A stretch of 64,000 nt of DNA from Azolla caroliniana (taxonomy: Eukaryota; Plantae; Polypodiophyta), in contig JBHGNT010000004.1 of the NCBI GenBank assembly GCA_043228905.1, positions 1,984,001-2,048,000 of the forward strand, read 5' to 3'. Shown here one piece after another: positions 1 to 64,000 of the stretch (position 1 is its first letter; every line of letters starts with the position of its first letter). A program made the translations under genes and the position numbers. The notes under the pieces were generated by a model. The model had not been told where the DNA came from, made no database searches, and worked only from the letters and a program-made list of their open reading frames with translations.

Positions 1-284
1 TAGAGCTGGGGGAGCATGTGACCCCTGTCCAATTACAAGGATTCGATGCGGAACTATTCCAATATATTATATTTGAAGCTGAACCCCCAACAGCGTTTTT
101 AATGCTCAGGAGTGCTTGAACTGTAATTGATGTATTTTTAAGATTGATTGGCACATTTGTTAATAAACAAATTTGGTATTTAAAAACTTGTATTACCTTC
201 ACTGTTTTGAGCTCTGACATGGAATTGGGGAAGAAGAAGAAGAAGAAGGAATGAGAAACACACAGAAATTGGTATGATCTTCAT
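1..284 (-). CDS. LRR receptor-like kinase paralog, 5' end only (exon 1 197-284, exon 2 <1-120); continues off the left edge
   Basis: Signal peptide MKIIPISVCFSFLLLLLLPQFHVRAQNSE, then a GT..AG intron, then an LRRNT cap VQALLSIKNAVGGSASNIIYWNSSASNPCNWTGVTC. Near-identical to 30708-31017. Intactness downstream cannot be judged. Confidence 0.8.
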
Positions 285-1532
285 CAAGTGGTGATGGCAT
301 TCAACAAGAGGCAGGGGTTTTGGGTGCAGGGTTAGACTTGGAGCATCACTTAAACATCATTTGGACATATATTTCCAAAGACAGATCTATCTAATAAATA
401 ATAGTCCAGAGCACTTTACTTTTTCATGTTATAAAAGGTATGTCCAATCATGGAGATAGAATCAGGTTCATACATGTTTTTTTGCAAAATGTTTTGTAGT
501 TCCTGTAATTATGCTATGTTAAAACTGGTTCATGTTGCCTTTTATATGGGTTAAATGCACAAAGTAAGGTTACATTTGCCTAATCCAAGTACAATTATAT
601 TATCTTTTGCAAGTCCTGCTCATAATTCTCTTAGGATTACAAACATCATGTACCTCTAGATTGTCCACTTCGGTAAATTATACCATTACGTTAATCGAGA
701 TTGCAACCTTGAGCACAAGATGATCGTAAGGAAGCATCAAATTCGATGTGTGTGAACTATGCCATGTTATTTTTTCAAATGTGAGTTTTTTTGGGGGGGG
801 GGGGGGATGTTTTGAACATTTGATAAGTAGTGTGGATAGGTGTAACCTGCATTGAAAATATGTCAAACATTAGATTCTTGTGTGTTTTATGACATATTGC
901 TGAGCTCCTAATAGGTGAACCATTAGTGTCTTGTGTGTTTTATGACATATTGCTAAGGTGTTAATAGGTGAGCCATTAGTGTCTTGTGTGTTTATGACAT
1001 ATTCTTGTGTGTTAATAGTCGGAAGTCTATGGTCTCAGGGTAAGACCTGGAAATAAGGAAACTTATCTTCATTCTAACTACGGAGAAGGCATTGGAAATG
1101 TTTAATGTAGATTTAACTTCTCAAAACTCACTCATTAAGTAAATCTTTCACTATGATCCAAATCCCTAATTACTTGAATTGTTCATATGTGCCACATAAT
1201 TGAAAATATACTACTCCGTTAAACTCCAATCATAATTTTAAAAATGAAACGACTTAGTCCATCAAACTTGTTAGTATGTCAACAACAATGGACTTGATGA
1301 AATAGCTTTTGTAGTCACATCAGGTTTGTTCTTATATACCTATGAGAGTAGAAGAGGCTTTATCATAAAGTCGACACTCTGTTTTGTTTTCCATATGGTG
1401 GTGATATTATATAAAGGAAAGCATCACTCCACTAATGTAGACCAACCATGTCTATGTATGGAGTGTATCGTAGCACTTGACTTTTGCAACATCGAGACAA
1501 AATAAAATGTCATATACATAGTAGAATAGTGA
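1..1532. repeat. Segmental duplication of the RLK 5' end and upstream region (matches 30708-32150; homology resumes at 13553-13740, matching 32141-32320)
   Basis: Long near-identical stretches with small indels, e.g. tagagctgggggagcatgtgacccctgtccaattacaagg at 1 and at 30708. Confidence 0.9.
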
Positions 1533-1818
1533 TAGAATTTATTTATTTATTCAAAACAAATCATCCTTCCATTAGTTATAAAGAAAGGTCATAACGGTTA
1601 CATCATACAAAGTATTTTTCCCCCAGCCCGCCTTGTGTAGACAACAGTTGAGGAAACAAATCTATGTACTCCAACATAGAGAAAACAGTCCAACAATTAC
1701 AATCTATTCCCTAGACACATTGCAAGGTATCCATATTCATAGGCAACAACAAAAGTAGCTCTATTCGGAAACAAACCGTCTCAGGTCAGAGTTATGAGCC
1801 ATTCAATACTTCTTCTGA

Positions 1819-4800
1819 TTGCGTTCACAAGTGGAAGGATTGCGCACAAGTGGAAGGATAAGGAATATTCCGTTTGATTTTGGGTTTTTTTTTGCCATTT
1901 CACAAAACATCTTGATACTAGTATCACATGTTCTCCAAAACTTGATGAAAAAGTTGAAAATTTCACCATTTGGTAAAATTGAAAAATGCCAAATTTGGGT
2001 AAAATATGAAAAGTAACTTTGTGGATTTTTAAAGAAAAATGACAACTAATAAGTTTTTAGATCTTAAAGAAATCAAAGTAGAATATTTTAAAACAATGAA
2101 CGTTTTTATTCCATTCGATAAAATGTTGTCTAAATTTGTTACATATAGTTGCACAACAAATACATTTGGGAGTTATTTGCATGACTATCATCATTCTTTT
2201 CATGAGAATCACTACTATAGATAATATACAATTGTGACTCTTCCTCATCTTCCAATGTACCAATCAAATCATTGTCTTCACCAAATGGTATCTCCAAATT
2301 TTGTGCAATAAATCTTCTTCGCCTTCAATCTGAGATATCTTCTAGACTTGCTAATATCTCTTTTATTATGCATATCGTTGTTGTCCTTATACATCCAACT
2401 TTTGTTTGTGTAAAGTCATACATAATGATATCCACCTCATTAATGTCAATGATAGATGTATTACAAACGTTTAATACATCATCACGTCCAAAACTTTACC
2501 AATGCAGAATTGGTACCTTAGGTCATGGCCATCTACATGTGTAGCTATTAATATCCCCAGCTTGAGTTCTTGCAAGTTTCCTTGTCATCTGAGTTATGCT
2601 TGTGTTGTCATCCTTTGTTCCAACTATAAAGATTAACATTAAGTAGTGATTAAGAACCACGCGAACACTTTATGGACCATGTAAATGGCATTTGCAAGGT
2701 TCAATTACCATCAACACAATTATTAATAGTTTTTTGTTAATCAATGATACACGTGTTCACCATAAAGTATCTTGTTGTACAACATACTTGTTTGCACTAT
2801 CGATATGCATCTTTTTCTCTTGTTAAAACAAACATTTTAGTACGATTCAAGTTCATGTTTAAAAAACCTCTTTTATTTGAAAAACAACAAGATTTTAAAC
2901 ATTAAGTCGATATGTTGTATCGAGTTGATGTAAAAAATAGAGTTTTCATCATAATTCCATACAATGTATTGAATTCTTGCTCAAAGTTTTTTTTACTGGA
3001 TTTAAAAAATAATAAAAATAATAAATTGTGCTTGAGTTCATCTAGAAAACCATAATTTTCATCACAATTCGATATAATGTATTGAGTTCATGCTTAAAGT
3101 AATTTTTTCTAATTGTTTTCAATTTTTTTTCAATTTTTTATAATTTTTTATTGATTTTGTTTTATTTTTTAAACATCAATTTGATACATTGTATCGACTT
3201 GTGATAAAAGCTCTGGTTTTTTCATCACTTATTAAAGCTCAATTTTGTTTTAGAAAAAAAAAACAAAATACCAAAATAAAATAGAAAAAAAATGTAATTA
3301 TTTTTTAAAAAAAATCCAAAATTAAACTTTTCATGTCATGATATGGTAGGACTCAAACCCATGACCTTATGCTACATGGGTTGAGCTCTTGACCATTAGA
3401 CCATACATTGTAATACATAAAATGTTATTTTTATCACTTATTAAAGCTCAACTTTTTTAGAAAAAAAACAAAACACCAAAATAAAATAGGAAAAAATGTA
3501 ATTATTTTTTAACAAAAATCCGAAATAAAACTTTAAACATGAACTCGATACGGTGTATCGAGTTCATGTAAAAAAGTTCACTCAATTCAAGTCATGATAT
3601 GGTAGGACTCAAACCCATGACCTTATGCTACACAAGTCGACCTCTTGACCATTAGACCATACATTGTAATACATAAAATGTTATTTTCATCACTTATTAA
3701 AGCTTAATCTTTTTTTAGAAAAAAAAACAAAACACCAAAATAAAATAGGAAAATGGTAATTATTTAAAAAATTAAAATCCAAAATAAAACTTTAAACAAG
3801 TTCATGTAAAAAAGTTAGCTTTTCAACATGAACTCGATACGCCGTATTGAGTTCTGTATCGAGTTCATGTAAAAAAGCTAACTTTGTTCATGTCATGATA
3901 TGGTAGGACTCAAACTCATGACCTTATGCTACATGGGTCGAGCTCTTGACCATTAGACCATACATTGTAATACATAAAATATTATTTTCATCACTTATTA
4001 AAGCTCAATCGTTTTTAGAAAAAAAAAACAAAATACCAAAATAAAATAGGAAAAAATGCAATTATTTAAAAAAATAATCCGAAATAAAACTTTAAACATG
4101 AACTCGATATGGTGTATCGAGTTCATGTTGAAAAGGCGTATCGAGTTCATGTAAAAAAGTTAGCTTTTCAACATCAACTCGATACGCCGTATCGAGTTCA
4201 TGTAAAAGAGGTAGATTAACTCATGTCATGATATGGTAGGACTCAAACCCATGACCTTATGCTACATGGGTCAAGCTCTTAACCATTAGACCATACATTA
4301 TAATATATAGAACATTATTTTCATTTTTACTATATTGAGTGTTCCTTGTATATTCTTGTCACACAGAATATTGCAGTCATCATCATTCCCTCTCAGTCCC
4401 TCTCTCTCTCTCTCACTCTCTCTCTCTCTTCTTTTCTCAAGTGTTCTACACCTTAAATTCTTCTTAGTACTAATATTTCTCTCTTAGTACTAATTTCGTC
4501 TCTATCTTAGAATTTTGTTTTTGAGCTTTAATAAGTGATGAAAAAACCAAAGTTTTTATCAGAAGTTGATACAATGTATCGAGTTCATGTTTAAAATTAT
4601 TATTTTTTCCATAAAAAATAAAAATAAATAAAAGAAATTGAAAAAAACAAAAAGAAAATTGAAAAAAAATAAAAAATTTTGAAACAAATTGAAAATGTTT
4701 TTTTAAAAATTAGAAAAATTTACTTTAAACATGAACTCGATACATTGTATTGAATTGTGATGAAAAATCTGGTTTTTCTATGAATTCAAGCTTAATTTAT

Positions 4801-5686
4801 TATTATTATTATTATTTAAATCTGGTAAAAAAACTTTGAACATGAATTCAATATATTGTATAGAGTTATGATGAAAACTGTATTGTTTACGTCAACTCAA
4901 TACAACATATCATGTTCATGTTTAAAACTCTTGTTGTTCTTAAAATAAAAGAGGTTTTTTAAAGATGTATGTTGCACAACAAGATACCTTATGGTAAATA
5001 TGTGCTTCATTTATTAGAAGAAAACCATTAATAATTGTGTTGATGGTAATTGAACTTTGCAAATGCCATTTACTTCACAAATTTTGAAGGGGAATTCTTA
5101 TAAGGAAGGAGATTATAACATTGTAGATACCTTGATAACTATGTGTTATGTTCAAATCGATATATTAATGTTCACATCTAAAGTTTGACAATTTATGAAT
5201 ATCGTCTAAATTTTAGGAGTTGTGGATTTATCAAAATTGTTTATGAATATTGTCTACATTTCTTGGGTTGTGAATTTATGGATGTTAATGGGCACTAATT
5301 TATAGATGATGACATTAAGCATTGCAATATTACCTTTTATACTTAAAATATTTTCAAGTCTAACAATAGATGTAACGTTAATCTTCTCAAGATGGTGAAA
5401 CCATTAATCTTAACTTGTGCCTTGAGTTGACCATAATTGTGATTTTCTTTAAGTTAACTACATTTCATATCTACAAACGATCAAAATTTAAACATTTATC
5501 CCTAAACTATTCAATTTTTTAAATTATCATTTTGAAATTTGTTAAATCTCAAAAAATTAGCAAAATTTACATGCTATTTAAAACATGTGATACTAGTGTA
5601 TCAAGTTTTTGGAAATTGTCTAAAATCGCAAGATTATAAAAGGAATCTATAAGTGGAATGCGCAATCCTTCCACTTGTGAATGCAA
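1819..5686. mobile_element. Non-autonomous foldback / long-TIR DNA element (about 3.9 kb degenerate palindrome)
   Basis: Terminal IR ttgcgttcacaagtggaaggattgcgca (1819) / tgcgcaatccttccacttgtgaatgcaa (ends 5686). Inner arms about 2681-3245 and 4518-5073 are clear reverse complements (gtaaatggcatttgcaa / ttgcaaatgccatttac). No TSD found; superfamily unassigned. Confidence 0.7.
3225..4325 (-). repeat. Four tandem units (about 250-330 bp), each carrying a tRNA-like (Pol III A-box/B-box) motif
   Basis: gtcatgatatggtaggactcaaacccatgaccttatgctac...gaccattagacca at about 3335, 3591, 3892 and 4225. The minus strand reads TGGTCTAATGG...GGTCATGGGTTTGAGTCC. Confidence 0.75.
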
Positions 5687-6447
5687 AGGTGAACCTATAC
5701 ATCTTGGATTTGAAGGTGATCAACTACGTTGTTTGGTTTTTCAAGAGAACCACTTTCCACATTCGTGGCTGTAAGGTCGACAACTATGCTTCCTCTTTCC
5801 CCATCAACCATCTTGCCGGTATTACTATCAAATTCCTGTACATACAACAACAAATTAAGTCAAGTTTCCTCCTCTCCTCATGAGCTTATTCTTCGGCCCC
5901 CAAACCATCATCACTCGTCCTTATCGAAAAACATAAAAACTGCTTCTGAGTCATTAAGTTTTCATCAACCATCTCGCCGAATACCACCAAATTCCTGCAC
6001 ATAAACAATAAAAAGTGTCTAAATTCCTCATCTCCTCATGGGAATATGCTTCGACCTCCACACCATCATCACTCATCCTTATCCAAAACATAAATTGTAC
6101 GTCATTAAGTCCACATCATCCATCTTGCCGAATACCACCAAAATACTGCACATACAATAATACATGAGTCTTTTTTCCTCATCCCCTCATGAGAGTATGC
6201 ATAGCCCCCCACACTGTCATCAATAATCCGTATCGAAAAACATGCATTTTGCTTCATCAACTTCTCGCTGATTACTGCCAAAACCTGTACATACAAACAA
6301 CTAAATGGGTCTAGTCTTCTGAATAGATTATGCTTCAACCCCCACACCACCATCACTCATCCTTATCAAAAACATGCATTTTGCTTCCTCAAGTCCACAT
6401 CAAACTTCTTTCCGATTACCGCCACAATCTTATACATACAAACAACT

Positions 6448-7056
6448 TGTTGGGATTTCGGTCCCTTTCGGATGGGATGGTCGGATATCGGAGATGAATG
6501 CCGACAAGCCCGGTTTCGGTTTCGGATCCGGATGACGAAGACCCCGGCTTCGGTGCCGGATGACGAATGTACCCGGAGAGCGATCCGGATGCAGGGACAT
6601 ATCCGTGAATATGTTCGCTACGAGCCCCCTGAGGCTATAGTTGTAAATAGCCCAAAGTCATATAAGTATAAATATGACTTAGGGCAAACAGTTTTTCTGT
6701 TGCTTCTCATTTTTCTGTTTTTCCACTTTAGAGGAGTGAAGAGAGAGCAGCCGTGAGAGAGAGAAAGAGAGAGAGCGCGAGAGAGAGAAAGAGGTAGACG
6801 CCTCTGTGTATTTCCGCCGCCTGTGGCGAGGACAGCGAGCTCAAGGTCGTCGCCTTGGAGCTCGCCATTGTATATTTCTCTGTGCATAGTTTGGTTCGGA
6901 GTCTCGCACTCCCGTGGTTTTTCCCGTATAGGGTTTTCCACGTTAATCCCTGTGTATCGCGTCTTTCTCTGTATTTCCTATTTTCTGCTACATTGATCCG
7001 CGATTAATCGGTTGTGGCCGAGTTGAGAAGGTGAATCCAAGCGTTGATTCCCAACA
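6448..7056 (+). repeat. 5' LTR of copia element
   Basis: TG...CA with 8-bp terminal IR. No differences seen versus the 3' LTR; the ORF-track peptides in both LTRs are identical. Confidence 0.97.
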
Positions 7057-7059
7057 AAC

Positions 7060-7071
7060 TGGTATCAGAGC
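7060..7071 (+). promoter_or_regulatory. Primer binding site (tRNA-iMet)
   Basis: TGGTATCAGAGC 3 nt after the 5' LTR. Confidence 0.95.
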
Positions 7072-7085
7072 GACTGTTGCAGAAA

Positions 7086-10000
7086 ATGGAAGGCGGCGGC
7101 AGCGGGCAGCCGATGATGATGGTGCTGAATGCACAGAATTACGCCGACTGGAAGATCAAGATGGAGGATCTTCTGATTGTTCGGGACCTGTACGAACCGA
7201 TTGACAGGTCGGAAATACCGAAAGGGGTACTTGAGTCGGAGTGGAAGCTCCTGAACCGGAAAGCCGTAGCGACGATCCGACAATACGTCGATGTAAGCGT
7301 CCTACAACATGTGGCGAACGACACCAACGCATACGAGATGTGGAAGAAGCTGTCGGGCCTCTATGAGAGGAAGAATGCGTTGAACCGGACCTCCCTGATG
7401 AGGAAGATAGTGAATCTCAAGTACCGGGACGGCGAGAGCATGGTGGAACACGTAAGCACGTTCATGGGATTCGTGAATCAGCTTGCGGCGATCAAGTTCC
7501 CGTTGGAGGATGCAATGCAAGCCATCATCCTGATGTGTACATTGCCGGAAAGCTGGGAGAACTTGGTGGTGACTCTCAGCACCTCGTGCACCGAAGATAA
7601 CTTGTCCTTACAAACGGTAAAGACAAGTATTCTGAATGAAGAAGCGCGTCGGAGAGATAAGGAACCGGCCTCCGACCCGAAGATGCTGTTTACCGAATCG
7701 GATCGGGGAAGACAGTGGAACCGGAGTCCGCAAAGACGGGAGAAGTCGGGGACCCGGTCGCAGTCAAGAGGAAGGCCAACATGCTTCCACTGTGGGAAGC
7801 CGGGGCACTTCCGGAAGAACTGTCGGCATTACCGAAAAGACAACGGAGCCGACGACACCGACTCGAAGAAGTCACCGGAGAGAAACGGTGCATACCGGGG
7901 AGCCACGGACCGGAGAGGTTCGGATCGGCGAGGGCAAGACCGGAAAGGAACAACGGCACTCGCGGCAAGTGAGGAAGAAATCATGCTCATCACCGAAGAA
8001 GGTGAGCTAAACGTTGCCGGCGATGAGACGACCTGGGTGGTCGATTCCGGAGCATCGTTCCACCTGACCCCGGAGAGAAGATACTTCTCATCCTACACAG
8101 CCGGCGAGCATGGCTGTGTTCGGATGGGAAATGAAGGTACGTGCCGGATTGCCGGCATAGGAGACGTGTGGTTGACAACCCCGACCGGATGCAAAATGCT
8201 GCTGAAAGATGTCCGACACGTTCCGGAGGTCCGATTGAACCTGATTTCGGCCGGGAGGCTAGATGATGAAGGCTACACGGGTAGCATCCGGAACGGTGTC
8301 ATGAAGTTCAGCAAGGGGAGCTTGATAGTGGTTCGGGCCCGGAAGGTCAACACACTGTACCTGATGAATGCCCGGTTATGTCCGGAAGAGCTGAATGTGG
8401 CAGCCGACACTGCCGGTGAGCTGTGGCACAAAAGACTGTGCCACATGAGTGAGAAGGGGATGAAGAGGCTTGCAGAAGACAACCTCATCCCAGTGAAGCA
8501 CGTGCACCTGGAGAAGTGCACCGATTGCCTGGCCGGTAAGCAGAACCGAACCTCCTTCCACTCAAGGCCACCGACGAGACGTAGCGCACCATTGGAGTTG
8601 GTGCACACTGATGTGTGTCAGGTAGAAACGAAGTCACATGGCGGAGCCCAGTACTTCGTGACATTCATTGATGATCACAGCCGGAAGCTGTGGACGGCAC
8701 CGTTGAAGACAAAGGACCAAGTGTTGTCCGTCTTCAAAGAACTCCACGCGAGAGTGGAAAGGGAATCCGGCAAGAAGCTGAAAGCGATACGAGCGGATAA
8801 CGGAGGGGAATACCGGGGGCAGTTCCAGGAGTACTGTCGCTCGAAGGGAATCCGACTCGAGTTTACTGTGCCGAAGACGCCGGAACTGAACGGGCTGGCC
8901 GAGAGGATGAACCGGACCATAATGGAGCGGGTCCGGAGTATGCTGGCGCATGCGAAATTACCCAACGGGTTTTGGGCTGAGGCAATGTCGACGGCGACAT
9001 ACGTGATAAACCGATCACCCTCAGTACCTTTGGACGGAGACACGCCGCAGAGAGTGTGGACCGGTAAGGAAGTGTCCTACCGGCATCTGAAGGTGTTCGG
9101 GTGTCTCGCATACGTGCATGTGGCAAAGGACCGGAGAGGAAAGCTAGATCCGAAGACCCGGCCATGCATATTCCTCGGTTACGGCGACGACGAGTTCGGC
9201 TACCGAGTATGGGACCCGGTCGACAAGAAGATATTCCGGAGTCGTGATATCATCTTCATGGAGGACAAGACACTCGCCGACTGGGAGTCGGAGAAGAAGA
9301 TGAAGAGCTCCAAGTCGATCGGTGAGGATCAACTCTACGAGGAGCAGTCCCGACCGGCAAGGGACCGGTTAGCACTCGAGGATCCGGCCGAAGACAGTGA
9401 AGAAACAGAACCGGCCGAAGAAGATGAAAATGATACCGGAACCGGCCCCGATCCCGAAATGGATTCGGATGAAGAAGAAGAATCGGAAGAACCGGTTACC
9501 GAAGCTCCGGAACGGAGATACCCTCTAAGAGAGAGAAGGGCCCCCCGGAGATTTCCGGAACCAGAGCACGTGTTGCTAACCGACGAGGGGGAGCCGGAGA
9601 GCTTTGAAGAAGCGAAGAATGACACCCAGAGCCGCAGGTGGTTGAGTGCCATGCAGGACGAGATGGATTCCCTGCATGAGAACCACACATATGAACTTGT
9701 GGAGTTGCCGAAGGGAAAGCGGGCACTTCGAAACAAGTGGGTGTTCAAGCTGAAACCGGGAGATGCCGGAAACCCCCCGAGATACAAAGCCAGGATCGTG
9801 GTGAAGGGGTTTCAGCAAAAGAAGGGCGTCGACTTCGACGAGATATTTGCCCCGGTAGTGAAGATGACCTCCATCCGGACGGTGCTGAGCATAGCGGCAA
9901 GCATGGACCTCGAGGTAGAACAGATGGACGTGAAGACAGCATTCCTTCACGGTGACCTCGAAGAAGAAATCTACATGCAGCAACCGGAAGGATTCGAGAA

Positions 10001-11162
10001 GAAAGGGAAGGAGCACCTGGTATGCCGGTTGAAGAAGAGCCTTTACGGACTGAAGCAGGCTCCCCGGCAATGGTACCGGAAGTTCGACTCCTTCATGACC
10101 GACGAAGGGTACCTCAAAACGCAGTCCGACCACTGCGTGTTTGTGAAGAAGTTTGAAGGAGGAGACTTCCTAATACTCCTCCTGTACGTGGACGACATGT
10201 TGATCGTCGGACGGGACCAGGTCAAGATACGGATGCTGAAGAAGGCTCTTCACCGAACCTTCTCAATGAAGGACCTGGGTCCGGCGAGGCAAATACTAGG
10301 GATGCACATCATCCGGGACCGGAAGAAGAAGCAGTTGTGGCTGTCACAGGAGAAGTACGTGACAAAGGTGCTTCAACGGTTCAACATGTCGGAAGCAAGA
10401 CCGGTCGGATCGACCCTCCCGGCAAACTGCAATCTGTCCAGCAAGCAAAGTCCCAAGACAAAGGCTGAAAAGGAGGATATGATGAAAGTGCCGTATGCCT
10501 CAGCCGTCGGGAGCTTGATGTACGCCATGGTGTGTACGAGACCGGACATCGGATATGCAGTCGGAGTGGTGAGCCGGTACATGAGCAATCCCGGCAAAGA
10601 GCATTGGAACGCAGCCAAGTGGATACTCCGATACCTGAAGGGCACGGCAAACGTGTGCCTCCGATTCGGCTCCGGTAAGCCCGAACTCGAAGGCTTTACT
10701 GATTCTGATATGTCGGCTGATGCAGATACCAGCCGGTCCACATCAGGGTATGTGATGACGTATGCAGGGGGAGCTGTTTCGTGGCAGTCGAGGCTGCAGA
10801 AGACGGTTGCGTTGTCAACCACGGAGGCGGAGTACATGGCGGCTGTTGAAGCCGGCAAGGAAATAATATGGATGAAGGACTTCATTAGAGAGCTCGGTAT
10901 CCGGCAAGAGGAGTACCGACTCTACTGCGACAGTCAGAGTGCCATCCACCTTGCGAAGAACGCAGCCTATCACTCCCGGACGAAGCACATCCAGCGAAGA
11001 TATCACTGGATCCGGGAAAGGATAGAAGACAAGGAGTTCGTGCTGACGAAGATCCACACCGACGAGAACGGGTCGGATATGCTGACCAAGGTGCTCACAC
11101 CCGACAAGCTGGAAGCATGCCGGAAGAGGATCGGATTGGAAAGACATCCCATGCCGAAGTGA
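7086..11162 (+). CDS. Copia Gag-Pol polyprotein (1358 aa): Gag, CCHC knuckle, protease, integrase, RT, RNase H
   Basis: CFHCGKPGHFRKNC; VVDSGASFH; LWHKRLCHMS; VHTDVC/ADNGGEY/NGLAERMNRT; YVDDML; FTDSD/EAEY/CDSQSA. INT-before-RT order. First true ATG is at 7086 (the ORF track starts at a TTG inside the LTR). Confidence 0.97.
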   Translation: MEGGGSGQPMMMVLNAQNYADWKIKMEDLLIVRDLYEPIDRSEIPKGVLESEWKLLNRKAVATIRQYVDVSVLQHVANDTNAYEMWKKLSGLYERKNALNRTSLMRKIVNLKYRDGESMVEHVSTFMGFVNQLAAIKFPLEDAMQAIILMCTLPESWENLVVTLSTSCTEDNLSLQTVKTSILNEEARRRDKEPASDPKMLFTESDRGRQWNRSPQRREKSGTRSQSRGRPTCFHCGKPGHFRKNCRHYRKDNGADDTDSKKSPERNGAYRGATDRRGSDRRGQDRKGTTALAASEEEIMLITEEGELNVAGDETTWVVDSGASFHLTPERRYFSSYTAGEHGCVRMGNEGTCRIAGIGDVWLTTPTGCKMLLKDVRHVPEVRLNLISAGRLDDEGYTGSIRNGVMKFSKGSLIVVRARKVNTLYLMNARLCPEELNVAADTAGELWHKRLCHMSEKGMKRLAEDNLIPVKHVHLEKCTDCLAGKQNRTSFHSRPPTRRSAPLELVHTDVCQVETKSHGGAQYFVTFIDDHSRKLWTAPLKTKDQVLSVFKELHARVERESGKKLKAIRADNGGEYRGQFQEYCRSKGIRLEFTVPKTPELNGLAERMNRTIMERVRSMLAHAKLPNGFWAEAMSTATYVINRSPSVPLDGDTPQRVWTGKEVSYRHLKVFGCLAYVHVAKDRRGKLDPKTRPCIFLGYGDDEFGYRVWDPVDKKIFRSRDIIFMEDKTLADWESEKKMKSSKSIGEDQLYEEQSRPARDRLALEDPAEDSEETEPAEEDENDTGTGPDPEMDSDEEEESEEPVTEAPERRYPLRERRAPRRFPEPEHVLLTDEGEPESFEEAKNDTQSRRWLSAMQDEMDSLHENHTYELVELPKGKRALRNKWVFKLKPGDAGNPPRYKARIVVKGFQQKKGVDFDEIFAPVVKMTSIRTVLSIAASMDLEVEQMDVKTAFLHGDLEEEIYMQQPEGFEKKGKEHLVCRLKKSLYGLKQAPRQWYRKFDSFMTDEGYLKTQSDHCVFVKKFEGGDFLILLLYVDDMLIVGRDQVKIRMLKKALHRTFSMKDLGPARQILGMHIIRDRKKKQLWLSQEKYVTKVLQRFNMSEARPVGSTLPANCNLSSKQSPKTKAEKEDMMKVPYASAVGSLMYAMVCTRPDIGYAVGVVSRYMSNPGKEHWNAAKWILRYLKGTANVCLRFGSGKPELEGFTDSDMSADADTSRSTSGYVMTYAGGAVSWQSRLQKTVALSTTEAEYMAAVEAGKEIIWMKDFIRELGIRQEEYRLYCDSQSAIHLAKNAAYHSRTKHIQRRYHWIRERIEDKEFVLTKIHTDENGSDMLTKVLTPDKLEACRKRIGLERHPMPK

Positions 11163-11170
11163 AGGGGGAG
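11158..11170 (+). promoter_or_regulatory. Polypurine tract
   Basis: AGTGAAGGGGGAG immediately before the 3' LTR, overlapping the gag-pol stop codon. Confidence 0.9.
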
Positions 11171-11172
11171 TT

Positions 11173-11781
11173 TGTTGGGATTTCGGTCCCTTTCGGATGG
11201 GATGGTCGGATATCGGAGATGAATGCCGACAAGCCCGGTTTCGGTTTCGGATCCGGATGACGAAGACCCCGGCTTCGGTGCCGGATGACGAATGTACCCG
11301 GAGAGCGATCCGGATGCAGGGACATATCCGTGAATATGTTCGCTACGAGCCCCCTGAGGCTATAGTTGTAAATAGCCCAAAGTCATATAAGTATAAATAT
11401 GACTTAGGGCAAACAGTTTTTCTGTTGCTTCTCATTTTTCTGTTTTTCCACTTTAGAGGAGTGAAGAGAGAGCAGCCGTGAGAGAGAGAAAGAGAGAGAG
11501 CGCGAGAGAGAGAAAGAGGTAGACGCCTCTGTGTATTTCCGCCGCCTGTGGCGAGGACAGCGAGCTCAAGGTCGTCGCCTTGGAGCTCGCCATTGTATAT
11601 TTCTCTGTGCATAGTTTGGTTCGGAGTCTCGCACTCCCGTGGTTTTTCCCGTATAGGGTTTTCCACGTTAATCCCTGTGTATCGCGTCTTTCTCTGTATT
11701 TCCTATTTTCTGCTACATTGATCCGCGATTAATCGGTTGTGGCCGAGTTGAGAAGGTGAATCCAAGCGTTGATTCCCAACA
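11173..11781 (+). repeat. 3' LTR of copia element
   Basis: Copy of 6448-7056, followed by TSD CAACT. Confidence 0.97.
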
Positions 11782-11877
11782 CAACTTACTTTTCTAAAGA
11801 GACTATGCTTCAGCACCCACACCACCATCACTCATCCTTATAAAAAACATGAATTGTGCTTCAATAATCCACATCAA

Positions 11878-12637
11878 CCATCTCACTCTCGTTGATTCAC
11901 CACCCAAAATCGTGTACCTAAAAAAAAACAAAATGACAGTACTCTCCTCGTCTCTCATTAAATTATGTTACGACCATCAACACCATTATCACTCATCCTT
12001 ATCCAAAATAAAAAAATGCTTCATTTTGCGCATCCACCATCTTGCCCTTGTCCATCCACAGAACTTACTCAAACCCATCCGCCTCATTTATGTACTTCCT
12101 GTCAACTTGTAAGATAAAGAGATTTAAAGAAGAAACTATATACCTCACAATTATGTTTGAAATAAAAAAGGACTAGGGGGTGGGAATAGCCAATGTGGTG
12201 GAACATAATTCCAACGATATTCATGTGACTCATCCAACCAGAGAGGTATTAGCCCCCATCTCACTCTCGTTGATTCACCACCCAAAATCGTGTACCTAAA
12301 AAAAAACAAAATGACAGTACTCTCCTCGTCTCTCATTAAATTATGTTACGACCATCAACACCATTATCACTCATCCTTATCCAAAATAAAAAAATGCTTC
12401 ATTTTGCGCATCCACCATCTTGCCCTTGTCCATCCACAGAACTTACTCAAACCCATCCGCCTCATTTATGTTCTTCCTGTCAACTTGTAAGATAAAGAGA
12501 TTTAAAGAAGAAACTATATACCTCACAATTATGTTTGAAATAAAAAAGGACTAGGGGGTGGGAATAGCCAACGTGGTGGAACATAATTCCAACGATATTC
12601 ATGTGACTCATCCAACCAGAGAGGTATTAGCCCCCAT
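11878..12637. repeat. 378-bp near-perfect tandem duplication
   Basis: ccatctcactctcgttgattcacc at 11878 and 12256; CCAT microhomology at the breakpoints. Confidence 0.9.
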
Positions 12638-14039
12638 ATTTTACAGATTTTTCGCCTTTTCTTATGCACCTTTTCCAGTGTTCCTTTAATACTATCATAC
12701 GCTCCCTTAACAATGTGCACCAAGTTGTCCCACAACAACTTAATCATATTCACCACATTATATTTGATGCCTTTGTATTTCTTGCCGCAACGACACTTCC
12801 ACCACACCCATTAAACATTAATTGAAACAATATTCCAAACAAAAGAATTTGTAAAACATTTACCACCAAGAATGTTTGGAAGAACTGCTTCAGTTGTATT
12901 CTCCAACACACGTAATGCTTCCATGCATTGCTCTACCTCGTACAAAGATACCTGCTCATCCAAAGACCCCCAGAAAATAGCCCCCCATGTAAAAATTACT
13001 CCCTTATATTTACAAGAAAACATCCTCAATATTCTTCCCCAATACTGACGAGGTACACTAGTCCAAAACAAATGTTTCAATGTTTCCTCATGTACTTGGC
13101 AACACACACAACGACGATCATCGACTTGTCCTTTTAAATGGAGACCTATTGGTAAAACATAATGAAGCATTAACCACTTAAAAGAAATTGCTCTTTGCAT
13201 ACATGGTAGATCCCATAAACATTTCCAATAAGCCACAATATATTGATGCGATATAGCACCTAACTCCCAATACTTTTGTGCCACGGGATTGACACAATGA
13301 TGTTGCATCAAAAAATGTCTCCCATATGTCACGGAGTATTGGAAAAAGGGGAGAATCCTGCTCTCTTGTTCATTTGTTGAGGAATGACCAACCAACCGCC
13401 ATGCATAATCAGTTGGGTCCCAATTAAGATATGTCACTGGCTTACTTTGGAATGCCCATATTTGTACTACATGGTCCGCCAAAAAAGGGCTCGGATCTAA
13501 GAAAATCTTCTTGTCCAACCGAGCAATAACCCTAATGGGTTTTTTGGATGTAAGAATAGTGACACAATTGCATTTGTTAAGGTTCTGAAAAAAGTGGAGA
13601 TATTGGGAATTGATCCCCCTTTTGCACAAAACCCACTAGCAAGTAAGAAGAAAAACACTTTGCTTGTCCGTGCAACTATTGGGTTTGATGATCCCAAATT
13701 AAACTAATTTAAGATGGAATATTGAAAAAATTGTAAAAAGTGGTATACTGTGTTATCAAAATTGGATTGATTGACTTCTATTTAATTTTGAACTGAAATA
13801 AACAATACAAAAAGACTTACAATAGCACAAGGCCTTTGAAGTTTAGTATATATTTCGGAAATTCCTCGTTGAATGGATTTATTGATAAATTCTTGCAATA
13901 TATAATCATAATGTAAGCCATTATGATTATAATGAGTCAGTTACCACAAATAAAACAAGAATTATATGAAAGATTGATTTTCATGTAATTGGTGTAAGAA
14001 AGGAATAGAATTTTTTTTATCTTCCATGAGGAGGCGAAA

Positions 14040-14659
14040 TTGTGTCAACATAGATATTGATGGCAAAGGACTTCTGACGAAATTGTTATATAGATCCAAT
14101 GATGTTAGCGCCGTAAGGCTTGTGAACGAATCACTCGGCAATGTCCCTCATAGACCAAATCCTAACATATTCCTAGAATGAAAAAAACAAAAGTAGTCAT
14201 GAAGATCACAATTAGAACATTATGAATGTTAACTAGGATGTAATTAGCTCCACTCAACATATGTTGATTGAGGTGGGTAGGAGGGTTATATTTTATTGTA
14301 TGGATTCTTTGTAGCCTTTTGGGCATCTTTTCATTAATACCAAGATGAATCTTGACTTAAAAAAGAAGAAGAAGCTCCACTCAACATTATAAGCAGCACT
14401 TACAAGATGTGATTATCATTAGGAGAGCGTAGTTAGCATTAGTAGGCATGAATAGTACATACTTAGCATTAGCAAACCAGAAGTAGCATTGATTTAGAGG
14501 TTAATTGAAAATTGAGGAGAAATTACAATGCTATAACATGATTAAAGGAGGAGCATGTGACCCCAGTCCAATTACAAGGATTCCATGCAGAATTATCCCA
14601 AGTTGTTATGTTTGAAGCTGAGCCCCAGGCCGCGTTTTTAATACTAAGGAGTGCTTGAA
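14040..14659 (-). pseudogene. LRR-RLK paralog fragment (exon 2 and exon 3 homologs)
   Basis: Exon 2 homolog QALLSIKNAAWGSASNITTWDNSAWNPCNWTGVTC (about 14527-14659). Exon 3 homolog NMLGFGL*GTLPSDSFTSLTALTSLDL has an in-frame TGA at 14148-14150. No exon 1 or downstream exons seen. Upstream homology at about 15990-16680. Confidence 0.85.
14261..14372 (+). mobile_element. Short 5'-truncated retroposed insertion
   Basis: 15-bp TSD agctccactcaacat (14246-14260 and 14373-14387); A-rich tail ttaaaaaagaagaaga. Confidence 0.7.
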
Positions 14660-14746
14660 CTGTAATTGATGTGAGCAATCAATTTGATCTGATGTAGCCC
14701 ACATAATGATGTACTGAATTTTAATCTAGTAAACTGGGTTAATAAC

Positions 14747-15060
14747 GATCAAATGAAGAGAAAGTAAGGTTCAAATGGAGAGGAAGCAAGGATTGGATGA
14801 AATGAAGAATAATTATGTATTGGATGAAGAACAATTACGGATCAAATGAAGAATAATTATGTATTAGTTGAAGAACAATTACGGATCCAATGAAGAATGA
14901 TTAAAGATCGAATGAAGAATAGGTAAGAAGGGAATACAACCCAATTCTCAAGATTAATAGCTAGATATAAATAATGCCAATATTAACGAAGATTGAATGA
15001 TTAAGGATCAAATGGAAAATAGGTAAAAATCAAATGAGATTAACGGAAGGATCAGTCTGA
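14747..15060. repeat. Degenerate short tandem repeats (gatcaaatgaagaat... units)
   Basis: Repeated gatcaaatgaagaataattatgtatt / gaagaacaattacggatc. Confidence 0.6.
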
Positions 15061-15681
15061 AGAATGAGTAGGTCAATGCGTTTCATTTCCATGGAAGAGC
15101 AGGGTACTAGCGGAGTACGATCTTCGTGATGTGGTGATACCTAATGTTTCCTCATCAACAATATGGTTTAGCTACAAGAAAATATGCTAAGCAAATGTAG
15201 GAATGGTGTCTCTATTTCTATCTCTGTGTTTCTCTCTCTGTCTGCTTCAAGTGTTGTAACAAATGCAGTTTTTCAAGAACCTGAGGAGACAACGAATGCC
15301 GACACACTTGCACCACTCGGCCTTTCCATTGATGAGGCAGAAAACCAGAGAAGAACCAGACGTCCTCGGGTGCCGGGTTTCAAAGCAACTCAACGTGATG
15401 TGGAAGCAATATTGAAAATACGGGAACGTGAGCTACACCGCCTAGAAGCCATGGCTAGGGCACTCTCTACATTGGAACCCACATCAAGACCCTTTGAACC
15501 CCCACTTCTTTTCGAGAGGCTTGGGTGGAAATAAAATTAGGCTTAGTGTATAGTCACTTTCGAGTATACTACATATTGTACACTACTAGAACTCTTTTAG
15601 TTTAAGTTCTATTTTTTTTTACTTAATTTTATTTTTAGTTATGATGACTGGATAAATACTCTATTGTTGTAAACCAATTGT

Positions 15682-15742
15682 CTCATGGGCCAAATTTGGC
15701 CTTAGAAGACGTTAATACATCTTTCTTTCTTTCTTTCTTTCT
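15682..15742 (+). mobile_element. 3' end of a SINE/LINE with (CTTT)n tail (copy 1)
   Basis: ctcatgggccaaatttggccttagaagacgttaatacatc(tttc)n, identical to 59667-59722. Confidence 0.55.
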
Positions 15743-18440
15743 CTCAGTCAGCATAAGATTCATAAGAAAGTGTCTTTGATGATGTTAATGTGCCAAGTGT
15801 AGAGTCTAGACACATTGACATATGTGATCTTCTATGACATTTCTAAAACCTTCATGGCATCGGTGGGTGTGGTCTCACAATTACCTTCATTCTCGAACCC
15901 TAAACCCTTAGGGTGCTAATGTTTTATTATTAACATTCGAAGGCGAAATCTATGTATGAATAGGTTAATTATTGATGTGTTATGTGCTAATAGTTCGAAG
16001 TCTATCGTCTCAAGATAAGACCTAAAATTATCTTCGTGGTCAATGTATAAGCACTTGGGGTGTCGAAATTTGTCAATACTAGTCACAAGCATCTATTTTA
16101 ACAAGTATATTTCTCTTTTTATTAATGGGGCCATGACTAGTCCATCAAATTGTTTAGTATGTCAACACCTAGGGACTTGACAATTCTTGGAAACAATAAC
16201 ACAAGTTGTGAAGTAATGGTGTTGACTCAATAATTTTTGTGTTATCAAATTTCTTCTTATATACCTACGACCATATAATATAGAAGAGATTTTGTGTTAA
16301 AGTTGACTTTTGATTTTGATTTGCATATGGTGGTGGTATCAATCCAATAATATACATCATGTCTATGGATGGAATCTTTTCAAACCCTTCACCTTTGCAA
16401 CATGACAGAAAAATAAAATAAAATAGACACACGGTACATCATCTGTCTATTTTATCTACATGTGAATAGGTAAGTGTGACATGTTTGCATTTTGTGTGAT
16501 GTATGGTGCAAAGCATTCTTCAAGCACTATAATAGGATTATGCTTGGGTTTGAACCTTTACATGTAAATCTAAGTTAAACGTAACCATTAAAGGGAAAAG
16601 CATGAAAAAGAGATAATAATGGAGAAAGGAATAAAAGAATATCAAGTCTTATTGCATAATAGTATCCGGTGATTGCGACATTTTCTCCAAATAGTTAAAG
16701 ATCTTTGCACATTCGAAGACTTAATATACCATAGTAAAAAGTGTTTATCTATCAGGACCTGAATCTATCTACCAACCATAAAAGTAATATCTATCAACTA
16801 TACTTATAAGTTATCTGTAAGGATGTCCAAACAATCCTTATAAGTTGTGAGGTTTGTCTATCTATCTCTATCGCCATACCTCTAAAAGTAATTCAATCCT
16901 TAATGTGTCCCTAGTTGTAGCATCTTATATGAGATGTATGATATATGCTTAACATCACCCTTGACGTAATGTGTGCACAACTCCCATGTGCACTAAGGGA
17001 GGCTTCACTATCATTGTTGGTGGGGAGGAGGTATCAATTTAGGTGTTAGAAACAAGAAGTAGTGTAGGGGTGCAGGGAGGAGCAGATGGTGGCACAATGT
17101 GATGGCCATGGGATGTAGTAGATGTTCTCTTAGACAAACCCTAAAACCTAAATCGAATGGTCATTGTACTTTCGTTCTACCTTGAGTTGTCTTAGGGAGT
17201 TGTGAGATTGGCTCCTCGGGATTCATGGCCACCTTAGTGGATGTTTGCAAACTCTTCATTGAATCCTTGAACCGCATAACTATCATGCATGCATGATAAA
17301 AGGTTTCCAAAATTCATCTAGAAGTGTGTGGACCCAAAACCCCAACATGGTTCCCTAAGGTGAGAGTTGCTCATACGCTCACTATTTTCTTTGAACCATT
17401 CTATATGGGTATAAGCAATGCTAGAACTCGCAAAATGAGGTAGAAGTTTGTTTGTTGCAGTCACATGACAATGAGAGGGTCTAGTGGGACTCCACACTTG
17501 GTCCATTACGGTGAATAACATTTAAATTGACTAGAGAGCATCAATTGATTATAAATTAGGTGTACCAAAAATTTGGGCTACCATCCCGATGTTGTGGGTT
17601 TTCTATGCTTGGGTTATTGGTAGAGTCTTCATTGGTTGGGATCCTATTGGTGGTTCCTCATTGGTAAGTAGTTCTAACAAAGTTAGGTCTGGTCATGGTT
17701 TTGATTAATATGGTGGTATATATGTAGCCTTTCATGAGCCTAAGCCATTTTCACATTCTACATCTCTATTCATACTAGTGGGTTAGTGCATGAGTCCATG
17801 GCTAAAGATTTATTTGATCTTGACTAGCATTTCCATCATGTTTGTCATTGGCTTGTTGGTCTCACCAGAGATTAACCTCTATGTTCAAGGCGAGTTCGAG
17901 TGCATAGGTTGCCAAAAGTGAACCCTAGTCAACCCTTTCCAAGGGAGGGATAGGTGGATGTACTAGCTGATATCATCTCATGATTCACATTTACATCTAT
18001 ATTTTTAAGATTGTTATTAGTCTTTTTGTGGTTTGGTGGTATGGGGGATGGAAAATTGTGTGTGTGTGTGTGTGTGTGATTGTTTGTCAACACGGTGATT
18101 CATTAAAAGATAAATTACCACAATGGATGAGGGTGAGCTCAACAAAAATCACCAACTCCTTAAACATTCTGGCACTAGGCATGCGCCAACCCCCATACTT
18201 GGTTAGGATGAGGGTAACATGGGTAGCATGTGGTGCGTAATGTGGTGTTGATTAAGGCCGAAGGTGAGGCTTATTGTCCTTCAAACAAATCATGTGAATT
18301 AAATTTGAACTTAGAAACCGTACATAAGTGAATTTTCCATATATGAAGCAACCAAGACACATTCAAGTTCACGTGGTTAATAACTAAAGACCTCATTGTG
18401 ACTAAGTTGGATGCGTAACTACAAAGAGTTCCCTTTACGT

Positions 18441-19090
18441 TGTCGTGTTATTTTGCACGTGCAGGAGAAACCAAGACGGGTCCGCGGGGGTCCTGAACTG
18501 GGGAATTACCAAACAGAAGGAGGAGCACCACAAACCCACGGCCAAACCGCGCACACACAGATACATAGAGAACTCACAACAAGGTCGAACAACATGTGAG
18601 GCGAATGTATATATATATAATCAAGATTACAACCGATTGGCCAGCAAGCGCCAACTCGCTGACACCAACTCACACAACAATAAGAGATGGAGCCTCTGTC
18701 GGAAGCACTCGGGCTTTCCACGAAGCTAAGGCAGCCTCCCAAACCCTGCAGAAAACGATTAAAGACAGAGGAGAAGAGCTCGGTTCCAGTCCGACAGCAC
18801 TTAGTCCTCGACAAAAAAAGAAGAAGCCCCCCTCTTAGTCCTCTCCCCTCCCTTTTATAGGCCTTCGGGGACATACCGTTATACCCTGGTTACATCATCT
18901 TTATTCCCTGTCACCTCGGCCAAAGATACACTACGATTTCCTAAACAATAAATGTGTACTACCTAGTATCTTCACATCAACCGAATTGCTCCTAAGTATG
19001 TACAAGTAATTAAATAATGTGCCCACACGTAAGGGCCAATTCTTGCGCATATTTCCCTGATTCCTCCTAGGGGCGGTTTTCTCCACGACA
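18441..19090 (-). mobile_element. Solo LTR (650 bp)
   Basis: TGTCGTG...CACGACA inverted termini with flanking ACGT/ACGT duplication. TATA-like cctataaaagg on the minus strand at about 18851-18861. GC-richer than flanks. Confidence 0.7.
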
Positions 19091-19541
19091 ACGTGATGTG
19101 AGACAAAGTAAAAGGACATGCAATTATTGATGATCAAATCCTTTTTGCAACATAAAAGGGACCACAAACACGATGAATCTACACACGTGTTTATAATGCC
19201 TCTGTTCCTTAGAAGTTAGAACAATGATTAATGCGTCAAATACTATATATGTTTATACTAGTGTCTTTGACTCCAATATGATTTTTGAACGATGATTTGG
19301 TTCACCAAAATGAAAAACCTAAAAAATACATTGTACATACAACACACAAAGTGATACTTCATCACAAAAATCAGTCTAAAGTCAACCAAAGTCTTATGCC
19401 GTGGGTCGTTTAAGATTCCACCGACAATCATGATGTATGGTATACATATATTCATGATGCATGCATGCATCCAGACATACATATGACATACATACATACA
19501 TATATACATTATATACATACGTGCATGCATGACCATCGACA

Positions 19542-31017
<11,476 letters not shown>

Positions 31018-32360
31018 CAAGTGGTGATGGCATTCAATAGGAGGCAGGGGTTTGGGGTGCAGGATTACACTTGGAGCATCAAACATCATTTGGACATACA
31101 TTTCCAAAGACAGATCTATCTAATAAATAGTAGCCACAAGAGTCAAGAGTCAAGAGTCAAGTCTAACGCACTTTACTTTTTCATGTTATAAAAGGTATGT
31201 CCAATCATTGAGATAGAATCAGGTTCATACATGTCTTTTTGCAAAATGTTTTGTAGTTCCTGTAATTGTGCTATGTTAAAACTGGTTCATGTTGCCTTTT
31301 ATATGGGTTAAATGCACAAAGTAAGGCTACATTTGCCTAAGCCAAGTACAATTATATTATCTTTTGCAAGTCCCGCACATAATTCTCTTAGGATTACAAA
31401 CATCATGTACCTCTAGATCGTCCACTTCGGTACCTTATACCGTTACGTTAATCGAGATTGCAACCTTGAGCACAAGATGATCGTAAGGAGGCATCAAATT
31501 CGATGTGTATGAACTATGCCATGTTATTTTTTCAAATGTGAGTTAAGAGTTTTGGGGGGGGGATGTTTTAAACATTTTATAAGTAGTGTGGATAGGTGTA
31601 ACCTACATTGAAAATATGTCAAACATTAGATTCTTATGTGTTTTATGACATATTGCTGAGCTGCTAATAGGTGAACCATTAGTGTCTTGTGTGTTTTATG
31701 ACATATTTGTTGAGGTGCTAATACTGGATTGTTAATGTTGGATGGTGTAGCGTGTTTTACAAATTGACTGATTGTTGGTTGGTTATATGCCCTTAACAAC
31801 ATATCACAGATGGTGTTAATAGTCGGAAGTCTATCGTCTCAAGGTAAGACCTGGAAATAAGGAAACTTATCTTCATTCTAACTACAGAAAAGGCATTGGA
31901 AATGTTTAATGTAGATTTAACTTCTCAAAACTCACTCATTAAGTAAATCTTTCACTATGATCCAAATCCCTAATTACTTCTTATGTGCCACATAATTGAA
32001 AATATACGACGCCGTTAAATTCCAATGATAATTTTAAAAATGAAACGAGTATTACACCATGTCTATGTATGGAGTCTATTGTCGCACTTGACTTTTGCAA
32101 CATCGAGAGTCGAGACAAAATAAAACGTCATATACATAGTAGAATAGTGACATAATTGCATTTGTCACGGTTCTGAAAAAAGTGGAGATATGGGAATTGA
32201 TCCCCCTTTTTGCACAAAACCCAATAGCAAGTAAGAAGAAAAACACTCAACTTGTCCGTGCAACTATTGAAAAAAATTACACTAATTTAAGATGGTATAT
32301 TGAAAAAATTGGAAAGTGGTGATATGGGAATTGATCGCCCATTTGCACAATGGTGACATG

Positions 32361-33186
32361 CAAGGCAAGAATTTGACGGGTGTCATGCCCGTCGAAGGCC
32401 ATTTAGCCCATCAAAAACATACACATAATAAAAATGCCCGTCAAGTGACATATAAAGTTTAAATATCCATTTTTCATGCGAAAGGCCCCTACAAATTATG
32501 CATGTCAAATGACATGTTAAAATTCTATTTTCCATGTCATATATATTTATATACATATACATATGTTACTTATTATATATATGAAGTGTGTATTATAATA
32601 TATTAATACTATATAATAAAAAATCCAAAAAATTATATGTTTTTTATAACACGCTTAAAATAATATCATTATCATGTAATAATGGTATATATTCTCAAAT
32701 ATTTATTCTTAATTTCTTTACTAATAATATTAGTTGAAATTTGATTGAAATTTTAAACAATAACATTTATTAAATACATACTTTAAGAGTGTATGACTGT
32801 AGGTTTGATTTTAATGTTTTAAGTTTTAAGTTAAAACTAAATTTTTTTACTTACATAAAATTTTAAGTTAAAACTAAATTTTTACTAACTTTTTTTCGTA
32901 CTTATTAGTAAAAACATTAACGTGATATTAATTTTATGTATTTCATTATCTGTGTTAGGTAGTTATGTTTATTTGTGCACTTTCTATAGTAATGAAATGT
33001 ATAACAATGAAGCATCATATAGAACTTTCATTATTAAAATTGGTAAAGCATCATATAGAACTTTCATTATTAAAATTTGTATGTCAAATGACATGTTAGT
33101 TTTTGCACTCTTGTGTCATATGACATACATCTTTTAAAAATGCCCGTAAAAAAACTTTTATACTAACCTGTCAAATTCAGGCCCTG
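32361..33186. mobile_element. hAT-type MITE (826 bp)
   Basis: TIRs caaggcaagaatttgacggg / cctgtcaaattcaggccctg; perfect 8-bp TSD gtgacatg; AT-rich interior. Confidence 0.85.
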
Positions 33187-34611
33187 GTGACATGCATAAA
33201 GATGAAATTGTTGAAAAACACAACCTACTAGCAAGTAAGAAGAAAAACACTCGACTTGTCCGTGCAACTATGGGATTTGATTATCCCGAATTACACTAAT
33301 TTAAGATGGTATATTGGGTCTAAAAGTTTGGAAAATGGAATTTGATCACTCTTATCTCGTAGGTGTGATGTGCATGAAGATGAAGTTATTGAGAAACACC
33401 ATCCACTAGCACGTAGGAAGAAAAGGATGGAATAAACATGGCCATGATATCTCAATTACGCTAATTTCTTGAGGCATGTCAAGACCAAACAATTTTGGAG
33501 GATAGGATGAGTGTTCGTAATATATGCTCATTTAAGAGGACAAGGGTTTTTTAAGCATTGCATGTGGATATGGTGGCCATCCATAATATACACTCAATTA
33601 AGAGGTCAAGGGCTTTTTAAGCATTGCATGTCATGAGTAATAGGGCAAATTGTCTCATCAATTAATGAGTAGATTTTGTATGGAACCCAATGTAGGGCTA
33701 TGTGATACACATGTTAAGTCATGAGTCTATTTTATCTCTATGTAAATATGCATGGGGGACATGTTGGGATTATTTGTGATGCATGTGCACAAGGCATCCT
33801 TAAAGGAGTATCGTGGGATTACCCATGAGATTAAAGCTTTACATGTAAACCTAAGCAAACCATTGAAGAGAAAAGCATAAAATGAAGTTGGTAGAGCAAG
33901 CAATAGAAGAACATAAGTATTACTACAATGAGGTATTTGGTGTTTGAGACAAGGTTTGGCAAGGAAAACAAAACATACCAAAGCAGACATAAGGTAGATT
34001 TAATGGTTTATGTCAATATGGGAATGGAAGAATTAGCCCAAAGAGGTCATATGAGATACTAACCCATTTCAGCCATTCAGAGGTAGGATGACAAGGAGAT
34101 TTCTTTGACCTGAGCTTAGTAAGCTTAGTAGAGAATGACACGCAGTAGTTTTTATGATTGTGCAACATAATCTGGGGGCTAAGTATCAATAAGAGGAATC
34201 CAAAGTAACCCTATTTGCGTTCTTTGCAAACCTACTACAGACTATTATTGTCTATGGATACTCTCCATTTCATTTCAAGTTATATGTGCATTTATACTAC
34301 ATTTAGGTTTCTGGCACACTCCACGTTCCTCCAGGAAATTCTCTTTTGGCATTCAATAATCTCAATCAAAAAATAACAAAAACGCAAAAAACAGAATCCT
34401 TTTGGAAATCGGCATTAAATGCTTTGAATAATATTACGAGGCATCCATCAAGAAGATGATGGCTCTACATGGAATTGAATGTACATTCGTTCAAAAAATT
34501 ACACAAACACTCACAATTTATCTACATGATGGCCTGCTATGGGCTAGAAACAAGTTTAAGTCTAATTTCATCTCACCAGTCAACAATTAGCATCCAGGTA
34601 GTTGTTACAAC

Positions 34612-37347
34612 TCATTGTTGTCGTTTTCTATTGCAAAGGATCAAACAAAGCATTGCGATAAACCTTGCGACAAAACCCATGATAAAAAGGACACTTAAAC
34701 ATAGTCCCCAATCATTTAAATCATACGCAGCGCCAGCAAGAAAAACGCATCTCGTGATAAGCCAAACACCAGAATATCTGCATTGCAGATGAAGAAACCA
34801 CAAAACACGATATTGATTAATGACACTCTAACATAGGGCAAGCTCATAATAATAAGAGATTGCAAACATTCTTTACTATGTGAATACGATGCACTGCTAG
34901 AGTTTCCATTTCAAACCAAATGGTTTTATGGTTTACCGTTAAGGTTTTATCATTTGGGGTTTAGGGTTTTAAAAAATCTCATGCATATTTTACACATATT
35001 GACATTTCCTTGCTTTCAAACTGCAAAAATTTAGGGGGTAACTTGCAACTACCCTAATCATTTTCCATATTTGAGCTTCTTTTCTGGCGATATTTGTTAC
35101 AAGGTTGATGGAGAAAAAACTGAAATATGCATTGCATGGAATCAAATGAACTAAATACAAATTACATCAAGGAAGCTTTTACCTCCTGGCATTTGCAATT
35201 ACATATGCTTCGAGCACCCAACGGGCATATGTTGCATATTGTACTATTCGAAAAAATCTTGAGGTACCTTTCTTTGTCGCAATAAGAGTAAATATGATAG
35301 GAAGAAAGACAGACCACTGCGCACACAAAAACAGAAAACTTTGGCATCAGCAGTACGTATTTCACTATCAATATGGAGCATACATGAACACTGAAACAGT
35401 ATGTTATCCCCAGCCCCCTTTAACATAAGGCAAATCCCCCATAAAACTCTGGATTCGTTTGGTATTCACCAGAATACCCCTAAGCTTTCAAAACATACCA
35501 AAACATTTGCAGGAGTATTTCCTGTGTTTTTTCCTTCAACTTATCAGCAATAGTTGTAAACCTTTACTCATGAATCATTCTTCAATATTCCCAATTTTCT
35601 GTCATTCACTTAATCTTGTGCTGCTTATTTTCTAGTTTCACTTTCTCCCAATGTTTTTTTAAAATACACAATATTCGTCTAGATTACCAGCTGGGCAGGT
35701 CCAGCTTCAGATACAATAGCAAAGATGTAGGCAATTCCCGTTACACAGTACACTAAAGCCAAAGTCACGATGTAGTTCTCAACGAAAGTAGATCGGGGAT
35801 TGTTGAAGAAGTAAAACATCGACAAGAAGACCACAGGCTTAATAAGTGTATTGAAATGATCCACGGTATCTTTCGCTAGGAAATAGGCTACTCGGTTAAT
35901 GCTCGATGCACTCTCACGCCAATACTGTAGCTTGTCATTTGAAAAGGTCCTTAAGGCCGAGATCATAGAAAGAAGAGCTGCAATACAATAGTATGTTCAT
36001 TTGAAACCACTAATTCAGATAGTAATCTTTGTGGCTATCATTTTCATTAGCAAAGATATTAAATAGTGATTTTGAGGAGCTTACATAATGCAATAATTAA
36101 GTATGTATAGTTGTTTGACCCCAGATTTGAATCTTTAGAAGGAGTGATCAGCCCTAAACATGCCCCTGCCAGGAGCAAGATTAGATAATCTTGTGTCTGT
36201 AATCTAGCTTCTCGGAACCGTTGAAGGGAAAGCCTGGTACATGGAACAAATCCAAAATTATTTCACACAACGGAATAAATATGCTTGACACAAAGTGCAC
36301 CAGACAGATATGTGATTAGAGATAAATGTAGGAGAAATTTCAGGCTTTGATACTTGTGCTATTTAAGGATCAAAATTTGCAGCAAAAGGGAATCTTAGCT
36401 GTTTGGCTTTCAATCAAACCAGGAAAATTTAAACATATAACCCTACCTGCTGATAATCAGCTTCAACTGACTAAAAAAGCCGAGTGTACGGCGTTGTGAA
36501 AAGTCCTCGGTGTGGCTGAAAATGCTCCTGAAATCATCCCACTTGACCTCCCAAAAGGAAGTAAACTCTTGCCAAAGCTCTTGCCTAAAAGAATTTCTTG
36601 AACCGATAATCCTTGAAACTTCATGCTCTTCATTTCTCGACTTTGATGACTTGTCTAAACTTGATGCTAGAGCTTGTAAGTCATCTGGAATAGGATATTT
36701 GTTGTGCTGGATCCACTTCAGAGGAAGAACCTTAGGATCAAAGTCAGGATTCCCATCAGGTTTAGCAATACCCTCCAAGACATCCATGAAATGATCTGGT
36801 GGATTTATACGGTCAGGAACAAGTATCTTCATGGAAGCGAAGTACTCCTCCACATCATCTACTGGTCCCAAATATACCGTTCGTCCACCTTTTGCAAGGA
36901 GCATAACATCATCGAAGAGCCGGAATAGGCCATAGCTGCCAGCATTCAATAGATTGATAAGATTACTTAATCAACAGCTGAAGTAAAATATAAAACAATG
37001 CCAGTATTAAATGACAAAGATGGGGCCTTCTTTCCCAAATTCCAACCTTGGCTGATGGAGAACAACTCCAACGTTTACCCCCTCTAATGCTTCTCTTCTT
37101 AAAGCTTTCAACACAAATTGTGAGGATGTACTATCCAGACCCGATGTTGGTTCATCCAGAATCAAAAGAGAAGGCTCCATAACCATCTCTAACCCAACAT
37201 TCACTCTTTTCCTCTGCCCTCCAGAAATCCCTCTTTTTTCAACTGTCCCAACTTTAGAACTTCGGATAGCTGAAAGACCGAGGGAATCAATGATGCGTTC
37301 AACAACCAACACTTGTTCTGCCTTCGTCATTTCCACAGGCAGCCTAG

Positions 37348-37424
<77 letters not shown>

Positions 37425-40400
37425 ATATCTATATCTATATACATACACAGATATATATATATATATATGAACATCGAATAGAGAGTATACCTGTAACGGG
37501 CACTGAACCAAAGATTCTCCTCTACAGTCAGATTACCGTGGACTATATCATCTTGAGGCACAAAACCAATAATCTTTTTGTAGCAACTAATAGGATCTGC
37601 TTTCCCATTAATCAATATGACCCCCGTGGTAGTGCTGCTGTAGGCTTTCCCAGCCAAAGCATTTAAGAAGGTAGTCTTTCCAGCACCAGAAGGTCCCATT
37701 ACAGCGGTTACCCGTCCTGGTGATAGTTTACCTGTGACACCACACAGAATCTTTCTCCCACTCCCTTTCAAGAACAAGGAGAGATCTTTGAAAACAATTT
37801 CGAGCTGCATGCGTCTACTTTGCACTTGTTCTTGTCCTGCCTGAAGGATCACATCATTCCATCCATACCGTTTTTTCTGCAATGCCTTCTCTCTTGCAAT
37901 CTCTGCATAAGCATACCTCAAAATCTGACTTTTCGTCTGAGGAACAGATTTCTTCTTTGCACTCGGGTTGTGTCCACTACCCGGGACAGGTGGCACTTCG
38001 ACAGGCTCATATAAATCTTCTTCTATCTCCATTTCTTGTGGTCCAATATTGATTCTTGGAAATCTTCCACTTTCACGATTCTCACCGGTAGACCTAGTTC
38101 TACTATGGTCACTAGAATCTGAGCCCAAAGTATTCCGAGAAGCTAAAACTTGCAGCTCTTCTGAGCCCCTAGTATAGCGCCGTGATAAAGAAGAGCTAAT
38201 CCGTTTCGCAGTATCGATAGCAAACTTCCACCTTTCAACTGCATTGAAATGTTCCCGAACCTGTCGCACAGCTTTTTCACGTGACTTCATTTTCCGCTTC
38301 TCACGGAGGTGCATCACATGGTCAGAGCAGTTATACACAAGCATCAGGATTGTTGCCAACCCTACCTACATGAACAATACAATGTCAAACTAATTAGGAT
38401 ATAACAGCTCCTAATAGCATTCCCTTGGCATTTTGTGATTCTATGTTCCCTACATGGATAATACCCATGATAGCATTGATTCTTTGAAGTTTTCTCCATT
38501 TTGCTAGCCGAAAACCCTCTCAACATCCTTATTATAAGGAAAAAAAAGTGTGTGAGAGAGAGAGAGAGACGAAAATGGCCATATCATTGTAGTCCAAGGA
38601 ATCTTCACTGCATGCAATTCCCTATAAACTCTTCACTGTGTGAAACATACTGAAAATCTTTCTAATTCGAAAACCTCCAGGTTTTCTAAACAGAAGCCAC
38701 TATAGCAGTAACACTATCCATACATATTTGTTTGGCTTCATCTTGAAAGTAGCTAGGTACAAGAGATGTGTATCCGTATGTTTGAACATATACATACATA
38801 AAAACAGTGAAAGAGACCTTTCATAAGTAATGCACACGTAATGATCAATATTCAGGGCATTTGACTTGGAAAAGGTTTAAGTTCAGATATCATACGATAA
38901 TCATGAGACCATAACTCTGGATATTTTGGGTGGTAGCTTGAGCATCACATGATACTAGAAGATAGCATTCTGCAACATAGGGAGGAAACAACTCAAATAA
39001 GAAAAAGTGTTCGACGAACAACATTAAAATTTCAGAATTGCATTTAATGCTTACTTTTCTCTATTGTTGATCCTTGCCTACAATAATACCTGCCAACCAA
39101 GAAATAGAGAGCTCAGGTTTTATACCAGTAGTAAGATTGTTGTCTGATGCATAAACAATTCCCAAGGAGTCTTACCCCTTATCACATTCGCGTATATCAG
39201 TGGGACCTGGACAGTAAGAACCTCCAGGACAAAAAATGCCATTAGAGTTGGGACGGTTTGCCCAAAGATTTGCACCTCCACAAGTATAGTTTCTACCAGG
39301 TGTCAACGGATAGTTGTATCTAATTAAAAACAAGGACATTTATTGAAATCTCTTTGAACAGTAGATTTTGTATTCCAGTAGAAACATACATACAAAGGAT
39401 TCCATGACTACACAGAATGTCATTGACAATGGGAATGGACACAACTACAACAAGTTACACATTATTAAGACTCAAAACAAACAATCTCTCGGAAGCAAGA
39501 ATGAGAAATGCAATTTGTGCAATGCAATGTCCCTGAAAGTGTTGAAGTTTTTTCTTGCAGTTCATTGATTTTGTGTTTTAACTGGAAGCAATATATATGA
39601 AGTTACATATTTTCGAATAGGAACTAAGAAAGGCCTTATACATGTCGTCACACATGAGCCAAGTTAGTTCTGCCTCAAGTGCCCACAACAAATGACACAA
39701 ATGCATATAAGTCACTCAACAAGTTGGCCAAGGATTCGGGATCATACGTAGGATTCCATTAGACTCCAGCAGAAGCACTTGGAATATTCTTGGATGCCAA
39801 CTTTGCCTTGGTGAACTCAGAAGTTAGGAGACTTCTTCAAATATTCCTTCCTGAAGGACACATTTGGTCATGTCGGTGCCCAGTCAGGTGAGGCATACAT
39901 GTTGGTTGGCTTTCAAAACCCATATAAATCTCCAACCTCTAGGAAGTCTTGCCTAATCACAATCCCTCATAAAATTCCCCATACTTTCCCTATTTGAAAA
40001 ACGTTAGATAGATGTAGTCCTCTAACCTGCCTCTTCATTTCCAGTTTGTTCCAAATTGATCTATTACTCTCCAACCTCTAGGAAGTCTTGCCTAATCACA
40101 ATCCCTCATAAAATTCCCCATACTTTCCCTATTTGAAAAACGTTAGATAGATGTAGTCCTCTAACCTGCCTCTTCATTTCCAGTTTGTTCCAAATTGATC
40201 TATTACTCATCCTAGGCTTCATTATAGCAATTTGCACCCATACAACAACAAAAATACAGCCATATTGAGACTATTGAGACTTTATTGTAGCCAAAGTCTG
40301 AGGATCCATGGGTATGTGAGAGCACAGGCTTCTTTTTAATCAAATCAATTGTTGTCCTACTTTTCTTTGTCATTTCTTCCGTTAAAGGTGTGCATAATGC

Positions 40401-43400
40401 ACATGCTCTTGCCAACTTCAAGGTCCTCTCGCTAGAATACAATGTTTAATGGTGGCTCCTATTCCATGAACACCCAAAGAAGAATCCGTGTAAATTACAA
40501 AGAGCATCACTAAGTTTGTCCAAATAGACAGTGAAATGCCTTCATGGTGTGGTGATGTTTACGACAAGTATCCAATGAGTTCTGAGTTTTTCCATATGAG
40601 TGATGTCTAAAAGTTAATATTTGCATTAAAGAAAAGCCACCGAATCCAGGGTCCTTCCAATCATTGACTAAGACCTGTGAATTCCCAAATCTTGCCAGCA
40701 AAACAGTAAGATTAGAAATATATATTTTATATATGTGCAAGAAATTACCATATAAACTCTCACAATATTTTCACAATATACAATGGTCACCAAAGGTATA
40801 CGCATTACGATATTTTCAAATGTATCTGCTGATTTTTTCAAATAATCAAAGATGTTTATACCTTTACACACATTCTTGTATTTTCTTTTAAAACGTTGAA
40901 AACATGCTAATGGAATGCTCCTTCAGTTCGCTTGTTTAAAATCATCATATCATCATATAAACATCATTGTATCAAAGGAAAAATCCAGAACAATGCATAC
41001 ATACGGGAAACAAAGACCTTGATATTGCGTTGCTTTTGGGCACTGAGCTCCTAAGGGACAAGCTGGAGTAAATGAAAAAAACAAAAGTGCAATTAGAAAT
41101 TTGAACCTTTTGTTGTCCTCTCCCTTTTCTTTCAAGAAAACAGGACTGCATTTAACTGAAATCTCTCTTTCTCTCTTTTCTTAAATCTCTCTTTTGCTTG
41201 TTTTGAGAGCAGGCCTCATTATAACTGTATTAAAAATACCAGAGAATCACTGCGTAATTTAGTATTATCCCCCATCCACCATCAAATGATGAAGTAATCC
41301 TAGTGCGAATTTGGAGGAAAAACAACTTTAAATAAAAGAAGCTCTAATAGATGCAAAGCAAACAAGCAGCCATGATGAACAATATATACAAGACACTACA
41401 TGCAAACTTCAAAATATTTCAGCAAGGTTGAGCCGTGAATGGGGTGCATATTTCCATGTGACAAACCAAAAACCAAGTCAAACAAAAAACACATATTTCT
41501 CCAAGCTGTAAGAAAGCATACATTTAAATCTGCTTCATTTTCTTTTGTTTTTTCTGCATTGGCGCTGTACCCCAGTGGTAAGCCACATTTTTAGAAAAGA
41601 CGTGCACCAGGCTCAAGATGCATTAAATGCACTATGATTTATTAGATGACACTGCAGAATGTATAAGTAAAACGCATGCCTTCTGGTCTCGACCAGAAAC
41701 CTTACCAACTAATCTTCATTTCTCTCTCTCCTCCATTATATATAGGGTTTCATGTGTTTTTGCTTCCAGGGCTTCATAGCACATTTATTCATTTGACTTG
41801 CTGATCATTCATTTGAGATATCATTGTTAGGTCTCACAGAGCCATGTTGGCCTCTTAGACACATATCTTTCTTTCATTCTCTCCCTTAAGGACATCATAA
41901 AGTGTGATCACTTCTTTGGTCTCATAGGCCATTTTGGCCCCAATAATATATTTTTCTTTCTCTCTAATCGATCCATTTTGATGGGTTACAATTTGAGAAG
42001 GCCCAAGATGGCTATGGATTGATTGATGAGCATTTATCTATGCCCATCACACCTTGGCCCCACTTCTTGCACCCATCTTTCAATAAAGTGTGAAGGCTTA
42101 CCTAATAGCGGGACAGAACATAGCATTGTATGGATATTCAAGAGTACACTTGATTAGCCATTACTTGGCTAAACTATATTGTACTGTCCTAGAGTTAGAT
42201 TTGCATGTATGGGCATAGAGAAATGGGTGCCATTTTCAGCTAGACAGGCAGGTTAGGAAGGGATTCACAAATTTGCATCACATACTGACCTTCCAAGCAA
42301 GCCCTTACTGAGGAGGAAGATACATAAGATGAGATTCCATTGTTGTTTTGCAGATTTCCAGAAAGTCTTCAATACTCCATCAGTGCTCTACTCATGCAGT
42401 GACTATATATGCAATGAAGAATCTATGCACAATATGAATCAGTGTCAGAAAAAGTGTGCACTCCTATTGGATTGTCCGAGGCTGTGGCTCGCACAATTAG
42501 AGTAAAACAAGGCTTCCGACTATCACTCACTCTCTTTGGTCTTTAATACATATTTATATAGGTGAGATATCTAATTGCATATAGAAATTGGGGAACTTGG
42601 GAGCATGCTCAGCAGGGGTAGTCATATTGATAATACTATATGCTGATGACATTTTTTATCAACTCTTCTGAGGAACTACAAAGATATCTAAATGCTCTAA
42701 AGTTCTTTTCTATAGACAAAGATGTATTGGCCAACCTTGATAAAACAGAAGTGATGGCGTTTGACATCACTCAAGTATGAGTAACAAGATCAAAACTGGA
42801 ATTGTTCTTGGGAGAGGAAAAGGTGTTGCAAGACCCATGAATTTGAGAAGGTGTTACTACATTTATAAAACCAACTCTTCTTTAAAGAGTAGAAATTTTA
42901 GAGGCGGGCCTTCATAGGGCACATATCTAAACAAATTCAGAGTGACCTTTAGTTTCCATGATTGATCGCATGGTAAGGAGCAAAGCACCAGTGTCCAGTG
43001 ATATAATCTAGGAGGAGATGGGAGAAGCTGCAATAGTGGTGACTAGCAATACCACTAGCAATATTCAAATCAATGACCAATATCCAAAGGATTTGGGAGC
43101 TCGTAAGCAAAGGTACCAGGACTAGCACATTTGTCAATAAAACAGCTTGTTGAAAATGGAAATAATCATTATTGATATGTTGCAACAAAAGAATGGTTCC
43201 AGTTGCAAGGCTTAAGTATAAACACACTACTCACATTCCAATATAGATTGTATTGTCAACATCTGAACATGATTAAAGTGGAATAGAATAAAGAGCTTCG
43301 AGCCAATATTAACAAATTGAATAGTGGATCAGCCCTACAACATCTTTTGGTAGGACAATGGACCACTATAAGTCACCCTTTTTACACACATTGCAGGATG

Positions 43401-46400
43401 TATTTAGCATCAGACCTTTTTATATGGATATATATTTCTCATGCACTCCGCAGCATAATAGGGGCATCTCAGGACATCTTCACATCAGTTAGAAATTAAA
43501 ATAGACAAATACACATGTAAATCTATGGAAGAACAGATCTACTGATTGTGCCATCAGGGGTGTAATCAGAAGAACACTATGGCTGACATAGTGTCTTTTT
43601 TATGAAATAAGAGGGAGATACCATTGCCTCTTCAAACAAGGCTTCAGCCCACAATATAGGGTAATGGAATACAAAGAACAACAATACTTGAGACTATTCT
43701 TGCCAGAGCTCAAGAGACATACAAAGAAGGTTCTGATAGACAATATACAACCATTACAGCTCGTAAACAAACAAGCATGCTTCATCACTCCTTAGGCTAC
43801 AAGGGCTTCTAGGGCTACATGCAGGATGCTTGAAAGGGGCAGCGATAGGTCATACAATAGCAATGTGTCATGCACATATGCTATGGCCCTGACACCCTTG
43901 CCATCAATAAGTGAAGGCCATGGTCACCCAGCACCGTAGCTCTTTTTGTTTTGGCTTTATTGTCCCCAAAGGTAAAACAACATTTTAACATGTAATCCTT
44001 GTTCACTCTCAATTACCATTTTGACCCCCTAAAAGAAATTGAAAATCTTCTTTCTTTCTCATTTAAAAGTCATCAACATGATCATTCTCTTGATATATAC
44101 CTTTCTTTTCTTCCTAGTCCCCCACACGAGGCCCCACGTTCCTTTATTTTAGTGATCCACACACATGGCCATACAAACATATATGTATGTATGATTCTAC
44201 AAATGTATTTAAATGTGGAAAATGTGTGCATAACATAATGTGTGTGTTATGTACATATTGTATGTATGCCTATCTATTGAAAAAAAGGTTTATAAATTGT
44301 CACTCACGAATCATGCAAGGTAAACCCCGTGGACAAAAGAACCCCCCACAGCAAGGGCGTGCAATCCCACCACGAAAGAGGATGGTAGTTGTATTTTGGT
44401 ATAGATCATTCATTGATTGGACATTTTCCAGACCCTTTGACCAACCATCTTCACATGCTTGATCCCAATGAGTAAGATTGCAATTCAGATTTGATATAGG
44501 TTGGGTTGCTTCTCCAGTTTCTGCACTCTTTGTAAGATTCACAAGTGAACTTACATACAAATTGATTTCACCAGCACTGCACATCATGTTCAACATTTCC
44601 CCTGAAATTAGAAAATAGGATGTCGCTTGTTAATTTCAACATTATATATTAGGTTTGTTACTTCCGTTATTTGCAGAAACATATTAATCTCAGTTTCTAA
44701 AATAGTTCTGTTTTCCTTTCCAATTTTCACTTCCATCATGTTTCATGTTCTCTAGCATGTCACGAAAACTCTAGACCAAAGCATGTGAAGGGAATTAAGG
44801 CTCATCAGAATACATTAATAAGAAACTATTTACCAGGTAATAATATCATTCCATAAACTACTATCCTATCAAAAGTTTCTAGTATCCCCAAATTTCTTTG
44901 AGGTTGCATTAACATGACAAAGGACACCTCTCACAAATGTGAAAAAGCTCAAGGGAAAAAAATGGTACTGCAGAGAAAAACAAAACAGATTTACAGAAGC
45001 TACCCATGTGGATACTGATAGTTATGTGATCAATTTAAGAAACTAGCATACATACTATTTTTCATTCACTACAAAATCAATAATAGTGAAAGAAAAATAC
45101 TCCTTACCCCCTCATGATAATAAAAAATATAGAGGCTAACCTTCTGTTTCTATGAGACAATCTGTTAAGAATGTCATGTTCTTGCGAAAATCGAACGATG
45201 CATCCTTTTCCTGCTCCCTGCAATGAAAAAAAGCCAGTTAGGATCAGATGATCTCGGCTTACAGATTCACAATAAGGTTTTTTACATTATAAGAGTGCAC
45301 TTTCTATCATCTTCAATAACATATTTACATTATAAGAAACTCTGATACATTTTCTCACGTGGGAACCCACCCACTTTCCATCATTTGATTTGACATTATG
45401 AGATTCTTCAGTTGGAGCCGACCATAACAAACTAGTTGCAGTCAGTGAAAGGGGTGGCTGGTCACTTCGCACAAGCAAACTGGCCTCTTTCTTTTTTGTG
45501 TTTACACATCGTGTTTTCACTAATATCAGCTTAATCCACAAATTCTGGGGAATCATAGCTTATTGGCGCCAAAAACCCCCGATCTCCCAAGTCCCTAACA
45601 AAGTATGTTCACCTCTCTTGGACAGAATCTAATACCTTTAAGTCTTAATCCACTATGCTATAGTTCAGTACCAACCTCTCACTGTTCGTACTTATAGGTC
45701 TAGATCAGACATTGCTAGGTATGATCCACCTCTTTCCAACAAAAACCCACAACATTAGATCTTAATTAGACATTGCTAGGTATGATCCGCCTCTTGGGAC
45801 TACAAAGTCAAAACGCATAATGTTTGGTTTTACTTGAAGCTTGCAACATTTGCTCTGCAGCTTGCCTAAAGAATCTCGTAAGGTTAGGTTCTAATTGATC
45901 ACAATGCCAGGGAAATAATAAGATAACGCAAGGTAATGATCATAGTATGATATTATGTCCTAATCCTAACTTAATCAATCGTACATGCCTGGGATAATCA
46001 TAATGTATTGTTAGTTTCCTGACCTAATTAGCAGGAAAATCATAGTCGTGAAAGCTTCTAAAACTTCTCATCTCTCTCTCTCTCTTTCTCTCGATATATC
46101 GATACATATATTGAGAAAACGAGAGAGACAGAGAGACAGAGAGAGAGAAGACTTACAAGTCACCGATGCAGAACTTGAAATCAGTCGCAAATCTTTCTGT
46201 ATATGAATCTACAGTATAATTTATGCTTGTTAAGAGATCTTGTTGACACTGAGGAAGAGCGTTTGCATCTCTGATGATTGCATCACATGAAGGAGGAACA
46301 TAACTACCAGCAGAAGTAGGGGTAGATTGAGCTTTCACCATAACCATAGATCCTGACAAGAAGAAAAGAAGAAGAAGATGATGATGGTGACGATAAAGTA

Positions 46401-46416
46401 ACCGAGTAGCAGACAT
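34612..46416 (-). CDS. ABCG24/28-like: ABC transporter G family half-transporter with Cys-rich N-terminal ectodomain (ABCG24/ABCG28 clade), 14 exons: 46157-46416, 45141-45217, 44308-44601, 41005-41062, 39176-39319, 39055-39089, 38896-38969, 37491-38365, 37047-37343, 36447-36935, 36085-36233, 35688-35977, 35183-35316, 34612-34777
   Basis: Signal peptide; Cys-rich [33 protein letters not shown]; Walker [10 protein letters not shown]; signature ISGGQRKRV; Walker [12 protein letters not shown]; INPPDHFMD; [22 protein letters not shown]. Junctions are frame-consistent GT-AG. Confidence 0.93.
37353..37423. repeat. (CT)n/(AG)n microsatellite inside ABCG intron 8
   Basis: Direct read; causes the poly-ER stretch in the ORF track. 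Confidence 0.95.
39929..40208. repeat. 139-bp tandem duplication in ABCG intron 4
   Basis: tctccaacctctaggaagtcttgcc at 39929 and 40068. Confidence 0.9.
42300..43910 (+). mobile_element. Decayed LINE reverse transcriptase remnant in ABCG intron 3 (antisense to the gene)
   Basis: Remnant motifs DFQKVFN (DFxKAFD), [13 protein letters not shown] (GVxQGCPLSPxLF) and ILYADDI; many stops and frameshifts. Boundaries approximate. Confidence 0.7.
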
Positions 46417-46798
46417 TGTTTCTTGTGCGAAATTGGATTTGGGTTTTTTTTCTCCTATCTGCGTATCTTCATAAATCGTCACATTTCTTCATGAATCATT
46501 AGATTTCCAACCAAGTAACAACGATAAATGTGCATTTTTCCTCAGCCAAGGTTCGATGCCTCCAATCAGATTTCTTCATAAATCACTCGGTTTCTTCATA
46601 AATAGTCAAATTTGTTTGGTTTCACAAAATCTTTACCAAAAAGTGATTACTTTTTGTGAGACCTGGATTTTTTCTATTTGAATCTGTCAGAATGGAGGTC
46701 TTCTGTGAAGAATCTGAGAAAACATATGTGTGTGTGTTAGTTTTTAACAGGCAGAATGTACAGAACAAAAGGAGGAGAGAGAGTTGACGTCTGATGAT

Positions 46799-46800
<2 letters not shown>

Positions 46801-46870
<70 letters not shown>
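46801..46870. repeat. (CT)n(CA)n microsatellite upstream of ABCG
   Basis: Direct read. Confidence 0.95.
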
Positions 46871-46871
<1 letters not shown>

Positions 46872-49800
46872 GAGCTTGGCCTTCCTGCTTCCTTTTTGTC
46901 ACTTCCTGCCCTGTTTCCATTAGCCTTCATTTTCAAACAAACACCCTCTTTAATTTCCAAAGGATTAATGAAGACTTCTCTTTGTCAATTCCTTTTACAA
47001 TGACTATGCAAAACCAACTCCTCCTTATCTGGCCCTCTGCGCCCACCGCGATCATCAATTCCCGCATTAAGAAGATACTCACTCACCCATGTGGTTCCTA
47101 CCTAAGATTGTCCACGCGGTGCTTGCTTAGTCGCCTCATCTTTCTTGTACATGCCAAGGAGTGATTTGAAAACCAATGTGACCGATCGTATTAGTAACCA
47201 TTGTCTTACTTTGAAGAGTTAATAGATCATGGATTGACCCATTCCCTTCGGCATCGGCACATTCTTGAACACATTTTGAGAGATCATAGTTTGGGCGTAC
47301 ACCTAAACAATTTACAAAACATCAACCCATCATATTGATGAGCAACAAAGATAATCGTGTTGGTTATGGGTTGGGAATCGAGACAGTTATCCTAGGCATG
47401 ATTTTGTCATGTGTTGGACATTGTCATTGATAGTTATCTATGGACAAAGTTTGCCAATATGCCAAATATCGATCCACTAAATTGACTTTGCTTATGCTCA
47501 CAATTGAGTGAATACTAGCTATGCATCTTGTATCGACTCTCATTTCTCCTCTCTTGATTCAGGGCCTCCAACATGTGAATGCATACTTATATGAAGGAGG
47601 TATTTTAAGTTTTTCCAACTTAGGCTACATTTAGATGAACAACTTAATGTGCTCATACCAAAGGGCATTCACATGATGTATATTCAATCTCTAGTATGGA
47701 CCTTCGCATTGGGTCAAACACTAGACGTGTCCATCTCAATGCTTAGGGTTATCGAATTTGCCTTAATCACGAAAATATAGGTTTGCTTTGTGCCATGCCT
47801 TCTTTATAAATTGAGATCCGAGAATGGCGCTGCGAATTGCCTTCGAATTATTAAAATGCAGTCAATGACCATTTTTCTCTTGGAACGTGCACAACAATAC
47901 TAATATTTTCTTGAGAAAACATTCGTATTGCATAATATCATTTTATGCCATGTCCTACTGATTCATGTGTCCAATTTATAGTGGTTTTGTTTTCTTACAG
48001 CGTAAACTTAACAAGTAGTGTTGGTCCACGTATTCAAGTTCTTTTCTTATGCAAAAATAACATTATTATATAAGAGAATGAGTTATACATGTTGATGCCA
48101 TGATTTCCTAAGCATCACCACCATGCTAACTCGCCTAACTACAAAACCCCCCTTTCCGAATCCCAACGAAGGTAAAAAGTTCATGCTCATTAAAAGTTAC
48201 CAAACTTGACATATTATGCTTTATGTGCCAAACTTCCACATGATCATTGTCTTCCTTTTGAAGACCAGCTTATCCACTTTATCTTCGTTCAGTTTCAAGA
48301 CCTTATGCAAGTTGTTTCATTTTGTCATTATTCCAGAATGCAATAAACGTCTTAATCCATGCACTTTTATATTCATTTACATAGTTAAAAATGTATAGGA
48401 CACGTGTAAGAATGTATATATCTTCGATGAGATTGTAATAATAGGCTTTTTTGGGTTGGGTAGAGCAATTGAAGAAAACTCTCAACCTTGGGTCCACATT
48501 TAGGACACATTTCATAAATTATGACCTTGTTTACATGGGGGAAACCGTGGACAAATGCAAAATACCAGTGGTTATTGTGGGCTTATTGAAGTCCATATTT
48601 GCTTAGCTCTATAATCCTAGTGATAAGTGAACAAATGTGTTTTTTTAATCTCTTTAACCGTGTCATAGGCCCCAACGCGAGAGAGTAGGGATGGGATTTT
48701 GTTGAACCTCTTGTCCGTACTTCCACGTATTGATATCCATGGGAGATTCAAAGTGGAATTCTTTCTATGGTTATTGTGTCATTATAGTACCTAAACTTTA
48801 AAGTCTATCGAGCTTGTATTGGCTTTTGTTATCTTTGTTGAATATAGGAATATCCAAATAAGGTCTATTGTTCCAGTTTCTTACATGCAAAACAAATTAT
48901 TTGTTCAAAGCTTGCACGCATAAAAATAAGTGTGTAAAATTTGGGGCCAAGGGTATGTCTCAGTTCAAATTTCATATTGTAATTGTACGAGGAATGAATG
49001 GATTAGAATATATTTTGAAGTTTGGAAAGAAAAGTGTGACCAAGTTCCAATGAACTTTTTATAAATGTTGAGGGTATGGGAAATGTATGAACAATATCTA
49101 TGGAACCCCTCATATCTAACAAACACTTTCTTGTGCTAAAGTAGTTTAGAATGTTAGGAGCTCACAATGCATGAACTCGAACAAGTAATCATAAGGACGT
49201 GAAATATTTAAACCAAAACAACGAATCACAATAACTGATAAATCATTTATTACATTTGTTCAAACCCTTGATTAAGTCTTTAATCGTTATTAGTTTATCT
49301 CTTTGTAAATCATGATTTAATAAATATTCCAATATTTAATAATGTGATTATAGTATCATTACCCCCTCTAATCCATTGCATAAGTACCTTAACCCCTCCA
49401 TTAATTTCTCTGTACTCAACCCATTGTATATACTGCTTTAACCCCTTGTATACCCTATCACAATCTAATAGCTATCTTACCACAACCCCTTCACTATTCT
49501 TAAATTTAATTCGATGTTGAGAGACATCCTTAATCCAAATCTTAATCATTTCATGGGAGATTACTCGAAGAGATATTAAAGATAAAACATGATGGTGATT
49601 TTTCAATGTAACATTAGTAGCTTTATTCAAGTTAAATCCATCGATCTACTTTTCCCTTTTAACGGTGCATGAGGTTTTGACTGTGAAGGATTGCAATCAT
49701 GTCCAAGGCACAAGCATGCAGATAACAACTAACTAAAACAATTTAATGCATGCCACTTTGATGCCATGATGTCCTCACAATCCCCGTAAGGCCATTAGTT

Positions 49801-49966
49801 GAATGTGTGGGTGGAAAGTCAACCTTTTGGGTGGGGAGGGAGAACTCATGGCCTCTTGGTATTCAGCCTGCCAAACCGATCAATTGTTAACTATCAATGG
49901 TTTTCCTGAATATACTACCACACATAAATTATGAGAATAAGCTTCTTTTAATAACTACATAACAAT

Positions 49967-50339
49967 TAGCAATGGGCGCGGTTCGGTTCGGTTTCTTAGC
50001 CTTGAAACCAAACCAAACCATTTATTTATATTAAAAACCAAACCAAACTGTTTAATTTTTATGAAGCCATTTAAACCGAACCATTTAGAGCCAAACCATT
50101 TATGAAAAATTTAGAACCAAACCAAATCGATTTATCATAAATCAAAACCAAACCAAACCTATAAACCTTCAAAACTTTTATACCTTTAAACCGAAACCGC
50201 TAAACCATGAAATTCAAAACCAAACCAAACCGGATCATAATATTTGAAACCAAACCAAACGGTATCTTTGAACCAATAAACCGTTAAGCCATGACTTACC
50301 GGTTCGGTTCAGTTTGAGCCGAAATCGTGCCCATTGCTA
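49967..50339. mobile_element. hAT-type MITE (373 bp)
   Basis: TIRs tagcaatgggcgcg / cgtgcccattgcta; perfect 8-bp TSD ataacaat; many AAACC(A/G) subterminal motifs. Confidence 0.9.
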
Positions 50340-51299
50340 ATAACAATGTATGTTTACATATATACATATAAGCTAGGTATTTAGATATCATTAGTGAAAG
50401 AAGAAGAAATCAATGTTGAATTGTTGCCAGTTTTGTCTCTCCTGAGTCCTACATATCAAATGTTAGAATTTCATGGGCAACTAGCTATGGGCCTTTCTGA
50501 AAAGTAGAAGAAGTCAACATAGAATTATAGCCACTTGTCTCTCTTACATACATATATAAATGTTAGAATTTGACGTGCAACTAGCAATGGGTCTTGGTTC
50601 AACTCCAACAAACCTAAATTGTTAAGTCGTGGTTTAAGAAGTTATCAGTTTGAATATGATTAAACAATTTAGTTTGGTTTCACATATTATTAAAGAAATT
50701 GGTTCCAAAACCATAACTTATTAGTTTTTAGTTGAAGTGCCTAAATTTAATGGTTTATCGTTTTTTTGTTGTTCAACATCTTATTTGTTTCCATAACTTT
50801 TTACTCATTCCAAGCTTCCCTATGGATGCCCCCTCCTCTCAAGTGAAAGGTCAACTTTGCCCCTTCTTTTTGGTTTGAGTAATGCATATGATCCTACTTC
50901 CGAAGTTACCACTCAACAACCTTGTACAAAATGTGGATACAATAGTGTATTAGGCTTCACAAAATCAACAAAGTTGGGAATAAAATTAAGTGCATTGTTA
51001 TGAACACTAGCAATTCGGGTGCCTCTTTCCCTCTACATGCATATAGTGTCTCTCCATTCTAACTTTTATATTTTGGAAATCAACTTGGAAATGGTTTGGT
51101 TTAGATTTGTGATTAAATTGTTTAGTTTTTTTTTCCATAAAAATATCCTCCATTCGTATTAAAATTAAAGGAAACAATATACATATATCGTCTTGCATCT
51201 ATTCAAAACTAATACAGCACCTCCTCGGCATATCCAGTCTCTATAGCCTCTTTTGAGTGCATTCCATTAGACGATGTTTGAAACCATAATTGTGCTAAA

Positions 51300-52470
51300 T
51301 GTTTTCTACACTGTTTCTACATTTCGAGCATATCTCGAAATTAAACTAGACCATTCAAAAAGACTTCTTGCTTATCTTATGGCAAAAACTTGTTAAGCTT
51401 CAAGCATACTTCTCAATAAGGGCACTTGTTTCTGAGACCTCCATGTTTTGCGAGGACATTTGAACATGGAAGTTGTTCCCTTTCTGTATATCTCCCATGT
51501 TGCCTTATGCTTTCAACATACCCAAAAATGTCATCGTATAAGGTAAGAGGCCTTGCACAAGCATTTGAAGATAGAGTTGTATAACATCCTCATTCCTATC
51601 ATGCTCGGTATATTCCAATAACATGGTAGTCCATTGTACCCCATCTCCAACCAACAATAATCCATCAAAAAGCTCTCGGGCTTCAATTATTGGCACACAT
51701 TTATAGTACCAACAACACAAGGATCTTTTTCAAATCCTTCTTTTGCAGTATCACCATGTAATTCCCCTCCTCTTGTTAGAGACTCTACTCCAAAACAAGC
51801 TTTTAAGAAGTAGACAAATCAAGCCGAGTCGGGAGAAATTTCTTCTACAAGCCCCTCCATTTGCAAATGCTCAACAACATTAGGAGTTTCTTCACAAAAC
51901 CCAAATCCACATTACCTTGATCCTACATAAATCGAACATAATTCAATGATTCTTTATCTTGGTTGTTCTCTACATATCATCTAGTGCTTTTGCAAGGAAA
52001 CAAAAATATATGTGACAGTATCTGGGGCAATACCATCATTCTGAATTTGTTTAAAACGGTCCAACTTTGTGGCCTTGACCCTATTTAGCATACCCACCAA
52101 TAAGTGCATTCCAAGAGACTATATCTCGAATAGGAAGCTCTTGAAGCACTTTCTGAGATTTTTTACAAACTCTCCACATTTGGCATACATATTCAATAAA
52201 GTATTTCCAAGCATAAAATCATTTTTCAGCAACCTTGACCTGAGAATCACATTATGCATTTGTTTACCCTTGTATAGAGCTCCTATGTTTCCACAAGCCT
52301 TTAAATCAAAAAGTGGATTCCAAGAGACTATATCTCCAATAGGAATATCTTAATGCACTTTTTGAGATTTACAAACTCTCCACATTTGGGATACATATTC
52401 ACTAAGGTATTTCCAAGCATAAAATCATTTTTCAGCAACCTTGAGTCGAGAAGCATATTATGCATTTGAT
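51300..52470 (-). pseudogene. Decayed PLS-class pentatricopeptide repeat gene
   Basis: WTTMLLEYTEHDRNEDVIQLYLQMLVQGLLPYTMTFLGMLKA and GKQMH..DFMLGNTLLNMYAKCG; stops and frameshifts; internal duplication about 52107-52260 / 52316-52468. Confidence 0.75.
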
Positions 52471-53155
52471 TTAATTGTTTAGTTTGGTTTCATATATTCA
52501 TTGAATGGCTTGGATGGATTTGTTATGTATAAATGCCAAGAAATTGAATTGAGTTCATACCTCCATGTAACTTGTCATTTCATGGGACGTGTATATGGGA
52601 ATATGTTAAATCTTATTGGAATGAATTTTTTTCTAACTTGGCAATTCATTGACATTCTTAATTTGTTGTTAATTGTGTAACATCACAAATACAATACATT
52701 TTAATAAATCCATAAAATGTATAAAGCATTGAGTTGCTTTTTGGAGTTTGTTATAAGGAGAAACACTTATAACATAACGTCGCGGAAAGATGACATAATC
52801 CACAACAAAAAATTACTATTTTGTGTGATCATAGGAAATGTGGAGGCATCAATAAACTAGTTGTGAGCTGCCAAATGATGCTCTGTAAGCTCACATACTT
52901 CAAGCACTTGGAAATTACAATACGATTTACAAACACCTGGTTGGTGAGTTTCTTTCAACTTGGCAAATACTATTGGATGATGCATTAACATTTATATTAG
53001 AAATTGAAAGTAAGTTAGAATAGATTCTTCTTCTTAGAGGTGTGCAACCTTCTTGAGCAACATTTTATTTATAAAAAGATACTTTCCATTAGTTAGGCAG
53101 AGTGGCTTTACACTCCAATATGTACAACTGACCACATTTCCTCGATATGTGATTG

Positions 53156-53720
53156 TCATCCTGTAGCATGTAAAATTTCAGAAAAATACCATGTACATTC
53201 TTGGTTGGGCCACCAAGGTGAAAATAACCATTTTGGCATGATGTAACACCACTTTGGCACGCCATCTACATAATCCACCATGGGCGAACCTGGCCATGAT
53301 TTTTGAAAGGAAAGTCTCACAGCTTCCACTGCGTTTGAAGATCCTTCCAACTCTTCATATTGAGCTTGTATATTCGAAATTAGATCATACCATAGAGCAA
53401 TGATTGTCTCATTTGGTCGACTTTCTTCTCTCATGAGACCTTCAATAGTATTCTCATCACTTTCGACCAAACTTTCTATGCATGAGAGCATTCCCTATAA
53501 GCAATGGTCTAGTGTTTCTAGTCTTGAAGAGCACAACTGCCACTTCCCATCAATTCTCCTTTTATGCAGCCAAGAGCCTATGGGAAGAGATCTATGGCCA
53601 CATAACCATAAGAAAGCTTTTATTTTTACAGCAATCTTTTACAACCACGTAAAAGACGTACAAAATATCTTTCCATAATTGATCTACTTGCTAACATTAG
53701 AGAAGAAGAAATGGCGTGTA
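53156..53720 (-). mobile_element. LINE ORF2 C-terminal remnant
   Basis: zf-RVT-like QLCSSRLETLDHCL and C-terminal FQKSWPGSPMV..PKWCYIMPKWLFSP, resembling WGLIPLW..RWNYVPPRWLFPP of the LINE at 12529. Confidence 0.6.
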
Positions 53721-55106
53721 TACAAAAGGCTCTTGGACCTAGTTCAACTATAGAAAAGTTGTTGCATACAAATATACTCGTTTTGTCAAATGAGAAGATA
53801 ATTAAAAGGGAGAGACAGTAAAATGTTGGGTAAATATTGCATGCATGTGTGTATATAAATACACACACACACACATATATATAAACTTATAATATATGTA
53901 TATATACACACATATATGCATATTTATGTGCTATTTACTAGATACTAGATCTGCTATTAACCCTGCAGGAACCTTTGTGCGTTGGTGTGTGGATTGATTT
54001 TGGGGTTTCCATTTGAATTGATTGGGTGGGTTCGTTCAAATCAGTTAACGGTCAGAAGAAAAGGGCGGCCCATACTTACATACATAATACATAGATTGGA
54101 TGGATGGATCAATCAGATAGAGAGACACACATTGGGATGGATAATGGATAAGAGGGGAGGGATTAAGCGGGGGTAGAGTATTATTATATTATGTTAGGCC
54201 AGGCTTGTGTCTTTCTTGGGGAAAATGAATTAAAGGAATCATCACTCACTCAAATCATTCACCAACCCCTCACACTACAGTAGCGGCTACCCTATGCTCC
54301 TTCTTGCTATACATATATAACTGCTCTAAAGAATGAATGAATGAATGAATGACTGGTTCGAATTTAATAAATTAAGCTCTCCCTAACCGACTCATTCCTT
54401 AACTTCATTAACTGATGAGCACCTCTCCCCCCCCCCCCAAAAAAAAAACTCTCAATGAACGACTGACTGGTCACTGATTGACTGACTGACTGACTGATAA
54501 GGATATACATATATACATACATACGTACATACACCAAACCAAATAATTGGGCCCAGTACGTACATAGTGAGGAGGATATTCGTATATACATATAAACCTA
54601 TTTACATACATCAATACATACGTGTACATACATACATACGTGTACATACGTACATACGTATGTACGTATACGATATAAACTAATTCACGCCCCTCACTCA
54701 GAAATAGTCAGGGATAGATACATAGATGTCTTTTATTTAACTCACCTACAATTTAGGTGATTGCCGGCGGCGGCCGCCCTCCTCCTCCACTTATCATGAC
54801 CACCTCTCCCATCGCCATGTCCATGTCCATGTCCATGTCCATTTCCATCGTCGTCTTCTTCCACAGCATAACCATCATCATCTTCTCCACCTTTAACATC
54901 TCTATATTGAACATCTTATTTCATTTTTCAGTCAAATTCTGCAGCTTTTCCCCCTCCCTCCCTCCTCTCCTCTCTGTAAGGAAACGAAGAAGAGGAACCA
55001 CAAGAAGAAGAAGAAGAAGACGGAGGAAGACGAAGGCTTGGCTTGGCAGTTCGAGAGAGATCGAGTGGTTACCGTCCTCACCATCCCAATCCAGTCTTGC
55101 AGTAAC

Positions 55107-57560
55107 ATGTTAATTCGTTTAGCTTTCCATCCTAAGGCGTGCTCCAAGTTACTACGCGCGTTGATGAAGAAGATTAGGTCTTTCACAGATTCCATGGCCA
55201 TTCCAGCCTCAGGTTCAATATCTGAGACGCATTGGCGACGTTCTCCTTCTACGAGAAGCAGACATAGAAGAAAAGTTAGCTTGCGAAAGGATAAAATCGA
55301 TGAAATTCCAGTCAGATCATCATCTAGAATCCATAGCGATCTTCCTGAATGTAGACGTCTGAAACGAAGATCCAGAGTTCACATTAAGAAGGCCGCCATT
55401 AATGGACCTCGTTTCTGCAGAGATAGAGATAATCTCACTTTCCCTGGAAACTTGAATGAGCGCAGAAGACACGGCGATTTTAGCTCCTTCATGACTAGAA
55501 TCAGCCAGGAAGCAGCATGCAATAGCCATGACGTTGATCGAGCCCAAGATTATCCATTAACGTGCGGCGATGCAACTAAGAATTCCTCAGTAACAGGCAG
55601 TGATGAAGCGAAAGACTTTTCACAGACTTTCAAAGATCCGAGAAATCATGATTCTAAACTGGCTTGCAGAACACGAACGCAGGATTCTACTGTAGCTTGT
55701 AGTGATGAACGCAACAGCCATCTAGATCCTCGAAACATGAAGGAGACAGACATGTCTACCTATGGCATGATGGAAGCTTATAGCCACATACATAATGTAA
55801 CAAAGGATTCTTCGCTGGTTTACAGAGGCAAATATGACATCAGTACCGACCCAGACAATAATGAGGAACGGAGGAAATATACAGGTGTCGACGAATTTCC
55901 AAGTGGGATTGACCGAGAAGATGCTTGTCGAACGAAATATTATACATTACGCACCAAAGATGCAGGCGGCCTTATTAGCAGCACTGGCAAGATTCATCGG
56001 CGAAATAATAAAGGCAGTGATGATTATGACTTTGCCGGCAAAATACTCGAAAAAAGCCATCCAAGTTATGGCCAAAAGAGTGCAGGGGATTCTTCAGCTA
56101 GTAGAGATGGGGATAACCTCCTCTGTTCTCACAGCATCGTTAGCAGGTATGCAGAACATAAAACGGATTCTTCAAAGCTTAAGGGTCAGAAAAATATCTT
56201 GGATCATGTCAAAGTCAATACTCCAAGAAGGAGACGATCTCCGAGCGATGGTTGTTCTCTCGTTATTGGTCTCGATCAAGACTTCCATCTCTCCGGGGAC
56301 GCACCCAAGAAATCTTCACTCTGTGGAGAACGAACCAATCTTCCGAGTGATTCCTGTAGCTTGAATGAAGGGAGAAGGTATGGTGGTTTTCCTTCATATA
56401 GGATGAAGACGAAAAAAGGTCCAGACCAAGCAGAAGAGCCTTCTATTAATGCTTCTGATTCGAGTACAATACCAGATATAGAAACGATTTCCTCTTCAGA
56501 GAAGCATTCCATCAGCTCAGACGAGCTTAATAATAGTTTGGAATCGTCTAAAAACAGAGGCAGATTTGCAATCTCTGGTTTTTATTCGTTGTCAACTAAT
56601 ACCCATATTGATAGTAATGTGGGACCTTCATGGATCCATGAAGGTTCCAATGAAATACCGCATATCCATCAGAAGAGGGATGTGGGAAACTCTTTATCTT
56701 CAACATATGACGATTCATCAAGCATTTCTCCAGATTTGCAATATGATTTCAGCCCATTATACAGAGATTCATCTAGCACTTCTGTGGATGTGCCATCTGA
56801 GTCGACTTCAAGTCTCAATCGTTCTTCCAACATTACTATAGAAATGCTTAGCTCAGAATATCAGTCAAACTCATCAAGCATTTCATCAAACTCCAGCTCC
56901 GGTCTTAGATCCTGTGCATCAAACGCTTCCACTAAACTACATGACTCTGATCGGAGCTCAAAGCATAGAGATTTGGCAAACATTTCTGCAAATTTAGAGG
57001 TGTTGGGTGCAGGTCCAGACCACAGAGGTTTATCAGCTGTTTACCCCAATCTGCAAGATTCTACATTAATGAGCTCAGAACACAGACATTCATCAAGCAT
57101 AACGGTTGGTTCATTGGATTTGAGCTCATCAAGCATTGCCTCTACAGATTTGCTAATATCTGATCTGGACTCTGGAGAAAGGAGAGGTTTGACATCAAGC
57201 ACGATGTCTACAGTCTTGGCGGAATCCGATCATTTGACCTCAAGTCAAGTGAGGGATTCATCAGGGTTTAACACTTCTGCAAATTTGTCAAGATCTCATT
57301 TGAGCTCAAGACACACGAAAGATCCAGCTGAATGTATCATGTCATCGGAGGATTTGACCTCAACGAGAGTAGCTATGGTCAAAATGTCCGAGAACCCTGC
57401 GGAAGATTTCAGGCAGTCCATGCATGAGATGATGATGACCATGACGATGGGCAGTGAAGACATGGAAGAACTTCTCCGTTGCTATCTCACTCTGAACTCT
57501 CCCCACCTTCATGACCTCATTCAAGAGGTTTTCTGTGATGTATGGTGTACCATCTCTTGA
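55107..57560 (+). CDS. OFP: OVATE family protein (long Ser-rich linker, C-terminal OVATE domain), about 817 aa; the true start may lie further upstream
   Basis: C-terminal VAMVKMSENPAEDFRQSMHEMM...DMEELLRCYLTLNSPHLHDLIQEVFCDVW matches the OVATE domain. Long uninterrupted ORF; first in-frame ATG at 55107. Confidence 0.88.
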   Translation: MLIRLAFHPKACSKLLRALMKKIRSFTDSMAIPASGSISETHWRRSPSTRSRHRRKVSLRKDKIDEIPVRSSSRIHSDLPECRRLKRRSRVHIKKAAINGPRFCRDRDNLTFPGNLNERRRHGDFSSFMTRISQEAACNSHDVDRAQDYPLTCGDATKNSSVTGSDEAKDFSQTFKDPRNHDSKLACRTRTQDSTVACSDERNSHLDPRNMKETDMSTYGMMEAYSHIHNVTKDSSLVYRGKYDISTDPDNNEERRKYTGVDEFPSGIDREDACRTKYYTLRTKDAGGLISSTGKIHRRNNKGSDDYDFAGKILEKSHPSYGQKSAGDSSASRDGDNLLCSHSIVSRYAEHKTDSSKLKGQKNILDHVKVNTPRRRRSPSDGCSLVIGLDQDFHLSGDAPKKSSLCGERTNLPSDSCSLNEGRRYGGFPSYRMKTKKGPDQAEEPSINASDSSTIPDIETISSSEKHSISSDELNNSLESSKNRGRFAISGFYSLSTNTHIDSNVGPSWIHEGSNEIPHIHQKRDVGNSLSSTYDDSSSISPDLQYDFSPLYRDSSSTSVDVPSESTSSLNRSSNITIEMLSSEYQSNSSSISSNSSSGLRSCASNASTKLHDSDRSSKHRDLANISANLEVLGAGPDHRGLSAVYPNLQDSTLMSSEHRHSSSITVGSLDLSSSSIASTDLLISDLDSGERRGLTSSTMSTVLAESDHLTSSQVRDSSGFNTSANLSRSHLSSRHTKDPAECIMSSEDLTSTRVAMVKMSENPAEDFRQSMHEMMMTMTMGSEDMEELLRCYLTLNSPHLHDLIQEVFCDVWCTIS

Positions 57561-58328
57561 TGCATCACGTGAAACCTAAATTCTGTGATAGATAGATATA
57601 TGGGTTGACCTTGCAGCTCTTCACGGAATCTTAATGATTCTTCTGTAAAATCACCTGCGATATATTACTTATAGTCGATGTCAGAATATGCCGCCCAAGA
57701 AGATCTCTGTGATTTCCTGGAATCTCCTTAGAAAGGATCTCGGATTCCTACAGAGAAACTTGGGGGGGTATCTATGTCAATGTTAGGGCGATGGTTCTCA
57801 AGATACTTGGGCATCTTTCTTCAAATACCTATTGACTCCAGGAACATGCATTTCTAAAGGTTATCCTATATCGTTGTTAATCGGATGGTTGATTGGATAC
57901 TTCAGAGATATTGATGCTATGTCTACCATTCGACCTAGTGTATAGATTAACCAGTTTTCTTAGGAGCGAGTGAGTTCCCACCCAAGTCTCAGATTTTTCG
58001 ACACTCTTGACATATCTTCATTCACAAACGTGCAACAATGGCTAAAGTTAGAACAGCTCAGCAATGTCTATTCTATCCTCGCGTTTATGTGGTGTTGCGC
58101 GTTTGTCCTTCTCAAATAATGGCTTTGTATAGACAAAGTAGTATGAAGCTTATGCCCTCCCTTTTGTAAGTGCTTCTTATGCCTAGAGAATTAACGAGTC
58201 TTGTTTTGGAGGAGGTTGATATATGTATTGATTTGGATGAAGATATGACTCTGATATGAGGACGATTTTTAGCATGACACTTAAAAATGATAAACTCACT
58301 TCAGGAACACAGGTTATCATGTTTGGAT

Positions 58329-58331
<3 letters not shown>

Positions 58332-58379
<48 letters not shown>
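58332..58379. repeat. (GA)n microsatellite
   Basis: Direct read. Confidence 0.95.
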
Positions 58380-58381
<2 letters not shown>

Positions 58382-59263
58382 AAAGGAACTCGTCTTCTCA
58401 TTTCCAAAATGATCTTCATTCTTTGCATGGAGTGCTCACAAGACGATATTGGTAGTGCTCCCCCTACATTTTCTGTATAAACGTGTCTGCATTTCCAAAC
58501 TGCTCCTCTCCATAGTGTACTGTGATGCCCTCTGTTAATGGACGGCTTTGAGCCATGAACTATCAATGCGCTCTGCCATTTTCTGTGTATCTCATCCGAG
58601 CTCAAAACACTTGAGATATTCATCGGAGTAATAAAGTCTGCATATCACATTGGCCATCAATGTCTCAGACTTTAATCTTGAGGAGTAGGTGGGAGCTAAA
58701 ATGTCTATGAACGATGGATTTGAGGCAGTTAATGTATAAGAAGAATGATCGTAAACATTGAGAAGGGCAATGACGACATGAAAGAGATTCTCTATTGAAA
58801 CTCCATGTTTTCTACCACTCATGGTGTAATACATACTATGTGAAAAAATGGAGATTGAACTCGGAATAAGCTTTCAATACAGAATTCTGTAGGAGAGCAG
58901 CATTCTTCGTGATTCTTCTTAAAATCCACCTAAAATGGATTCTCTAGTAGAACACGGCGTCTGGTTACAGCCAGTCTGGTATTGAGTGCTGCCTACTCGA
59001 GATGATGTTAGATTCTCACTTAAAGCACCCTTACCATTAAAATGAGATGTGGAGTTAGGACCTTAAGGTTACGCCTACAACTACCAGGCATCGAAATGGT
59101 GGTCCTCTAGAGGTAGGTTACCATGATCCTATGTTCATTCGCCCTCCTACTACCGAGACTTGAATGCCCCATCAGACTCTTGATAAAGGATTCCACCCGT
59201 TACATATATAATTCCGCGTCCCTATAACAAAGTTGATAGCAGTTGCTGCTCTAGCACAAACAA

Positions 59264-59509
59264 GCCTGCAAAGGTGCGGAGATTGGTTGCATGCCGCGAA
59301 CTTTCCTCTCTCTATGGTACAATAGCTAAGCTTTAATGTTCATGGAGATGATTACAAGATATATACATTATAGGCAGGTCCAAACTGCCTGCAAAGGTGC
59401 GGAGATTGGTTGCATGCCGCGAACTTTCCTCTCTCTATGGTACAATAGCTAAGCTTTAATGTTCATGGAGATGATTACAAGATATATACATTATAGGCAG
59501 GTCCAAACT
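59264..59509. repeat. 123-bp perfect tandem duplication
   Basis: gcctgcaaaggtgcggagattgg at 59264 and 59387. Confidence 0.92.
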
Positions 59510-59666
59510 GTATCAATCAGATGTACCCGGCTCCTCCCAAATGCTTATAAAACACTTGGCATAGAAAAATACGAATTGCACATGATCGAACACATAAATC
59601 TCCAAAAATGAGAAGGTGCCTATAGTGACTTAAACGAGAATGTTGAGAAGAAGCATTTTGACCTAG

Positions 59667-59722
59667 CTCATGGGCCAAATTTGGCCTTAGAAGACGTTAA
59701 TACATCTTTCTTTCTTTCTTTC
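59667..59722 (+). mobile_element. 3' end of a SINE/LINE with (CTTT)n tail (copy 2)
   Basis: Identical to 15682-15737. Confidence 0.55.
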
Positions 59723-60882
59723 TGTTATAGAAAAACTCTCAAAGCTTGGAAATTTTATCTGAGCCTAAATGCATGTCCACACCATTCTTCAATTGATATT
59801 TGTATCTCGGACGATCAAAAGTCATGGTTGGGATGTTGGCCGCACCAACAATGTAGAAATTGTTTCCTTAAACCAGCACAAGGTCAGACGGTCGGTAGAT
59901 TGACCATAGGACGGGGGCGTTTCATTGCAATCGAAGGACGTGCGTGTATCTCTTGCTTGTGTACTCGGTGGGGGTCTCAATATATTTGGCTTATATTTTA
60001 AACACAATAACAAGTACATTATGCATGTTAATATATATTACACACCTCTACAGTTGACTCCGAAGCTATGTTGGCCTTTTGCTTGGAATATTTATTTGAA
60101 GAAGGGTAATGAGGGTGGCTAGTTACCGTGCATATCATAGAAAGCCAAACATACACATTATGCATGACATGAGTGCATGAAACACTGCGAGTGGGTTAGA
60201 GTATATTGCGGCTATTTGCAAGATTGCAAGAACACATAGCAACTCATAATGTTGTGACTAACGGCATGGCCATATTGGCCTTCATATTGGTTCTTTGTTC
60301 GGGCTGCCTCGGCATTGTTTAAGTTCCCCCTCACCCCAGGAACTATAGTGCATAACGAATGGATCCTAGGAGTAGGAACGTGCGCATAAGAGACCATGTA
60401 GAACCAAAATGGTGAGGGTTTTTATTCGTAAAGTAAGCTCGGACAAGAAAATATACATACGAAGAATGAAAAGACAAATGGACCTACGTCCATTTCTGTC
60501 TATCCTTTTTATTATTAATTAGTTAAATAAATTTGAGAAAATAGGAAGAGAATTGTGTGTATGATTGGCCGGCATCCTCCGCCTCCTCCACCTGCCGGCG
60601 TTTGTAAGTTTTTAGGGTTCCACCCAAACTACTTTTATTTCATTGGTCAGCTTACTCTTCTTGACAGCTGGCGTTCGTTAGATGTAGGGTTCCGTCATTG
60701 CTTCCATTTTTGTAGGGTTCCGGCGCTTGTAAGTTTTTAGGGTTCCGCCCAAACGTCTTCTATTTCGTAGGGTGGAAGAAGAAAATTACGACGCAGAAGC
60801 ACAAGAAGGGGTAGGTGGAAGCCGAAGTAGAAGCTCAGGAAGAAGAGGCAAGAGGAATTAGTAGTAGTGGGTTTAGGAAGGA

Positions 60883-63176
60883 ATGGGAAGAACTGCGGAA
60901 GCATGTCCTGCCAGCGGCACATGGCAGCGACAGCCAGCAATGGCGGTCAAGAAGAGTTCGTCAGGCCGTCCTAGAGAGGTGCCCACTGATATGCCAGCAG
61001 AGGAGGCGTATTACAGGGCTCTCAAGCCGGCTTGTACTAAATGCGGACAAAGCAACACCAAATTCCGTTATTTTAATAACAGGTATCGGACAAAGGGCAG
61101 CAGGGTCTCGACGTTGGATCAGCCACGCTACAGATGCGTCTGGCCCTGTAACTACGAGTTCACATACAGCAATCGCTTGCGCCGCAGCACCAGCAAGAGG
61201 AAGTTGAAGAAGACGATGGCTGTTGATTCCTCCGATGTTCCTGTGGCCAACATTAACAATGGTATCAGCTCATGGTATCAACTTATGACAGGTGTGCGGC
61301 CTTTCTTTCCGTTTCATGGAATCCTGTAATCTGCAGGATCATGCTAATTACAATCGGATACATGGCTATCAATGCAGGGCCCACTGATGATCTAATTCTG
61401 CTCCCATTGGACCACCAAGCGATGCTGGCCCCTACAATATTGTCAACCACCTCTGCTCCTACGCTTGCTCCTGTTGAAGAAATTTTCAACAGCAATAGTA
61501 TGGGCTCATCGATTGATCTCGATGGTTACCACCATCACAGAGAACTTGAGCCCTCATCAAGCTTTTGGAGCGAAATTATTACAGGTGCCCCTCTTCTTCC
61601 TATATCCGGGGAGCCAGTAATCTGCGGGACATTTAATCTAATAACATTGTCATCATCGTGCAGGACCGTCGGATGATCTCATTATGGTCCCATGGAACCA
61701 CCAAATTGAAATGGAAACAGGCGCCTACATCTGCCCTACAATATTGTCACCTATCTGTCCTCCTACTAATGCTCCTATTCAAGAAATTTTCAACAGCAAC
61801 AATGATCACCATTATGGTGAACCTGAGCCGTCATCAGGATTTTGGAACGAAATTATGACAGGTGACCCCCTTCTTCCCATACAGGGGGAGCCAGTAATTT
61901 GCGCTTACAATGATGATGCTAATTATCGTTGTCTATCACCGTGCAGGACCGCTGGATGATCCTATTATGCTCCCATGGAATCACCAAATTGAAATGGAAA
62001 CAGGCGCCCAGCTCTGTCCGACAATATTGTCATCCAGCTCTACTCCTACGAGTACCCATATTCAAGAAATTTTTAACAGAAAAAGTATAGACTCATTTAG
62101 TGATCTCGATGGTTACTACGATCATGGAGAACCTGAGCCATCATCAAGTTCTAGGAGCCAAATTGAGACAGGTGCCTGTGTTCTTCCCATAACCAGGGAG
62201 GCAGTAATCTGCGCCACATTGATGCTAATTACATTTTCGTCATCATGCAGGACTAGAGGATGATCCCATTATGCTCCCACGGAATCACCAAATTACAATG
62301 GAAACAGGCGCCTACCTCTGCTCTACAATATTTTCAACCAATGGTACTCCTACTAGTGCTCCTATTGAAGAAAATTTCAACAGCAAGAGTATCGACTCAT
62401 CTAGTGGTCTCGATAGTTACCAACATCATCAAGAATCTGAGCAGTCCTCAAGATCTTGGAGCGAAATTATTACAGGTTCCCCCCTTCTTCCCATATCCGG
62501 GGAGCCATTACTGTCCATCACATTGATGCTAATTACATCTTTATAATCGTGCAGGACTGCTGAATGATCCCATTATGCTCCCATCGAAGCACCAAATTAC
62601 AATGGAAACTGGCGCGTACCTCTGTCCTACCATATCGTCACCCACCTGTGCTCCTACTAGTGCTGCCATCATTTTCAACAACAATGGTATCAGCGGTTCG
62701 GGTGAGCCCGATGATCACCACCAACACCATCAGGAGCCGGCTTCCTCTACCTCTTGGAGCACAATTGTGACAGGTGCGCCTAGTCTTCGCGTATCTTGGG
62801 AGCAAGTAACCGGTGCTAACAATGATGATGCTAATTACGTTATGATCTTCATGCAGGACTGCCGGATGATCCCATCATGCCCCCAGGGGACCAACAAATT
62901 ACGATGGAAATAGGCCGCCCTATAAGTAATCCTTTAATTGAGCAGCAGCAGCAGGAGCAACATCAGCCAGGGAGTATAGCATCGTCATGGCAAGCTACTG
63001 CCAGTGATCTAGCCATGTTGCAATACCTAGCACATGAGCTGCTTTTGGACGATGATATGCTTCCAGAACTCCAGGAGCATTCATTATCAAGTGATATCGC
63101 TTCGATTGAGAGTGACCAAGCGGCACCGGCACCGGGCTTATGTACATCTAATTCTGTTAATCATCACCTGAAATGA
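60883..63176 (+). CDS. Atypical Dof-like C2C2 zinc-finger protein with tandem exon-encoded repeats, about 600 aa (581 aa if the ATG at 60940 is used); exons 60883-61291, 61378-61584, 61664-61861, 61947-62171, 62251-62475, 62555-62773, 62857-63176
   Basis: CTKCGQSNTKFRYFNN...QPRYRCVWPC resembles the Dof consensus CPRCxSxNTKFCYYNN...QPRxFCxxC. Six ACAG|GT...TGCAG|G phase-1 introns splice into one stop-free frame (1803 nt). Confidence 0.78.
61292..62920 (+). repeat. Tandem array of about six 280-305 bp intron+exon units
   Basis: Recurring tgcagg(a/g)c..gatgat..att(a/c)tg(c/g)tccca, atggaaac(a/t)ggcgc, gaaattttcaacagc and acaggt. Confidence 0.9.
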
Positions 63177-64000
63177 ATGGCCTAGCTTGCAGCAGCAGCT
63201 TATCTCGTATGGCCACGATGCACGGTCCTCGACAATCATCCAATTGCAAGAGTCGGAGGCCGACTATAGTATATCAATTCCTGATGCTGTTGCTAGTTAC
63301 TTGTTAATTGTTATACACTCATACATAAATGACAATTAACGCCCTTCATATTGTCTATGTGTATGTATGTGGAATGAAATGTCTGCGTATGTGAGAAAGA
63401 CAAGCTAAAACTCCAAGATTATTATTATTGCCTCTCAGCATGAGCGGGACGTGAATTCATCTCTTCTCGATACTCTGATGTCCATTCTTTCGCTGTGGTG
63501 GTTAACGAAATCTTCATCTTCTACATAACTGAGGTAGTTTATTAACAACATTCGTGTGGACAATCGATCCCTTTGTTTGATGTCGTAATCTGTTGTTGTG
63601 GAAGCGACCCCTTTTCATGAAGGAAGGATGACAGTTTAAGGGGGGACGGTTGAATGCGGAGTCTGAGGCTAGACTAACAGATAAGCTGAATAGTGACCAT
63701 TCACCTATAACATAATAATGGTGGATTACCACACTAGTGGTTATACATTCGATTACGGATCTTACTGACTGAAGGAGCACGTCATTACCTGCTCACTCAC
63801 TGCATCCTTCCTTTCCTGTTTTCTCCCGAGGAATAGTTAATCGAGGGGAGGAGCCGGTTATATTATGCTTCTCTTTACCGGGACACAGTGATTGGATTGA
63901 TATGCCGTCAGGCGCACATTGTTTCCTAATAATCATCACACAGACTATGTTGCTGACTGAAAACAAGCATGTTGCATGGAGGGATTTATATTATGATCAT

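What the first reader, a model, noticed from the sequence alone, without database searches (positions are those of the whole stretch)
61292..62920. Tandem array of duplicated intron+exon cassettes: five symmetric phase-1 exons with homologous introns behind a DNA-binding domain
Seen: the ORF fragments at 61272-63176 resolve into one spliced gene. Six introns (61292-61377, 61585-61663, 61862-61946, 62172-62250, 62476-62554, 62774-62856; 86/79/85/79/79/83 nt) are homologous. Each has an ACAG|GT donor, a ctaat branch-point-like motif and a TGCAG|G acceptor. The five internal exons are 207/198/225/225/219 nt, all multiples of 3 and all phase 1-1. Their length differences are in-frame, while intron lengths are not multiples of 3. 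Inference: the frame has been preserved during serial duplication, so any subset of cassettes could be skipped in frame. That would give a modular, length-tunable effector region on a putative transcription factor. Established: typical Dof genes have zero or one intron, so this architecture is far from the norm.
Basis: partly seen in the sequence, partly recalled or inferred. Interest (0 to 1): 0.85.

Follow-up and report, generated by a model that had tools for sequence, protein, structure and literature searches.

The report
Dof-derived gene with sixfold-copied intron
This plant gene, likely a fern's, pairs a reshaped Dof zinc finger with five tandem copies of a segment that likely spanned its one original intron, which would lengthen a predicted floppy, acidic activation tail; the in-frame layout likely follows from the copying itself, and tunable exon skipping is untested.

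Summary
Six homologous GT-AG introns (all phase 1) and five exons of 207/198/225/225/219 nt join into one stop-free 600-aa frame, 60883-63176. Selection keeps the frame and the splice signals: neutral P(no stop) is 0.003-0.013, and 12 of 12 signal columns are invariant against 14 of 64 others. It also keeps the net acidity, but not the residues (omega 0.79, not different from 1). Homologues show that each cassette is a chimera of the last exon's head and exon 1's tail. The gene's single intron was therefore likely multiplied by tandem duplication, a known process (Arabidopsis TOUCH3), which makes 1-1 symmetry automatic and not a sign of skipping. The N-terminal finger is Dof-derived, but reads CX2CX30CX3C and lacks the K/R/Y/W residues needed to bind AAAG. 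Splicing is predicted, not seen. The scan's index held nothing similar on other DNA. Verdict: a real, unusual gene architecture made by a known mechanism; moderate interest.

The parts
60613..60744 (+). Cluster of four TAGGGTT motifs 140-270 nt upstream of the ATG (telo-box-like; label recalled); candidate promoter/5' UTR
   Evidence: 4 of the 9 + strand TAGGGTT in the 64 kb lie here
60883..61291 (+). Coding exon 1 (136 aa): Dof-derived finger, basic NLS-like stretch, and a tail homologous to the cassette tail (shortened by 18 aa against P0019)
61033..61149 (+). Dof-derived C4 zinc finger, C51-x2-C54-x30-C85-x3-C89
   Evidence: Pfam PF02701 E 3e-4, 21.3 bits < cut-off 26.6; Atlas 0.92 to Dof clusters; best PDB match 8XUF CDF1 Dof in both fold searches; four Cys invariant in 14 of 14 rows
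61292..61377 (+). Predicted intron 1 (86 nt, phase 1); in-frame TAA at 61327-61329 if retained
   Evidence: counterpart read in P0019/P0010 is one base shorter
61378..61584 (+). Cassette exon 2 (207 nt; 18-nt in-frame gap)
61585..61663 (+). Predicted intron 2 (79 nt)
61664..61861 (+). Cassette exon 3 (198 nt; 27-nt in-frame gap)
61862..61946 (+). Predicted intron 3 (85 nt)
61947..62171 (+). Cassette exon 4 (225 nt)
62172..62250 (+). Predicted intron 4 (79 nt)
62251..62475 (+). Cassette exon 5 (225 nt)
62476..62554 (+). Predicted intron 5 (79 nt; weakest donor, CAG|GTTCCC)
62555..62773 (+). Cassette exon 6 (219 nt; 6-nt in-frame gap)
   Evidence: 80% identical counterpart P0009
62774..62856 (+). 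Predicted intron 6 (83 nt)
62857..63176 (+). Terminal coding exon 7 (105 aa + stop): begins with a cassette head and holds an acidic-hydrophobic block (about 62976-63077) conserved in paralogues

Best explanation
This is a likely functional, predicted constitutively spliced Dof-derived transcription-factor gene whose single ancestral phase-1 intron was likely multiplied sixfold by tandem duplication of a ~300-nt segment (exon-1 tail + intron + last-exon head), so that five chimeric exons would extend a predicted disordered, acidic activation region. Shown by sequence: the six introns, the 600-aa frame, the chimeric make-up of each cassette, and selection on frame, splice signals and net charge but not on residues. 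Inferred: splicing itself; unequal crossing-over as the cause, perhaps first at the short NSNSI-like stretch shared by exon 1 and the last exon (profile positions 44-50); one-intron paralogues as the ancestral state; a trans-activation role; and a DNA site other than AAAG for the reshaped finger.
For: Frame: 0 stops in 5 of 5 cassettes against 4.7-6.6 expected under neutral simulation, P(0) 0.0025-0.0125 over 5 start states; 3 of 3 exon gaps are 3n (18, 27, 6 nt). Splice signals: 12 of 12 GT/CTAAT/TGCAG columns invariant against 14 of 64 others, Fisher p 3e-7. Chimera: the cassette profile's positions 2-51 match the start of the terminal-exon ORF of 3 of 3 paralogues tested (E<=2e-10, 11-sequence search) and window exon 7 (positions 2-22); positions 44-74 align to the exon-1 tail of 6 of 6 homologues tested, 4 of them at E<0.01. 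Charge: D+E 48, K+R 8 in 353 aa; net charge kept beyond neutral, P<=0.009 for 5 of 5 start states; cassette model pTM 0.11 with no secondary structure. Finger: 70-79% identity against 24-42% in the flanks in 10 of 10 paralogue-type rows. Related arrays: P0010, P0012 and P0009 keep exon ends, phase and intron read-through with their own in-frame gaps; L001 holds a homologous 101-nt GTAAG..TTGCAG intron. Precedent: TOUCH3, as described in PMC4974935.
Against: omega 0.79 is not different from 1 (LRT p 0.25-0.39) and codon positions differ little (0.26/0.22/0.28), so relaxed or recently lost constraint cannot be excluded from substitutions alone. Donors are non-consensus at +3 to +6 and introns are no more U-rich or AT-rich than the exons (GC 44-48% against 42-51%), which could favour retention. 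Paralogue DNA was not seen: their one-intron structure rests on ORF ends and matching contig lengths (4743, 3095). No rooted tree fixes the direction. Homologous ORF calls are biased towards open frames. The K+R test alone is borderline for the most conservative start state (P 0.053). Two of six exon-1 tails match only weakly (E 0.039, 0.48).
Confidence: 0.7

Rival explanations
1. Regulated cassette skipping: subsets of the five exons are skipped by tissue or life phase, tuning the length and strength of the effector region.
For: All 32 combinations are in frame. Donors are weak and unequal. The exon tree is nearly star-like with low support, and no unit has decayed. An exon-skipping event in a fern transcription factor is reported (PMC12501142 passage).
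Against: The symmetry and 3n lengths need no such explanation. Introns are 79-86 nt. Intron retention is the commonest event in a fern (>40%; PMC12501142), and skipped exons of plants show no 3n enrichment (PMC6142364 passages).
Confidence: 0.12
2. The array is a young pseudogene or an untranslated tail: intron 1 is mostly retained, the product is the 148-aa finger-only protein, and the cassettes now drift.
For: omega near 1; weak donors and GC-rich introns; a degenerate relative exists (L001).
Against: No stops or frameshifts in 1,074 nt of cassettes, invariant splice signals, retained acidity; the terminal block is conserved in paralogues; same-type units are open in a related lineage.
Confidence: 0.1
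3. The cassette is a pre-existing symmetric 1-1 module brought in by exon shuffling, or the array is ancestral and the paralogues lost units by recombination between copies.
For: Deletion between units would also leave a tail on exon 1 and a head on the last exon. Paralogue terminal exons hold two partial heads. Direction was not rooted.
Against: The module was found only in this family: 6 of 8 hits among 1.84 billion representatives, the other 2 being unrelated low-complexity repeats. It has no fold. Dof genes mostly have zero or one intron (PMC3579746).
Confidence: 0.08

Closest known systems
[quoted passage not shown]
   Same: N-terminal C4 finger with the C..C..NT.F.Y.NN....QPRY.C pattern; best match in Pfam, Atlas and both fold searches; basic stretch after the finger; disordered non-conserved C-terminal region.
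   Different: CX2CX30CX3C instead of CX2CX21CX2C. Positions matching CDF2 K166, R170, Y171 and W172 read V, Y, E and F (my alignment by the cysteines; PMC9477738 passages). Below the Pfam cut-off. 600 aa and six introns against 200-400 aa (PMC9897228) and mostly zero or one intron (PMC3579746).
Multiplication of a pre-existing intron by tandem internal duplication: Arabidopsis TOUCH3 (Knowles and McLysaght 2006) and Gao and Lynch 2009, both seen only as described in PMC4974935
   Same: A whole intron is duplicated with exon sequence on both sides, giving homologous introns of one phase.
   Different: Five rounds instead of two. The repeated coding unit is a chimeric, unfolded segment with near-neutral residues, where TOUCH3 repeats calmodulin-like domains (recalled).
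Frame-preserving cassette-exon skipping of animals (PMC6142364)
   Same: 3n symmetric exons that could be skipped in frame.
   Different: Short introns, a plant lineage without 3n enrichment of skipped exons, and no skipping shown.

Membership tests
Dof transcription factor | CX2CX21CX2C spacing in a 50-52 aa domain | tested here: not met
   C51, C54, C85, C89 = CX2CX30CX3C, the same in 14 of 14 rows; definition from PMC9477738 and PMC9897228 passages
Dof transcription factor | PF02701 score above the curated cut-off | tested here: not met
   21.3 bits against 26.6 for the window; 14 of 14 rows match at E<=1, best E 3e-4
Dof transcription factor | Four invariant zinc-binding cysteines in a Dof-type ribbon | tested here: met
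   Cys invariant; model's top match is 8XUF in Foldseek (prob 0.98, E 0.17, rmsd 2.4 over 45 columns) and VIA (Z 4.4, rmsd 2.4, 43 aligned, within 1 Z of ribosomal zinc ribbons). Zinc binding itself was not assayed
Dof transcription factor | K/R/Y/W residues around the last cysteine needed for AAAG binding | tested here: not met
   CDF2 K166/R170/Y171/W172 (PMC9477738) correspond to V/Y/E/F here; EFTY is invariant in the family
Dof transcription factor | Binds (T/A)AAAG and regulates transcription | not testable with these tools
   needs EMSA or DAP-seq
Intron multiplication by tandem internal duplication (TOUCH3 type) | Homologous introns of one phase in head-to-tail units | tested here: met
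Intron multiplication by tandem internal duplication (TOUCH3 type) | Internal exons are chimeras of the downstream exon's head and the upstream exon's tail | tested here: met
Intron multiplication by tandem internal duplication (TOUCH3 type) | Outgroup gene with a single copy of the intron | tested here: inconclusive
   paralogue ORFs fit exon 1 plus a terminal exon on contigs of equal length; DNA not seen, no root
Intron multiplication by tandem internal duplication (TOUCH3 type) | Copied introns are spliced in transcripts | not testable with these tools
   indirect only
Alternatively skipped cassette-exon array | Transcripts that skip units | not testable with these tools
   needs RNA reads of this organism

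The most novel reading that the evidence does not exclude
A lineage-restricted Dof-derived family with a rebuilt finger and a new DNA target, in which one member turned its only intron into a six-copy array and now uses regulated skipping of up to five acidic cassettes (32 in-frame isoforms), plus intron-1 retention to a finger-only repressor, as a rheostat of activation strength between tissues or life phases.
Probability: 0.12. Interest if true: 0.72.

Novelty: new variant of a known kind. Interest (0 to 1): 0.38.

Why it matters
It is a clean, fivefold case of intron multiplication in a family that is normally intron-poor. Six copies of one intron have diverged by about 30% while the splice signals stayed fixed, which gives a natural replicate test of what a short, GC-rich plant intron with a weak donor needs. 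It also shows an effector region growing under selection on frame and charge but not on sequence. The CX2CX30CX3C finger falls below the Pfam cut-off, so family surveys would likely miss it, and it probably binds something other than AAAG. Regulated skipping, if found, would be a rare animal-like isoform array in a plant.

Tried and rejected
Expression: no RNA holder listed (2 runs added by species label); 0 contigs of X1 and X2 were laid on 60500-63600. This is no evidence either way, and whether those runs hold this organism's transcripts at all stays open. No whole genome is held, so paralogues in this genome were not counted. Exon 1 against longer proteins: 0 of 121 candidates, so no spliced, annotated full-length relative was seen. 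PDB by sequence: 0 hits for exon 1, and 2 chance streptokinase rows for the profile. Pfam on cassettes: 1 of 5 weak zf-nanos, E 0.13, rejected. Atlas on exon 7: no usable hit. Locus scans: 1 of 72 stretches in metagenomes (L001), 0 of 47 in prokaryote genomes, 0 of 165 in viral contigs. P0013 and P0014 (snail mucin-like) were dropped as low-complexity matches. Gene conversion among window units: 3 of 10 pairs at p 0.04-0.05, none after correction. Order of duplication: trees are poorly supported (bootstrap 39-86) and differ between exons and introns. Purifying selection on residues: not significant in the whole, head, tail or first 26 codons (lowest p 0.07; kappa on a grid). A non-coding tandem repeat was rejected on the stop, indel, splice-signal and charge tests. 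Literature: 0 papers for Dof + tandem exon duplication + intron; listings showed no title on such a gene or finger. The library lacks most subscription journals, and no supplements (where fern TF tables may list the gene) were read.

Full report
Observation. The window is land-plant nuclear DNA: an OVATE gene, an ABCG transporter, a kinase and a copia element lie in it. Unchecked notes on the same genome call it likely a fern; I did not test this. The six introns are at the stated places with lengths 86/79/85/79/79/83, each ACAG|GT...CTAAT...TGCAG|G with the CTAAT 23-31 nt from the end. From ATG 60883 the seven exons give 600 aa without a stop, all introns in phase 1. The joint motif occurs 6 times in the window, all here, and the unit has no other copy in the window.

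Is it coding and spliced? No transcript could be examined, so I tested selection. (a) The five cassettes carry 0 stops in the spliced frame and at least one per exon in each of the other five frames. Neutral HKY simulation along their tree, started from each of the 5 observed exons, gives 4.7-6.6 stops and P(0) = 0.0025-0.0125. (b) 3 of 3 exon gaps are multiples of three (18, 27, 6 nt). In the introns I count about five gap events, one of them 3n, which depends on the alignment. (c) 12 of 12 GT, CTAAT and TGCAG columns are invariant, against 14 of the other 64 ungapped intron columns (Fisher p 3e-7). (d) Against this, residues are barely constrained: pooled Nei-Gojobori dN/dS is 0.75-0.99 by kappa, ML omega 0.79, LRT against 1 p 0.25-0.39. 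Tree length is 0.79 for the five exons and 0.98 for introns 1-5. (e) Composition is constrained: D+E 48, K+R 8 and S+T+P 116 of 353 aa. Net charge stays more negative than neutral drift predicts for 5 of 5 start states (P<=0.009; K+R alone P 0-0.053), with the caveat that a more acidic ancestor is not excluded. A cassette model has pTM 0.11 and no secondary structure. This is the pattern expected of a disordered acidic region (inference).

Relatives. All come from unnamed metagenome ORF calls on unspliced DNA. The cassette profile found 2 proteins among 7984 scored candidates and 8 among 1.84 billion representatives, 6 in this family and 2 unrelated repeats that I dropped. Exon 1 found 5 of 7 candidates, 13 sequences with cluster members. 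P0001, P0003, P0008, P0018 and P0023 are 94-100% identical to the window. P0010 (65% to exon 2), P0012 (62% to exon 5) and P0009 (80% to exon 6) begin and end at the same exon boundaries in the same phase, read on into recognisably the same introns, and carry their own in-frame gaps. A similar array therefore exists in a related lineage or paralogue; ORF calling favours open frames, so this is weak evidence on frame. The tail of P0019 and the head of P0010 read as two frames of intron 1 with one base fewer. L001 holds a degenerate cassette with a homologous 101-nt intron, GTAAG...TTGCAG.

How it arose. The cassette profile splits in two (9 homologues and 2 window exons, E-values for 11 sequences, output cut before the window exon-1 row). 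Positions 2-51 match the start of the terminal-exon ORFs of 3 of 3 paralogues (P0002, P0004, P0011), which run on into the block conserved with window exon 7. Positions 44-74 align to the end of exon 1 in 6 of 6 homologues (E 3e-6 to 0.48; 4 under 0.01). Each internal exon is thus last-exon head plus first-exon tail, overlapping at a short NSNSI-like stretch. That is what tandem duplication of a segment spanning one intron produces. Every new exon is then flanked by copies of the same intron, so 1-1 symmetry is automatic, and only 3n lengths survive in a working gene. The process is known: PMC4974935 (abstract, introduction and start of methods read) describes it for Arabidopsis TOUCH3 and cites Gao and Lynch 2009; I did not read those papers. 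Exon-1 and terminal-exon ORFs of the paralogues share contig lengths (4743 and 3095), which fits two-exon genes, but I saw no DNA and have no root, so the direction is inferred.

The finger. Pfam Dof E 3e-4, 21.3 bits, under the 26.6 cut-off; Atlas 0.92 with 10 of 10 top families Dof. The model (mean pLDDT 55.6, core 84-87) ranks CDF1 Dof 8XUF first in Foldseek (prob 0.98, E 0.17) and VIA (Z 4.4, rmsd 2.4, 43 aligned, statistically tied with other zinc ribbons). Four cysteines are invariant in 14 of 14 rows, spaced CX2CX30CX3C. The domain is 70-79% identical in 10 paralogue-type rows whose flanks are 24-42% identical, so it is under purifying selection. The canonical spacing is CX2CX21CX2C, and CDF2 K166, R170, Y171 and W172 are needed for binding (PMC9477738 passages); here they read V, Y, E and F. 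It works like a Dof-type finger but fails the defining features, so I call it Dof-derived and predict another DNA site.

Skipping. It is possible in frame for all 32 subsets, and the donors are non-consensus after GT. But the introns are short, intron retention is the commonest event in a fern (PMC12501142 passages), and skipped plant exons show no 3n enrichment (PMC6142364 passages). Retention of any intron brings an early stop. I give regulated skipping 0.12.

Novelty. Dof genes mostly have zero or one intron (PMC3579746 passages) and 200-400 aa (PMC9897228 passages). Searches found no paper on this gene or finger (0 papers; listings), within a library that lacks most subscription journals. 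The scan's own index held no similar finding. Verdict: a real architecture, a known mechanism repeated five times, on an apparently undescribed Dof-derived subfamily; new variant of a known kind, interest 0.38.

Noticed in passing
P0001 versus window 61378-61584 and 62251-62475: A near-identical copy of exon 2 (94%) has, for about 8 residues near its end, the exon-5 sequence instead. This may be a conversion tract between units in another individual, or an assembly artefact; DNA not seen.
   Followed up: partly
P0002, P0004, P0011 (paralogue terminal exons): They hold two partial cassette heads and extra DDPIMLP micro-repeats with no intron between: a separate, intron-less expansion of the same acidic motif.
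   Followed up: partly
L001 1580-1950: Degenerate, frameshifted cassette fragment with a 101-nt homologous intron that has a consensus GTAAG donor and a truncated next exon.
   Followed up: partly
window 61323-61337: Intron 1 has an internal GTAATCTGCAG|G, a possible cryptic acceptor 45 nt in; related sequence sits at the same place in the other copies.
   Followed up: no
window 54897-57560 +: An 887-codon open frame with an OVATE domain only at the C-terminus (E 1e-20), preceded by a long Ser-rich region.
   Followed up: no
window about 6740-11520 +: Copia LTR retrotransposon with an intact gag-pol frame of about 1,360 aa and matching GA-rich repeats at both ends; probably recent.
   Followed up: no
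window 35100-38400 - and 19200-22700 -: ABCG transporter exons (PF00005, PF19055) and receptor-like kinase exons. The 452-codon ABCG frame reads through a (TC)35 microsatellite at 37353-37423, likely an intron without a stop.
   Followed up: no
window 59264-59510: Perfect 123-nt tandem duplication; other exact or near-exact duplications at 11878-12637 and 39929-40208 suggest frequent local duplication or assembly artefacts.
   Followed up: no
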